NCBI GenBank assembly: GCA_963668315.1
Contig: OY764216.1
Span: 736,001-800,000, forward strand
Direction: 5' to 3'
Source of the DNA: Spirochaetia bacterium
Lineage (GTDB): Bacteria; Spirochaetota; Spirochaetia; DSM-2461
DNA length: 64,000 bases
The notes under the pieces are model-generated. The model was not told where the DNA came from, ran no database searches, and saw nothing but the letters and a program-made list of their open reading frames with translations. Made by a program: the position numbers and the translations under genes. The number at the start of each line of letters is the position of its first letter. Position 1 is the stretch's first letter. Shown here piece after piece: positions 1 through 64,000 of this stretch.

Positions 1-1904
1 CTCAGCCCGGGAGGAGGATAGTAGTTAAAAGACTGGGCCACTCCGGAAAAATGGGGATAGAACCGGGTTCCCCGGACCTGGCCGGCCAGTTCCTGAATAA
101 GGACCCCCATTTTCTCTTCGTCCTGCTGGTATCCGTGCCCGGCGATAAATCGCCTCGTATCCTCCATAAAGGCCGAGGCATACACCTGCTTCACCGCGGA
201 CAGAAGCTCCCTGAGCCGTATGGAATCATCGGGATGGCTGTTCGGCAGGAGGCAGGTATCGTAAATCCCGGCAAAGGGCTGGGCGTGGGAATCCTCCAGG
301 AGAGAGGAGGATCTGACGGCGAGGGGTTTTCTGACAATTTCCAGATACTCCATCAAATGGGCTTCCGTCTCCCCATCCAGAATACTCTCCTGGAAAATGC
401 GCCTTATCTCCCCGTCGGCCTTTCCATGGATCCGCTCAATGATTCTGTTCTCTTCCAGAAACTGATCATATTCATCGGTCGCCAGTATCAGCGTCCGGGG
501 AATCCGGATATCCGCCCTGTCGATCTCTCCATTCAGTTCGGTACTTGTCAGAAGGGCATTGCAGAAGGCGATTCCCCTCCCCTTTCCCCCGAGCGAACCG
601 TCCCTGAGGCGCAGAATGGTTTCATTGGAGAGGACCACCGAAGGATCGAATTCCACGATTTTCCCCCTGATCCGGCTGAGCCTGGCCTCCTGAAACGCCC
701 GGATAAGATAACGCCGGTGATCTTCCGGCTCGGGAAAGTCATCTATCCTGATGGGCCTGAGACTGCGGGCTACCTGAAACTCTCCGTGGGCCACCAGCCA
801 GGCGGAGAAGTGATTATGCCCGGCGTGGTGAAGAATGGATTCGATGGGCATGCGGGGAATAACCTCCTCCATCTCCGCCAGTGAGGAGGCCCGTCCCACT
901 TCCACCCCTTCGGGATTGCGGAAAACAAAATCACCGAATCCCAGATTACTCTCAATGAAACGGCGCAGATCGGACATCAGATTCTCACTCTGCTTGAGAA
1001 TAAAATCCACTCCCAGTTCCCGGGCGTACTTCATGGACGTCTCTTCCGAAGACTGGAGAAGCATGGGCACGTCTTCAAACTCGCGTTTCAGCCGGCCTAT
1101 CAGATGAAGCCCCGCGTCGGGATCGGGGGCGCCGTTCTGGTTGAAGCGGATATCGGAGATCACGGAAATCAGATAGGGAGCATAAGCCCTGCTCAGCTCC
1201 ATGGCTTCCTCGTAGGTTTTTACATGGAGGATTTTCGGCCGGGTCCTCATCAGATAGTATTTCTGATTGTCGTTCAGCTCCTCCCTTATCAGCTTCTGAG
1301 TCTGAGTCATAATCTCCTGGTACATCAGGGGGAGAAAGCGGGAGTAATAGTCCACCGAATCTTCCACAAGCAGAATCACCCGGACCAGACCGTTTTCGGT
1401 ATCGTGGGGCGCGTTCCTGCGGTCCTCCACTGTCTTGATCATCGCCACAAAAAGACGGGAATCCCCGTTCCAAAGGAAAACATTCTCCAGGTGCCCGATT
1501 CGCTCCCCGTTCCGCCGGACGAATTCCATATCGCTTTTCACGGTCAGAAGAAGTATGACCGGCTGCTCGGGCAGGAAGGCATGTATCCTCTCCGAAAGTT
1601 CAAAGGGATCGGATTCCCCGATACGAAGGGTGGTTATGACCAGATCGAACGGCTCGGACTGAAGCAGGGCAAGAGCCTCGCTCCCCGAAGTAACGCTGGT
1701 GATCCTGGGTATGGTCGTCAAGTTGAGACGGAAATAGTCCCCCGTGATCTGCTCGGTAAGACGGCCGTCGTGCTCTATGGTATAGGCGTCATAAAAAGTG
1801 GCTACCAGTAGGATTTTTCTGACCCGGAAAGCCATGAGATTGTGGAAGTTATTTTCACCGATTTTAAGCCGGTTATGGAAGAAATTCAGATCATCGAGAT
1901 TCAA
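1..1904 (-). CDS. Receiver-like domains fused to a PEP/pyruvate-binding (PEP synthase/PPDK N-terminal) domain; runs off the left edge of the window
   Basis: Not in ORF track (no stop in window). Manual translation from TTG at 1904 (GGAGG RBS just upstream): LNLDDLNFFHNRLKIGENNFHNLMAFRVRKILLVATFYDAY...VILLVEDS...GSLGGKGRGIAF...PLAVRSSSLLEDSHAQPFAGIY...EEKMGVLIQE...FYPHFSGVAQSFNYYP; GGKG, AVRSSS and FAG motifs of the PPDK_N family. Confidence 0.85.
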   Translation of the reverse strand, partial: MNLDDLNFFHNRLKIGENNFHNLMAFRVRKILLVATFYDAYTIEHDGRLTEQITGDYFRLNLTTIPRITSVTSGSEALALLQSEPFDLVITTLRIGESDPFELSERIHAFLPEQPVILLLTVKSDMEFVRRNGERIGHLENVFLWNGDSRLFVAMIKTVEDRRNAPHDTENGLVRVILLVEDSVDYYSRFLPLMYQEIMTQTQKLIREELNDNQKYYLMRTRPKILHVKTYEEAMELSRAYAPYLISVISDIRFNQNGAPDPDAGLHLIGRLKREFEDVPMLLQSSEETSMKYARELGVDFILKQSENLMSDLRRFIESNLGFGDFVFRNPEGVEVGRASSLAEMEEVIPRMPIESILHHAGHNHFSAWLVAHGEFQVARSLRPIRIDDFPEPEDHRRYLIRAFQEARLSRIRGKIVEFDPSVVLSNETILRLRDGSLGGKGRGIAFCNALLTSTELNGEIDRADIRIPRTLILATDEYDQFLEENRIIERIHGKADGEIRRIFQESILDGETEAHLMEYLEIVRKPLAVRSSSLLEDSHAQPFAGIYDTCLLPNSHPDDSIRLRELLSAVKQVYASAFMEDTRRFIAGHGYQQDEEKMGVLIQELAGQVRGTRFYPHFSGVAQSFNYYPPPGL

Positions 1905-2046
1905 GATTCCTCCGGGAACATAATAATGATGTCCCCTGGTATAATTATAGAACGTTCCGTTGAGATTGCAAATCAGAAAGGGAGCCAGGTTCCTTCCGGG
2001 CCGAAGTGATCATGGGTGTGCTTTTTCATCATCCTTTCCTGACGGC

Positions 2047-2925
2047 TTAGTATTTCATCGATAGAATTAGGCCTGCAGGCATTGCCTGAACAGTGAAATC
2101 AGCCAGATATTCATCATCGGATTGACCGTTTTTAACGATTCTTGTGTGTATCCAGGGGACCAGAATACCGCAAGCGGTACCGGCGACGGCACCGGCAATC
2201 ACATCGGTCGGGAAATGATCGCCGCTCGCGACCCGGCAGACGGCAGTGCTTAACGCGATGAAACAGGAAGAGCCTATGACAGGAATTTTCCAGCTTGAAT
2301 CGGGGAAATATGTACTGAAAACATAGCTCGTGAATGATGCTCCGGCGAAGGCCAGAGTCGTATGGCCCGAGGGAAAGGATTTGTTCCAGTCATGACTTTG
2401 GACCGCTTCCCGGGGATAGTCATCATAATACATGAAGGGCCTGGCTCTCCCGATGCATAACTTGCCTAGTTCCTTGACGCCGTATGCGAGAGCCATCGTT
2501 TCCGCGTACATAGTTCCTATGGTAATCCATTGATCCGATGGGGCGGCAAGCAAAACCGACGGCGATAATACAGAGACCAGCCCCATGTATGTTCCGAGAT
2601 CATCAATTGACGCCGAATTGGAATTCATGAACAGGCGATCAAATCCGTTTACCTGAATTGGATCATAGATGTTTCCATCAAAATCGGGTTGGTTTACCTC
2701 TCTGACCTTGTCAAAATAAAGAACCGTTCCATTTAACACGGCTGCGGCGGCAATAACGGATGAATCAAGTCCCGGATCAAGGCAAAAGGGAGAGCCGAAA
2801 TTTCCATCAGCGCCATGATCAAGGGAGAGCAGAGAAGAGGCGGCCAGCAAGATCAGAATAGCGGCCATACAATTTTTTTTGAACAATGTGTTACTCCTGA
2901 ATTTCATTTCGGGGCAGTTAGCCAC
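2047..2925 (-). CDS. PAP2-family phosphatase, membrane-associated (start may be ATG 2907)
   Basis: KLCIGRARP, SFPSGHT and RVASGDHFPTDV catalytic motifs; signal-like N-terminus. Confidence 0.85.
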   Translation of the reverse strand: MANCPEMKFRSNTLFKKNCMAAILILLAASSLLSLDHGADGNFGSPFCLDPGLDSSVIAAAAVLNGTVLYFDKVREVNQPDFDGNIYDPIQVNGFDRLFMNSNSASIDDLGTYMGLVSVLSPSVLLAAPSDQWITIGTMYAETMALAYGVKELGKLCIGRARPFMYYDDYPREAVQSHDWNKSFPSGHTTLAFAGASFTSYVFSTYFPDSSWKIPVIGSSCFIALSTAVCRVASGDHFPTDVIAGAVAGTACGILVPWIHTRIVKNGQSDDEYLADFTVQAMPAGLILSMKY

Positions 2926-2978
2926 AAAATGATCGGAGCAACCAGAAATATGTGTTTACATCGGCGATACTTTTCGTA

Positions 2979-3590
2979 TCATTCTTTTTTCAGAAGCAAC
3001 GTTACCTTAAACAAGAGGATGAAGAAGAGAAATGTGGTATCATAGGGCTGGCGGATCATAATCGAAAAGAGCACCAAAAATACCGACAGCAGGGATGAGG
3101 CAAGAATCTTCGCTTTGAGCCAGTTTGGGCTTCGGAGATTTTGCAGAGCCAATTCCACAATGCCAAAGAGCGCGGACAAAATAATCTGAAAATAACAAAT
3201 CAGTAATACATAATAGGGAGCGTTAAAATCGGGCAAGGCGATATGCTCGACCCGATTGCCCAGATCGTTGCCGAAAAAGGGCAAAACAAAGAGTAATACC
3301 GGCATAATGTCTAAAAGTCCGAAAACTAATGATCGGAGATTTCTTGACGTTTCCTGGTTTTGGTTCTCCGCCAAGGTAATAAGCTCATCGCTGGAAAGAA
3401 GATCATCAATCGAAACGGAGAAAACTTTCGCAATGAGTTTTAGCGAATCAATATTGGGATAGCCCCGTCCGGATTCCCATTTTGACACGGTAACCCTGGA
3501 AACAAAAAGTCTTTCTGCCAATTGTTCCTGGGTTAAGCCGCTGTTTGTTCTAAGCTGTTGTAATTTTGCATTAAATTCCATTTTATCCAT
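2979..3590 (-). CDS. XRE/Cro-type HTH regulator with C-terminal transmembrane helices
   Basis: LTQEQLAERLFVSRVTVSKWESGRGYP HTH_3 signature followed by about four hydrophobic segments. Confidence 0.85.
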   Translation of the reverse strand: MDKMEFNAKLQQLRTNSGLTQEQLAERLFVSRVTVSKWESGRGYPNIDSLKLIAKVFSVSIDDLLSSDELITLAENQNQETSRNLRSLVFGLLDIMPVLLFVLPFFGNDLGNRVEHIALPDFNAPYYVLLICYFQIILSALFGIVELALQNLRSPNWLKAKILASSLLSVFLVLFSIMIRQPYDTTFLFFILLFKVTLLLKKE

Positions 3591-3754
3591 TTCTTAAGAA
3601 GAATACTATTTCCAGATTATACCGTATATTTTTTTTCTATCAGGCTCAACGTGAAAAAATCTTAACATATCCTTTCTCTCTTTGCTATGAATCTTTTGAT
3701 CCTGATTTCTCGTGTTATGTGGGAAAATTAGCCATGGGAGCCGGCTGGGAGAAT

Positions 3755-3794
3755 AAAAAAACGGGATATCCCCACCATGGGACACCCCGTTTTT
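3755..3794 (-). terminator. Intrinsic terminator downstream of SHOCT gene
   Basis: AAAAAAACGGG...CCCGTTTTT inverted repeat with A/T tracts. Confidence 0.6.
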
Positions 3795-3815
3795 AAATAT
3801 CCGGAAAGGTCGCTT

Positions 3816-4058
3816 TTATTTCCTTAACGTTTCCCTTTTCGCACGGTATTCCTCTTCACTGATCTCACCGTTTACAAATCTCTTTTTAAGCAAATCCAGG
3901 GGAGATTCACTCTTTTCGTCGTGACGGTTCCCCTTCCAAATAAAATATATAACAGCGGCAATAAGTAACACGCCCAGAATCATCATAATAACACCTCCGT
4001 AATTAAACCTGCCATATTGAAAAAAACCATCGCATAAATGGCCAAATGACCTATACAT
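3816..4058 (-). CDS. SHOCT-domain small membrane protein
   Basis: One TM helix then SPLDLLKKRFVNGEISEEEY; AAGGAGG RBS. Confidence 0.85.
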   Translation of the reverse strand: MYRSFGHLCDGFFQYGRFNYGGVIMMILGVLLIAAVIYFIWKGNRHDEKSESPLDLLKKRFVNGEISEEEYRAKRETLRK

Positions 4059-4156
4059 AAGGGCCTCCTTTTTCTTTCATTCTACCGGATAAATATAAAC
4101 AAAATATGAACCGTATCGGAATTATTTCCTCTGCCTGTTCATTTCAACCTCCCCGA

Positions 4157-6619
4157 TTACTGCGGATCGTAGCCGGCATTCCGTACGGCCGATTTAATCT
4201 CATCAAGGACTTTTTCCGTCTCTCCGTTCAGTTCCACGGTCAGTTCCTTTTTTTTCAGGTCCACCTCAGCCTTTTCCACCTCCGTGACGGCAAGAGCGGC
4301 CTTCTCCACGGCCATCTTACAGTGTCCGCATGACATTCCTTCTACCTTGATCGTTGCTTTCATTTTATTTTCCTCCATGGATTCGATCTGTTTATTTTTC
4401 TTACCGGATAATTTCCGTTTCATATTAAAACGCTTTAAGCTGAGTGAGTTGCTGACAACCGATACGGAGCTGAAAGCCATGGCCGCTCCCGCGATGATGG
4501 GATTCAAAAAACCCAGGGCGGCAAAGGGAATGCCCAAAGAATTATAGAAAAAAGCCCAGAACAGATTCTGTTTGATCTTTTTCATCGTCTCCCGGGAGAG
4601 ATAAATCGCTGTGGCTATTTCCCTCAGATCCCCCCTCATCAGGGTAATATCCGATGATTCCATGGCTATGTCCGAACCCTCCCCCATGGCTATTCCGATA
4701 TCCGCCGTGGCCAGGGCCGGAGAATCATTAACTCCGTCTCCCGTCATAGCGACGACATGTCCCTCATCCTGCAGCTTCCTCACTTCCTCCGCTTTTCCTT
4801 CGGGGAGGACTTCGGCCAGAACATTCTCTATCCCGGCTTCCTCGGCTATGGCCAGAGCGGTTCTTCGGTTATCCCCGGTTATCATATAGATATCCAGTCC
4901 CAGCTCCTTCAGCAGGGAGATCCCTTCCTTCGAATGCTCTTTGATACCGTCGGCAACGGCAAGCAGGGCGATAATATCCGTACGGTTTGCCATGATCACC
5001 ACCGTATGACCTTTGCTTTCCCACTCATTCTTTACGCCGATTATGCTGCCCAGAGAATAACGTTCATCCAGAGACTGGATATAATCCTCCGTTCCGATGA
5101 AGTACTGCTTTCCCTCGATAATACCGGAAATTCCCTTTCCCGGAAGGGAAGAAAAATCCTCAGTCGGCTTCAGCTGAATCTCCTTCTCCCGTGCTTTCGC
5201 GACAATGGCCTTACCCAGGGGATGTTCAGACTTCAGCTCCAGTGAAGCCGCCAGAGCCAGTAATTCATCTTCCCCCAGCGCTGCGTCGGAAGGATTCATT
5301 CCGATTATTTTCCTGACTTCCGGCTTACCCTGCGTGATGGTTCCTGTTTTATCCAGAATCAAGGCTGACAGCTTCCCCGCCTGCTGAAGTACCTCTCCGT
5401 TCTTTATAAGAATTCCCTTCTGGGCTCCCAATCCCGTTCCCACCATGATGGCCGTAGGCGTGGCTAACCCAAGGGCGCATGGACAGGCAATGACAAGAAC
5501 GGAAACGGCAGCGATCAGTCCGTGTGCGGGCGAACCGAGAGCAAGCCACCATATAAGAAAGGTCAACAGAGCGATAGCCAGAACAACGGGAACGAATACC
5601 GAGGCGACCTTGTCGGCCAGCTGCTGGATGGGCGCTTTGGAACCCTGAGCTTCTTCCACGATGGCGATTATCCGGGAAAGAACCGAGTCTTTCCCTACCC
5701 GTTCGGCTTCCATTCGCAACGACCCGTAGCTATTTATCGTTCCGCTTGTAACGGAGTCTCCCGGTTTTTTCTCGACGGGCATACTTTCGCCGGTGATCAT
5801 GCTTTCATCCACGGCGGAATTTCCTTCCAGAACGGTGCCGTCCACGGGAATTCGATCGCCCGGCCTGATCAGCAGTATATCGCGGGGGACGACGTCGCTG
5901 ATGGGTATCTCCACATCCTTTCCGTCCCTTTCCACCAGCGCCGTTTTCGGCTGAAGACCCATCAGTTTTTTTATCGCTTCCGATGTTTTCCCCTTGGCCC
6001 GGCTTTCAAAATACTTGCCCAGCAATATCAGGGTAATGATCAGAGAAGACGCCTCAAAGTAAAGCCCTGCGGACATGCCTGCTCCGGGAGTATGGAAAAA
6101 ACCATTGTAGATACTGTAGAAATAGGCCGCCGATGTACCCAGGGCGACAAGGACATCCATGCCGGGACTGCCCGCCCTGACAGATTTCCATCCGGCTTTA
6201 TAGAACCGGGCTCCCACAATAAACTGCACAGGTGTGGCAAGGACAAGCTGCAGCAGGGGATTATGAAGAAACATGAGGGCCTCAATTTTGAGAAGCCCGG
6301 CGAACATGGCCAGTAGCAGGGGAGCACTTAGGAGGGAGGAGATAATCAGTCTTATCTCGAGAGATCTGAGCTTTCCCTTCTCGGAATCAGCCTCCTCCCC
6401 GCCTTCAGCCGGCAGAGAAGCGCCGTATCCCGCATCGACGACACTCTGGATAATTTCCTCGATGCTCACTTTCTCCGGATCATAGCTGACTGTGGCCTTG
6501 TCGGTTGCCAGGTTCACGGCAGCCATATCAATCCCGCTCTTTTTTTTGATACCCTTTTCAACATGGGCGACACAGGATGCACATGTCATCCCCTTTATAT
6601 CAAGCTGTATAATTTCCAT
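4157..6619 (-). CDS. copA: Cu(I)-exporting P1B-type ATPase with N-terminal HMA and fused C-terminal CopZ-like HMA domain
   Basis: GMTCASC, TGES, CPCALGLA, DKTGT, SEHP, GDGVND, YN and MAFSS motifs; C-terminal GMSCGHC; AGGAGG RBS before ATG 6619. Confidence 0.93.
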   Translation of the reverse strand: MEIIQLDIKGMTCASCVAHVEKGIKKKSGIDMAAVNLATDKATVSYDPEKVSIEEIIQSVVDAGYGASLPAEGGEEADSEKGKLRSLEIRLIISSLLSAPLLLAMFAGLLKIEALMFLHNPLLQLVLATPVQFIVGARFYKAGWKSVRAGSPGMDVLVALGTSAAYFYSIYNGFFHTPGAGMSAGLYFEASSLIITLILLGKYFESRAKGKTSEAIKKLMGLQPKTALVERDGKDVEIPISDVVPRDILLIRPGDRIPVDGTVLEGNSAVDESMITGESMPVEKKPGDSVTSGTINSYGSLRMEAERVGKDSVLSRIIAIVEEAQGSKAPIQQLADKVASVFVPVVLAIALLTFLIWWLALGSPAHGLIAAVSVLVIACPCALGLATPTAIMVGTGLGAQKGILIKNGEVLQQAGKLSALILDKTGTITQGKPEVRKIIGMNPSDAALGEDELLALAASLELKSEHPLGKAIVAKAREKEIQLKPTEDFSSLPGKGISGIIEGKQYFIGTEDYIQSLDERYSLGSIIGVKNEWESKGHTVVIMANRTDIIALLAVADGIKEHSKEGISLLKELGLDIYMITGDNRRTALAIAEEAGIENVLAEVLPEGKAEEVRKLQDEGHVVAMTGDGVNDSPALATADIGIAMGEGSDIAMESSDITLMRGDLREIATAIYLSRETMKKIKQNLFWAFFYNSLGIPFAALGFLNPIIAGAAMAFSSVSVVSNSLSLKRFNMKRKLSGKKNKQIESMEENKMKATIKVEGMSCGHCKMAVEKAALAVTEVEKAEVDLKKKELTVELNGETEKVLDEIKSAVRNAGYDPQ

Positions 6620-6628
6620 CACAGCCTC

Positions 6629-6907
6629 CTATTTGATCATTTTTCTTATCGTCCTCGATAATTCGTCAATCACTTCCGTTTGACCGGCCTGAATCTGCTC
6701 GACGACACAGCTTCGCATATGAGCTTCCAGCAGCTGAGTCTTAACGCCGGCAATCGCCGATTCCACACTCATGAACTGATGCAGGATATCATCGCAGTAG
6801 ACATCTTCTTCAATCATCCTGGTGATACCGCGTATCTGCCCTTCGATCCGGTTCATCCGCTTCACCATCTCGGTTTTAGCTTCGTATGAATGGTGCGCTT
6901 TTCTCAT
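6629..6907 (-). CDS. csoR: CsoR-family metal-sensing repressor
   Basis: RMNRIEGQIRGI..YCDDIL..HMRSC (Cys/His/Cys ligands); directly upstream of copA. Confidence 0.9.
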   Translation of the reverse strand: MRKAHHSYEAKTEMVKRMNRIEGQIRGITRMIEEDVYCDDILHQFMSVESAIAGVKTQLLEAHMRSCVVEQIQAGQTEVIDELSRTIRKMIK

Positions 6908-6919
6908 CGCCTGCTCCTT

Positions 6920-6940
6920 GTATAGGGTACCCCCCTATAC
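6920..6940. promoter_or_regulatory. Probable CsoR operator
   Basis: GTATAGGG-TACCC-CCCTATAC inverted repeat with G/C tract immediately upstream of csoR, the typical CsoR site architecture. Confidence 0.75.
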
Positions 6941-7024
6941 TATCAATTATATATACTACCAAATATATAGTCAATATTTTTATGCTTCCTTTCTCAAATC
7001 CCATTCCAACTCCTTGCATACCCC

Positions 7025-7054
7025 TTGACAAAGTATGTAACCGATAAGTAACAT
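7025..7054 (+). promoter_or_regulatory. sigma70 promoter (TTGACA-18-TAACAT) overlapped by TetR operator copy 1
   Basis: TTGACA 7025-7030; ATGTAACCGATAAGTAACAT 7035-7054, repeated at 7674. Confidence 0.7.
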
Positions 7055-7060
7055 GATTAT

Positions 7061-7642
7061 ATGAAAGATCGGAGCAAAACAGAAGAAGAGATTCTCTCTG
7101 CCGTAGATACAGTCATCTGCCGGGAAGGATTTACCTCCCTCGGAGTAAACGCCGTCGCCAGGGAGGCGGGAGTATCAAAGGTACTGATCTACCGGTATTT
7201 TGATGATTTTGACGGTCTCATAAGGCGCTGGGCAGAGAAGAACAACTATTGGACGGAAAAAAACAGCCAGATAGACGGGGACGCCGATTCGAAGGAACTG
7301 GTTAAATCCATCTTTGCCGAATACGGCCGCAGCTTACGGAAAGACGCCGCCCGAAGGGAAATGCTGCGATGGCTGCTTGCCAGGGATACCGATACGGGCC
7401 GCCGGATTATGGAAAGGACCGAAGAAAGCGGCCTCGAGCTCTCCCGTCTTTTCACCAGCCGTTCCTCCGCCGAGAAAAGTTGTGACACCGAAGCTCTGTT
7501 CGCTCTGTTGACGGCGGGAATATCCTATTTGTCTCTCATGGAAGACCGGGCCGGAGTATTCAACGGGATAGATATCCGATCAGCCGAGGGCTGGGAGCGG
7601 ATTAATAGAATGATCAGCGCTATTATCGATGAATTGCTTTGA
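7061..7642 (+). CDS. TetR/AcrR-family regulator
   Basis: GFTSLGVNAVAREAGVSKVLIYRYF HTH. Confidence 0.92.
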   Translation: MKDRSKTEEEILSAVDTVICREGFTSLGVNAVAREAGVSKVLIYRYFDDFDGLIRRWAEKNNYWTEKNSQIDGDADSKELVKSIFAEYGRSLRKDAARREMLRWLLARDTDTGRRIMERTEESGLELSRLFTSRSSAEKSCDTEALFALLTAGISYLSLMEDRAGVFNGIDIRSAEGWERINRMISAIIDELL

Positions 7643-7673
7643 CGGATTAAGGGCGGTCTTTTTTAACAACCAA

Positions 7674-7693
7674 ATGTAACCGACAGGTAACAT
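7674..7693. promoter_or_regulatory. TetR operator copy 2
   Basis: ATGTAACCGACAGGTAACAT, pseudo-palindrome, 18/20 identical to the copy at 7035. Confidence 0.7.
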
Positions 7694-7733
7694 CAATGCC
7701 TCATGAACTTGTTCATATAATAAAGGAGATAAC

Positions 7734-8651
7734 ATGAATAAATATCTTTTCTGCCTGCTGATGCTCCCGGCCTGCTTATGGTCCGGGGAGCTTCAGTTCG
7801 GCGCCGACTCGGCTTTCTACCCTAAAGACAGGGGAAAGAGCCCGGAATTTCAGGTCTGGACCGGCTTCTCCGATTCACAGCCGATACTGAGAGGGGATTC
7901 CGCGTTAAGGGAAAATAACAATTTTGCCGTTCAGGGCAAGTTAAGCTTCTCCCCCGTCTCTCTGGGATCAGATCTGATCTGTCAGCTTACGCCCCTGGCC
8001 TTTCTGAAGCTGGAGCAGGGAATCCACCTGGGCACGGGATGGACTCTCGGGGAAGACATAATCGGCCTGGGACTGAACAAAGACGGATCGTCAGATCAAT
8101 CCATAGAATCCCTTAGCGGCGTTGTCTGCAAGACATGGCTCGGGGTGACGATTCAGTTTGACCTGGCGGCAGTCCTCCCCGACCCGGGCGAATTCAGCCA
8201 TCTGGTTTTTCAGTCCTCCTTCAGTACCTGCTTCCAGTATTACAGCGGAGCGGATAGGGATGAGCCCTGGAGATATCAGGCGGATGAGGGAGAAAATTTC
8301 AATGGATTTCTTGGTAAGAATCGAACTGTACTGGGATACGTCATTCCCCGCTCACCGATTGATTTCGCCGGATTTATTCTGGAGACGGAGGGATACCTCG
8401 GCTCTACGGCCTCCCTTAGCCGAATAGATGACAGCGGCTGGGGTTTAGATTTTGTTGAAGTGCGCCTGGGCCCTCTGGCCAACTGGCAGATCAGCGGCGG
8501 CCATTCACTCTCTTTTCTTGTCCAGTGGAAAAACAGCCGCGCCTATACCGCTGAATCGAAAGAGGAAGATTTTTTCATGAATAGAATATGCACAGGACAG
8601 GGACAGCTTTCTTTTGAGAGAATCGCCCTTTCCTATAAATATGTCTGGTAA
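7734..8651 (+). CDS. Exported hypothetical protein, probable outer-membrane beta-barrel
   Basis: Signal peptide, amphipathic beta-strand pattern, C-terminal RIALSYKYVW; AAGGAG RBS. Confidence 0.55.
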   Translation: MNKYLFCLLMLPACLWSGELQFGADSAFYPKDRGKSPEFQVWTGFSDSQPILRGDSALRENNNFAVQGKLSFSPVSLGSDLICQLTPLAFLKLEQGIHLGTGWTLGEDIIGLGLNKDGSSDQSIESLSGVVCKTWLGVTIQFDLAAVLPDPGEFSHLVFQSSFSTCFQYYSGADRDEPWRYQADEGENFNGFLGKNRTVLGYVIPRSPIDFAGFILETEGYLGSTASLSRIDDSGWGLDFVEVRLGPLANWQISGGHSLSFLVQWKNSRAYTAESKEEDFFMNRICTGQGQLSFERIALSYKYVW

Positions 8652-8661
8652 GGGGAGGACA

Positions 8662-9738
8662 ATGATGAAGAGGAACATGGTCAGATGCTGTCTGATATTA
8701 GCTGCGGGATTACTTTTATCCTGCTGTGTGACAAAAGAGGAGGAGTTAATGGAAACGGATAAATACCCATCCATAGAGCAGGAGATTTTCCGATTGGCCC
8801 AGACCGCGGCCAGCAGCCATAACAGTCAGCCCTGGCGTCTGGAAATCCGGGAAGAGGGAGGATATCGGGTTATAGCCGCGGAGGAACGCTGGCTCAGGGA
8901 AGTTGATCCCGAGAAAAGGGAGTTTCTTCTTTCCCTGGGGGCTTATCTCGAAAACCTGAAGATTGCCGCTGCAGCCTGCGGATACGAAGCTGACATGACG
9001 GTTCTCATGGAGAACAGGGATGACCGAATCGTCGCGGAATTTACTCTGCATCGGCAAGGGGGAAACATTGACGAAGAACAGGTCCGGCTTATGCGCAACG
9101 GTTCCATGAAAAAGGTGAAATACCGCCGGACCCTCCGGAAAGAGCGGGAATGGTCAGCCTTTGTTGAGGGTGAAAAGAACGTCCTCTGGATTGAAAGGGA
9201 CGATGAAAAATTCTCCTATCTAGCGGAGGGTACGGTCCAGGCGAACCGCCTGCAGGCGGAAAACGACAGCAAGCAGAGGGAACTGGCCGATTATATCTGC
9301 TTCAGTGAAGCGGACGAGGTGGCGGGCATCGGGATGACGCCGGCCATGCTGAACCTTCCCGCCCTTATGGTCCGCTCCTGGTACAAAAAGGCCTCTCCCG
9401 ATACGGTCATGTCTTCCTTCTTCCGCAGCGGCGCCGTCGGTAAGTCCCGCAAGCTCATGAGGAATTCGGCCGGAATCCTTCTTATAACAAGTGAGGAGAA
9501 TTCTCCCCGGGCGCTGCTTGCCTGCGGCGGTTTATTCCAGAAATTATATTGGGAAGGCAAAAAGAGAAACATCGAACTTCATACGGTTTCACAGATTCTG
9601 GAAGAATCCCCCCAGAAGGAAGATCTGGCTGCCTCCGGTATGGCGGATAAACCGATTCAGTTCCTGCTTCGTGTCGGGGAGACGGATGCGGTCAGCTCCG
9701 CCTCCCTGAGAGAGGCCTCTGCCCGCATTACAGATTAA
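8662..9738 (+). CDS. Acg-like nitroreductase-family protein with lipoprotein-like signal
   Basis: AASSHNSQPW, DPEKRE..LSLGAYLENL motifs; LLLSC lipobox; GGAGG RBS at 8654. Confidence 0.78.
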   Translation: MMKRNMVRCCLILAAGLLLSCCVTKEEELMETDKYPSIEQEIFRLAQTAASSHNSQPWRLEIREEGGYRVIAAEERWLREVDPEKREFLLSLGAYLENLKIAAAACGYEADMTVLMENRDDRIVAEFTLHRQGGNIDEEQVRLMRNGSMKKVKYRRTLRKEREWSAFVEGEKNVLWIERDDEKFSYLAEGTVQANRLQAENDSKQRELADYICFSEADEVAGIGMTPAMLNLPALMVRSWYKKASPDTVMSSFFRSGAVGKSRKLMRNSAGILLITSEENSPRALLACGGLFQKLYWEGKKRNIELHTVSQILEESPQKEDLAASGMADKPIQFLLRVGETDAVSSASLREASARITD

Positions 9739-10213
9739 ACTGCCAGTAGCCCACATCTATCCATTTTTCGAATTTGTAACCCACTCCTTCGAACTGGGCC
9801 ACTTTCTTAAAACCGAAGTGTTCATGCAGCTTCTGACTTTTTTCATTGGGGAGGGCGATACCGCCTATCATGGTCCGGTATCCCCTGCCCTTCAGTTCCT
9901 TTATCAGTTCGCCGTAAAGCTGACGCCCCCAGCCCTTACCCAGATGTTCCCGGGAAAGATATACGGTAGACTCAACGGAAAACCGGTAGGCACAGCGCCC
10001 CTTCCATTTACTGGCATAAGCGTAGCCTACGATTCGGCCCTCTTCTTCCATGACAAACCAGGGAAGGCCTTCTTCGGTCTTCTCTCTAATCCGCTCCGCC
10101 ATATCGGAGGCGCTCAGACTCTCTTCCTCGAACGTTACCGGCGTATTTTCAATATAGTAATTGTAAATACCCGCAATCTGTTCCGCATCATTGTCATTCG
10201 CCATTCTTATCAC
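9728..10213 (-). CDS. GNAT N-acetyltransferase, phosphinothricin/arsinothricin (ArsN1-like) type
   Basis: IYNYYIENTPVTFEE, GYAYASKWKGRCAY, GIALPNEKS..LHEHFGF, VGYKFEKWIDVGYWQ. Confidence 0.85.
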   Translation of the reverse strand: MIRMANDNDAEQIAGIYNYYIENTPVTFEEESLSASDMAERIREKTEEGLPWFVMEEEGRIVGYAYASKWKGRCAYRFSVESTVYLSREHLGKGWGRQLYGELIKELKGRGYRTMIGGIALPNEKSQKLHEHFGFKKVAQFEGVGYKFEKWIDVGYWQFNL

Positions 10214-10235
10214 TGAATTATCCTCCCGCGCTGCC

Positions 10236-10529
10236 TCAGCAGCATCCTTTATTATTTCCGCAGGAGCATCCGCATGACGGCTCTCCCCCCTTTAGAAATC
10301 CATTTATCACCGCTTCGGCGCAGCCCACGCCTTTATTCACGGCAAGTGCCGAAACAGGACAGTTCATCACACAGGCGCCGCATTCCATGCACGAATCTTT
10401 CCTGCTGATTCGCGTTTTTCCCTCTTCCATCACAAAAACATCCCGCGGGCATACATCCAGGCACATACCGCAGCCGATACATTTCTCACAGTCCATTGCA
10501 AGGGTGGCCACGTTCTTCAGATAAGTCAT
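10236..10529 (-). CDS. hgcB: Mercury methylation ferredoxin HgcB
   Basis: Two CxxCxxCxxxCP motifs incl. CMECGACVMNCP, GVGCA motif, Cys-rich tail ending CC; GGAGG RBS before ATG 10529; directly downstream of hgcA. Confidence 0.93.
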   Translation of the reverse strand: MTYLKNVATLAMDCEKCIGCGMCLDVCPRDVFVMEEGKTRISRKDSCMECGACVMNCPVSALAVNKGVGCAEAVINGFLKGGEPSCGCSCGNNKGCC

Positions 10530-11331
10530 AAGGTTCCTCCCGCCCTCAGGCAGATAACCGTCCCCGCCGCCAAAGCAAGAAGGGTAAGGCCGATCTGAAT
10601 GGGTATGGCCCATTTCATCTCTTTGACAACACCCGAATAGGAGGTAAAGGCAGAAGCAGGGGGGTTAGAAAACCTCCGGTAATCGCTCCCAGAAGAAGGG
10701 GGACCAGCAAGGAGAAATTCAGCTGGTTCCAGCCGGAACAGAATCCGTTCATGATGAGAACCAGCAGGGCGAAGGGCAGTAAAATCTTCCAGGACTGAAT
10801 AAGTTCCAGTGGGGTCAGAACCAGTCTGTCCCTCCAGGAAAAGGATTTTGTCCGCATTCGGGCCGTTTTCTTCATGCCCCCTGCCAGAAACTCCGGAATA
10901 TCCCTTGCTTCCACGGGACCGAAGATCACTCTGAAACCCGTTTCTTTTCTCACATCCCGGGCCGAGACTCCCGGAGCTCCCAGCTGGGGCAGAATCAAGA
11001 CCCTGTGATCAAGCCGGGAAGCAAGTCCCGTCATTTCTATGCGCCGGACCAGTTCGGCCGTTCCGAAAGTACCCTTTCCGGCGGCGCACCAGACATTAAT
11101 TCCCCCGGTATCCAGAACCAGAATGTGGCAGTCCAGCCCTACTAGCTCCCGGCGCAGAATATCAACCGTCAGTTTATAGTTTGCCGTGACAAAGACCGGA
11201 GAAACCCTTCCGGGATTGTTCATCCCGTATAATCCGGGTTCTACCCTATAATTTCCCCGGTTTATTCCCAGACGTACCTTAAGGGCTCCCCATATATCGG
11301 AAGTACTCCAGACCCCGTTCAATTCATTCAT
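10526..11331 (-). pseudogene. hgcA: Mercury methylation corrinoid protein HgcA with internal deletion and frameshift near 10648 (238 aa ORF 11331-10615 plus 40 aa C-terminal piece 10648-10526 in another frame)
   Basis: Cap-helix NVWCAAGK (11074-11097), TANYKLT, LPQLGAPG, FGPV motifs; C-terminal FTSYSGVVKEMKWAIPIQ in shifted frame, whose TGA overlaps the hgcB ATG. Confidence 0.88.
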
Positions 11332-11806
11332 GTTCCTCCCCTCTGCAGGCACAGCATCCGTTATTCTCGCCCCCTTCGGTGCGCATGGCTTCCACCAGTG
11401 CATGCAGATCGTAAGAAATGCGTTCCCTGATATCCTTCTCAAGGCCTTCAAAGATTCGTCCGAAGCTGTCCAGACTGGCTCGGTTTATCCTTTCCACGAT
11501 TTTTCTTCCCTCTTCCGTCAGCCCCAGGTTCTGACTCCTCCGGTCATGGGAACGGGATTCCCTCCGAACAAGACCCTTTTTCACAAGGGTATCTACGGTT
11601 CTGGAAAGAGATGCCTTATCCAGGCGCAGTTCATCATTCAGATTTGTGAGGGTCATATCGTCCTTGCCCTCCAGACAGAGAAGGATATGGCCCTGATTAA
11701 CAGTCACGCCGCTGCAGTAGGAGGAATCCTTAATTCGGCTGAGGACGACGCGTTCCATTCGGCGCATGGTATTCCGGAAATCAATTACATGTTCTATCTG
11801 ATTCAT
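11324..11806 (-). CDS. MarR-family regulator with Cys-rich C-terminus
   Basis: LDKASLSRTVDTLVKKGLVRR..DRR..LTEEG winged helix; GCCAC tail; stop overlaps hgcA start. Confidence 0.88.
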   Translation of the reverse strand: MNQIEHVIDFRNTMRRMERVVLSRIKDSSYCSGVTVNQGHILLCLEGKDDMTLTNLNDELRLDKASLSRTVDTLVKKGLVRRESRSHDRRSQNLGLTEEGRKIVERINRASLDSFGRIFEGLEKDIRERISYDLHALVEAMRTEGGENNGCCACRGEEHE

Positions 11807-11812
11807 AATTAA

Positions 11813-11841
11813 ATGTTATTATCAAATATTGATATTGTCAA
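11813..11841 (-). promoter_or_regulatory. sigma70 promoter of marR-hgcAB operon containing a candidate operator
   Basis: TTGACA (11841-11836)-17-TAACAT (11818-11813); TATCAA-ATA-TTGATA inverted repeat at 11820-11834 in the spacer. Confidence 0.7.
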
Positions 11842-11888
11842 CTAATAGGCTGTATTTTACTTTCTCCTTGAGAATTCTTTATCCTATC

Positions 11889-11917
11889 TTGACTTATAAT
11901 CCCTATTTATCTATAGT
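11889..11917 (+). promoter_or_regulatory. sigma70 promoter of rpsD
   Basis: TTGACT-17-TATAGT. Confidence 0.65.
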
Positions 11918-11969
11918 GTAAAACCGCGTTTCTGAAACGCGCAAATCCAAACCATGAGGTGATTAAGTA

Positions 11970-12587
11970 ATGGCGAGATCCGAAAAAGCAAGAGGAAAAA
12001 TCGTCCGCCGTCTAGGTGTCAATATTTACGGTAACGTAAAATATGATAGATTACTTAAGAAGAAGCCCCAGGGTCCCGGACAGGAAAGAGGGAAAAGATC
12101 CCGCAACAAAGTAAGCAACTACGGCCAGCAGCTGATTGAAAAACAGAAGCTCCGCTATGCTTACGGTTTGAGCGAGAAACAGTTCTTCAATACGTTCCTG
12201 AAGGCCAAAAAGAAATCTGGTCTTACCGGTGACAACATGATGATTCTTCTTGAAAGACGGTTGGATAATGTAGTTTACAGACTGGGTATGGCAACGACCA
12301 GGGCGCAGGCCCGTCAGATGGTCAGCCACGGCCACATCAGACTGAACGGCGAAAGATCCGACATTCCTTCCATTGTTGTTAAGGAAGGGGACGTCATCAA
12401 AGTAAAAGACTGTGACGGAAGCAAGAAGCTCATCAGAGAGAACCTTGCCAAGAGCGGTCAGCCCGTTCCCGTATGGCTTTCGATCGTAGAAGATGACCTG
12501 GTAGGTAAAGTTGAGAGACTCCCCTACAGAACGGATATCTCTACCGTTGCCAACGAACAGGCCATTGTAGAATTCTACTCCAAGTAA
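11970..12587 (+). CDS. rpsD: 30S ribosomal protein S4
   Basis: YGQQLIEKQKLR, LERRLDNVVYRLG, ARQMVSHGH, IVEFYSK. Confidence 0.97.
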   Translation: MARSEKARGKIVRRLGVNIYGNVKYDRLLKKKPQGPGQERGKRSRNKVSNYGQQLIEKQKLRYAYGLSEKQFFNTFLKAKKKSGLTGDNMMILLERRLDNVVYRLGMATTRAQARQMVSHGHIRLNGERSDIPSIVVKEGDVIKVKDCDGSKKLIRENLAKSGQPVPVWLSIVEDDLVGKVERLPYRTDISTVANEQAIVEFYSK

Positions 12588-12605
12588 TCTACATAGTTTT
12601 TACAG

Positions 12606-12637
12606 AAAAAACCGACTCTTTTGGGGTCGGTTTTTTT
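12606..12637 (+). terminator. Intrinsic terminator after rpsD
   Basis: AAAAAACCGAC...GTCGGTTTTTTT. Confidence 0.85.
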
Positions 12638-12701
12638 GTGTTTTTCCATTCTTTATGCTAAAATTAGCCTAGGGAATCCCCATCAAAGAAGGTTACCGTA
12701 A

Positions 12702-13046
12702 ATGGCAGAAGGCGATACCATCATTACCGAAAGTCCCATTGGGCAAAGATTGAAGCAGTTTTCCCATGTAAAAGAGAATATGCTGATTTTCGGCAATAAA
12801 TCCATTCCCATGATAAGCAAGATCACCCTGGGACGCGGCTCCGGAAACACGATCGTCATTGATAACAGTCTCGCGTCACGGCAGCACGCTATCATTCAGA
12901 AAATCAAGGATTCCTATTTTATCTGCGATCTTAAAAGTACCAACGGTACCTTTCTGAACGGCAAAAAAATCAAACCGGATAAATATGTCAAACTCAAGCA
13001 GGGCGATATTATCACCATCGGCAAGAGCGACCTGGTAATGCGCTGA
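12702..13046 (+). CDS. FHA-domain protein
   Basis: LGRGSGN, SRQHA, DLKSTNGTFLNG motifs. Confidence 0.9.
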   Translation: MAEGDTIITESPIGQRLKQFSHVKENMLIFGNKSIPMISKITLGRGSGNTIVIDNSLASRQHAIIQKIKDSYFICDLKSTNGTFLNGKKIKPDKYVKLKQGDIITIGKSDLVMR

Positions 13047-13762
13047 TGGGTCTCGACAATGTAAGAATCGTTCTCTGCCGCCCCGAAGGGGCCATCAATA
13101 TAGGATCTGTCTGCCGCGCCATGAAAACCATGGGGCTCTCCCGCCTTTCCATTGTCAATCAGGCCCGGAATCTGGAAAAAGAGTGGATCCGCAATATGTC
13201 CGTTCATGCCTATTCCCTTTATGAAAACGCCCGGTTCTACGATAATCTGGAAGAAGCTCTGGAAGGGGTATCCCTTTCCGCCGGCATCACCAGGCGCAGG
13301 GGCAGCCGCAGGAAATACTTCTCCCATCTGCCCGAGGAATTCGCCGAGCGCGCCCTCTCCCTGGAAGGCGATTCGGCCCTGGTATTCGGAAACGAGCAGA
13401 ACGGCCTGACCGATGAGGAACTGGCCTGCTGTCATACGGCCGTCCATATCCCCTCCAACCCCGACTTCCCTTCTCTGAACCTTTCCCATGCCGTACAGAT
13501 CATGACGGCCGCTCTCTGGCGGGAATCGGAAGGGGAAAGGGTGGGACGATACACACCGATTACGAATGACGAAACGGAAAATCTGGTAAAGACCATCCAT
13601 GAAACGCTGGACAATCTGGATTACTTTGTCAAATCCGATCCCGACGATACGGACACCTATTTCCGCGACATTTTCGCCCGAGCCGCCCTCAGTAAAAAGG
13701 AAGCACGGCAGATGGAGAAAATCTTCACCAAAATCCGTTTTCTAAAAAGCCGTCAAAGTTAA
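13046..13762 (+). CDS. trmJ: SPOUT tRNA/rRNA methyltransferase, TrmJ/LasT family
   Basis: NIGSVCRAMKTMG, LVFGNEQNGL, SLNLSHAV. Confidence 0.85.
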   Translation: MGLDNVRIVLCRPEGAINIGSVCRAMKTMGLSRLSIVNQARNLEKEWIRNMSVHAYSLYENARFYDNLEEALEGVSLSAGITRRRGSRRKYFSHLPEEFAERALSLEGDSALVFGNEQNGLTDEELACCHTAVHIPSNPDFPSLNLSHAVQIMTAALWRESEGERVGRYTPITNDETENLVKTIHETLDNLDYFVKSDPDDTDTYFRDIFARAALSKKEARQMEKIFTKIRFLKSRQS

Positions 13763-13808
13763 ATCATTCTTTTGCATTGAACATATTAATATATTAGAAT
13801 GATTATGT

Positions 13809-14972
13809 ATGATTACCGATTTTTCCGGTCTGCGTAAATTTATTGCCCCCGAAATCATTTTCGGCAGAGGGTCAAGAAAACTCGTTGGTTCCTATTGCAA
13901 AAGCTATCACAGCAAAAAGGTACTGCTCGTCACCGATAAGGGAGTGAAGCATCAAAACTGGTTCAAGGATATTCTTGCCAGCCTGGAGGAAGAGCACATC
14001 GACTATGCCCTCTTTCATGACTTCTCTCCCAACCCCCGGGCTTTTGAAGTGATGAGCGGCGTGGAAATATTCCAAAGAGAACAGTGTGATCTGATCGTCG
14101 CCGTGGGCGGAGGAAGCCCTATGGACGGCGCCAAGGGTATCGGCATCGTCGCGACAAATGGGGGCCATATACTCGAATTTCAAGGGGTCAATATGATTAA
14201 GAACCCCCTGCCCCCTATGATTTTCGTTCCCTCAACGGCAGGAACATCGGCCGATGTGTCACAGTTTGCCATTATCAACGACAATGAAAACAGAGTGAAG
14301 GTCTCCATTATCAGCAAGATAGTCATTCCCGATGTGTCCCTTGTCGACTCGGAAACAACCGTATCCATGAATTCCTACTTAACAGCCTGTACAGGAATGG
14401 ATGCCCTCGTCCACGCGATTGAAGCCTATGTATCCATTGCCCATTCCCCCCTGACCGATACCCACGCCCTTGAAGCCATCCGTGTCCTGGCTGCCAATTT
14501 AAGGCATGTCATAGCTACACCGGAAAATCTGGATTTCAGGGATAAGGTCATGTTCGGCAGCCTGGAGGCCGGTCTGGCATTCTCCAACGCTATTCTGGGC
14601 GCCGTGCATGCCATGTCCCACAGCCTGGGCGGCATGCTGGATCTGCCCCACGGCGAGTGCAACAGCCTCCTTCTCGAGCATGTCATCAACTACAATTATC
14701 CCGCCGTTCCGGAACGTTTTGCCGCCATAGCCCGTGCCTGCGGCCTGCCCACGGACGGTCTGACGGAAAGCGAGACCCGAATGTTTCTCTTTTCCTATAT
14801 CCAGGATCTGAAGACCCATCTGGGAATTACAAAAACTCTGAAGGACTGCGGCGTATCCGTATCGGATATACCTCTATTGGCCAAGAAAGCCCACAGGGAT
14901 TCCTGTCTTATCACAAACCCCCGGAAAAGCGAAACGAGAGATCTGGAGACCATCTATGAAGAAGCCTATTGA
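13809..14972 (+). CDS. Iron-containing alcohol dehydrogenase-like protein, ErcA type
   Basis: LRKFIAPEIIFGRG N-terminus, GGGSPMD, DALVHAIE, HAMSHSLGG..PHGECN, TNPR; overlaps sensor kinase. Confidence 0.8.
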   Translation: MITDFSGLRKFIAPEIIFGRGSRKLVGSYCKSYHSKKVLLVTDKGVKHQNWFKDILASLEEEHIDYALFHDFSPNPRAFEVMSGVEIFQREQCDLIVAVGGGSPMDGAKGIGIVATNGGHILEFQGVNMIKNPLPPMIFVPSTAGTSADVSQFAIINDNENRVKVSIISKIVIPDVSLVDSETTVSMNSYLTACTGMDALVHAIEAYVSIAHSPLTDTHALEAIRVLAANLRHVIATPENLDFRDKVMFGSLEAGLAFSNAILGAVHAMSHSLGGMLDLPHGECNSLLLEHVINYNYPAVPERFAAIARACGLPTDGLTESETRMFLFSYIQDLKTHLGITKTLKDCGVSVSDIPLLAKKAHRDSCLITNPRKSETRDLETIYEEAY

Positions 14973-16155
14973 GATTCAGACCGATATGTCCATCATAGAA
15001 GATCTCGTTGGTCTGAAGGGGAACAGCATTCAAAAAAGCTATTACCCCCAGCTGCTTTCCATCATTGAAGAGCTGGACAGGGAAAAGGAGAAATACCTGT
15101 CCATTTTCAACAACGCCGTCAACGGAATTCTGCGTATCAAACCGGACGGCAGCTTTTTCGATTACAATCCCGCCATGGCTCTCATTCTGGGGATTGCCAA
15201 GGATACGGATAAAAATTTCATAGACGACTTTATATTGGATAAGAGTGAATTCTATAACATTATCGATAACTGCCGAAAGAGTAATACAACCACGAATTTT
15301 GAGCTGAAACTCCGGACAACCGATGACAGGAAAATCATCGTCTTCCTGGCCATGCACCTCATAACGATTGACAATGAGGAAATTTTTGAATTATTCGTAC
15401 AGGATATAACGGAGAAGGTGAAAGCCGAGGAGAGGCTTATCCAGGGGCAGAAAATGGAAGCCGTGGGAAAACTGGCCGGCGGAATAGCCCATGATTTCAA
15501 TAATCTTCTCACATCCATAATGGGAGCGGCCGATATGATCCTGAATGAAGAGATGGATGCGGAAGAGAGGAAGCATTACGGCAATATCATTCTTTCCTCC
15601 TCCGATATGGCAGTCGAGCTGACCTCCAAACTTCTCTCATTCAGCCGTCAGGAATCGGTCAAAAAGGCAGAGATTTCCCTGGTGGAAATTCTCGATCTCG
15701 GCCTGGCTATCCTCGAGAGAACCATAAACAAGCAAATTATTCTGAAAAAGAAAATAGATGTCGAAAAGGACATAATTTACGGCAACAAATCGGAACTTCA
15801 GAATTGCCTTATTAATCTGGCGGTAAACAGCAGCCATGCCATGCCCAATGGAGGCACGTTGACGATATCCCTGGATAACCGCGTCCTTACCGAAAAGGAT
15901 GCCCATGCGCTTGATAAGGACATGCAGGGGGGCGATTTCATTCTCCTGACCATTCAGGACACGGGCAGCGGAATTAAACCCTCCGATCTCCCCCATATTT
16001 TCGAACCCTTCTTCACCACGAAAAAAAAAGGACAGGGAACGGGACTCGGCTTATCGACGGTTTACGGGATCATCAAGGGCCACGGCGGCTATATACAGGT
16101 GGAAAGCGAATGGGGCAAGGGGACATGCTTCACCATCTATCTCCCCCTTGTGTGA
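14956..16155 (+). CDS. Cytoplasmic PAS sensor histidine kinase (ErcS-like N-terminus), no receiver domain
   Basis: [16 protein letters not shown]-terminal motif, [14 protein letters not shown]-box, FFTTK..GTGLGL; ends right after HATPase. Confidence 0.88.
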
Positions 16156-16175
16156 AGCAGCAATTTCCCGGCTGA

Positions 16176-17318
16176 CTATAAATATTTCTTTAAAAGGAAA
16201 ACTGGAAACAATCCTCCCAGGGCGACCAGACCGTAAACAAAAAACAGCTGCTGGTAGCCGAACTGCTCCACAATATAACCGCCAGCACTGCTCCCGATAA
16301 ATCCGGCAAGACCAATTCCCACGGACATATAAATCGCCATGGCCAGTCCCCGGTTAGCCGGTTTTGTTTTCTCCTGTATAAAGGCGATGATAACGGCATG
16401 CATCATTCCGAAAGTCAGACAGTGCAGAATCTGCCCCGCCAGAACGAGTGAGAAGGAAGGGGCAAAGGCGTTAATCAGCATACGGGCGGCGGCCCCCAGA
16501 AGAGACAGGGTGAACAGTCTATTATAACCGTAACGCCTTATAAGCCGCCCTCCCAGAATAATAATGGGGATCTCCGAGAAAGAAGCCAGGGCACTGACGG
16601 CCCCGATTTTCTCGATATGCCAGGTATCCTTGATAAATAGAAAGAAAAAGGAGTAATAGGAGGACATGGAAAGCCTGTTGAAAAAGACAATGGCGATACC
16701 CAGCCAGAAAACCCCTGTGAGAGATCCGGTTCTTTTCATCCTTTCCTCTTCGGTATATCCCGGAGGGGGAACAAAAAAGAGCGTGCCTATCTGAAAAAGG
16801 ACCAGCAGGACAAACCAGAACAGAATTGATGAAGGAGACGATGCGTCAATAAGATTGAAAACGGACAGCACGAAGGCCACGACAACATAGCCGAGGCTGC
16901 CAACGATTCGGACAATGCCGTAGTTGTCCTCGAATCGGGGCAGCCCGTGAGAAGCCAGAGTGTCGGTCAGGGGTATCCCGTTCTTATAGAAAAATCCGAG
17001 AAAAAAGATTCCCCCTAAGGACAGGGCGAAGGGTAAGGGAAGCATAAGAAGGGAATGGAAGAGGATGGACGCGATCATACACAGAATAATTAGGAATTTG
17101 TAATGACCCGTCCTGTCCCCTATGCGGCCAATTATCATGGGCCCGATGATCCCGGCGACTTCGAAACTCCCCAGCAGAAATCCAATGCGGACAGGAGAAA
17201 ATCCGAGGTCCTTAAGAAAGAGCTGCATGAAGGGAGAGATTATCGCATAGGCTCCGAATAATCCCAGATAGATGAAACCATAGGCAATGACTCTTTTTTT
17301 CTCTTCACCGACTTTCAT
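16176..17318 (-). CDS. MFS transporter (MFS_1_like)
   Basis: About 12 TM segments, GRIGDRTG, YGIVRIVGSLGY; ATG 17318 preferred. Confidence 0.85.
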   Translation of the reverse strand: MKVGEEKKRVIAYGFIYLGLFGAYAIISPFMQLFLKDLGFSPVRIGFLLGSFEVAGIIGPMIIGRIGDRTGHYKFLIILCMIASILFHSLLMLPLPFALSLGGIFFLGFFYKNGIPLTDTLASHGLPRFEDNYGIVRIVGSLGYVVVAFVLSVFNLIDASSPSSILFWFVLLVLFQIGTLFFVPPPGYTEEERMKRTGSLTGVFWLGIAIVFFNRLSMSSYYSFFFLFIKDTWHIEKIGAVSALASFSEIPIIILGGRLIRRYGYNRLFTLSLLGAAARMLINAFAPSFSLVLAGQILHCLTFGMMHAVIIAFIQEKTKPANRGLAMAIYMSVGIGLAGFIGSSAGGYIVEQFGYQQLFFVYGLVALGGLFPVFLLKKYL

Positions 17319-17426
17319 GTCAGACAATATAACCCAATGACTATCTTACGGGAAGAGAGAAGAATTGAAAAAAGACTTCACTTATGAAAGAAATATCAGT
17401 AAATTTTCTCTCAGGGTTAAAAGGTT

Positions 17427-18125
17427 ATGACAAAAAGCATAAACAGCGAAGATTACTTTTATGACGGGACTCATTACATAAGCAAAGGGGCTTATTATAA
17501 GAACAGTACCTTTCTGATTTATCCGACCTGGGAAGAAGTCAACAGAAAGATTCTCATCCCCGGTGACCGCTGGCATCCGTTCTGTCCCACCGCTCTTCCT
17601 CCCTGGCAGATTCGGACCTTTGACGGAGAGAATATCATCCCTTTCCGAAACATCAATTACACGATAAACGCCCTGGAAAAGTATCATGTCCTTCTGGGAA
17701 AAAAGATTCTTCTGATGAATCTTTTTCAGCATCCTTCTCTTATTCAGGAAAACCTGATGATACCCGTGATGGATATGGGATGTTTTTATGAGCGCCATGA
17801 TTTCGAGGTAGGCGATGCCATCAGAATACATGTGCTGGATTACCAGGAAGGTCTCTATGCGGCTGAGTACGTAAACAGGTCTGAACAGATGGAAATGCAG
17901 CATAAAGAGGACTCCTGGCTAAGCCTGATGGAAGAATCCATGGAAAAGGTCATATCCCTTTTCGGTGATAAACTGATTCTTCCCCGACAGGTGGATTGGG
18001 CCTTCTTCCTGGGAGGCTGGCGCCTTTTGAAGTACCCCGTATTGAATATACGCCACTTTCTCGATTCGACAAATCTATTTACCCTCGCCGAAGATAAGGG
18101 TGTGTACTTTCTCAAAAAAAAGTGA
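17427..18125 (+). CDS. Hypothetical protein
   Basis: 232 aa ORF filling the gap between MFS and ltaE; no motif recognised. Confidence 0.55.
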   Translation: MTKSINSEDYFYDGTHYISKGAYYKNSTFLIYPTWEEVNRKILIPGDRWHPFCPTALPPWQIRTFDGENIIPFRNINYTINALEKYHVLLGKKILLMNLFQHPSLIQENLMIPVMDMGCFYERHDFEVGDAIRIHVLDYQEGLYAAEYVNRSEQMEMQHKEDSWLSLMEESMEKVISLFGDKLILPRQVDWAFFLGGWRLLKYPVLNIRHFLDSTNLFTLAEDKGVYFLKKK

Positions 18126-18137
18126 TATCACTGTGAT

Positions 18138-19199
18138 ATGGACAGAATGATAGACTTGCGGTCAGATACGGTTACCAAACCTTCGCGCGCCATGCGCGAA
18201 GCCATGATGAACGCCCCTGTTGGTGATGACGTTTCCCGGGAAGATCCCACGATCAATGAACTGGAACGGAGATCCGCTCTCCTCACGGGAAAGGAATCCG
18301 CTTTGTTTGTTCCCAGCGGAACATTTGCCAATCAGTTGTCCATCATGACTCATATCGGCCGCGGCAACGAAGTCTATCTTTCCGAAGAGTCCCATGTCAT
18401 ACAGCATGAATGCGGTGCCGCCTCTATTTTGAGCAGCGCATTTTTGAGGACCATCACCCCCATGGGCGATTATCTCACCTGGGATGAAATCGAACCCCGC
18501 ATAAGAAAAACCGACGATATTCATTTCCCTGTTCCCGGGCTTATCGAGATTGAGAACCCCCTCTCCAACGGTTCCCTGGTGCCTCTTGAGGAGATGATCA
18601 GGATAAAGCAGGGAGCCGCCCGCTACGGGCTTCCCGTACACATGGATGGAGCACGGGTATTCAATGCCGCTCTGGCGTTGGGATTATCGGTGAAAGAAAT
18701 AGCCGACCAAACGGATTCTCTTATGTTCTGTCTGTCAAAGGGGCTAACGGCGCCCGTCGGTTCCATCCTCTGCGGTACGGAGGAGTTCATCGAAAAGGCC
18801 AGGAGAAACAGAAAGATCATGGGCGGCGGTATGCGCCAGGCGGGTATCCTGGCGGCGGCCGGTCTCTATGCCCTCGACCATATGATTGAGAGACTTGCCG
18901 ACGATCACGCCAGAGCCAGACAATTGGGGGATGCCTTCAATAGTTTTGAAGAATTTGATGTCCAGGTCTCACGGATCAAGATCAATATGATATTCATAAC
19001 AATCCCCTGTCTGAACAGCGTAGAGAGGGAGCTCGCCTTCCTCTCCCTTCTAAAGGATATGGGTATTCTGACTTATCCTGCGGAGAACGGTGTTTTCCGC
19101 TTTGTGACAAACAACGAAGTAAGCCAGGATGATATAGATTATATTATCGCCAGTCTTCCTGAAATCGTGGATAAACTGAATAATATGATCTGCAGGTAA
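18138..19199 (+). CDS. ltaE: Low-specificity L-threonine aldolase
   Basis: IDLRSDTVTKP, PSGTFAN, HMDGAR, CLSKGL (PLP Lys), GGGMRQAG. Confidence 0.92.
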   Translation: MDRMIDLRSDTVTKPSRAMREAMMNAPVGDDVSREDPTINELERRSALLTGKESALFVPSGTFANQLSIMTHIGRGNEVYLSEESHVIQHECGAASILSSAFLRTITPMGDYLTWDEIEPRIRKTDDIHFPVPGLIEIENPLSNGSLVPLEEMIRIKQGAARYGLPVHMDGARVFNAALALGLSVKEIADQTDSLMFCLSKGLTAPVGSILCGTEEFIEKARRNRKIMGGGMRQAGILAAAGLYALDHMIERLADDHARARQLGDAFNSFEEFDVQVSRIKINMIFITIPCLNSVERELAFLSLLKDMGILTYPAENGVFRFVTNNEVSQDDIDYIIASLPEIVDKLNNMICR

Positions 19200-19255
19200 A
19201 ATATTTATTTTACCTGCTAACAATATCAGAACATTTATCCTATAATCTATTAATA

Positions 19256-20320
19256 ATGGCAAAAGTAAAAGTTATTAATCCATCCTTGGAACATACTTTT
19301 AAAAAATCACTCTCCCTGGAGATGTCTGATGATGACAGTATTGTTATTTTCAGCGATTTTCATATGGGAAACGGCAAGAGCAGCGATGATTTTTTAAAAA
19401 ACGGGGACATGGTAGGCACGATTCTCAAAGATTACTATCATGAAAAGAACTGGAATCTTATTCTCAACGGAGATATAGAAGAATTACAGAAATTTTCCCT
19501 GCCAAAAATTCGCGTCAGATGGAGCCATATCTATGATATTTTCAAGGATTTCCAGAAGGATAACAGGTTCTATAAAATCTGCGGAAACCATGATGACAAA
19601 CTTCTTCTGGAATTGAGCCATCAGCAGATATTTCCCTTATACGATGCGGTCACCCTTAGATGGAACAATCAGGATTTTTTTATTTACCATGGCCACCAAT
19701 CATCGGCTTTTTACAATCAGTTCAATAAAATCATTGAATTCGGGCTTCATTATATAGTACGTCCTTTACGGATAAAGAATTATTCCGACAGAAATAACAA
19801 TTGGAAAAAACATCGCCTTGAAAGTCAGTCCTATCAGTTCTCCCTCTCTAAAAAAATTGTGTCCCTCATAGGTCATACGCACAGGCCTCTTTTTGAATCC
19901 CTCTCCCGTAAGGAAGTGGTTAAATATCAGATAGAGTACCTGCTGAGAACTTACAGAAAAGCTGCTCCGCAGGAACATATGCGGTTGAAAAGTAAACTGC
20001 ACAAGCTCAAAGCCGAACTTGATGAATTAACCAAGGACGACCGATTCATTGACCCCTTTCGTTCCATCTATTCAGATGAAATAGTCATACCCTGTCTATT
20101 CAATTCGGGATGCGCCATCGGTAAAAGGGGCATAACCTGCATTGAGCTCTCCAAGGGGAAGATTTCTCTTGTCTACTGGTTCAATCGGAATATCCCGCAG
20201 AAGCGGCCGAATCTGTTGGATAAATCAACCCCCATCAAGGGTACGGACTATAATCGTGTCGTTATTAAAAGAGATGATATTTCCTATATCACCGACTGCA
20301 TCAAATTATTTCTGGATTAG
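19256..20320 (+). CDS. Metallophosphoesterase (calcineurin-like)
   Basis: SDFH, NGD, GNHD, HGH, GHTH, NSG motifs. Confidence 0.88.
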   Translation: MAKVKVINPSLEHTFKKSLSLEMSDDDSIVIFSDFHMGNGKSSDDFLKNGDMVGTILKDYYHEKNWNLILNGDIEELQKFSLPKIRVRWSHIYDIFKDFQKDNRFYKICGNHDDKLLLELSHQQIFPLYDAVTLRWNNQDFFIYHGHQSSAFYNQFNKIIEFGLHYIVRPLRIKNYSDRNNNWKKHRLESQSYQFSLSKKIVSLIGHTHRPLFESLSRKEVVKYQIEYLLRTYRKAAPQEHMRLKSKLHKLKAELDELTKDDRFIDPFRSIYSDEIVIPCLFNSGCAIGKRGITCIELSKGKISLVYWFNRNIPQKRPNLLDKSTPIKGTDYNRVVIKRDDISYITDCIKLFLD

Positions 20321-20328
20321 CCACACAT

Positions 20329-21123
20329 CTACTTAACATCAGCTTTTCTGATGATTCTGGCCAATATTCCGGGAAAAAAACGGCTCATGAAGAGGGCAAA
20401 TCTGGTTTTTCCTACCAATCCCATATATATCTCTCTTTTTTCCCTTTCTATTCCCCTGATAATAATACCGGCTGCTTTAGAGGGAGTAATCCCCCTTGCC
20501 TGGTTGGGATCCATTAGATTATGCTTCTGCCCTTCCCCTTCTAAAGCATTAACGGATATTTCGGTTTTCACAAATCCGGGAACGATCAGGGATACTTTTA
20601 TATTATCCTCATAAACTTCGGCTCTGAGAGCATCGGTAAACCCCTGAAGAGCCATTTTTGAAGCGGAATAGCTGCTGCGCAAGGGGGTGGCAAATTTTCC
20701 TGCCACACTGCTGACGAAGAGACAGTAACCACGTTTTCTTTCGATCATATGGGGTATGATGAGAGAGGTCAATGCCGCGGGACCCATGAAATTGGTTTCC
20801 ATAATCTTCTCTATTACGGATATTTTTGTTTCGGAAACAGGCGCTCTTTGGCTGACACCGGCATTATTAATGAGAATATCGACACGTCCCCATTTCTCCA
20901 GAACCTGTTCCAGAGCAAAGGGGAATGACGTTCTATCGGTCATGTCCAGGGGAACAATCATAGACCGTTCTCCGCCGATCTTCTCTGCCATTTTAGCCAG
21001 TTTTTCCCGGTTGCGGGCCGATAAAACAACAATTCCCCCTTTCCGGTGAATTTCATAGGCCAATGCCTCTCCTATACCCGATGAGGCACCGGTAATCCAT
21101 ACAACAGCTTTATCTATCTGCAT
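20329..21123 (-). CDS. Short-chain dehydrogenase/reductase
   Basis: TGASSGIG, NNAG, YSASK. Confidence 0.92.
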   Translation of the reverse strand: MQIDKAVVWITGASSGIGEALAYEIHRKGGIVVLSARNREKLAKMAEKIGGERSMIVPLDMTDRTSFPFALEQVLEKWGRVDILINNAGVSQRAPVSETKISVIEKIMETNFMGPAALTSLIIPHMIERKRGYCLFVSSVAGKFATPLRSSYSASKMALQGFTDALRAEVYEDNIKVSLIVPGFVKTEISVNALEGEGQKHNLMDPNQARGITPSKAAGIIIRGIEREKREIYMGLVGKTRFALFMSRFFPGILARIIRKADVK

Positions 21124-21831
21124 CTATTTCTCGCTCAAGTAATTAATATTAAGTATTCCGTCAAGGTCCATGGAAAGACTGATAACATCGCCCCGTAATA
21201 GAGTGACGTCATAGATGGTAGAGCCTTCATGGGTCAGTTCATCCCGGACAAGATAGAGTACATCGCCCTCTTCCTTTTTAATAAGGGGCGCGTCATTTTT
21301 CTTTAACCGTGACAGAGAGATTTCCTTCTTTATTAAACGATATTCGAAGTAATTTTTTTTGAGGAACTTAGATCCGTCTTTGATGTTTTCTGATGTATTG
21401 ATATATTTTCTGTTAATCAGAAGCGGTTGGTCATCCAGGGAGTAAACGGCCATAATATAGTAGACCGATTTTTCACTGTCAAAAACATTTTGTATCGCTT
21501 CCGGAAGATCTTTATAAGCTCTCTCGCAAAACACCTTAATATCAAAGGAAAGTTTTTTTGAGTTTTTCAAAAATGACTGTATATCGGCACTGATTTTTGA
21601 GGATCCCTCGGATACAAAAGTTCCGATTCCTTTTTTATATGTTAATATTCCTTCGCCGACCAGGCTCGATAGCGCTTTGTTGGCCGTTGTCCTGCTCACT
21701 TCAAACCGTGTACTGACTTCTCTCTCGGAAAGAAAGCGTTCTCCCCTTTTAAATTCTCCGTCTTCCACTAACTCTTTTAAGATCCGGCATATCTGTAAAT
21801 AAACAGGTTCTTTTATTATCCTATCCATCAT
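21124..21831 (-). CDS. GntR-family regulator (HutC-like)
   Basis: PVYLQI..SEREVSTRFEVSRTTANKAL..GIGTFV. Confidence 0.85.
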   Translation of the reverse strand: MMDRIIKEPVYLQICRILKELVEDGEFKRGERFLSEREVSTRFEVSRTTANKALSSLVGEGILTYKKGIGTFVSEGSSKISADIQSFLKNSKKLSFDIKVFCERAYKDLPEAIQNVFDSEKSVYYIMAVYSLDDQPLLINRKYINTSENIKDGSKFLKKNYFEYRLIKKEISLSRLKKNDAPLIKKEEGDVLYLVRDELTHEGSTIYDVTLLRGDVISLSMDLDGILNINYLSEK

Positions 21832-21979
21832 TAACCTCTTATGTAATAATAGAATAGATTCAAATACTAGTCAATTAATAATTATTTTTTGTCCCTCTTT
21901 ATCCAATGTCTATCTTTCTTATTGAAATAGTTAAAAAATATTATTATACTCTCTTTAATTAGCTTTCAAGGAGTTGTTC

Positions 21980-22210
21980 ATGAGTGATCTTAAAGAGAAA
22001 ATTTCTCAGGCAATAGAAGAAGTAAGACCCAGTCTTCAGGCAGATGGCGGCGATATAAGATTCGTGGAATTAACCGATGAAAATGTTGTCAAAGTAGAAT
22101 TACAGGGTGCCTGCAATGGCTGTCCCATGGCACAGATGACTCTCAAACAGGGCGTCGAAAATTACCTTAAAAAGGTTATTCCCGAAGTAGCTTCTGTAGA
22201 ATCCATCTAA
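21980..22210 (+). CDS. NifU/NfuA C-terminal domain Fe-S carrier
   Basis: VRPSLQADGGD, GACNGCP; AAGGAG RBS. Confidence 0.92.
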   Translation: MSDLKEKISQAIEEVRPSLQADGGDIRFVELTDENVVKVELQGACNGCPMAQMTLKQGVENYLKKVIPEVASVESI

Positions 22211-22233
22211 TATACTTTTAAAGTATTTATATT

Positions 22234-22260
22234 AAGCTGTCCGCGGGGCAGCTTTTTTTT
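22234..22260 (+). terminator. Intrinsic terminator after nifU-like gene
   Basis: AAGCTGTCC-GCG-GGGCAGCTT followed by T-tract. Confidence 0.8.
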
Positions 22261-22269
22261 ATTAACACG

Positions 22270-22393
22270 TTATCCACAATATTAATTTTATGTATATAAA
22301 TTGTCACAGAATTTATTCTTTATAATATAAACATTTAGAGAGAGCATTTTTTTGAACAGAATAATTAGAATTTTCAGTCCCAAGTTATCCACA
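22270..22393 (+). promoter_or_regulatory. Two perfect DnaA boxes flanking an AT-rich tract
   Basis: TTATCCACA at 22270-22278 and 22385-22393. Confidence 0.75.
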
Positions 22394-22402
22394 GGAGGCA
22401 TA

Positions 22403-22418
22403 TGTTTCACGTGAAACA
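22403..22418. other. parS centromere site
   Basis: Perfect palindrome TGTTTCACGTGAAACA. Confidence 0.92.
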
Positions 22419-22436
22419 TTTTTCACGGCTTTAACC

Positions 22437-22562
22437 CTATAAAAAACGCAATGAATTGATATATTCATTCTGTATCTGCGAAAGGAAATAAATAAACCAT
22501 TTTTTGTCCCTAATGACAGATAACAAGATAGTGATCAATTCAGTCTCCTTCGGTAATTGCAT
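22437..22562 (-). CDS. Candidate 41 aa small protein
   Basis: TAAGGAGG RBS then ATG; MQLPKETELITILLSVIRDKKWFIYFLSQIQNEYINSLRFL. Confidence 0.3.
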   Translation of the reverse strand: MQLPKETELITILLSVIRDKKWFIYFLSQIQNEYINSLRFL

Positions 22563-22622
22563 ATTCCTCCTTATCCTCGCAATTATGAACATATTTTTAT
22601 GAAGTTTAATTCCCATTGTCAC

Positions 22623-22664
22623 AAAAAAAGGGGCTGTTGCTAGATCATTTACTGCAACAGCCCC
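22623..22664 (-). terminator. Intrinsic terminator of gyrBA
   Basis: GGGGCTGTTGC...GCAACAGCCCC stem with T-tract on the minus strand. Confidence 0.85.
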
Positions 22665-22685
22665 GTATCTTAACTGATTAGTTAA

Positions 22686-25262
22686 TTATTCTTCGGAATC
22701 ATCCTGATATTCATCATCATCTTCAAAATCTTCTGATTCATCAATTGTTTCACGTGAAACATCTTCAGGAAGATCATCACCCAACAATTCTAACTGAGTA
22801 TCATTTTCTTCTTCCTCATCAGGTATATTATCTTCATTTTCTTTTTCCTGACGAGCAATACCAATTAGTTTATCATCGTAACCGGTATTGAGGACTCTGA
22901 CACCAAATGCGGCTCTACCATTGATGGAAATGGAATGAACAGGCATTCTGATAGCCTTGCCCTGTGTTGTGATACAGATAATACTATCTTCTTCCAAAAC
23001 TTCCATAACACCGATCAACTCACCGGTTTTTTTATTAACCCCGTACGCTTTCTGGCCGCCTGTTCCTCTTCCGTGTGCGGAAAACTCATCAAATTCCGTT
23101 CTCTTTCCGTAACCATATTCGGAAATAAGCAGCATTTTGTATTCATCTTCCACATTACACATTCCAATGAGCTCATCACCTTCGGCAAGCTTTATACCCC
23201 GCACGCCTCGGGCGACTCTTCCCATACACCGGACGCTTTCCTCGTTTATTCTCAGTCCCTTACCTCTTTTGGTTATGAGCATAATGTCGCCTTCGCCGGT
23301 GGTAAGTTTAGCAGAAACAAGAGAATCCCCTTCATCCAGCTCAATAGCCCGTATACCGCGCATCTTGGCATTTCTGAAATCATAGGTGCTGACTCTCTTC
23401 ACAATGGCGTTTTTGGTGGCCATAAAGAGAAACTGATCCTCCTTGAAATCTTCGAGAGGAACGGAAGCGGTAATTTCTTCATCCTCTTCAAATTCAAAGA
23501 TGGTTTTCAGATGTTTACCCTTGGAAGCCCGGGATCCTTCGGGAATTTCGTATACCTTAAGCCAATAGGCCTTCGCTTTATTGGTTACGAACATGATGTG
23601 TGTATGGGTATTGGCGATAAACATATGCTCTATGAAATCGTCATCTTTCAGCTTGGAAGTATTGGATCCCTTTCCTCCCCTGCTCTGTTCTTTATACTCT
23701 GAAACGGCAATTCTCTTGATAAATCCCCGGTTGGAAATAAGAACGACCATGTTTTCCTTCTTGATGAAGTCTTCCATATTCATCGTTTCCAACTCTTCGG
23801 GAACTATCTCTGTCCTTCTGGGTGTACCATACTTCTCTTTCAGTTCAATGGTTTCATCCTGGATGACACCTAGTATTTTTTCTTCATGGGCCAAGAGATC
23901 TTCCAGATAGGCAATTTCGGCCAACAATTCATTCAACTCATCAATAATCTTCTGAGTTTCCAGACTTGTCAGTTTCTGAAGCCGCATATCCAGAATAGCC
24001 TGAGCCTGCTTTTCAGAAAAATCGAATCTTTCCATCAAGTTGACTCGGGCCATGTTTACATTTTCAGATTTTTTGATGATATCCACGATCTCATCGATAT
24101 TATCAAGAGCAATTTTCAAGCCCTCGAGAATGTGGGCCCGAGCTTTTGCTTTATCGAGATCGAATATACAACGTCGCCTGATAACATCAAGTCTGTGGGT
24201 AATAAAATGCTGAAGCATAACCTTCAAGTTACATAACTTCGGCTTTCCATTGACCAATGCCAGATTAATAACATTAAAATTAGACTGCAAGGGAGTTAAA
24301 GAGAACAGATGATTCAAAACTACCTTGGTGGGAATATTTCTTTTCAGCTCAATAACGACTCTCATACCCTGTCGGTCAGACTCGTCACGCAGTTCAGAAA
24401 TACCCTCTATTCGCTTATCCTTTACCAGTTCGGCAATTCTTTCTACCAGTTTGGCCTTGTTTACCTGATAGGGTATTTCGGTGATGATGATGGCTTCCCT
24501 GTCGCCTCTTAACTCTTCAAGATGGTATTTTGCCCGGGCGATAATCTTACCGCGTCCGGTTTTTGCAGCCATTCTTATGCCGACTTTACCGTAAATAGAA
24601 GCTCCCGTGGGGTAATCCGGTCCTTTCACATACTCCAGAAGATCCTCGACAGTCATATCGGGATCTTCAATCAGGGCACAGAGGGCATCACATACTTCAG
24701 AAAGGTTGTGGGGAGGCATATTGGTTGCCATACCTACGGCGATACCGTTGGATCCGTTTACCAGAAGTGCGGGAAAAGCCGTAGGAAGCACCAGCGGCTC
24801 CATCATGGAATCATCGTAGTTGGGACCGAAATCAACGGTTTCCTTCTTGATATCCCTGAGCATGGCCTCGGATATACGAGCCATTTTGGCCTCGGTATAC
24901 CTCATGGCTGCCGGAGGATCACCGTCTACGGAACCAAAGTTTCCCTGGCCCTGAACAAGAGGCTCTCTTAATGAGAAATCCTGGGCCATTCTTACCAGGG
25001 CGTCATAAACGGAAGCATCACCATGGGGATGGAATTTACCGAGTACGTCTCCGACTATACGGGCACATTTCTTTTCCTTGCTGTTGTAACGCAATCCCAT
25101 TTCACTCATGGAATAGAGGATCCTTCGATGTACCGGCTTCAATCCGTCTCTGATATCGGGCAGAGCACGGCTGATAATTACGGACATGGCGTAATTCAGG
25201 TAAGATTCTTTAACTTCGTCTTCAATAGCAATGGGAATTACTTTTCCTTGAAAATCGCTCAC
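22686..25262 (-). CDS. gyrA: DNA gyrase subunit A
   Basis: [22 protein letters not shown], GyrA-box QSRGGKG, acidic tail. Confidence 0.97.
22746..22761. other. parS site inside gyrA coding sequence
   Basis: Perfect TGTTTCACGTGAAACA, read as DVSRET in the GyrA tail. Confidence 0.9.
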
Positions 25263-25271
25263 AAAATTCTC

Positions 25272-27197
<1,926 letters not shown>

Positions 27198-27316
27198 TTA
27201 TAGTTTGGGGAAAGATAACCTGAATAGTATATAGCCCGAAACCAAAAAAGTAAAGATAGTCATATCCTCCGAAATTATGCTATAGTATGCTCATATACGT
27301 CCAGGAGTAGTTTTTT

Positions 27317-28735
27317 ATGGCCAATGTTGATTTCAAAGTCTTTTGGGATGAATGTATCCGTCAGATACGCGAAAATAAGATCGATGAAGCGGAATTTCAT
27401 CTATGGTTTGAAAAATTGGTTTACCTTTCCTATGAAAACTCCCATCTGGTAGTCGGAACCCCCTCCCGCTTCTATAAGGATCAGGTCGTTTCACGGGGTT
27501 ATAATAAGCTGATTGAAAAAACTCTGGAAGAATTATCCGGCTCCCTGATCACCGTGAGCTTTGAAATATCCGAAAACAAAACCGAAATAGAGGATGAAGA
27601 AGAAAAGGAAGAAAAAATTCCCTCTGAAACGGTTATTCCTCCGGTCAAACAGAATAATAATTCCCCCAAAAGCCGCCCTATCCCTCCGGAAAATATCATA
27701 AGCCATCCCCAGCTTCAAACAAATTTCACCTTTGAAAATTATGTCATTGGAAACAATAACGATTTTGCCGTGGGAGCCGCCAAAGCTATCGCCGATAATC
27801 CGGGAAAAACCAAATACAATCCCTTCCTTATATATGGTGGCGTCGGTCTGGGCAAAACTCACCTCATGCAGGCCATTGGAAATTTAGTCTATCAGGCCAA
27901 TCCGCAGACAAAAATAGTCTGTATTCCCAGCGAGACCTTCGTTAATGAATTCATCCAGTCCATTAGAACCAATACGCAAAACAACTTCAAAAACAAATAT
28001 AGAAAAGTAGATCTCCTGCTCCTCGACGATATTCATGATCTTCAGGATAAAAATGATACCCAGGAAGAGCTTTTCCATACATTCAATGCCCTTTACGATT
28101 ACGATAAACAGCTGGTATTCACCTGTGATAGACCGCCCTCCGAGCTGAAGAAATTTAATGACCGCCTGAAAAGCCGATTCCAGAGGGGGCTTATCGTCGA
28201 TCTCCAGCCGCCCAGCTATGAAACAAGAATCGCTATTATAAAGAAGAAAATAGAACAAACGAATTATAATGATGAAATATCCCTGGAAGTCATCGAATTT
28301 ATTGCGAAAAACATCACATCGAATATTCGTGACCTGGAAGCGGCTCTGAACAGAATAATCGGCTATTCCGATATAGTCAAAAAGGAAATAACCATAGAGT
28401 CGGTGAAAAATCTCCTGCAGCAGTATTTTTCCGTTTCTCCCCAGAGCGCCGTTTCCATCGGCAAAATCCAGAAAATAGTCTCTGAATACTTCAACGTCTC
28501 CATCCTGGATATCAAAGGCAAGAAAAGAACCCAGAAAATCACCTTTCCCCGTCATATAGCCATGTATCTATCCCGTGAGCTCACCGATTTTTCCACGACA
28601 GAGATTGGAATCGAATTCGGCGGAAAGGATCATACGACGGTCATGCATGCCTGTCAGCGCATAGACGAGAGATTGGCGGTGGATTCCACCCTTGAGCCTA
28701 TGATTATGGAACTTAAGAAGAACATCTACTCTTAA
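27317..28735 (+). CDS. dnaA: Chromosomal replication initiator DnaA
   Basis: YNPFLIYGGVGLGKTHL, LLLDDI, NIRDLE, FGGKDHTTVMHA. Confidence 0.97.
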   Translation: MANVDFKVFWDECIRQIRENKIDEAEFHLWFEKLVYLSYENSHLVVGTPSRFYKDQVVSRGYNKLIEKTLEELSGSLITVSFEISENKTEIEDEEEKEEKIPSETVIPPVKQNNNSPKSRPIPPENIISHPQLQTNFTFENYVIGNNNDFAVGAAKAIADNPGKTKYNPFLIYGGVGLGKTHLMQAIGNLVYQANPQTKIVCIPSETFVNEFIQSIRTNTQNNFKNKYRKVDLLLLDDIHDLQDKNDTQEELFHTFNALYDYDKQLVFTCDRPPSELKKFNDRLKSRFQRGLIVDLQPPSYETRIAIIKKKIEQTNYNDEISLEVIEFIAKNITSNIRDLEAALNRIIGYSDIVKKEITIESVKNLLQQYFSVSPQSAVSIGKIQKIVSEYFNVSILDIKGKKRTQKITFPRHIAMYLSRELTDFSTTEIGIEFGGKDHTTVMHACQRIDERLAVDSTLEPMIMELKKNIYS

Positions 28736-28899
28736 TCCCTTTCTTTAATTAAGAATGTAGAATGAAGAATTAGTTTCCTCCCCCACTTATAATTATAACT
28801 GTCTCCAACAAAAAAGCTCATTGCGAAAGACCAAGCCCTTTCTTTATTATACAAAGCCCTAATTCTCCCTTCTTCATTCTCAATTCTTCATTAAAAACC

Positions 28900-29110
28900 C
28901 CTGTGGAAAACTCTGTTAAAACGAACTGTATGGATCCGTGGAAAACTGTGTATAACCCGTCTGTCTGTGATTATGTGGATATTAATGCGGATTTTTCCTC
29001 AGACTTATTCTTTCCCTATTTTTCTCTAAGGGCTAATTTTAAGGGGCTTATCAACAAATTCACAGGCCCTACTACTACTTCTACTGTTTTATAAATTAAT
29101 AAATTTAGAA
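28900..29110. other. oriC: DnaA box cluster, basal unwinding system and AT-rich tract
   Basis: TGTGGAAAA 28902, TGTGTATAA 28947, TGTGGATAT 28974, TTATCAACA 29048, AAATTCACA 29056, GGCC, then CTACTACTACTTCTACT trios 29069-29085. Confidence 0.88.
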
Positions 29111-29187
29111 AAAGAAGGGTTTTTCTTGAAAGCCATTTGTGCTATCATTTAAATCCATAATTATCCCCCCGCACAAGGAGTATTTTC

Positions 29188-30294
29188 ATGAAATTCAGAT
29201 GCGACAAAAATGTTATTTTAAAAGAAATTTCCATTGCCCAGGACATCGTCTCATCGAGAAATGCCCTTTCGATTCTATCGAATGTTCTTCTTGAAGCGGA
29301 TAACAACAGTTTAACAATCAAAGCCACCGATCTTAAGGTCGGATTTGAAACAGTTATACCCGTTGATCTGGAAGAAGCAGGAAGCACCACCATTTACTGT
29401 GATAAATTCCTGGGAATCATCAAATCACTTCCCAGCGGCACTATCACCTTTGAACAGATTAATAACGAGAAAATGATCATCCGTACCGATGATGAAAATA
29501 TCTCCTTCCAGCTGAATACCATTGATGCCGATAAATTCCCCGAATTACTTGCCGTGGAAGACTCCTCCTATTTTGAGCTTCCCCAGCAGATGTTTATGGA
29601 AATGATCTCCCATACAATTTTTTCCATCTCCGACGATGAAACCCGTTATTTCATGAATGGTGTCTACATGGAAAAAGAGGATTCCCAGCTTGTCATGGTC
29701 GGTACGGACGGACGGAGACTCTCCTATATCGGAAGGAAGTTCGAAGGGAATATTCCCGATTTCCCCGGCATCATTGTTCCCCCGAAAATTCTTCAGCTCA
29801 TCAAGAAGCTGGCTTCCGGTGAAGGGAATATCCAGATCGCCGTTGTCGATAAATCGATTTTCGTCAGATTCGACAGTCAGAAGATCTCTTCTTCCCTCAT
29901 TGACGGGCAGTTCCCCAATTACCGGAAGGTTATACCCGAAAATCAGGATAACCGCGTCGTCATCAGCAAGGAAGATCTATCCAACGCCTTGAGACGTGTT
30001 TCCATTCTGGCGGAGCATAAATCAAAGAAGATTTTCCTTACCGTTGATGCGGATCAGATCATTCTGAAATCAGAAGAGAGCGATGTGGGTACGGCAAGGG
30101 AAAAAGTTCCCTGTACCTACGACGGTCCGGAAACAACCTTTGCCCTGAACTATACCTATTTGATTGAACCTCTCAATGTTATCGATGAAGATAATATTCT
30201 CTTCCTGTTTACCGAGAAAAATCGGGCTGTCACTCTGCAGAGTAATCCGGAAAAGGATTACCTCCATGTGGTAATGCCCATGCAGATGGACTAA
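29188..30294 (+). CDS. dnaN: DNA polymerase III beta clamp
   Basis: ATDLK, DETRYFMNGV, GTDGRRL, DGQFPNY, VVMPM. Confidence 0.96.
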   Translation: MKFRCDKNVILKEISIAQDIVSSRNALSILSNVLLEADNNSLTIKATDLKVGFETVIPVDLEEAGSTTIYCDKFLGIIKSLPSGTITFEQINNEKMIIRTDDENISFQLNTIDADKFPELLAVEDSSYFELPQQMFMEMISHTIFSISDDETRYFMNGVYMEKEDSQLVMVGTDGRRLSYIGRKFEGNIPDFPGIIVPPKILQLIKKLASGEGNIQIAVVDKSIFVRFDSQKISSSLIDGQFPNYRKVIPENQDNRVVISKEDLSNALRRVSILAEHKSKKIFLTVDADQIILKSEESDVGTAREKVPCTYDGPETTFALNYTYLIEPLNVIDEDNILFLFTEKNRAVTLQSNPEKDYLHVVMPMQMD

Positions 30295-30295
30295 A

Positions 30296-31378
30296 TTGGG
30301 ATTTGACAGCGTCCGCTCACTGAATTTTCGAAATCTGGTAGATAGCCGGATTGATTTAACCGGAGCGGACAAAGTTTTTCTTGTCGGTCTGAACGGACAG
30401 GGCAAGACAAATTTTCTGGAGATGATCTATTATCTCTGTTATGCTTCCTCCTTCCGGGGAAAAACAGAAAAGGGCCTGTGCCGTCACGGAGAAGCGGGAT
30501 TTTTCGTGGGCGGTAAATATTCCTTCACGGGGATTCAATACGGATCCCTGGGCATTTCCTTTAAAAACGGTGTGAGAACCGTGAAAATGGATGATAAAAT
30601 CGTCCGGGACAGAAAGGAACTCATCAATAACATTCCCTGCGTTGTATTCTGCCATGACGATTTGACGTTTGTGAACGGATCCCCGGAACGAAAGCGCTGG
30701 TTTTTTGATCAGACCTTAAGTTATCAGTATCCCCTATACGTGGATTCCCTGCGAAAATACAAAAAAGTCCTGCTTCAACGGAATAAAGTCCTCAAGGAGA
30801 AACGGAGAGACCTTCTGGAAGTATATACCGATCAGATGGTTACCATCGGAAAGGAAATCCAGACCCGCCGAAAGGAACTGACAGAGCTTTTCAATACCCA
30901 TTTCAATCGCTATTTCAGACACATTTCCGGACTGGAAGAGGAACTTTCCATTGTATATCAGCCCTCCTGGAGAGGATTGGAGGAAGAGAAGGATATTTTT
31001 GATTTCCTGAAATCCCGTGAAGAGAAGGAGATCTTCAAGGGATCCTCCCTGTATGGCCCTCACCGGGATAATTTCATGTTCATGCAGAAGGGAAAAAATT
31101 TTATAGATTTCGGCTCCACCGGGCAGATGAGGCTTATCTCATTGATTTTGCGCATCGCCCAGGCGGATTTTGTCAGCGCCAGCCAGGAGAAAAAACCTGT
31201 GCTGCTGCTGGATGACGTGCTATTGGAACTGGACAGGGAGAAAAGAGCGCTGTTCCTGGACAGCCTTCCCCCCTATGAACAGGCCTTTTTCACCTTTTTG
31301 CCCGGGGACGACACTTATACAAGAGGGCAAAATAGTTTATTCTTTGACATCGAAAAAGGACAATTAACAAAAAGATGA
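30296..31378 (+). CDS. recF: DNA replication/repair protein RecF
   Basis: GLNGQGKTN, GPHRD, GSTGQ, LLLDDVLLELD. Confidence 0.94.
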   Translation: MGFDSVRSLNFRNLVDSRIDLTGADKVFLVGLNGQGKTNFLEMIYYLCYASSFRGKTEKGLCRHGEAGFFVGGKYSFTGIQYGSLGISFKNGVRTVKMDDKIVRDRKELINNIPCVVFCHDDLTFVNGSPERKRWFFDQTLSYQYPLYVDSLRKYKKVLLQRNKVLKEKRRDLLEVYTDQMVTIGKEIQTRRKELTELFNTHFNRYFRHISGLEEELSIVYQPSWRGLEEEKDIFDFLKSREEKEIFKGSSLYGPHRDNFMFMQKGKNFIDFGSTGQMRLISLILRIAQADFVSASQEKKPVLLLDDVLLELDREKRALFLDSLPPYEQAFFTFLPGDDTYTRGQNSLFFDIEKGQLTKR

Positions 31379-31794
31379 GAGAATCGGCCGATATCATATC
31401 ACAGTTTTTTGACAGGGATGTTGTTCAGGAAGGAGAGGACTGGATCAAGCTGATTTCTTCCTGGGAAAGGATCGTAGGAACGGATCTGGCGGCTCATATC
31501 AAAATAAAGGATCTGAAAGGAACGACCCTCATACTGAACAGCGATCATCCGGGATGGGCCCAGATTTTCTTTATGAAAAAACGGGCTATTATGAATAAAA
31601 TGATAAAACAGTTTCCCCGGGCGACCATCAGAAGCTTCCGCGTTCTATGCGATAATAAAAGCATTAACAGGGAATTGATGGAAAATGCCCGTGTTATCGA
31701 GGAATATAAAAACGAACCGGAAAAGGAAAATTCCGTCAAGCCTGACAATGAATTCTCCGATCTTTTGAAAAACTTAAGGAATTTGGGAGAATAA
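31375..31794 (+). CDS. dciA: DUF721/DciA-family helicase-operating protein
   Basis: WERIVGTDLAAH..L..DHPGWAQ; position after recF. Confidence 0.8.
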   Translation: MRESADIISQFFDRDVVQEGEDWIKLISSWERIVGTDLAAHIKIKDLKGTTLILNSDHPGWAQIFFMKKRAIMNKMIKQFPRATIRSFRVLCDNKSINRELMENARVIEEYKNEPEKENSVKPDNEFSDLLKNLRNLGE

Positions 31795-31894
31795 TGGACT
31801 GCTTCGCAGTTGACATAATCTTTCCTTGCAACTAAAATTATTTCGCTTTTATTGTCAAATAATTGAGTGTAATATATTATCAGGAGACTGACAG

Positions 31895-32050
31895 ATGAAA
31901 AGAACATATCAGCCCAGCAAGACTAAAAGAAACAGAAGATGGGGTTTCCGGGCTCGAATGAAAACCAAGAATGGTCGCGCCGTTCTCTCCAGAAGAAGAA
32001 GAAAGGGTAGAAAAAAGCTTTCCATTTCTAATGAAAAGAAACCTTACTAG
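31895..32050 (+). CDS. rpmH: 50S ribosomal protein L34
   Basis: Not in ORF track (51 aa); [51 protein letters not shown]. Confidence 0.96.
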
Positions 32051-32378
32051 AGATGAACGAATCGGAAGCGCTTCCGATTTCAAGAAAATTTTTGCGTCCG
32101 CTGCATCAATGTCATGCAGGGGCGCAAAAATTTTTTTTATTCAAAATGACAGGGAATATAACCGGATCGGTATAACGTTACGACGAAAATACGGTAATGC
32201 CGTGGAAAGAAATTACGGCCGTCGTATAATGAAAGAATTGTACAGGAATAATAAGAATTCTATTAAACAGGGTTTTGATATAATTTTTATTATCTATCCT
32301 GGCAATTATGACTTCAGGGATAGGGAAGAACAGTTTCAAATCCTTATGAGAAGGTCCGGTCTTGTTAAAGGAAATTAA
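32031..32378 (+). CDS. rnpA: Ribonuclease P protein component
   Basis: [25 protein letters not shown]; follows rpmH. Confidence 0.92.
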
Positions 32379-32595
32379 TTCGTTTTTGGGCAGAGCATTT
32401 CGTTTATTTGTTCTGTTCTATAGAAAGTTCATTTCTCCTTTTTTTCCGAGTAGCTGTCGGTTTACTCCGACCTGTTCAGCCTATACCGCAGAAGCTTTAC
32501 AAAAGTATGGATTTGCCAAGGGTATGTATTTAGGAATCAGACGGATACTAAGATGTCATCCCCGCAATCCAGGCGGTTATGATCCGGTTCCCTGA
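32362..32595 (+). CDS. yidD: Membrane protein insertion efficiency factor
   Basis: [25 protein letters not shown]. Confidence 0.94.
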
Positions 32596-32642
32596 CCTTA
32601 TTAAAAAAGTTACCCCTTAGCGGGCTTTACACAGGAGTGATA

Positions 32643-34448
32643 ATGGATAAAAACGTCGTACTGGCCGTTGTTTTAAGTTTTGTTGTGATTATGGGTTTTT
32701 CCTTTCTTCAGCAGAGGATGTTCCCTAAAAATGAAATAAGTCAAACCGAAGTTGTGGAAAATCAACCTCAGGAAAACAGCGAAACTGAAGTAACCCTTTC
32801 CCAGGATAACGTTGTAAACGGATCCGCCCTATCCGTCAGCAGTGGCGATTACAGCGTCTATGCAAGCGAGGGCCAGGCGCCCGCCGCTTCTCAGATCATC
32901 ACCATGAATACGGATCTCTATGAGATACAATTTTCCACCCTGGGCGGTGATATCACTTCCCTGAAGCTGAAAGAGCACGTAGGCGACAACGGGGAACAGG
33001 TTAATATGGTGTATCCCGTTACGGAAAACCGGGCGGCCTTTGAGTTATCCTTCGGAGAAAATTATTCCCGTCCCGTCAGAGACGCATTTTATTTCAAAAA
33101 GACCGGTGATTACGAGTATCATTTTTACCAGTCCTTCGTTATGAACTACAGCGACGGAACTTCCAGCGCCCCCTTCACCATCACAAAGAAGTACCGCTTT
33201 GTTCCCAATGAATATATGATGGAAATGACCGTGGAAATGGAAAATTCCGTAAATGAATATATTCCCCTTAATTATGACGGAATAGCCTATACCCTTACCT
33301 ACGGTCCTCAGATTGGTCCCGACTTTGAGAAGCTGGACGGCCGCTACTATTTCCGTCAGTTCCAGACCTATAAGAATGAAAAGGTTGAGCTGGTTAACCG
33401 GGGTACGAAGAAAAATCAGTTTGTTGTGGACGACTATGTGAACTGGGCTTCTATCAGCGGAAAGTACTTTTCCGTCGCCGCTATTACCGATTCCACGAAA
33501 TATAAAGTCATCTTTGATAACAGAGAGACAGGATCGACCGGTAAGGAAGCGTCCTACATGTCTTTCGCCCGGCCGTCCATCGGCAGTTCGAAGAACAGCG
33601 ACACTTTTCACTTCTATATAGGGCCCAAGGATAAGAGCATCCTCTCCCTCTATAACAACAATCTTGACAACAGTTTCAATTTCTCCAACATGAAGCTGGA
33701 TGAGCTTTCCCAGGCCGGCGGTATACTGGCCCCCATCCAGTGGCTCTTAAAACTGATTATTGAGCTGGTGTACAAGGTCATTCCCAACTATGGTATCGCC
33801 ATTATCATTATGACCCTTCTCATCAAGCTTGTTCTTTTTCCCGTTACCCACAAGAGTTACGAATCGACCGCGAAAATGCAGGAGATTCAGCCTCTCGTCA
33901 AGGAAATACAGGAAAAGTTTAAGGATGATCCCCAGAAACTGAACGGGGAAATGGCAAAAGTGTATAAGGAACAGGGAGTCAGTCCCCTGGGCGGATGTCT
34001 TCCCATGGTGCTCCAGATGCCTATCCTTTTTGCCGTGTACGGTATGCTTAACCGGTATTTTGACCTGCGGGGAGCCGTTTTTATCCCCGGCTGGATCAAT
34101 GACCTTTCCGCTCCCGAATCGGTATGGAATTTTGCTCCCGTAAGCATCCCCTTTAATATCGGAAGCGATTTGCGTCTGCTTCCCATTATTTACGTGGCGA
34201 CTCAGCTGCTGTCCATGAGAATTACTCAGAGCACGCAGACGGCAGGGCAGACGGGAGCCCAGCAGAAAATGATGATGTACGGTATGCCGGCCATGTTCTT
34301 TTTCGTCCTTTACAATGTACCCTCCGGTCTTCTTATCTACTGGATTACCATGAACGTCATGACGACGGCTCAGCAGTATTATATTACCCGCAAGAAGAAG
34401 ATTCAGGACGGTCTGCTAGAGACAAAAAAGAATAAAAAGGGCAAATAA
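32643..34448 (+). CDS. yidC: Membrane protein insertase YidC
   Basis: NYGIAII, PLGGCLPMVLQMP, WINDLSAPE, PSGLLIYW. Confidence 0.95.
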   Translation: MDKNVVLAVVLSFVVIMGFSFLQQRMFPKNEISQTEVVENQPQENSETEVTLSQDNVVNGSALSVSSGDYSVYASEGQAPAASQIITMNTDLYEIQFSTLGGDITSLKLKEHVGDNGEQVNMVYPVTENRAAFELSFGENYSRPVRDAFYFKKTGDYEYHFYQSFVMNYSDGTSSAPFTITKKYRFVPNEYMMEMTVEMENSVNEYIPLNYDGIAYTLTYGPQIGPDFEKLDGRYYFRQFQTYKNEKVELVNRGTKKNQFVVDDYVNWASISGKYFSVAAITDSTKYKVIFDNRETGSTGKEASYMSFARPSIGSSKNSDTFHFYIGPKDKSILSLYNNNLDNSFNFSNMKLDELSQAGGILAPIQWLLKLIIELVYKVIPNYGIAIIIMTLLIKLVLFPVTHKSYESTAKMQEIQPLVKEIQEKFKDDPQKLNGEMAKVYKEQGVSPLGGCLPMVLQMPILFAVYGMLNRYFDLRGAVFIPGWINDLSAPESVWNFAPVSIPFNIGSDLRLLPIIYVATQLLSMRITQSTQTAGQTGAQQKMMMYGMPAMFFFVLYNVPSGLLIYWITMNVMTTAQQYYITRKKKIQDGLLETKKNKKGK

Positions 34449-34490
34449 TATGAGATTGTGCCGGCCTCGGGCCGGTTTCAGGAGATAAAC

Positions 34491-35165
34491 ATGATTAAGG
34501 AATTCGAAGGAAAGACCGAAAAGGACGCCATTCAAAAGGCTGTTTCCGAACTCGGCCTGACGCAGGATCAATTCGAAGTAGAGATCCTGTCGGCGGAAAA
34601 GTCCGGTTTCCTCTTTAAGAAAGGAACGGTACGAATTCGGGCTCATTTTGACGATAGCCAATTTACCTTCAAGGATGAGAGACCCGATCTTGTGCCGGAG
34701 AACGATTTAGAGAAAAAACTGATCGACTTTACCACCAACGTAATTAAAAATATGGGTTATGAAGCCGTTGTCACCCTCAAGGAAAGGGAGCAGGAAAAAC
34801 TGATTTTTTCCATCGAGTCGGAAAATTCAGCGATTATCATCGGCCGCAAGGGTAAAAATATCGACGCCCTTCAGCTCCTGGCTAACGTTTATGAAAGCCG
34901 AATCGCCGGGGGTAAAAGTCAGAATAGAATCATACTGGATGCGGAAAACTATCGCCGCCGCCGGGAAGAGAATCTGATTAAAATAGCCGAGAAAACTGCC
35001 GAAGCCGTGGTAAAAACCAAGTCTTCCAAGCTTCTTGAGCCGATGAATCCCTTTGAGAGAAGGCTGATTCATACGACCCTGAATGACAGGAACGATGTCA
35101 TGACCAAGAGTGAAGGTGAAGGACTTTTCAAGAGAGTCCGGATTATTTACAAGGGTTCGCGCTAG
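34491..35165 (+). CDS. jag: RNA-binding protein Jag/EloR (KhpB)
   Basis: Jag_N, KH (IIGRKGKNIDALQ) and R3H (PMNPFERRLIH) domains; AGGAG RBS. Confidence 0.93.
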   Translation: MIKEFEGKTEKDAIQKAVSELGLTQDQFEVEILSAEKSGFLFKKGTVRIRAHFDDSQFTFKDERPDLVPENDLEKKLIDFTTNVIKNMGYEAVVTLKEREQEKLIFSIESENSAIIIGRKGKNIDALQLLANVYESRIAGGKSQNRIILDAENYRRRREENLIKIAEKTAEAVVKTKSSKLLEPMNPFERRLIHTTLNDRNDVMTKSEGEGLFKRVRIIYKGSR

Positions 35166-35193
35166 AAATGCGAAAGCGGATAGCGTAAAGATG

Positions 35194-35226
35194 AAAGGGG
35201 CTGCTCTCAGGGAGCAGCCTTTTTTT
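35194..35226 (+). terminator. Intrinsic terminator after jag, probably bidirectional
   Basis: GGCTGCTC...GAGCAGCC followed by T-tract. Confidence 0.8.
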
Positions 35227-35788
35227 ATGTCTGATAGGGTTCAAAATCGGCCGGAAGATAGTGCCTGCCGTTAATGGCTATGTACGTCATGGCACCGGTT
35301 TTCAAATCAAGGATCAAATCGATATGAGTGATGGATGAATCGGTTACATCAAGAGTGACTGACGCCGTGCCCGAAAGGATTGCCATATTGCTATCAACCA
35401 GCATAGGAAGAATCGTCACTCCTCCTGTGATATTTCCGCTATGATCAGAGAAGGTATAGGAGGAATGAACCTTATTAATCATACGGACTTCATAATTTCC
35501 CGTCGAAAGGGATATTATATCCCCGCCGATGCTGATTGAAGGCTCATTAATGATAAATACCGTATTTGCATGGGTTGTGTCGGTTTCGGTCTTCGCGGCG
35601 GTGAAGGGGGATTTTTCCATTATCTCATCGGGAGAAAGGTAAAAAGACGCGATAATAGCTTCCATTTCGCCGGCCAGTTCATCGGTTACGCGGCCATACT
35701 CCTGTGACGTCGAATCTGACCCACTATCACAGGAACCAAAAAATAGCGTGACGACAGACAGTAGAAAGAGCAAAAATTTTTTTTCCAT
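35225..35788 (-). CDS. Hypothetical lipoprotein
   Basis: MEKKFLLFLLSVVTLFFGSC lipobox. Confidence 0.7.
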   Translation of the reverse strand: MEKKFLLFLLSVVTLFFGSCDSGSDSTSQEYGRVTDELAGEMEAIIASFYLSPDEIMEKSPFTAAKTETDTTHANTVFIINEPSISIGGDIISLSTGNYEVRMINKVHSSYTFSDHSGNITGGVTILPMLVDSNMAILSGTASVTLDVTDSSITHIDLILDLKTGAMTYIAINGRHYLPADFEPYQT

Positions 35789-35889
35789 AATACATCCTGT
35801 AAGTGAAATATCTGGAAAAATATATACCCCATTATTATTAATGGAAATAGATTTTTGCCATTAATAAAGATTATTTTGAGATATTGAAA

Positions 35890-36291
35890 TTAGAGATTTG
35901 ATAGAAATTCTTCTTTTTGACTGCGCAGGACTTCCTTTTTGGGAAGTTCACGTTTTTTACCCGATTCATCAATGCTGACAAAGGTCACCTTGTTTTCGAA
36001 TACCAAGCTCTCCTTGTCTTCACCGGGTGAGTCGGCAAAAACATTCACCATATAGGTGATGCTGCTGGTTCCCTGGTTGCAGGGCAGGATATGAAAGCGG
36101 AGAATGGATCCGTTGGGAACGGCTTTTTCAAAACTGATTTTGTCCATCGCCCGGGTGACCAGTTTATAGCCGGGAAAATCCCGGGAAGCGGTGAGCCAGG
36201 CGAATTCATCGACCCAGCTGAGCATCTGTCCCCCGAAAAGGTTATCGTGCTGATTTAGGTGTTCGAACCGGACAATGGTATAGTTATTCAT
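35890..36291 (-). CDS. Acyl-CoA thioesterase (HotDog fold)
   Basis: HLNQHDNLFGGQMLSWVDE, VTFVSID. Confidence 0.88.
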   Translation of the reverse strand: MNNYTIVRFEHLNQHDNLFGGQMLSWVDEFAWLTASRDFPGYKLVTRAMDKISFEKAVPNGSILRFHILPCNQGTSSITYMVNVFADSPGEDKESLVFENKVTFVSIDESGKKRELPKKEVLRSQKEEFLSNL

Positions 36292-36351
36292 GGGAAAAAC
36301 CTACCATCGTCCGGATAACTTGTCAATTATGATTTGTATACTTGAAAAAAT

Positions 36352-36396
36352 AAAAAAAAAGGACTATTGCCTATACCAATAATGCAATAGTCCTTT
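36352..36396 (-). terminator. Intrinsic terminator of lipoprotein gene
   Basis: GGACTATTGC...GCAATAGTCC stem with long T-tract on the minus strand. Confidence 0.8.
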
Positions 36397-36427
36397 CATT
36401 AATAAGTTAATTTATATCTATCTAGTT

Positions 36428-37120
36428 TTATTCATCAGCTTCAATGAAAGACTGAAAATCTGCAATATTATAGGTGTTATTACCAATGGTAAAAGTGCCT
36501 TTAGCACTCTTAAATGAATCATCCGAAGCGTCCATTACCAAAGTAAAGTCAAAATCAACATCTGAAATATCAGAAAATCCACTGATTGTATAATCTCCCG
36601 TTGCACTCATGGTAATAGTACCAGTCATATTCTCATTCTGATCAGATGTAGTATCCATGGACATTGTTAAAGAACTTGTACCGGATAATGTTCCACTGGT
36701 GGTATAACCCTTACTATCAGTGAAGGAAATTGCTGAATTAGATAAAGTCATAGAAAATACCATATCCATATCCATTGTCACTATTCCAGTATTTATATCA
36801 TAAGACATTGAGTTAATAGTCAAAGTACAATTATAATCACTTCCATTATAAGTATATGTGCTTGTTCCTCCTTGGTAAGAATTCATTGAATTATTAAAAA
36901 AAGTGGCAAAAGCAGAATCATGATCATCCAAATCTTCAGTCACATCCATTTGAGTACCTAAAAAGACACTAGCCAGATCATAGAGCTCCTGCGATACTGT
37001 ACCGTCATTTATGGCTGTGAAGTCGGTCGGTGCAGGAGCTGAATTACCACTAGCATCTTCGCAAGAAAAGAAAGTAATAGACATGGCTACTACTAAAAAA
37101 AGAACAACGAGTTTTTTCAT
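36428..37120 (-). CDS. Hypothetical Ser/Thr/Asp-rich lipoprotein, AT-rich gene
   Basis: MKKLVVLFLVVAMSITFFSC lipobox; AGGAG RBS. Confidence 0.75.
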   Translation of the reverse strand: MKKLVVLFLVVAMSITFFSCEDASGNSAPAPTDFTAINDGTVSQELYDLASVFLGTQMDVTEDLDDHDSAFATFFNNSMNSYQGGTSTYTYNGSDYNCTLTINSMSYDINTGIVTMDMDMVFSMTLSNSAISFTDSKGYTTSGTLSGTSSLTMSMDTTSDQNENMTGTITMSATGDYTISGFSDISDVDFDFTLVMDASDDSFKSAKGTFTIGNNTYNIADFQSFIEADE

Positions 37121-37273
37121 TTGATTCTCCTATTCAATTAGAAATATTGTATTTATGTATACTCTATCACTAATAAAATGAATTTACAGTCATAAAAAAA
37201 AATATGATAAAAATGTGTTTACATATTCAAAGAATATGACCTTTAATGCTGAAGAATCATATTCTTTGAGTAT

Positions 37274-37900
37274 TTAAAGTTTGTAAAGGTCAAACTTCTT
37301 ATCAAATTCCAGACTAACCGGGAGAAGTTCCGTTTTGGATGATGCCACTGTTTCCAGAAAATACCGATGGATCCCCGTGTAGCCGGTCAGTTCCGGATGG
37401 AAACTGGCGGCCAGGCAGTTATTTTGTCGTACCAATACGGGGACTTCTTCATGGCTGGCCATCACGTCCGTATTTTCCCCCAATGAGTGGATGCGAGGGG
37501 CTCGGATGAACAGGGCGGGTACGGTATCTCCTCCCCAGATCAAATCCGTTTCGAAGCTGTCCTTTTGCCGTCCATAGGCGTTACGTGTCACACGGTAATC
37601 CATAGCCGACAGAGTAGGCTGATCGGAATTCTCCACACCCGAGGAGAGCATTATCATACCGGCGCAGGTTCCGAAAACGGGAAGTCCCTCACTGATCAAG
37701 CGGGACAGATCGTCCCACATATCCATTCTCTGCAGAAGACGATACATCACGGTGCTCTCTCCGCCGGGAATAATGAGACAGCTGATGCGGTTAAGTTCCT
37801 GCCGGCATTTTACAAGCAGAGGCTTGTAACCCAGGTTTTTCAAAACACCTTCGTGGGCGGCAAAGCCGCCCTGAAGGGCCAGTATTCCCGGCCTTTCCAT
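37274..37900 (-). CDS. pdxT: PLP synthase glutaminase subunit
   Basis: GILALQG, PGGEST, GTCAG, RNAYGRQ, FHPEL. Confidence 0.95.
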   Translation of the reverse strand: MERPGILALQGGFAAHEGVLKNLGYKPLLVKCRQELNRISCLIIPGGESTVMYRLLQRMDMWDDLSRLISEGLPVFGTCAGMIMLSSGVENSDQPTLSAMDYRVTRNAYGRQKDSFETDLIWGGDTVPALFIRAPRIHSLGENTDVMASHEEVPVLVRQNNCLAASFHPELTGYTGIHRYFLETVASSKTELLPVSLEFDKKFDLYKL

Positions 37901-38805
37901 TACCAGCCCCGTCCGGCCATACGCTGTTCAGGAAGAAGTTCATCCATACCGATTCCGGTCATGGGAAGCCCCAGATTACGGGAAACCCTGGCCAAAGTCT
38001 CGGGATCCTCATAACGGGTGACCGCTTCGACAATCGCTGCCGCCCGCTTCGCGGGATTCTCCGATTTGAATATGCCCGAACCGACAAAAACCGCCTCTGC
38101 CCCCAGCTGCATCATCAGAGCCGCATCGGCCGGAGTGGCCACCCCGCCGGCGGAGAAATTGGGGACGGGTAATTTTCCTCTGACCGCCACTTCCAGAACA
38201 AGCTCATAGGGCGCGCCCATTTCCTTGGCCACGGTCATAAGGGTTTCCCTGGGAAGAGCCGTAATCCGGGCGATATCCTCCCTGAGGGTTCTCATATGTC
38301 TTACCGCTTCGGATATGTCTCCCGTACCGGCTTCGCCTTTGGTGCGGATCATGGCGGCTCCTTCCCCTATGCGCCTGAGGGCTTCGCCCAGATTCCGGCA
38401 GCCGCAGACGAAGGGAACGGTGAAATCGTCCTTGAGAATATGATAACGGTCATCCGCAGGGGTAAGGACTTCCGACTCGTCGATGAAGTCTATTTCCAGG
38501 GATTCGAGAATACTTGCTTCGGTGAAATGTCCTATCCGGCATTTAGCCATAACCGGTATGGTCACGGCGTTCTGAATCCCGATAATCATCTCGGGATCGG
38601 ACATGCGCGCCACGCCCCCGTCCTTGCGGATATCCGCCGGTACTCTTTCCAGGGCCATGACAGCCGCCGCTCCGGCTTCTTCGGCAATTCGTGCCTGCTC
38701 GGGAGTCACCACGTCCATAATGACGCCTCCCTTCAGCATTTCTGCCAATCCCACTTTACTTTTCCATGTTGCCGTCCGTTTTTCGGACCAGGTCTGTTCG
38801 CTCAT
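37900..38805 (-). CDS. pdxS: PLP synthase lyase subunit
   Basis: [44 protein letters not shown]. Confidence 0.97.
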
Positions 38806-38824
38806 CGCGTCCTCCAGCCTTGTA

Positions 38825-39598
38825 TCAACCCAGATTCAGTTTTCTGATTTCCTCCAGACCCAAAAGGACAAGTTCGGGGACGATTTTATCGAATAGATGG
38901 TACTTTTCATAAAGCCCGGCATGTTCACCCGTGGCTATTACGGTGACATTCTGCTCGGCAAAGCATTCGCGCGACAGGCGGTTAATCAGCTCCTTGAGCA
39001 TACCCAAAGTGCCGAAGAACAAGCCGCTTTGAATCCCGCTGACCGTGTTTCTGCCGCAGACTTTGGAGACGGGCTGTATTTCCACCACAGGAAGCCGGGC
39101 CGTACGGTCTGCAAGTGCTTCCATGGCTATATCCAGTCCCGGAATAAGACAGCCTCCCAGATATTCCCGGTCCCTGCTGACGGCGCACAAACTCGTCGCC
39201 GTGCCGAAATCGACAATAATGAGATTATTTCCCGGAGAAAGGCTTAGCGCCGCGGCGGCGTTGGCGATCAGGTCGGCACCCAGCTCTGAGTGGTTGGTGT
39301 ACTTCACCTGCAGTCCGCTTTTCACACCGGCTCGTAAAGTCAAAGCCTGAAGATGAAAGTAGTCCCGGCAGCATCGCTCAATCTCGCCGTTCAGCTCGGG
39401 AACGACGGAACAGAAGACAAATGCCTCCAGATCTTCTTTTTGGAAATTTTTCACAGCAAGCCATTGCAGGAGAAAGAGTCCTATCTCGTCTGCTGTCGAG
39501 CGGGGGGAGGTTTCTTTATGGAATGTTCCTAATACCTTGCCCTTGTGAATCATTCCGCCGAAAAGACGGGAACTTCCCACATCCAATGCCAAAGTCAT
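38825..39598 (-). CDS. coaX: Type III pantothenate kinase-like protein
   Basis: LALDVG, CSVVP, LGAD, VDFGTAT, GGCLIPG, VIATG, LVLLGL. Confidence 0.8.
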
Positions 39599-39825
39599 CA
39601 GTACCTGTCCTTCTGAATCAAGTCTGAATTGATTAAGATTAGTTAGTTTACGGCCGGTACCGTTCGTTAAGAATCGATTCGGCCGGGGTTATAGTAATCC
39701 CGGCGGTAAAAAAAAGTCAATGTGGAGGATAATTTAAAATCAGAAATGGATTTTTTTCATTTATGTATATATTATGTGTCATATTTGTGTAGAACATGTG
39801 AATGTCTATATAGTAAGGATAAAAA

Positions 39826-42800
39826 ATGAGAATAATAATAAAAGGAATTCTAGCGCTTCTTTTCCTGGCTCTGCTATCCGGATGTCCGGACGGTATGATC
39901 GGCTTGGGAGATAAGGTTGATCTGGATCCCCCTTCTTTAGTCATAGGCAGTTACGAGGACGGAACGCCCATCTCCAACGGAGATTACGTGCGGGGAACGA
40001 TCCTTCTGTCCGGTTCCGTCTCAGACGATACCGGCGTCAAATCGGTGAGAATCTCCGTGGAAGGGGCGGATGCCTCCATAGATGCGACCCTTGGCGGCGA
40101 CGGCACTTCCTGGAGCGCCCCTGTCGATACGGCCCGCTACGGGGACGGGGAGAAGGAAATTCTCCTTACCGTCACCGATAAAGCACCCGAACCCCGGACA
40201 TATGAGACCCGCCTTCTTCTCTTTTTTGATAATACCCCGCCGGTCGTGCTGGTTAAGGAACCGTCGGGATACGAATCCACCGATTTTACGGACAGCATTA
40301 TTTCTCTCAAGGGGGAAGCTTCCGATCCCTTCCGGGTCAGAAGGGTCGATGTCAGCCTGGAGGGGGGATCGGGCAGTCTGGGGGATGTGGAAGGAACCAA
40401 TACCTGGAACTGCACCTTTGAGAGTCCCGGGACCGGATCCTATATCTTTAGAGTTTCGGCGGAGGATTACGCGGGAAACGTGAGCACTCATTTTTATCAT
40501 TACGATGATATTCTTACGGCCGACGGCAATGTGTATATGACGCCCGAGGAGATTTACGACGTGGAAAATGGGGTGGCTGGGAAAAATATAACCCCAAGCG
40601 GACTTAAGGCCCTCGAGCTGGACGAAATGACACTTTCGATCAGTATGGAGCTGGATAATCCGGATATAACCATCAGCAATCCCGATCCCTCAGCTCTTGT
40701 GGTGGATAACGTTATGTCCGGTTCCGCCAAATTTCTCGGCTCCGTTTCCGATGACGACGGGGTGGATACCTCTACGCTGGAAATCCGCTTTGACAACGGT
40801 TTCTGGGAGCCTGTAGGCCGTGTGAACGGTTCGGGAAGATTCGTGACCTGGACCCATACCAGGACTTATACTTCTTCGGGGGACCACTATTTTCAGATTC
40901 GTGTTGACGATATCTACGGGGTGTCTCAGCTTTCTCCCCTCGTGAATTTCCGCATTAACGTGGATGCCGCCAAGGTGGATATCGATTTTCCGGCCATGAG
41001 CCAGTATCTGAACGTCTCCGATTACACGATCACCGGCACAGCTCTGGATACGGGAGGCGGCGTCACAGATCTGCAGATAAGCCTGGACGAGGGCTCGACC
41101 TGGAACGAAGTGGACACAACGCCCTCCCTTCCCAGCGAAAGCGTCAGCTGGTCCTACCGTGTCGAGGGAGGGGAGCAAGGCTCTATTCCCGTAAAGATGC
41201 GGGCCAGCGATGATTCGGGGGGCACCTGGTCCTATACGAATGTGCAGTACACCGTGGATACGACCGCACCCATCACTTCTTTTGTCTCCCCCGCCGGCGG
41301 CAGTTATGTCAATGGCGATGTGACCTTGCGCGGCAGCTGCACCGATAACAATCAGCTGGCGTCGGTCCGTCTGAAGATCGGGGACGATCCGGCGGAGCCA
41401 TGGATAGATATTGATGAGCAGGATCTGTACAGCTGGACCTATACCTTTGCTTCGGATGATTACGAAAACGGGACCGCCGGCGACGAAACGGCGCCGGGGA
41501 GCGGAGTTTACGCCGTTAACTGTTATATTGAGGCGACGGACAAAGCCGGAAACGTAAAGGTTACGCCTTCCGGTGCCTTTGTACTGAATATCGATAATGA
41601 GCTCGATAAGCCTTCGGTCACGGTGATTTCTCCCCGGTCCGGAGACAGTGTGGGCGGTTCGGTTCTCCTGACGGGAACGTCCTATGACGATGACGGAGAG
41701 GTATACGGCGTTTATGTGCAGCTGGACGTTAACACTCCCCCGGGAGGGGAGCCCGATTTCGCCGATAAAGTAAGCCTGAGCGGAGGCGGTATTGATTTTG
41801 ACGGATCGGGAAGTTCCTCACCCGTGACGTTGCTGGACGAGACGAAAGCCTACCTGGCAGAGGGCTCCTCTCCCTGGAGCGTTTCGCTGAACAGTTCCGG
41901 TGAGCTTTACAGCACCGAAGCGGGGCACAGCGGGGATATTTACGCCCGGATCTGGGCCGTGGACAAGGACGGGGGCGCAGACAGCGTGGCCGGAGATGTG
42001 CAGACGCTCCATTTTCGCTTTGACGATACGATTCCGGTTATCGGGGAATTGACGCCTTCCACCGAATCCTACGTAAAGGATACCTTTACCATAGAAGGAA
42101 ATCTGTCCGACGAGACGCAGATTAAGCATCTGGAAGTCAGTTACGACGGGGGAACTTCCTATCATTATATTATAAAGGACGGCACCGTTCAGCCGGGTTA
42201 CTCGGGAGCCGGATCCGCTGTGAACACCGATTATGCCATCAGCCTGCCGGTCAATACGGCTTCCATTCCCGATGTCGGCGGCGTCACGAGCGATGATATC
42301 CTGATTCGCTTCAAAGCGACGGATAATACGAACTATCAATCACAGGAATCGCTGGTTTATTATGTGGACAACAATCTGCCCACGGCTTGGATGACTCAGG
42401 ATACCTCGGATATTTACGGAAGCGGAGACAATGGGCTATTTACCGGTTTCGCCGATGATGAGGGAACGGTCAGCGGCGTGGAAAGAGTTGTTCTTTACAT
42501 AGAGAAGGACGGTTTCTTCTACGATCAGAAGGACGGAACAGCCGCCGCGCTGACGACGGAAGAGATTAATGGCAGTGATACTCCCTTTCCTTCCGATCCG
42601 GATTATCTCATGACCATCGATTCCACCGTGGAAACCCTATCGGGAAGCAATTCCGACGGGGACGGACTGGAGGAGGAGCTGAACGTCGGCTCTTTCTATG
42701 AGTGGAAGGCCCGCATTAATTCGACGAATATTCCGGACGGAGTCGCCACGCTTCACTATGTGGCTTACGACCGGGCGCAGAACAGGGTACACGGCAGTCA

Positions 42801-45351
42801 GATGATCTTCGTGAAAAACGACAAGCCCTCCATCACGTCGGTGGACGTCGGTTATGACCTGGATGGCAACGGCACGGTGGAGGGAGACGAAATATTTCCC
42901 TATACCGGCGAATTCAAGGCCAGGAGCCGGCTGTATTTCCATGTGAACGCCACCGACGGCGGAGGCATTACGCAGTTTCGCCTGTATGAGGGTAGCGACT
43001 CTTCGGGGTCATCCGTTCTTTCCGCGTCCGAAGGGCAACTGGACATTTCTTCCCTGGCCGACGGAGAGTATACCTATTTCTGCCAGGTTACCGACGGTGA
43101 CGGGATTACGGCGGAAAAGACGATTCTTGTGGAAATCGATAATGTGGATGACGACGCTCCGGTGGTGACGCTGGACAGTCTGAGCCGGGAGAGCGTCGTT
43201 GACGGTCATCTGGAGCCTGCGGGAGCGAGCCTTCTGGACGGGAGCGATGCCGATGTCAGCGGAACGGTGAAGTTTACCGGACGGGTTTCCGATGATCAGG
43301 GAATCGAGGAGTTCCGGCTGAATCTGGACGGGAACGAGACGGTTCTGGCCAATTGGGAAAACGGATATTTCGTTTCCCGTGCGAGCGGCTTTACCATAGA
43401 TGAGCAGACCTTCGATCCCGGCCTGGGCCATCAGATTTCCTGGACCTATGTCTGGAACTCCGCCGAAGTGACCGGAGTGGCCGCTCTGGATGTGATAGCC
43501 CGGTTTACGGCGGTGGACTTTGCCGATACGGCGAACAGCGATGAAAAAAGTCTCACTTTCGATGTGGTTCCTTATATAAGCGGGATAGATACATACCTGA
43601 GTTCTGCTTTCGACAGCAAATTCGCCCGTTCGGCCCGGGGAGCCTATCCGGTATGGGTGAACAGCGCCGACGGCGGATGGGAGACTGTCGTTCTGAGCGG
43701 ATACAATCTTAATCCGGTCGGCACAGGCGGAGCGGGAAGCGATGTGCGGCTCAGCTCCGACGGGGACAGCCTTGACGGGAGCGGCCAGAAAACCGGCAAG
43801 GGGCTGATCTATACCGGGGTTAATGCTACTTATACCAGCCTGCAGGCGGATATGCGGATCGACGGGGCGGGGGCTTTGGACGGCTCCGGCTACCTGACGG
43901 TCTTCACCAACGGAATTCCCTCTATCAACAATATTAATGATAACGGCGGCAACGGAGAGGCAGATGTCATCAATCCTTCCCTGAATGACGACAGGAAGCT
44001 GCAGGTTTGGGATCTGCGCCTTCTGAAAAATGAGTTTTCCCTGGCGAAGAACGCGGTTTACCCCTCCATGTCCATGAACGGGGATACGCCGGAGTTCGCC
44101 TACCAGAACAATTCCCAGGGGTGGGGTATCTCCCTTTACAATGACGGGACGACGGAAAAGTACGTTTACGAAAACTGGGACTTGTTTACTTTTAGCGCTA
44201 TCGATCACAATTCCAGCGGGGACCATGCCTCTCTCTACGATATCAACGTGGTGAATGGTAACTTTGGAGATTTCAATTCGGGGAACTACGGGGGAATTCT
44301 CATGACCCTCTTCGAAGACGTCCCGGCTACCAGTTGGGATTACTGGGCCTATCGTATCAATGACAATCAGATCTGGCTGGAAAATCTGGTGGATGAAACA
44401 AGAAAATCCACGGCCGTTCTGGATCGCTATCGCTACCCCGATATCTCTCTGAAAGGAAACAGCGGGGAAACCGATGTGTTCTATACCCTTTACGACCGGC
44501 TTAACGATAAAATTATCTTCCGCCATTTCCTGGCCGGCACGTCCGGCGGTATAGCCGGCGGGATGGGCGGCCGGATAAATAACGAAGGCACCGCCATCTA
44601 TGCAAGCGTGCCCCAGTATGAACCGGACGGTTCTTTCCCCGAATATGACGGGAATGAAATGCGCTTCGTGAATAATAACCAGACCGGAAAAACCCCGGCA
44701 GGACGGCAGGAGCTCGTGACGGAGAATACCGGCGAGTTTACCGCCGTGGACGGTACTGCGGACGGAAGCACGGCGGTGGTCGCCTGGTATGACGCCGCGG
44801 GCACAGGGCGGATACGGCTCATGTACAATATCGACCCGGATAATGGGGATACCTGGGAGACCATTGGCGCCGACAGTTTGATCGATTCGGGACATGGCGG
44901 GGAATATTTGGACCTGCGTATCGATTCGGGGAACAATATCCATCTGGCCTATTACGATAACAACAACGGCGATTTGAGATATATCTATATTCCTGTCAAC
45001 GATTTTGCTTCGGGCAGCTTCGGCGAAATACAGAAGATGGTCGTGGACAGTTACCTGGACGTGGGCGACCGTCTTACCCTGGAACTGAATGGCGGAGACA
45101 AGCCTTTCATCGCCTACAAGGGAGTGAACCGCTCGGGCAAGGCGGCCTGGATGACCGGTTCCGTGGGGCCCGGCGTAAACGGGGACGATGAGTACACGGG
45201 GCTGTGGGAAGTCAGTATCCTGCCTGCGAAAATCAGCAATACCGATTCCAACCGGTTCTGCGTAGGCGTGGATACCCACGGGCTTCCCGTTGTGGGTTAT
45301 ACCAACGGGGGAATCGAATATATCCGAATGCTCGGGGATCTGGCAGACTGA
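39826..45351 (+). CDS. Giant lipoprotein with tandem bacterial Ig-like repeats and a distinct C-terminal head domain
   Basis: LLSGC lipobox; repeated G..SDD.GV..V / A.D.AGN / D..PP units; last ~600 aa non-Ig. Confidence 0.8.
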   Translation: MRIIIKGILALLFLALLSGCPDGMIGLGDKVDLDPPSLVIGSYEDGTPISNGDYVRGTILLSGSVSDDTGVKSVRISVEGADASIDATLGGDGTSWSAPVDTARYGDGEKEILLTVTDKAPEPRTYETRLLLFFDNTPPVVLVKEPSGYESTDFTDSIISLKGEASDPFRVRRVDVSLEGGSGSLGDVEGTNTWNCTFESPGTGSYIFRVSAEDYAGNVSTHFYHYDDILTADGNVYMTPEEIYDVENGVAGKNITPSGLKALELDEMTLSISMELDNPDITISNPDPSALVVDNVMSGSAKFLGSVSDDDGVDTSTLEIRFDNGFWEPVGRVNGSGRFVTWTHTRTYTSSGDHYFQIRVDDIYGVSQLSPLVNFRINVDAAKVDIDFPAMSQYLNVSDYTITGTALDTGGGVTDLQISLDEGSTWNEVDTTPSLPSESVSWSYRVEGGEQGSIPVKMRASDDSGGTWSYTNVQYTVDTTAPITSFVSPAGGSYVNGDVTLRGSCTDNNQLASVRLKIGDDPAEPWIDIDEQDLYSWTYTFASDDYENGTAGDETAPGSGVYAVNCYIEATDKAGNVKVTPSGAFVLNIDNELDKPSVTVISPRSGDSVGGSVLLTGTSYDDDGEVYGVYVQLDVNTPPGGEPDFADKVSLSGGGIDFDGSGSSSPVTLLDETKAYLAEGSSPWSVSLNSSGELYSTEAGHSGDIYARIWAVDKDGGADSVAGDVQTLHFRFDDTIPVIGELTPSTESYVKDTFTIEGNLSDETQIKHLEVSYDGGTSYHYIIKDGTVQPGYSGAGSAVNTDYAISLPVNTASIPDVGGVTSDDILIRFKATDNTNYQSQESLVYYVDNNLPTAWMTQDTSDIYGSGDNGLFTGFADDEGTVSGVERVVLYIEKDGFFYDQKDGTAAALTTEEINGSDTPFPSDPDYLMTIDSTVETLSGSNSDGDGLEEELNVGSFYEWKARINSTNIPDGVATLHYVAYDRAQNRVHGSQMIFVKNDKPSITSVDVGYDLDGNGTVEGDEIFPYTGEFKARSRLYFHVNATDGGGITQFRLYEGSDSSGSSVLSASEGQLDISSLADGEYTYFCQVTDGDGITAEKTILVEIDNVDDDAPVVTLDSLSRESVVDGHLEPAGASLLDGSDADVSGTVKFTGRVSDDQGIEEFRLNLDGNETVLANWENGYFVSRASGFTIDEQTFDPGLGHQISWTYVWNSAEVTGVAALDVIARFTAVDFADTANSDEKSLTFDVVPYISGIDTYLSSAFDSKFARSARGAYPVWVNSADGGWETVVLSGYNLNPVGTGGAGSDVRLSSDGDSLDGSGQKTGKGLIYTGVNATYTSLQADMRIDGAGALDGSGYLTVFTNGIPSINNINDNGGNGEADVINPSLNDDRKLQVWDLRLLKNEFSLAKNAVYPSMSMNGDTPEFAYQNNSQGWGISLYNDGTTEKYVYENWDLFTFSAIDHNSSGDHASLYDINVVNGNFGDFNSGNYGGILMTLFEDVPATSWDYWAYRINDNQIWLENLVDETRKSTAVLDRYRYPDISLKGNSGETDVFYTLYDRLNDKIIFRHFLAGTSGGIAGGMGGRINNEGTAIYASVPQYEPDGSFPEYDGNEMRFVNNNQTGKTPAGRQELVTENTGEFTAVDGTADGSTAVVAWYDAAGTGRIRLMYNIDPDNGDTWETIGADSLIDSGHGGEYLDLRIDSGNNIHLAYYDNNNGDLRYIYIPVNDFASGSFGEIQKMVVDSYLDVGDRLTLELNGGDKPFIAYKGVNRSGKAAWMTGSVGPGVNGDDEYTGLWEVSILPAKISNTDSNRFCVGVDTHGLPVVGYTNGGIEYIRMLGDLAD

Positions 45352-45366
45352 GAGGAGTACTGAAAA

Positions 45367-48300
45367 ATGAATAAAATAGGATACGCGTTTTTCGTCCTGA
45401 TACTGGGGGCGACCGCCCTTTTGGGTGCGGGCGGTAAGGAAGAACCGGAATACAATAGAGCAAACGGGCTGGAATCCTGGACATACAGTTACGACCTTTC
45501 CAGCCAAGAAGAAGGGCTTTATAACATTATCGTAGAGGGAGAGGACCGGGCCGGTAACGTGAGCCAGGCCGGGCCTTTTAACCTGTATATCGACGGGGAA
45601 TCGGATCTGCCGCAGACGGCTGTGGTGAGCCCCGTCGCGGGCAGTCTGATCAAGGACAACCTGAACGTAGTGGGATCCGCCAGCGACGACGACGGAATCG
45701 CCCTGGTGGAGATAAGCCTGGACGGCGGGGCCTACGCGGCTTGCGAGGGAACGGAATTCTGGGATTACTATATTCCCCTGGGCAATTTGACGGACGGTCA
45801 CCATGAGATAAGCCTGCGGGCTACCGACGTAAACGGTCTGACCGGACCGGAGAATACCGTCTCCTTCGGGGTGGATAAGGACATTCCCCGCATTAGAATC
45901 GATTCCCCGGAAAAGGGAGCCTTTCTAAAAGATACGGTTCTGCTCTCGGGCACAGTGGAAGACAGAAGCGGCCTCTCCGATCTTTACATCACACACCGGG
46001 AAAGCGGTGTAACCGACAGGGTTGGTCTCAAATTCGATAAAGAGGCGGGCCTGTATCGTTTTGCCTACAAAATCAGCACAAAGGATTTCGAAGAGGGCGT
46101 TCATAACCTCACCCTGGCCACAACGGATGTTTCCGGCTTTCGGGGGGAAGATAACTTTCTCTTTTTTGCCGATAATACCCCGCCCGAACTGGAAATACTG
46201 ACTCCCGGCGAAGACGAGCGGGTCAACGGTGAGGTGCTGATCGGCGGTTTCGTCAGGGACGACGTGGGCGTGAAAAGAATTTTCCTCCGCCTCGCGGACG
46301 GGGAGGAAAGGGAAGCGGCAGTTCTGCCGGGAAGTTCCTACTGGCAGGTAAATCTATCTCTGGAAGGAATCCCCTACGGTAGCCGGACGGTGGAAATAGT
46401 CGCCGAGGATAACAGCGGCAACGTCTCTGAGGAGAAAATTAAAATTCTCCATGACGAAAAGAGCGATCTGCCCGTACTTTCCCTTTTCGGGCCTGAGCGG
46501 ACCGGGGTGGAGGAAGAGACGGTTCAGCTGGGACTCATCGCCCGGGACGATGACGGAATCCGCGCTATAGAGTATTCCCTGGACGGGGAAAGTCCCCGGA
46601 GGGAAATGGCCTGCGAAGGCACCGTTCTGGAACTGACCGGACTGGAACCGGGTCGGCATAAGCTGGTGGCCCGGGCCGTTGATACCAATGATAAATTGGG
46701 TGAGACGGAGCAGTTGAGCTTTACTGTGCCCAAACTGTCTCAGAAAAATCCCCTGGCGCCCGTGGAGGAGATTCGTTTTTCCGCCGGAGGCCCTCTTCTG
46801 CTTACCGAATCGGGCATACTCGTCGAAGGTACCGCTCCCGGCCGGGGAAATACCCTGTCCTATGCTCTTCTGAACGGGGAAGATCCGGTTTACGAGAATC
46901 TGGCCAGGGATGGCGACGGCGGTTTTCGCCTGGAAATTCCGGCGGAGAATTTGACTGACGGTCAGTACGCCCTGGCGTTCCGCTCCCAGTCTGAAGAGGG
47001 AAATTTCTCGGAAAACCTTATCCTGATAAGCCGGGACAGCCAGCCTCCCGAACTTACCTTGCTTTCTCCCGGTCCGGAAGAGATTCTGAACGGGAAGATC
47101 CTGCTGGCCGGTAAGGTACAGGATCAAAGCGGTGATGTCCTGGTTGAAATCAGCGACGACGGGGAAAATTATCTTCCCGTGGAAGGGGGAAAGAGCTTTT
47201 CCCATGAGATCGACTTGAATCGCTATGAAGGGGATCCCTCCCTGACTTTACGGCTGAGCGATTCCCGGGGCCTTTCCCGGCTCGTGCCCCTCTCCATCGG
47301 TCAGAATGCCGATGCAGACATACCGCGGGTAATTCTGGATTACCCCCTGGCCGATTCCCTGGTAAACGGTCCGGTAGGTTTGAACGGTACCGCTCTGGAT
47401 GATGATGGTATAGGCGCCGTTCTTTATCGCGTTGGCGAGGAGGAGTGGCATAGAACAGAGGGAAGCTACTCTTTTTCCCTGCCCTTTGATCCGGGCGACC
47501 GGCCCGATGGAGACTTTACGGTTTATCTCAAATGCGAGGATCTCAACGGACGGGAGAGCAGCGTGGTGGAGAGAACTTTCTCCGTGAGCCGTAAATCCCC
47601 GGAAATTATGATCGATTCACCTGTTCCGGAAGACATTCTCAAAGGGGTGGGAGTTCTGCAGGGGACGGCGAAGGATGACAACGGCATCGCCGGGGTTTAT
47701 GTCTCTACCGATAACGGGCTGAGTTACCAAAAGGCCCGGGGAGAGGAGAACTGGGTCTATTCCCTGGATACGACCGTGCTTCCCGACGGGCCCCTTTCTC
47801 TGTTTATCAAAGCGGTTGACCGGGCGGGTATGGAATCCTACTTTACCAGTCTTATCAATATAGACAACCGGGCTCCCTCCATTAAACTGGATTTTCCCCG
47901 GGGGAATGACGAAATATTCCGCCGCTTTACCATCGAAGGGGTCGTTTCCGATCTGAATAGCCTGGAGGAAGTGAATTATACTCTGGCCTCCCGGGATGAT
48001 CCGCAGGAGGGTTCGGAATGGGCATACTCCCTTCTCAAGGGAGAGGAAAGGACCCTTCGCATCAATCGGACCGTCGATCTTTCCGAACGCGAATCGGGCT
48101 GGTATATCCTCAGTCTCACCGCTGTGGACCGGGCGGGGAACCGAAGCCGCATAAGCCGCGACATCTATCTGAACGGTGAAGCCGACAGAGCCGGCGTATC
48201 CCTGCTATACCCACTGGAAGGGGCCGGACAGAGCGGTGCCGTTCTCATAGAGGGGACTCTTGAGAAAGGCGGGGATTCCGGTGGGGTTGATCTTTTTCTG

Positions 48301-49386
48301 GACGGGGAGTCGACGGGCACGGCACTTGCCGGAGAAGACGGATTTTTCCATTTCACTCTGGACGGGGAGACCCTGACCCGGGGAGATCATGTTCTTCTGG
48401 CCCGGAGCGGGAATTCCCAGACGGAGGAGAGGCATTTCACCTATGACGGCGAAGGGCCGTGGATCTCTTTCGAAGGCTACGAATCGGGCGATTTCCTGAC
48501 CGAAAGGACTTTTATTACCGGTAGAACGGGATACGGAGATGTTCCCCTGGACCGTATCGAATACAGTTTTGACAAGGGGCGCTCCTTCAGAATACTCCCG
48601 GGAGGGAAGGTTTCCCGCAGGAAAGGAGAGGATGGGGCATCATGGAAAGTCCGTATCGAAACGGAGTCCTATCCCGACGGGGATCTTCCGGTAATCGCCA
48701 AGGCCTACTACGGGGACGGAAGCCAGGCCACGGCGGAGATCTTGCTGAAGGTGGATAAAACGGCGCCGCAGATAACTATCAACGCTCCCTCCGAAGGAGA
48801 AAGTTTTAACGATGTCCTCACTGTCAGCGGAGATACCGAGGACAGCAACGGCATGAGCGGAGTTGCCCTACTGCTCAGGGAAGGTGACAAGAGCGGATAC
48901 GAACTGCCCTCCTTTGTGCAGGGGCTTTTCCTTGACTTCCAGGTCCTCGGGGCCACCTTCGGGGAACAGGGCGTGGGACTGACCTTCTTTGAGGACAATG
49001 TAAAGCTTCAGGTTCAGGCGGGTATTGCCCCTCCGGGCCGATTCTCGGGGCTTGTCCTGGGCGGTAAGCTGCTGGCCAATGTGGCGACGATTCCCTACAG
49101 CTACGTTCTAGGTCCGGATTGGGCTGATTTTTCCACATCCCTGGCGGTGGGAGCGAATTTCTCCTACTTTACCATGTCCGGAGAGTCTCTGGGATTCTCC
49201 TCCGACGGGGTGGTGCTGGGCTCCATACTGTTTCAGTGGGAGCTGATTAAATTTGAGACTGACCGCTGGTCTGTTCTTAATGATTACTCCCTCTATGTGG
49301 AGGAAAGTCTGTGGTTCATCTCATCGGACGTGCAAGCCGGTCTGGTGCCCCGGTTCAGCGTAGGCTGCCGGGTGGGAATCTTCTAG
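45367..49386 (+). CDS. Large exported Ig-like repeat protein with probable C-terminal beta-barrel
   Basis: Signal peptide; many DDDGI / D.AGN / D..P repeats; amphipathic C-terminal ~150 aa ending RFSVGCRVGIF. Confidence 0.78.
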   Translation: MNKIGYAFFVLILGATALLGAGGKEEPEYNRANGLESWTYSYDLSSQEEGLYNIIVEGEDRAGNVSQAGPFNLYIDGESDLPQTAVVSPVAGSLIKDNLNVVGSASDDDGIALVEISLDGGAYAACEGTEFWDYYIPLGNLTDGHHEISLRATDVNGLTGPENTVSFGVDKDIPRIRIDSPEKGAFLKDTVLLSGTVEDRSGLSDLYITHRESGVTDRVGLKFDKEAGLYRFAYKISTKDFEEGVHNLTLATTDVSGFRGEDNFLFFADNTPPELEILTPGEDERVNGEVLIGGFVRDDVGVKRIFLRLADGEEREAAVLPGSSYWQVNLSLEGIPYGSRTVEIVAEDNSGNVSEEKIKILHDEKSDLPVLSLFGPERTGVEEETVQLGLIARDDDGIRAIEYSLDGESPRREMACEGTVLELTGLEPGRHKLVARAVDTNDKLGETEQLSFTVPKLSQKNPLAPVEEIRFSAGGPLLLTESGILVEGTAPGRGNTLSYALLNGEDPVYENLARDGDGGFRLEIPAENLTDGQYALAFRSQSEEGNFSENLILISRDSQPPELTLLSPGPEEILNGKILLAGKVQDQSGDVLVEISDDGENYLPVEGGKSFSHEIDLNRYEGDPSLTLRLSDSRGLSRLVPLSIGQNADADIPRVILDYPLADSLVNGPVGLNGTALDDDGIGAVLYRVGEEEWHRTEGSYSFSLPFDPGDRPDGDFTVYLKCEDLNGRESSVVERTFSVSRKSPEIMIDSPVPEDILKGVGVLQGTAKDDNGIAGVYVSTDNGLSYQKARGEENWVYSLDTTVLPDGPLSLFIKAVDRAGMESYFTSLINIDNRAPSIKLDFPRGNDEIFRRFTIEGVVSDLNSLEEVNYTLASRDDPQEGSEWAYSLLKGEERTLRINRTVDLSERESGWYILSLTAVDRAGNRSRISRDIYLNGEADRAGVSLLYPLEGAGQSGAVLIEGTLEKGGDSGGVDLFLDGESTGTALAGEDGFFHFTLDGETLTRGDHVLLARSGNSQTEERHFTYDGEGPWISFEGYESGDFLTERTFITGRTGYGDVPLDRIEYSFDKGRSFRILPGGKVSRRKGEDGASWKVRIETESYPDGDLPVIAKAYYGDGSQATAEILLKVDKTAPQITINAPSEGESFNDVLTVSGDTEDSNGMSGVALLLREGDKSGYELPSFVQGLFLDFQVLGATFGEQGVGLTFFEDNVKLQVQAGIAPPGRFSGLVLGGKLLANVATIPYSYVLGPDWADFSTSLAVGANFSYFTMSGESLGFSSDGVVLGSILFQWELIKFETDRWSVLNDYSLYVEESLWFISSDVQAGLVPRFSVGCRVGIF

Positions 49387-50861
49387 GAGGTAAAGCTCCT
49401 CAGAAATACCCGAATCGTGCCAAGCAGCCCCCCGATTCTTCCCGGGCCGAAAACGAAGGACATGACGCTCTTCAGGCCCTTGTAGACGGCGGGTGAGTGG
49501 GGGTACCACCACATTTGCCGGGGGAGGGAGCCGAGGGAATCGTTAATAACGGTCTTGGTCTGTGTCACTTCGTCGAGGCCGGGTGTGCCGTGGGAGCGGC
49601 CCAGGGATGACTGTTTGTAGCCGCCCCAGGGGGTTTCGGCCAGGCCGTGGGACATGAGATGATCGTTGACGGTGATGGCTCCCGCCTGGAGCTGTGAAGC
49701 GCATTGACGGGCCTTGCGGCGGTCGGAGGTCCATACCGAAGCGGTCAGGCCCAGATGGGAGCTGTTGGCCAGGGAGATGGCTTCGCGGCAATCCTCTACA
49801 CGGCAAAGGGCTATAACGGGGCCGAAGGTTTCTTCATCCATGGTCAGCATGCCGGGTTTGACTTTTTCCAGGAGAGTGGCGGGATAGAAAAATCCTTCTG
49901 CCGAATCGATCAAGTGAGACTGGGCCGTTATCTCAGCGCCTTTGGAAAGGGCATCGGCCACATGTGCCTTTACCGTTTCCCGCTGTTTCTCCGTCGTCAG
50001 AGAACCCAGATCGGAATTCTCTCCATTCCAGCTTCCCTGAGTCAGGGCTTTGGTTTTGTCCCGGAGGAGCGAAGCAAACTCGTCATACACTTCGGATACG
50101 ACGAAAATCCGTTCCACGCCGCCGCAGGATTGGCCGCAGTTTGAATAGCCGGCCCAGCAGGCGCCGTTGGCCGCCCGTTCCAGATTGGCATCGGCCAGGA
50201 CGATCATGGCGTCGTTACCTCCCAGCTCCAGGCTGAGGGGAAGAAGGCGGGGCGCCGCCAGTTTGGCCAGTTCTATTCCCACCGGATTGGAGCCGGTGAA
50301 AAAGAGCTTATCGATTCCCGAGGCAATGAAAGTAGGTCCGGCTTCCGATCCTGCCATATCCACCAGGGAAAAAAGATTTTCCGGCAGGTCCAGAGAATCG
50401 AAAAGACTCTTGATCTCTTCTCCCACATCCCGACACTGCCGGGCCACTTTGAGAATACAGGCATTACCCGCGATGAGGGCCATGAGAACTTCCTGGAAGG
50501 GGATGGAAAAGGGATAATTCCAGGGACTGATGATGCCGATAACACCCCAGGGTTCCCGATAAAGGCGGGATGATTTGTTGAAGAAAAGAAGGGATCCGCC
50601 TCGCAAGCGCCTGGGTTTCAGATAACGGGGTGCCTGGCGGCAGTAGAAATTCACCGAGAGAGAACAGGGAAGCACTTCGGCGCTCAGGGCATCAATAAGG
50701 GTTTTTCCGGTGGTACGGCTTATGGTTTGCGACAGCCGGTCGGCCCTTTCTGAAATCAGTTTGCCCAGAGGCTTGAGCCTATGAGCCCGCTCTTTCAGGG
50801 ACAGATCCTGCCAGATCTTTTGTGCTTCCTTCGCTTGATTGACGGTACTATTCAAATTCAT
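49383..50861 (-). CDS. Aldehyde dehydrogenase
   Basis: ISPWNYP, FTGS, LELGGND, GQSC, EETFGP. Confidence 0.93.
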   Translation of the reverse strand: MNLNSTVNQAKEAQKIWQDLSLKERAHRLKPLGKLISERADRLSQTISRTTGKTLIDALSAEVLPCSLSVNFYCRQAPRYLKPRRLRGGSLLFFNKSSRLYREPWGVIGIISPWNYPFSIPFQEVLMALIAGNACILKVARQCRDVGEEIKSLFDSLDLPENLFSLVDMAGSEAGPTFIASGIDKLFFTGSNPVGIELAKLAAPRLLPLSLELGGNDAMIVLADANLERAANGACWAGYSNCGQSCGGVERIFVVSEVYDEFASLLRDKTKALTQGSWNGENSDLGSLTTEKQRETVKAHVADALSKGAEITAQSHLIDSAEGFFYPATLLEKVKPGMLTMDEETFGPVIALCRVEDCREAISLANSSHLGLTASVWTSDRRKARQCASQLQAGAITVNDHLMSHGLAETPWGGYKQSSLGRSHGTPGLDEVTQTKTVINDSLGSLPRQMWWYPHSPAVYKGLKSVMSFVFGPGRIGGLLGTIRVFLRSFTS

Positions 50862-50870
50862 ATGAGCTTC

Positions 50871-51689
50871 CTACTTATGATAATGGGACATGCTTTCCTG
50901 TACCTTCAACCAGCGGATAACCGCAGCGAAGGCCGAATAGGGCAGAAGTCCTTTGAGTAAGTCTATAAGAAAGAGAGAACGGGGCCGGTACACTTTTTTA
51001 CGGTTTCTTTTCAGACCCATTTCCACGATGCCCTTGGCGATGACGTCATGATTTTTCACCCGGGGAACAAGTATATTGCCCAGACCTTTTATCTGAGCTC
51101 CTTCGAAAAGCCCGGTGGCTATGTAAAAGGGATGGACGGAGGTGTAGCGGATGTTTTTTTTATCCATAAAAGCTTCCTCCCGCAGGGAATCGGTCAATCC
51201 ATGGACGGCCCATTTGGAAGCGGCATAGGCAGAGAGGCCCGAAACGCCCAGCATTCCCGCGGCGGATGAGATGTTGACAATGTGTCCCTTATCGGCTTCA
51301 TACATGGCGGGGAGGAAGGCTCTGGTCGTATGCAGTACGGCCTTCAGGTTTACATCAAGGGTCAAATCCCAGTCTTCATCGCTGCCTTCCAGAAAATTGC
51401 CCGGACGCATGATGCCGGCGTTATTAATGAGAATATCGAGAAAACCCCATTCGCTCTTCAGCTTGGCAGCTTCATCATGAACAGCTTTTCTGTCGGTTAT
51501 GTCGATTCTCGTCCAGCGTATCTTATCTTTGAAGTCCATGAGACCCGCTTGCTTATCGTTAATGGATCGTTCCGAGGCATCCCAGACGGCTACGAAACAG
51601 CCCTCCTTAAGGAGGCGGAGAAGAGTGGCATAGCCGATTCCGGAGGCGCCTCCGGTGATCAGGGCTTTTTTATTTTGCAGAGTGGTCAT
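50871..51689 (-). CDS. Short-chain dehydrogenase/reductase
   Basis: TGGASGIG, NNAG, YAASK. Confidence 0.92.
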   Translation of the reverse strand: MTTLQNKKALITGGASGIGYATLLRLLKEGCFVAVWDASERSINDKQAGLMDFKDKIRWTRIDITDRKAVHDEAAKLKSEWGFLDILINNAGIMRPGNFLEGSDEDWDLTLDVNLKAVLHTTRAFLPAMYEADKGHIVNISSAAGMLGVSGLSAYAASKWAVHGLTDSLREEAFMDKKNIRYTSVHPFYIATGLFEGAQIKGLGNILVPRVKNHDVIAKGIVEMGLKRNRKKVYRPRSLFLIDLLKGLLPYSAFAAVIRWLKVQESMSHYHK

Positions 51690-51814
51690 GGTTTATTTTT
51701 GGTATTTAGGGGCCGGATGTCAAGAGGGGGGGGCTCGCAGAGGTAGGGGGTATTGTAGGTGTGGTTATTTTATGAGGAGGGATTAATGCTCGCAAAGGCG
51801 CAAAGGGTGGTTTT

Positions 51815-52735
51815 TTACCCTATGGCGGCTTCGGGGTTGAGGGAGTTATTGGGGAGAATGGCAGAGGATTTCCGGGTTTGGCGAGAATATTCGAACCAGC
51901 CCTTGAGGCGGCCCCAAGCCTGGCAGTAGTGGCTCCAGGCGCGGCAAGGTTTGAGGGTTATGAGGAGGAAAGATCCCTTGGCGGCATGGATGAGGGAGTA
52001 GAAAGACAGCTGGAACAGATTATAGCCGTTTTTTCTGAGGATGTAGCCCATGCCCAGGCCGTAGCCGTAGCGGCGGGAGCACTCCTTTTTGTCATATCGG
52101 CCGCGGTAGACGTCGTGGTAGATATTGATCCGGGGATCGTAGATAACTTTATGGCCTTTGGCGACGATGCGGAGGACCAGGTCGGTTTCTTCGCCGGAGA
52201 TATACCGGGCGGCGCCCAGTCCCAGATCTTCATCAAAATGACCCGCCCCATTGACGGAGTCCTTAAGGAGGAAGATACCGGAAGAGTTGGTTGTCATGCA
52301 GGCGTTATGTTTGTTCACGGCGGTTTTATGGTTTTTAATCATGAATCCGCCGGCGGAAAAACGGCCCTGTTCATCGGTTACCAGACCGGTGAGACCCTTG
52401 AGAGAAGGATCGGTCCGGAAGCGGTTTTTTACCTGGAGCAGGGTATCCGGCTGATACCAGCAGTCGTCATCGGGGAAAGCGACGATTTGACCGGAGGCGT
52501 GTTTCAATCCGAAATTACGGGCGGCGGAGAGGCCGAGGTTCCTTTTTACGTGCAGATAAACAAGATTAAGATCGGCCAGATGGTCGAGAAGGGAGGTTTT
52601 TAAAGTGTCATGGGGGTTCTGATCGACCAGAATAATCTCAAAATCCTGATACGTCTGTTCCTTAAGGGATGATAACAATTTGAGATGATGATTCATTCTG
52701 TTTATCGTCGCAATGACAAGTGAGAAATAAGGCAA
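51815..52735 (-). CDS. Glycosyltransferase family 2
   Basis: SLVIATINR, LSAARNFG, FPDDDCWY, GEETDL. Confidence 0.9.
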   Translation of the reverse strand: MPYFSLVIATINRMNHHLKLLSSLKEQTYQDFEIILVDQNPHDTLKTSLLDHLADLNLVYLHVKRNLGLSAARNFGLKHASGQIVAFPDDDCWYQPDTLLQVKNRFRTDPSLKGLTGLVTDEQGRFSAGGFMIKNHKTAVNKHNACMTTNSSGIFLLKDSVNGAGHFDEDLGLGAARYISGEETDLVLRIVAKGHKVIYDPRINIYHDVYRGRYDKKECSRRYGYGLGMGYILRKNGYNLFQLSFYSLIHAAKGSFLLITLKPCRAWSHYCQAWGRLKGWFEYSRQTRKSSAILPNNSLNPEAAIG

Positions 52736-52837
52736 GCCTGGTCTCCCTGGTTGTTTGAGATTAATTATAATTCAAGATCGGGGAGAAAGGAAGAGGAAAA
52801 ATTATTTTTTCCTCTTCCTATAGAGACTTGGAAGGGA

Positions 52838-53701
52838 TCAATGTTTTTTAGGGTATTCGAAGTAGCCGCGGAGGCGTCCCAGGGCCTGGGCGAAATGGAA
52901 GAAGGCGCGTTTAGGCTGGAGGGAGAGAAGCATGTAGGTTCCTTTAGCCCAGTGGATAGCGGAGTAGAAGAAGAGGGAAAAAATGGTGTAGCCGTTTTTT
53001 CGAAGGACATAGCCCATTCCCAGGCCGTAGCCGTAGCCTCTTTGACGTTCGGCTTTATCGTAGGTTCCGCAGTATTTTTTGTGGTAGATGTTGATATCGG
53101 AGTAATACTTGATGGTGTATTTATGGATGTGAATACGCAGTACCAGATCGGTTTCTTCACCGGAGATGTACCGTTCCGTTCCCAGACCGACGGCTTCATC
53201 GAATAGACCTACCTTTTCCAGTACCTCTTTACGGATGAATACGGCGGAGGAGTTGGAAGTCCACCAGGCGTTGCGGTGAGATACATTGGCCTGTTTGCTT
53301 TTAAGCATATAGCCGCCGGCGGAGTAGCTGCCGTCCACATCGGTGACCAGACCGGTGATGCACTGGGTTTCGGGATTTTTCTGAAAGTATTTCTGCACCA
53401 GCTGGAGAGAATTGGGCTGGTACCAGCAATCGTCGTCGGGGAAAGCCACTATTTCGCCGGAAGCATGGCCAAGACCATAGTTTCGGGCGGCGGACAGACC
53501 CATATTTTGTTTAACATGCAGATAGATGAGGTTAAAGTCCTGCAGGTCTGCGGTCAGAGTCTTTTTAAGATTGTCATGGACATTCTGGTCGACAATAATA
53601 ATTTCGAAATCTTGTAAGTATTGCTCTTTAAGGGATTTAAGGAGGTTAATATGGTGTTCCAATCTGTTTATTGTCGCTATGATGAGCGAGAAATAGGGCA
53701 A
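52838..53701 (-). CDS. Glycosyltransferase family 2 (paralog of neighbour)
   Basis: SLIIATINR, LSAARNYG, FPDDDCWY, GEETDL. Confidence 0.9.
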   Translation of the reverse strand: MPYFSLIIATINRLEHHINLLKSLKEQYLQDFEIIIVDQNVHDNLKKTLTADLQDFNLIYLHVKQNMGLSAARNYGLGHASGEIVAFPDDDCWYQPNSLQLVQKYFQKNPETQCITGLVTDVDGSYSAGGYMLKSKQANVSHRNAWWTSNSSAVFIRKEVLEKVGLFDEAVGLGTERYISGEETDLVLRIHIHKYTIKYYSDINIYHKKYCGTYDKAERQRGYGYGLGMGYVLRKNGYTIFSLFFYSAIHWAKGTYMLLSLQPKRAFFHFAQALGRLRGYFEYPKKH

Positions 53702-53962
53702 TATTGCGGACTCTCCTGTTTTTTACCTTGCTTATTATAGCATTGGGGAAGGAAAAATAAAAGGTTGGGAGTTTTTTTTTGAGTGGGAAGGCTCCCGCTG
53801 CGCGGGCCGGGGACACGTGGTTTATTTTCGGTAAAATCCGTGTTTTGAAACATGAGCTGATAGATGAGTAGGAAGCTCGTGTGGACGTTTGACGATTCTT
53901 TCCTGCCGGTATCATTGTGGGTATAAATGAATTAGGGACATTAATCGGAAATTCTGGATTAA

Positions 53963-55372
53963 CTAAAACTTCCAGAAAAGCGGAATGAAATAGAGGGAAA
54001 CGATAATGGTAATTACATTCAGGGGCAGGCCGATTTTCAAAAAGTCCCGGAATTTGTAATTTCCGATACCTTTGACAATCAGGTTGGTCTGATAACCTAT
54101 GGGGGTTGAGAAACTGGCCGAGGCGGCGATGGCGATGGCGATAAAAAAAGGACGGGGGGAAACGTTAAGCAGAGCGGACGTTTCTATGGCGATGGGGAAC
54201 ATGAGAGCCGCTGACCAGATAGAAATCCTGGGAATTTTTCCAGCGGGTGGTAAAGCGCTGAGTCGTTAACAGGATCAGATTGTCTCCGGGTCGTAAATGA
54301 TGTCTCCTATTTTCCCGTTTATGCGGGAGCCGTTACGGTGGACGGCCAGTACGGCTGCCCGGTAGGTGGCGCGGAAGTTAAACTCGCTTATTGTCTGGCC
54401 CAGACCTGGAAAACGGGGAGAAACGACGACTTCCACAAGATTTTTTGTAATGCTATGGAAGTCTTTACTGAACTCTTTTTCTTCCACGAAATAGAGGCCG
54501 GGGAAGCTTTTTAAATCATCTATACTGTCTATGTTTCCAGAAAAGATGAGCCGGTCGTCTCCTAGAAGAATCTCATCCTTATTTACATTTTTAATAGAAT
54601 AATTATCCCGTTCGATGGCGGTTAGGTAGACTCCTTTCAGCTCTCTCAAACCGGCGGCAAAAACCGATTTGCGGCATAGAGGACTCGTAGGATCCAGCTG
54701 TATTTCTATGAGATATTCCCTAAGGTTTTCTTTTCTGGCTTCATCGATGGGGGGATTTTCCGGGAGCAGATGATAGCCGATGAAAGCGGTGTAAGCTGTT
54801 CCCAGGATGGCAATGGGAAAGCCGACTCTAAAAAGTTCAAACATACCCAGCCCCTTGTAGCCGTTCTGGAGCATCAGGCCGTGAACAACCAGATTGGTCG
54901 ATGTGCCTATGAGCGTACACATTCCCCCGAAGATGGTGGCGTAGGAGAGGGGAATCAAGAATTTTCCCGGGTTCAGATTCAGTCTTGTGGCCCAGCTTTT
55001 TATGGCGGGTGCCAAAATAACCACTACGGGGGTATTATTGATAAAGGCGGAAAGAAAAGTGGCGGGAAGCATGATGCGGCCCAGCATGAAGACGGGGCGG
55101 AACTGGCGGGAAGGGAGAAAGTAGTGGGTGACCAGATTAAGGCCCCCGGTCTGCCTGATCCCTTCGCTGATAAGAAACAGCAGGGCCACGGTCATCATGC
55201 CCTTGTTGCTGAAGCCGGAAAGAAATTCATATATATCGATATATCCAAAAAAATAGAAAAGGCTTAATACACTTAACAGGATGAGCCCGGGGCGAAGGAA
55301 TTCATTAATAAGGGCTGTTATCATAAGGATGACGAGAAAGATAGAGAAATAGGCGCTGAAACAAGGTATCAT
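53963..55372 (-). pseudogene. SLC13/CitMHS-type anion permease with TrkA-C domains, disrupted by a frameshift (~54296) and an internal deletion (~54211)
   Basis: SAFINNTP, TLIGTSTNL, TrkA-C domains in 54275-55372; TPIGYQTN C-terminus in 53963-54202; linking piece LRPGDNLILL..DFYLVS in a shifted frame. Confidence 0.8.
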
Positions 55373-55479
55373 ATTTTTCTTTTATATAATTGACTTATAA
55401 AATATTCAAGATAGATCGTTTTTTTGAGATTGAGAAATGGCCTATGAATTCAGAAAGAACTATGCTAGTCTTCTGTACC

Positions 55480-56268
55480 ATGAGAGGGAAAAATCTCGAA
55501 ATAGCAAAAGAAGCCGCCCTTGATGCGGGTCAGAAAATACGGGAGATTTATAATTCTTCCAATTTTGAAATAGAATTTAAATCTGATAATTCACCCCTGA
55601 CAAAAGCTGACAAGGCTTCCCATGAAGTCATAATTTCCTATCTGAATGATACCCCCTATCCTGTTTTGTCCGAAGAGGGAAAAAGCATTTCCTATGAAGA
55701 AAGATCCCGATGGAGTACCTATTGGCTGATAGATCCTCTGGACGGAACAAAGGAATTTATAAAGCGAAACGGAGAATTTACGGTTAATATTGCCCTGATA
55801 GAACAGGGAAAGCCTGTTCTGGGTGTGGTTTACATTCCCGTTACAGATGTCCTTTACTGGGGTTCTGAAGGAGATGGGGCTTTTAAGAGGGTAAAAGCGG
55901 GAAAACCAGTTTCATTGCCGGAAGAAAGAGATAATGGAATATTTACAGTTATCGCCAGCCGATCCCATCTTTCCGAGGAGACTCAGCAGTTTATCGATAA
56001 GCTGGAAGAGCTGCATCCCGGTTTAGAGTGCCAGAGTTCGGGCAGTTCCTTAAAGTTATGCCGCGTGGCGGAAGGTTCGGCCGATGTCTATCCCCGTTTC
56101 GCCCCTACCATGGAGTGGGATACGGCGGCGGCCGACGGGGTCTGCCGTGCCGCCGGCTGTTATGTATTTAATGTAGAATCCAAAAATCTCCTGGATTATA
56201 ATAAGGAAAACCTGTTAAATCCCTGGTTTCTTGTTACCCGCGATTCGCAAATGAAGGATCTTTTATGA
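55480..56268 (+). CDS. cysQ: 3'(2'),5'-bisphosphate nucleotidase (PAP phosphatase); start uncertain
   Basis: SPLTKAD, SEEG, WLIDPLDGTKEF, GSSLK, TMEWDTAA. Confidence 0.92.
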   Translation: MRGKNLEIAKEAALDAGQKIREIYNSSNFEIEFKSDNSPLTKADKASHEVIISYLNDTPYPVLSEEGKSISYEERSRWSTYWLIDPLDGTKEFIKRNGEFTVNIALIEQGKPVLGVVYIPVTDVLYWGSEGDGAFKRVKAGKPVSLPEERDNGIFTVIASRSHLSEETQQFIDKLEELHPGLECQSSGSSLKLCRVAEGSADVYPRFAPTMEWDTAAADGVCRAAGCYVFNVESKNLLDYNKENLLNPWFLVTRDSQMKDLL

Positions 56269-57173
56269 ATAATTACACCTTAAATCACCTCAAACAGCTG
56301 GAAAATGAAGCCATATATGTTTTAAGAGAAGTGGCCGCCCAGTTTGAGAAACCGGCCATGCTCTTTTCCGGCGGAAAGGACTCCATCTGTATGGCGTGGC
56401 TGGCCCGGAAAGCCTTTCATCCCGGCAAGATCCCCTTTCCCATGCTTCATGTGGATACGGGGCATAATTTTCAGGAAACCCTGAATTACCGGGATAAATT
56501 TCTGGATGAGATAGGAGCCACTCTTATCGTCCGAACCGTACAGGATTCCATTGACAAGGGCCGGGTCGTGGAAGAGAAGGGTCCCAAGGCCAGCCGTAAC
56601 GGACTGCAGACGGTGACGTTGCTGGACGCGCTTAAGGAGTTCAAATTCACCTGTGCCATGGGCGGCGCCCGTCGGGACGAGGAAAAAGCCCGGGCCAAGG
56701 AGCGCTTCTTCAGTTTCCGTGACTCCTTCGGTCAGTGGGATCCTAAAAATCAGCGGCCAGAGCTATGGAATATCTTTAATGCTCAGCACAATATGGGCGA
56801 GCATTTTCGTGCTTTCCCCATCAGTAATTGGACGGAGCTGGACGTGTGGCAGTATATCGCCATGGAAGAGATTCCCATGCCTTCCCTCTATTTCAGTCAT
56901 GAAAGAGATATCATTAGAAGAGACGGAATTATTCTGGCTCATATTCCCGGGCTTACCGATCCGTTGGATGATGAAAAAATCGAGCCCATGCATGTGCGCT
57001 GCAGGACTATAGGTGATATTACCTGTACCGGTTTGACCGTTTCCCCCGCTGCGACAATTCGGGACATAGTCAACGAAGTGGCATATACCCGTACCACAGA
57101 AAGGGGCGGCAGAGCCGATGACAAGCGCAGCGAAGCGGCGATGGAAGACAGAAAGAAACAGGGCTACTTCTAA
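56265..57173 (+). CDS. cysD: Sulfate adenylyltransferase subunit 2
   Basis: FSGGKDS, GGARRDEEKARAKER, WDPKNQRPELW, MEDRKKQGYF. Confidence 0.96.
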   Translation: MNNYTLNHLKQLENEAIYVLREVAAQFEKPAMLFSGGKDSICMAWLARKAFHPGKIPFPMLHVDTGHNFQETLNYRDKFLDEIGATLIVRTVQDSIDKGRVVEEKGPKASRNGLQTVTLLDALKEFKFTCAMGGARRDEEKARAKERFFSFRDSFGQWDPKNQRPELWNIFNAQHNMGEHFRAFPISNWTELDVWQYIAMEEIPMPSLYFSHERDIIRRDGIILAHIPGLTDPLDDEKIEPMHVRCRTIGDITCTGLTVSPAATIRDIVNEVAYTRTTERGGRADDKRSEAAMEDRKKQGYF

Positions 57174-57180
57174 GGAGAGA

Positions 57181-59100
57181 ATGATGAGCACTATTATGGA
57201 TAATCAGGAAATAGAAGAGTTTAACGAAGAAGCCTATCTGAATATGGAGCTGTTACGGTTTACAACAGCGGGAAGCGTGGACGACGGTAAAAGTACCCTT
57301 ATCGGCCGGTTGCTTTATGATTCCAAGGCCATTTTTCAGGATCAGATGGAACAGTTGGAGCAGGCCAGCGCCTTACGCGGTGAAGAAGAAGTCAATCTGG
57401 CATTGTTAACAGACGGCTTACGGGCCGAAAGGGAGCAGGGTATTACCATAGACGTGGCTTACCGCTATTTCTCCACTCCTAAAAGAAAATTTATCATCGC
57501 CGACACTCCTGGTCACGAGCAATATACACGCAATATGGTGACAGGGGCCTCCACGGCTGATTTGGCAATCATATTGATTGATGCCCGTCTTGGCGTTCTG
57601 CCTCAGAGTCGACGCCATGGGATTATCGCCAGCCTTTTGGGAATTCCCCATGTGATCGTGGCGGTCAACAAGATGGATCTGGTGAATTACGATCGAAAAA
57701 CCTATGAGAAGATAGTTGAAGAATATCGTGAATTCAGTCAGAAGCTTAATATTCACGATATTACCTTTATTCCTATTTCCGCTCTCGTGGGAGATAACGT
57801 GGTGGATGCCGGTGATAATATGCCTTGGTATGACGGCCCGACCGTCATGTATCAGCTGGAGAACGCATCTATTTCGGCTGACCGGAATCTGGTGGATTTT
57901 CGTTTTCCCGTGCAGTATGTCCTGCGCCCCCATCTGAATTTTCGGGGATTTTCCGGACGTATTTCCAGCGGTTCCATTAAACCGGGTGAACCGGTAACGA
58001 TACTTCCTTCCATGAAGACTTCCACCGTAAAGGAGATTGTTACCTATGACGGTAACCGGGATGAAGCTTTTCAAGGGGAAAGCGTTACACTGACGTTGGA
58101 TGACGAGATCGATATCAGCCGGGGTGACATGATCGTCCGTAGTCATAACTTACCCGATGTAACCACTCGCTTCCAGGCGACTATCTGCTGGATGGATGAT
58201 GACCAGTCTCTGAGTTTAGCGACCGGTTACAATCTGCAATGCGGCAGCCGGATGGTCAAGGCATATGTCAGGACTCTTGATTATCGGCTGGATATCAATA
58301 CTTTGCATCGTCAGGATGCGGATAAGCTTTCTTTGAATGAGATAGGTCGTGTGGAAATTGAAACGGCCATGCCCTTGCCTCTGGATCCCTATGATCAGAA
58401 TCGGGAAACGGGAAGCTTTATATTGATTGATCCGGCATCTAATCAGACAGTGGCGGCCGGGATGGTACGAAAAGCCTTAAAAAATGCTCCGGCTCCTGAG
58501 CTGATGACCCAATCTTCAACGAATGTTCGCTGGGAGAAGCTTAATGTGACCCGGGAGAACAGAGAAGCCCGCCAGGGGCATAAGGCCCATTGTCTGTGGT
58601 TCACCGGCCTTTCCGGATCGGGTAAAAGTACTATCGCCAAGGAATTGGAAAAGAACCTCTTTGAAGAGGGTAAGCGGGTTTACGTTCTGGACGGGGATAA
58701 TATCCGCCATGGTTTGAACGGGGATCTGGGTTTTTCGGCTAATGACAGGATAGAGAATATCCGTCGAATAGGAGAAGTGGCCCGGCTCATGTACGATGCC
58801 GGATTTATTGTGCTTTGTTCCTTTATCTCGCCCATGAAGGCTATGAGGGACTTTGTGAAGGGATTGTTTCCAGCAGGAGCCTTTACCGAAGTCTATGTGA
58901 AGGCCGATTTGGATACCTGTAAATCCAGGGATCCGAAAGGATTGTATAAGAAGGCTTTGGCTGGGGAGATCCCCGATTTCACGGGTATAAGCAGTCCCTA
59001 TGAGGAACCGGAATCGGCGGAACTGGTTTTGGATACAATGGGGGAAATTATTGAAACAACAGCAATGAAGGCAATTAATTATATTAAACCATTACTATAG
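57181..59100 (+). CDS. cysNC: Fused sulfate adenylyltransferase subunit 1 / APS kinase
   Basis: GSVDDGKST, EREQGITID, DTPGH, NKMD; C-terminal WFTGLSGSGKST, LDGDNIR, RDPKGLY. Confidence 0.95.
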   Translation: MMSTIMDNQEIEEFNEEAYLNMELLRFTTAGSVDDGKSTLIGRLLYDSKAIFQDQMEQLEQASALRGEEEVNLALLTDGLRAEREQGITIDVAYRYFSTPKRKFIIADTPGHEQYTRNMVTGASTADLAIILIDARLGVLPQSRRHGIIASLLGIPHVIVAVNKMDLVNYDRKTYEKIVEEYREFSQKLNIHDITFIPISALVGDNVVDAGDNMPWYDGPTVMYQLENASISADRNLVDFRFPVQYVLRPHLNFRGFSGRISSGSIKPGEPVTILPSMKTSTVKEIVTYDGNRDEAFQGESVTLTLDDEIDISRGDMIVRSHNLPDVTTRFQATICWMDDDQSLSLATGYNLQCGSRMVKAYVRTLDYRLDINTLHRQDADKLSLNEIGRVEIETAMPLPLDPYDQNRETGSFILIDPASNQTVAAGMVRKALKNAPAPELMTQSSTNVRWEKLNVTRENREARQGHKAHCLWFTGLSGSGKSTIAKELEKNLFEEGKRVYVLDGDNIRHGLNGDLGFSANDRIENIRRIGEVARLMYDAGFIVLCSFISPMKAMRDFVKGLFPAGAFTEVYVKADLDTCKSRDPKGLYKKALAGEIPDFTGISSPYEEPESAELVLDTMGEIIETTAMKAINYIKPLL

Positions 59101-59111
59101 GAGATAGTTTC

Positions 59112-59912
59112 GTGAAATTCTTAATTTCATTTATGACAGATATTATAAAAAGTCGTTACTTAATATGGCAACTTACGAAAAGAGGGTTTTCTCAAAAATA
59201 TAAACGTTCAAAACTTGGTTTTTTATGGTCGATTATTGAGCCTTTGTTATTTATGCTAGTTCTGTATGTTGTTTTTGGTATAGGTTTACGCGGAGGTAGC
59301 AATATGAATATTCCATACATTTGTTATCTTATTACTGGATTAGCATCTATAAATTTTTTCACAGAAACTTTTATTAAAGGAACAGTTGCAGTATATGGAT
59401 ACTCATATCTATTAAAAAAAGTTACATTTCGAATGAGCATCTTACCAGTTGTAGTAGTATTGGTTGGTTTACTTGAACATTTGATATTTTTAATAATCGT
59501 GTCAGTAGTACTTTTTTTAAATCATGTATATATCAATATATATTGGATTCAGATATTTTATTATATGTTATCTCTTAGTTTTTTTCTTTTAGGGCTAACT
59601 TGGTTTACCTCGTCTGTTGGTGTTTTTTTTCCAGATTTACAACAAATAGTAAGTGTTATAAACAAAATGATTTTTTACTTTTCCCCTGTTTTTTGGACTA
59701 TTGATGTATTACCTATATCATTGCAAAAATACTTAATGTTTAATCCATTGTATTATATCATCTCGGGTTATAGAGATTCTTTTTTCTATAAAATACCCAT
59801 TGGAAGTAATATGAGTCAGCTAATATATTTTTGGGGGTGTACTTTTACCTCGCTTATTATTGGTGCATTTTTCTTTAAAAAATTACGTCCTCAATTTTCT
59901 GATTATATTTAG
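59112..59912 (+). CDS. wzm: ABC-2 polysaccharide export permease
   Basis: KYKRSKLGFLWSIIEP, FYFSPVFW, NPLYYII. Confidence 0.9.
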   Translation: MKFLISFMTDIIKSRYLIWQLTKRGFSQKYKRSKLGFLWSIIEPLLFMLVLYVVFGIGLRGGSNMNIPYICYLITGLASINFFTETFIKGTVAVYGYSYLLKKVTFRMSILPVVVVLVGLLEHLIFLIIVSVVLFLNHVYINIYWIQIFYYMLSLSFFLLGLTWFTSSVGVFFPDLQQIVSVINKMIFYFSPVFWTIDVLPISLQKYLMFNPLYYIISGYRDSFFYKIPIGSNMSQLIYFWGCTFTSLIIGAFFFKKLRPQFSDYI

Positions 59913-59920
59913 GATAAAAA

Positions 59921-60655
59921 ATGGATGATATAGTAATTAATTTAACAGATGTATCAAAGACATATTATCTTTATGACCGAAATTTTGTAGATCGTTTTAA
60001 AGATACATTTTTACCTGGAAAGAAAAAACGATATAGACAGTTCGATGCATTAAAAAACATTTCTCTTTCAGTAAATAGAGGAGAAATTCTTGGGATTATT
60101 GGTGGAAATGGTGCTGGTAAATCAACTTTATTAAAGATAATAAGTGGGATAACACAACCCACATCAGGAGACGTTAATGTAAGTGGGAGAATAATACCGC
60201 TTCTAGAATTAGGAGGTGGATTTAATCCAGAATATACCGGTCGCGAAAATATATATTTTTATTGTTCACTAATGGGCTTACATAAAGAAGAAATAGATCT
60301 TATATACGATGAAATCGTTGATTTTAGTGAAATAATAGATTTTATTGATGTTCCTTTGAAAAAATATTCTTCAGGTATGAAAGCACGTCTAGCATTTTCT
60401 GTATCTATAAATATTGATCCAGATATACTCATTCTAGATGAGGTTTTGGCTGTAGGAGATCAAAAGTTTCGAAAAAAATGCTTTTCCCGTATGGATCAAA
60501 TTTTTAAGTCAGGAAAAACAATTTTGTTTGTATCTCATGACGTAGCTAGCATTAAAAGGATTTGTACTAAAGCTGTATTATTAAATAAGGGATCATTAGT
60601 TGCAATAGACTCTACAGATTGTATTGTTAAAATGTATAATGAATTGCTTAAATAA
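59921..60655 (+). CDS. wzt: ABC polysaccharide export ATPase, no C-terminal carbohydrate-binding module
   Basis: GGNGAGKST, YSSGM, ILDEVLAVGD, VSHD; only 244 aa. Confidence 0.9.
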   Translation: MDDIVINLTDVSKTYYLYDRNFVDRFKDTFLPGKKKRYRQFDALKNISLSVNRGEILGIIGGNGAGKSTLLKIISGITQPTSGDVNVSGRIIPLLELGGGFNPEYTGRENIYFYCSLMGLHKEEIDLIYDEIVDFSEIIDFIDVPLKKYSSGMKARLAFSVSINIDPDILILDEVLAVGDQKFRKKCFSRMDQIFKSGKTILFVSHDVASIKRICTKAVLLNKGSLVAIDSTDCIVKMYNELLK

Positions 60656-60691
60656 TGGGTAATAATACTAAGGAATGAATAGGAGATAAAA

Positions 60692-63600
60692 ATGGATGCA
60701 CTACTTTCAATTATAATGCCTGTATATGGAACTGAATGTTTTTTAGAGAAAAGTATCAATAGTGTTATTGGGCAATCATATAAAAACATAGAATTAATAA
60801 TCGTAAATGATAAATCTCCTGGTGATGTTAGAAGTATAATTAAGCCATACCTTGATAACCATAATATCAAGTATATTGAAAATAATAAAAATCTCGGTTT
60901 ATTTCATACAAGGATTGCAGGTATAAAAGAGGCAAGAGGACAATATATATCTTTTCTTGATAGTGATGATTATGTATCAATTGATTATTATAGAGAGTTA
61001 TTAGAAAAAGCAATTAATTCAAATTATGATATTGTTGAATCAAGAATAGTTATGCAGTCTGAAAACGGAGAGAAGTTTATTCAAAATAATAATAACAATC
61101 TCTTTCCTGAATTGATAGGTAAGGATATACAAAAAAAATTCTTTCAACAAGAAGGTTTATTTTTTCATTGGCATGTAATCTGGAATAAAATATATAAAAG
61201 AGAATTGATTGAGCAGTCTTTACCAGTTCTTACTAAGCAGAAAGAACATTTGATTATGACAGAAGATGTTCTCTTTTCTTCGGTTTTTTTTAGTAATGCA
61301 AATTCTTATGCTTCAGTGGACAATGGATGTATTTTTTATTGTTTGCATGGAAATGCTTCTACTGGAAAAAATGCTGATTTTAGTAAGTTCAGCAAAAATC
61401 TTTCAGATATTCAATTGGTGTTTAGTTTTTTGTTAGAACAATTCTGTAATAGTGAATATAAGGGTAATATTAATAATTGGAAAGAACGATATTCACGTAT
61501 TTGGTGTGAACGAATAAAGCATGAAATTAATAAGTGTAGTGATAGAAATAAACTATTATCAAAATATTCGCTTTTTTTATCCGATAATACTCCAGTTAGG
61601 GGCGATGATCTTTATCATCATGCTGTCATTACAGATTGGGATAATCGATATGAACATATTTATGAACTCATTAAAAGGAATGAAGTTGAGTATGTCAGTT
61701 TTGATATATTTGATACTCTTTTAGTGAGAGACTTTTTGGATCCTTCTGATGTATTTGAATTAGTTGATCGTTTCTTTTCAACCATTTGTAGTAAACCTAA
61801 TCTTGTTAAATTTAGTAATATACGTATCGAGGCAGAATCTCTTTGTCGAGCAGAAGAAATTAAGAACAATCCTCTAATCGAAGATATTACTCTTGATGAT
61901 ATATATAATTATATTTTAAGGAATTATGAAATATCAGAAGACATAATTAATAAATTAAAAAAGAAAGAATTAGAAATAGAAAAAAATAACATTAGACAGA
62001 GAAAATCTGCTTTGAATTTGTTTAATGGTATTCAAAGTATGGGTAAAAAAATAATACTAATTTCTGATATGTATTTATCTAAACAATTTATAGCAGATTT
62101 ACTACATAATTCAGGATATGAAAACTGGGAGAAATTATATCTGTCTTCTGATATAAAACTCACAAAACATACTGGAAATTTATTTAAACATGTTTGTGAA
62201 GACTTAAATATTAATCCATACAAAATTTTTCATATTGGTGATAATTGGTTTTCTGACAAAACAAAAGCTACAGAGATGGGACTTCAATCTTATTATTATC
62301 CAAAAATAAGGGATCTATTATCAACAGAACTTAATGGAATTTATTCTGGTAGATTTTTTGATCCATATAATAATATAAATAATAATTCTTCCTGGTTAGA
62401 TAATCACTATGTACAACACAATTTTGGTATGAAGTGTCTAATTGCTAATACAGCAAATTATTTTTATGATAAACCATATAAATCTATTAACTATAATTCT
62501 GATTTTAATGTGGACCCTTTTTTTATAGGTCATTATTCCTTAGGTATAACTACATTATTAATGTGTAGATGGATTAAAAAATACTGTGAGAATAATAATA
62601 AAAAAAGGATTGTTTTTATTGGTAGAGATGGATATTTAATAAAAGAAATATTTGACAAATATAATGAGTCAGAAAACATCAAAACGGGTTATATTTATGC
62701 TTCAAGGAGATCTCTTTTACCAGCGCTTTTCTCAGAAAAAGTTAACATTTATGGTTTATCTGATTTTTTAAATTATCAGGAACATTCGCCGCGTAGTATT
62801 TTAGAATTATTTAATGTAATCACAATTGATAATTTAGATTATAGAGAGCTTAAGAAAGACAAGATAATAATAGATAAAAGATTTGATAGAAAAGAAGGAT
62901 TTCTTTTCTTTATGAAATATTTTTATAATAAATTACTATCAAAGGATAAACTTAGTGAATATAAACTTAATTTAAAAGAATATTTAATTAATAATAATGT
63001 TGATGAAGATGCAATAACATTTGATCTTGGGTATTCAGGAAGAATTCAATCTATTATATGTCATATTTTGGAAAAGCCAATCGATACTCTTTTTATGCAT
63101 ACCAATAATGAAACAAGTTCTATTTTGTCAAAAAGATTTAAGTTTAAAGTTAAATGTTTTTATGATTTTGTACCGCAAATAAGTGGGCTCATTCGGGAAC
63201 AGCTATATTCTGAATCATCTCCTTCGTGTATTGGATATATAAGAAATGCAAATAACAAGGTTATTCCTGTTTTTGAAGATTATACAGAGTTCAACCTTGT
63301 TGATTCACTAAATATTAATAAAATACATTATGGTGCTATTCGTTTCGTTGATTCTTTTCTAAATGATCATAGAGATCTATTAGAGTTATTTAATATTTCA
63401 AATTATGAAGCTTCAATTCCTTTAGAGTATTATATTCATGAAAGCAAAGAAATTGATAGATCATTATTTATTCATTCTATATCAGATGATTTTGTGCATG
63501 CTGGAAGAGCAGATTATAATATTCTTGAATGGTGGAACTGGGAATTGCAAAAAAACAGAGGAGTTATTGGAAATAAAAAATCAGAGTCAGTAAGAATAGC

Positions 63601-63715
63601 AGAACATGAACAGTTATTTGAGAATTATAACATTATTAAGAGAACAATATACTTCATTCTATTTGAACAAAAATTGTTTATTCAAAAATTAAAGAAGAGA
63701 ATTTTGAAAAAGTGA
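60692..63715 (+). CDS. Multidomain GT2 + HAD phosphatase + phosphoribosyltransferase-like protein (probable glycan polymerase adding ribofuranose)
   Basis: GT2 (SIIMPVY, FLDSDD, TED); HAD (SFDIFDTLL, ISDMY, HIGDNWFSD); FIGRDG and FDLGYSGRIQ. Confidence 0.75.
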   Translation: MDALLSIIMPVYGTECFLEKSINSVIGQSYKNIELIIVNDKSPGDVRSIIKPYLDNHNIKYIENNKNLGLFHTRIAGIKEARGQYISFLDSDDYVSIDYYRELLEKAINSNYDIVESRIVMQSENGEKFIQNNNNNLFPELIGKDIQKKFFQQEGLFFHWHVIWNKIYKRELIEQSLPVLTKQKEHLIMTEDVLFSSVFFSNANSYASVDNGCIFYCLHGNASTGKNADFSKFSKNLSDIQLVFSFLLEQFCNSEYKGNINNWKERYSRIWCERIKHEINKCSDRNKLLSKYSLFLSDNTPVRGDDLYHHAVITDWDNRYEHIYELIKRNEVEYVSFDIFDTLLVRDFLDPSDVFELVDRFFSTICSKPNLVKFSNIRIEAESLCRAEEIKNNPLIEDITLDDIYNYILRNYEISEDIINKLKKKELEIEKNNIRQRKSALNLFNGIQSMGKKIILISDMYLSKQFIADLLHNSGYENWEKLYLSSDIKLTKHTGNLFKHVCEDLNINPYKIFHIGDNWFSDKTKATEMGLQSYYYPKIRDLLSTELNGIYSGRFFDPYNNINNNSSWLDNHYVQHNFGMKCLIANTANYFYDKPYKSINYNSDFNVDPFFIGHYSLGITTLLMCRWIKKYCENNNKKRIVFIGRDGYLIKEIFDKYNESENIKTGYIYASRRSLLPALFSEKVNIYGLSDFLNYQEHSPRSILELFNVITIDNLDYRELKKDKIIIDKRFDRKEGFLFFMKYFYNKLLSKDKLSEYKLNLKEYLINNNVDEDAITFDLGYSGRIQSIICHILEKPIDTLFMHTNNETSSILSKRFKFKVKCFYDFVPQISGLIREQLYSESSPSCIGYIRNANNKVIPVFEDYTEFNLVDSLNINKIHYGAIRFVDSFLNDHRDLLELFNISNYEASIPLEYYIHESKEIDRSLFIHSISDDFVHAGRADYNILEWWNWELQKNRGVIGNKKSESVRIAEHEQLFENYNIIKRTIYFILFEQKLFIQKLKKRILKK

Positions 63716-64000
63716 ATTACTACACTCACTATAAAAAATGGCATGATCATACTAATTCTTCATATGTAAAATGGATGAGTTATAAGTATAAAAAATTATT
63801 GAAAAATCATCTACCAGCAGATAAAGATTCAAGAATTCTTGAAGTTGGTTGTGCAAATGGAATTTCTCTATTGGCTTTAAGTGAATTAGGCTACAAGAAT
63901 TTAGATGCAGTAGAAATAAGTAAGGATATGTATAATATTGCATGCCAGTTTTCATCAAAAGTAAAAAATATCGATATTATTGACTATGTAAATACATGTA
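63712..64000 (+). CDS. Class I SAM-dependent methyltransferase, runs off the right edge
   Basis: Not in ORF track; GTG overlapping upstream stop, open to window end; RILEVGCANG motif I, AVEIS. Confidence 0.8.
   Translation, partial: MNYYTHYKKWHDHTNSSYVKWMSYKYKKLLKNHLPADKDSRILEVGCANGISLLALSELGYKNLDAVEISKDMYNIACQFSSKVKNIDIIDYVNTC

Follow-up and report, generated by a model that had tools for sequence, protein, structure and literature searches.

A four-gene marR-hgcA-hgcB-arsN1 unit in a spirochaete carries a broken hgcA and, behind a MarR_ars-type repressor, an acetyltransferase gene likely switched on by arsenic

In a stretch of 64,000 nt of Spirochaetia bacterium contig OY764216.1 (hereafter the window), four genes lie in the same orientation on the minus strand, as a first-pass annotation had described. 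They are marR (11324..11806), encoding a 160-aa winged-helix repressor of the MarR_ars type; hgcA (10615..11331), truncated to 238 aa; hgcB (10236..10529), encoding an intact 97-aa 2[4Fe-4S] ferredoxin; and arsN1 (9728..10213), an intact gene for a 161-aa N-acetyltransferase (GNAT) of the ArsN1 family B/PAT type. The start of hgcA overlaps the marR stop by 8 nt, arsN1 begins 22 nt after hgcB, and the 3' end of arsN1 overlaps a convergent gene for an Acg-family oxidoreductase. The tight spacing claimed for the whole unit breaks down between hgcA and hgcB, which are 85 nt apart because hgcA is broken. An orphan remnant of the hgcA 3' end, encoding the last transmembrane (TM) helix in a shifted frame (10526..10657, minus strand), overlaps the hgcB start by 4 nt, its stop lying over the hgcB ATG. 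This layout suggests that the four genes are co-transcribed; terminator-like matches inside the genes were taken as chance.

The first-pass annotation had read hgcA as intact, missing an internal deletion and frameshift. The gene retains an intact corrinoid domain with the NVWCAAGK motif already pointed out, at residue 79, followed by two TM helices predicted from hydropathy (against four to five in three intact relatives), a frameshift and a stop. The ORF matches positions 8-237 of the 325 in the NCBIfam model NF040863, and positions 288-318 are recovered in another frame. Judged against the closest relative, about 169-170 nt corresponding to helices 3-4 have been lost. The deletion joint is a 9-nt stretch (10649..10657, minus strand), read as LLP in the upstream frame and as ASA in the downstream frame, and the break appears to be a microhomology deletion at this point. 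Only 461 nt separate two hgcA landmark motifs that stand 207-223 codons apart in 82 of 84 relatives measured, and the distance from the cap-helix motif to the stop is 160 residues, against at least 235 in all complete relatives but one. The gene was full length at 181 of the 182 complete hgcA loci examined, in a sampling that favours intact genes.

The same break occurs on contigs of two samples, which come from one study and one of which may be the source of the window. In one sample the contig is identical across three runs, and in the second a gap-free contig crosses the deletion joint; an assembly artefact is ruled out by these gap-free matching contigs. Frameshift read-through could not rescue the gene, as about 170 nt are absent, and no second intact hgcA was found elsewhere in the genome. 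Published HgcA mutants without the TM domain do not methylate mercury, and HgcB has been modelled to contact HgcA helices 4-5 (PMC7305189); a truncation after two helices differs from the mutants described in the accessible text of that paper. A sequence search returned no solved HgcA structure, and no general erosion pointing to relaxed selection was seen across the corrinoid domain or HgcB. Because hgcA is broken by the internal deletion and frameshift, the unit likely no longer makes methylmercury. Its product still scores 304.6 bits against the NF040863 cut-off of 275 and matches the cap-helix pattern N(V/I)WC(A/S)(A/G/S)GK with the ligand Cys, the high-stringency HgcA motif test recommended for surveys (PMC10087281). 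It lacks the five (at least four) in-frame TM helices expected of the C-terminal domain. Judged from its sequence, hgcA is a recent pseudogene that still passes standard methylator cut-offs and, as a caution for surveys, would be counted as a methylator.

The two genes downstream are intact. HgcB passes its NCBIfam cut-off (118.4 against 99), adjoins hgcA and has two 4Fe-4S motifs, the C(M/I)ECGA motif (as CMECGAC) and a terminal Cys pair, the last two correctly read in the first pass. A 14-nt likeness between the 3' ends of marR and hgcB was judged a by-product, since both encode N-x-G-C-C. The suggestion that the GNAT is ArsN1-like held in an HMM search, in which its 216.4 bits exceeded the 210 set as cut-off for ArsN1 family B, and its best PDB match is ArsN1 of Pseudomonas putida (139.5 bits). 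The two proteins share four of seven arsinothricin-site residues (Phe33, Arg77, Ala124 and Val158). Ile31 is replaced by Val and Arg75 by Lys, both as in the PAT entry 5T7D, and Ala76 by Gly, so that the site lies between ArsN1 and PAT; we class the predicted enzyme as ArsN1/PAT-type. No arsR, arsC or acr3 occurs among the annotated neighbours of arsN1; acr3 lies about 670 kb away, adjoining an ArsR-family gene, and arsM was not found in the genome at E 1e-15. Elsewhere in the phylum, none of eight ArsN1b-like genes has a MarR_ars-type neighbour within 1.5 kb, and thus the ArsN1b label alone does not imply arsenic.

A predicted sigma70-type promoter, TTGACA-17-TAACAT (11813..11841, minus strand), stands where it had been proposed. 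A promoter scan alone is weak here, with 7 promoter-like sites in the region against 4.8 in shuffles; the same layout is also found in the congener G002. Since only 6 nt separate the end of the -10 element from the marR ATG and an SD is not apparent, the marR transcript is likely leaderless. The promoter spacer holds the palindrome TATCAA-N3-TTGATA (11820..11834), likewise recognized in the first pass, as its sole copy in the window against 0.01 expected. It is kept in two congeners, G002 and G003, forms part of a series of alternating ATCAA/TTGAT half-sites and is likely a MarR binding site. A search of the whole genome for a wider regulon returned one other perfect copy, inside a long ORF, and 8 copies with one mismatch, below the 11 of a reversed-pattern control. 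Across species, a TACAA-type dyad was present in 37 of 46 marR-hgcA promoters and in 0 of 119 controls.

The MarR protein matches PF01047 (52 bits), and its predicted structure (mean pLDDT 84) has the winged-helix fold. It had been said to end in GCCAC; this motif in fact occupies residues 150-154 of 160, its cysteines (Cys151/152/154) sit in a low-confidence tail, and Cys31 is the more relevant residue. Placed by pattern, Cys31 and the tail cysteines may correspond to conserved MarR_ars cysteines, with Ser32 at the second position of a pair that is Cys-Cys in most relatives. AdMarR_ars, the founding member, is described as requiring Cys36, Cys37 and Cys157, as leaving DNA upon As(III) or Sb(III), and as weakened when Ser replaces the second of the two paired Cys (bioRxiv 10.1101/2021.08.12.456183). 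The same Cys-Ser pair occurs in an ars-operon MarR of Clostridium felsineum. Of five plasmid MarR matches opened, four stand at the head of arsN or GNAT genes within ars clusters, and in G002 the regulator gene stands directly before arsN1. In a tree of 51 of 78 rows (left out were near-duplicates, the six rows of the outgroup and a single long branch), the genus falls in a clade supported at 83/60, and the AU test does not reject a grouping with the ars-operon MarRs (p-AU 0.34); the direction of events does not follow from the tree. On kinship and gene context, the protein is assigned to the MarR_ars type, the arsenite-sensing kind. Of 73 genomes of the phylum that carry hgcA, 28 have a gene of this type immediately upstream of it, and the regulator was tied to hgcA at 26 of 29 phylum loci opened, a count biased by a profile built from hgcA-linked MarRs. 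The idea of a thiol-bearing, arsenic-linked MarR in place of ArsR before hgcAB is thus upheld.

In the closest relative all four genes lie together on one contig, and its MarR, HgcB and ArsN1 are full length (88, 94 and 96% identity). Its HgcA carries a different deletion, has lost other helices and has Phe for the cobalt-ligand Cys of the cap helix; these alleles are known as proteins alone, and assembly errors may be among the breaks. At the same rpsD site, G002 (a genome 80% complete) has marR-arsN1 without hgcAB, G003 has a decayed marR-arsN1 (frameshifted marR, truncated arsN1), also without hgcAB, and in G001 the site is empty. Four-gene synteny, proposed as a check on the first-pass reading, was not found beyond the closest relative: a GNAT gene occurs near none of 163 other hgcA loci, and no ArsN1b match lies on an hgcA contig in 350 genomes. 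From these surveys the hgcAB-arsN1 link is local.

On balance we favour, with some confidence, a unit under a MarR_ars-type repressor in which the broken hgcA likely abolishes mercury methylation and arsenic likely switches on ArsN1. The palindrome in the marR promoter is likely bound by the repressor itself, and trivalent arsenic is predicted to bind the repressor and free the site, which would switch on the intact ArsN1-type acetyltransferase. The operon is thus likely autoregulated and inducible by arsenite, with ArsN1 probably as its working output. The co-induction of a working corrinoid methyltransferase with ArsN1, as first envisaged, does not stand, hgcA being broken here and in the closest relative. 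As to history, we consider it fairly probable that marR-hgcAB was inherited in the family, that arsN1 was added behind it in the genus, and that hgcAB was then repeatedly lost, marR-arsN1 lasting longer; repeated loss is suggested because there are two different broken alleles and two genomes without hgcAB.

The opposite order of events, in which marR-arsN1 is old in the genus and one lineage acquired hgcAB between the two genes, where it decayed as never useful, is unlikely but a serious contender. A 23-nt marR/arsN1 overlap is common to G002 and G003, the promoter is nearly identical to that of a Niallia marR-arsN1 operon, the AU test leaves room for grouping with ars-operon MarRs, and no MarR stands upstream of L016, which holds the nearest full-length HgcA of the genome loci. 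However, the window HgcA groups with same-family HgcAs, three of four with MarR upstream (FastTree, support 94), and ATCAA-type operators precede hgcA-linked MarRs too (L014 and L015), operator type as such giving no information on direction. A 17-nt stretch between marR and arsN1 in G002, found post hoc, matches the hgcA start at 15 of 17 positions (1/150 in the null) and may be a scar of hgcA; none was found in G003 (42/150 in the null). That the whole cassette is decaying, the repressor included, with the Cys32-to-Ser change having blunted sensing and arsN1 simply the last gene unhit, strikes us as quite improbable. The Cys-Cys pair in the relative's MarR and the state of the rpsD site in G003 and G001 fit such decay, but among the three genes compared that are full length in both close relatives ArsN1 is the most conserved, it passes the family cut-off in three genomes, and the MarR retains three tail cysteines and has a perfect operator.

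Cys-rich sites are not metal-specific, and MarR might instead sense another soft thiophile (Hg(II), MeHg, Cu(I) or Sb(III)) or thiol oxidation, arsN1 being co-regulated by association only. We hold this improbable, though with appreciable weight: the regulator is tied in this phylum to hgcA and not to ars genes, acr3 sits elsewhere beside an ArsR-family gene, arsM was not detected, and the P. putida ars and phoN1/arsN1 phenotypes are described as independent though co-regulated (PMC11637737). Arguing for arsenic are the profile bias in the count at hgcA loci, the closest plasmid relatives in ars clusters, and the arsenic response of an unrelated ArsR2 before hgcAB (bioRxiv 10.1101/2022.10.17.512643). 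Least probable by far is a working four-gene metalloid-defence operon, in which a short HgcA acts with HgcB, perhaps on arsenic species, and was selected with ArsN1. It would explain the intact cap-helix motif and corrinoid domain, the fully conserved HgcB and the persistence of all four genes in the closest relative. However, that relative has lost other helices and the ligand Cys, so the two short forms share no design; nearly all complete hgcA loci are full length, even allowing for sampling, other hgcA loci lack a nearby GNAT gene, and congeners do without hgcAB.

An arsenite-type MarR before hgcAB offers a testable second route from arsenic to methylmercury genes, with a defined candidate operator. 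Under our favoured reading, the unit likely captures the loss of hgcAB while it is under way, with genes for mercury methylation dropping out from behind an arsenic-linked switch; widespread loss has been inferred from trees (PMC10083202, a paper in which the word pseudogene is absent). The locus speaks for arsenic-type control of hgcAB in general rather than for a defence function shared by HgcAB and ArsN1, and it does not show HgcAB itself defending against arsenic. A bolder proposition, which we regard as doubtful, is that hgcAB gained MarR_ars as a second arsenic sensor by independent recruitment, that this sensor heads 38% or more of the hgcA loci in the spirochaete phylum, and that in this genus the switch passed from hgcAB to a gene for resistance to an organoarsenical antibiotic, arsN1 being added behind hgcAB and hgcA then being inactivated independently in sister lineages. 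Were it true, hgcAB and arsN1 would respond to one arsenic cue and perhaps to one threat, and ArsN1 would have made HgcAB dispensable, which would be direct evolutionary evidence on the native HgcAB role.

Compared with known systems, the window proteins share with canonical HgcA and HgcB (NF040863 and NF040864) the corrinoid domain, NVWCAAGK, the HgcB motifs and both cut-offs, whereas HgcA is missing helices 3-4, with helix 5 encoded out of frame, in a protein of which the five-helix TM domain is described as a defining part (PMC7305189). The acetyltransferase resembles ArsN1 of P. putida KT2440 (PDB 5JTF, 5WPH and 6M7G; PMC6465285) as its best structural match, with the site residues given above, but is encoded outside an arsRBC operon and has Val31 and Lys75 as in the Streptomyces-type PAT 5T7D. 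A MarR-family gene directly precedes hgcA in Dethiobacter alkaliphilus and Geobacter daltonii as well (PMC10349881), although that paper, unlike our reading, calls its hgcA-upstream regulators not associated with the ars operon; the upstream hgcAB regulator of 112 genomes, of a family unnamed in the accessible text of PMC7438021, may or may not be this MarR. AdMarR_ars of Achromobacter deleyi As-55 (Yu et al., bioRxiv 10.1101/2021.08.12.456183) has the same MarR fold, autoregulatory layout, Cys site at the end of helix 1 and C-terminal Cys, and its subfamily occurs upstream of arsN genes; the window differs in having hgcAB between repressor and arsN1 and Ser for the second Cys of the pair, and the targets named in the accessible text are arsV, arsP and arsN, not hgcAB. 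In arsR2-hgcAB of Pseudodesulfovibrio mercurii ND132 (Gionfriddo et al., bioRxiv 10.1101/2022.10.17.512643), hgcA is intact, an As/SAH response was measured and the accessible text describes no arsN1. The regulator families are unrelated, ArsR/SmtB in ND132 and MarR in the window, but in both an arsenic-tied, Cys-bearing regulator stands directly before hgcAB.

The four minus-strand genes that the first-pass annotation had read as a MarR-led operon ending in arsN1 were all located within the stretch that it had marked: marR (11806-11324, divergent from rpsD), hgcA (11331-10615, a 238-aa ORF), an intact hgcB (10529-10236) and an intact arsN1-type GNAT gene (10213-9728). The same holds for the TTGACA-17-TAACAT promoter (11841-11813, minus strand) and the palindrome inside it (11820-11834), which occurs once in the window against 0.01 expected. 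Profile searches, proposed there as a check, identified HgcB (118.4 bits, cut-off 99) and assigned the GNAT to ArsN1 family B (216.4 bits, cut-off 210). With just 6 nt between the end of the -10 element and the marR ATG, and no visible SD sequence, the marR message is likely leaderless. An Acg-family FMN oxidoreductase gene (8614-9738, plus strand; 172.9 bits, under the cut-off of 199) converges on arsN1 and overlaps its stop by 11 nt; no such neighbour was found next to arsN1 in G002, another genome of the genus. About 3 kb from the operon lies an ordinary copper efflux pair (4157-6907, minus strand), in which a CsoR/RicR-type repressor gene precedes one for a CopA-type P-type ATPase bearing HMA domains at both its N- and its C-terminus. 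Foreign DNA is suggested at about 59000-64000, where GC content drops to 26-29% from the roughly 50% seen elsewhere. Six long matches to ArsP_1-family permeases occur in the source genome (e.g. G000:C1 2023151-2037173), two of them adjoining ArsR-family genes.

The hgcA gene is likely a pseudogene. Its ORF spans positions 8-237 of the 325-position NCBIfam profile, and positions 288-318 are encoded just downstream in a different frame. The cap-helix and last-helix motifs lie 461 nt apart, versus 207-223 codons in 82 of the 84 relatives in which both could be located, and hydropathy gives two transmembrane helices, whereas three relatives of full length have 4, 5 and 4. Relative to its closest relative the gene lacks about 169 nt; the loss lies at a 9-nt stretch that can be read in either frame, as would fit a microhomology deletion. 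Public contigs from three runs of one sample, possibly the source of the window, are identical over the whole stretch (depth 93-348), a 494-nt contig from another sample within the same study spans the deletion joint gap-free, and no second hgcA copy was found in the source genome. In the accessible text of PMC7305189, HgcA mutants devoid of the transmembrane domain could not methylate Hg, and the modelled contacts of HgcB are with helices 4 and 5, both absent from the window HgcA; a two-helix form lies outside the mutants of that study. We infer that HgcA function has been lost. The broken gene nevertheless scores above the NCBIfam cut-off and also passes the high-stringency motif test as given in the accessible part of PMC10087281. 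Among 182 complete loci the only other short hgcA is that of a Nitrospirota MAG (L078, 4926-5909), whose end looks frameshifted. In other organisms of sequencing runs X1-X4, 875-885 letters separate two hgcA/hgcB anchor motifs, versus 665-673 in the window, suggesting that co-occurring microbes carry full-length hgcAB.

A public contig of 1,523,970 bases encodes relatives of all four proteins (MarR 88%, HgcA 89% over the aligned 70% of the query, HgcB 94%, ArsN1 96% identity), which are known to share the contig rather than a gene order. Its HgcA stops prematurely, carries Phe in place of the ligand Cys and retains helices 3-4 but not 1-2; this lesion, known from the protein only, differs from that of the window. 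Neither an hgcA match nor an above-cut-off hgcB was found in the three other genomes of the genus (G001, G002 and G003; completeness 96, 80 and 90%). At the same rpsD-side site, marR overlaps an intact arsN1 with nothing between in G002, G003 retains marR with a frameshift and a stub of arsN1, and G001 has neither gene; the palindrome is kept in G002 and G003. Directly after the decayed pair of G003 lie gene fragments (L184:1602-2475) that we take to resemble a glutamate dehydrogenase gene. Elsewhere in the family, marR-hgcA occurs in three genomes (G014, G020, G045) and hgcA without this MarR in G024.

This distribution could reflect loss of hgcAB or its insertion; we favour loss as the probable history and regard insertion as unlikely. 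The window HgcA groups with HgcAs of the same family (support 94; 114 rows; corrinoid domain only) and two different broken alleles exist, both of which speak for loss, as does the marR/arsN1 junction of G002, which matches the hgcA start at 15 of 17 positions (1 of 150 null draws), a post hoc comparison whose match is absent in G003. On the other side, the MarR tree is weak (83/60), grouping with ars-operon MarRs withstands an AU test (p 0.34), and the marR/arsN1 overlap is common to G002 and G003. Because neither the corrinoid domain nor HgcB shows erosion, the hgcA breaks look recent.

The survey covered 164 hgcA loci of genomic and metagenomic origin: four from relatives and two sets of best matches, 80 of 592 and 80 of 588, with a few loci present in both sets and one locus lacking the motif. 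In this best-match sample the MarR lies directly upstream of hgcA in 33 of 163 loci, and the four-gene synteny expected in relatives did not appear, a GNAT being near hgcA in none of the 163 (at least 1 kb of downstream DNA in 125). Named neighbours in the MarR and HgcA trees, like the first-pass annotation, point to Spirochaetota as the phylum. In a scan of 350 further genomes of this phylum, an hgcA match (in one case below cut-off) turned up in 73 and a match to a MarR profile in 34; hgcA directly follows MarR in 26 of 29 loci examined and in two more by coordinates, that is in 28 of the 73, a lower bound obtained with a profile built from hgcA-linked MarRs. ArsN1b-like genes occur in eight of the 350, three of which also have hgcA, on different contigs, and no MarR of this type was found within 1.5 kb of these genes in the eight. 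By these counts marR-hgcAB is widespread and hgcAB-arsN1 local. The joint HgcAB-ArsN1 metalloid-defence operon proposed earlier is unsupported, because hgcA is likely a pseudogene and only a single lineage, itself in the course of losing hgcAB, has the pairing.

The regulator is of an arsenic type. Its 88% relative matches 39 plasmid records; in four of the five examined for context the next gene, within ars clusters, is arsN1, arsN2 or a GNAT, and in the fifth an unnamed membrane protein. This matches the arsN/ars-cluster context described for the arsenite-sensing MarR_ars type in the available portion of bioRxiv 2021.08.12.456183, the founder AdMarR_ars being compared by description, not by sequence. 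The pair site is Cys-Cys in 33 of 46 hgcA-linked MarR homologues with sufficient upstream sequence and contains at least one Cys in 44; a tail Cys is present in 44 of the 46. The window MarR shares Cys-Ser with the ars-operon MarR of C. felsineum. In the predicted fold of the window protein Cys31 lies where helix 1 ends, and residues 147-160 are of low confidence. A TACAA/TTGTA dyad is present in 37 of the 46 marR-hgcA promoters, 0 of 119 hgcA loci without this MarR and 54 of 2300 shuffles. The ATCAA-type operator of the window recurs in five of the 46 and in a Niallia marR-arsN1 promoter nearly identical to that of the window. In five loci (L027, L061, L113, L130, L142) the same MarR type lies 3' of hgcB instead of 5' of hgcA, several copies missing the tail cysteines; homologues without adjoining hgcA (L228:614-1279, L223:1904-2434) head genes for a SAM methyltransferase (weakly ArsM/UbiE-like) and a C-GCAxxG-C-C family protein.

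The best solved relative of the GNAT is P. putida ArsN1 (139.5 bits), followed by PAT (117.1). At the seven arsinothricin-site residues given in the accessible text of PMC6465285, four are identical, two (Val, Lys) are as in the PAT entry and one is Gly. As the Streptomyces viridochromogenes PAT is also described there as acetylating arsinothricin, the enzyme likely protects against this compound. By analogy, a MarR dimer would most likely occupy the spacer and -10 dyads and repress its own transcription; binding of As(III) or MAs(III) at Cys31 and the tail cysteines would most likely release it from DNA; ArsN1 would be the product that matters, with HgcB orphaned.

The placement of an arsenic-type MarR ahead of hgcAB is genuine, widespread and amenable to testing. 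We found no literature linking MarR_ars or arsN1 to hgcAB, in a search outside which most subscription journals lie. Widespread hgc loss is inferred in the accessible part of PMC10083202, and that of PMC11637737 cautions that co-regulation of ars genes and arsN1 need not imply a common function. According to the available sections of bioRxiv 2022.10.17.512643, ArsR2 controls hgcAB in response to arsenic and SAH; in its summary, As resistance was not significantly reduced in the absence of hgcAB, though its abstract mentions a difference for As(V). Within the accessible text, PMC10349881 describes a MarR before hgcA in two genomes as not ars-associated, and PMC7438021 an unnamed upstream regulator in 112 genomes, which may be this MarR.
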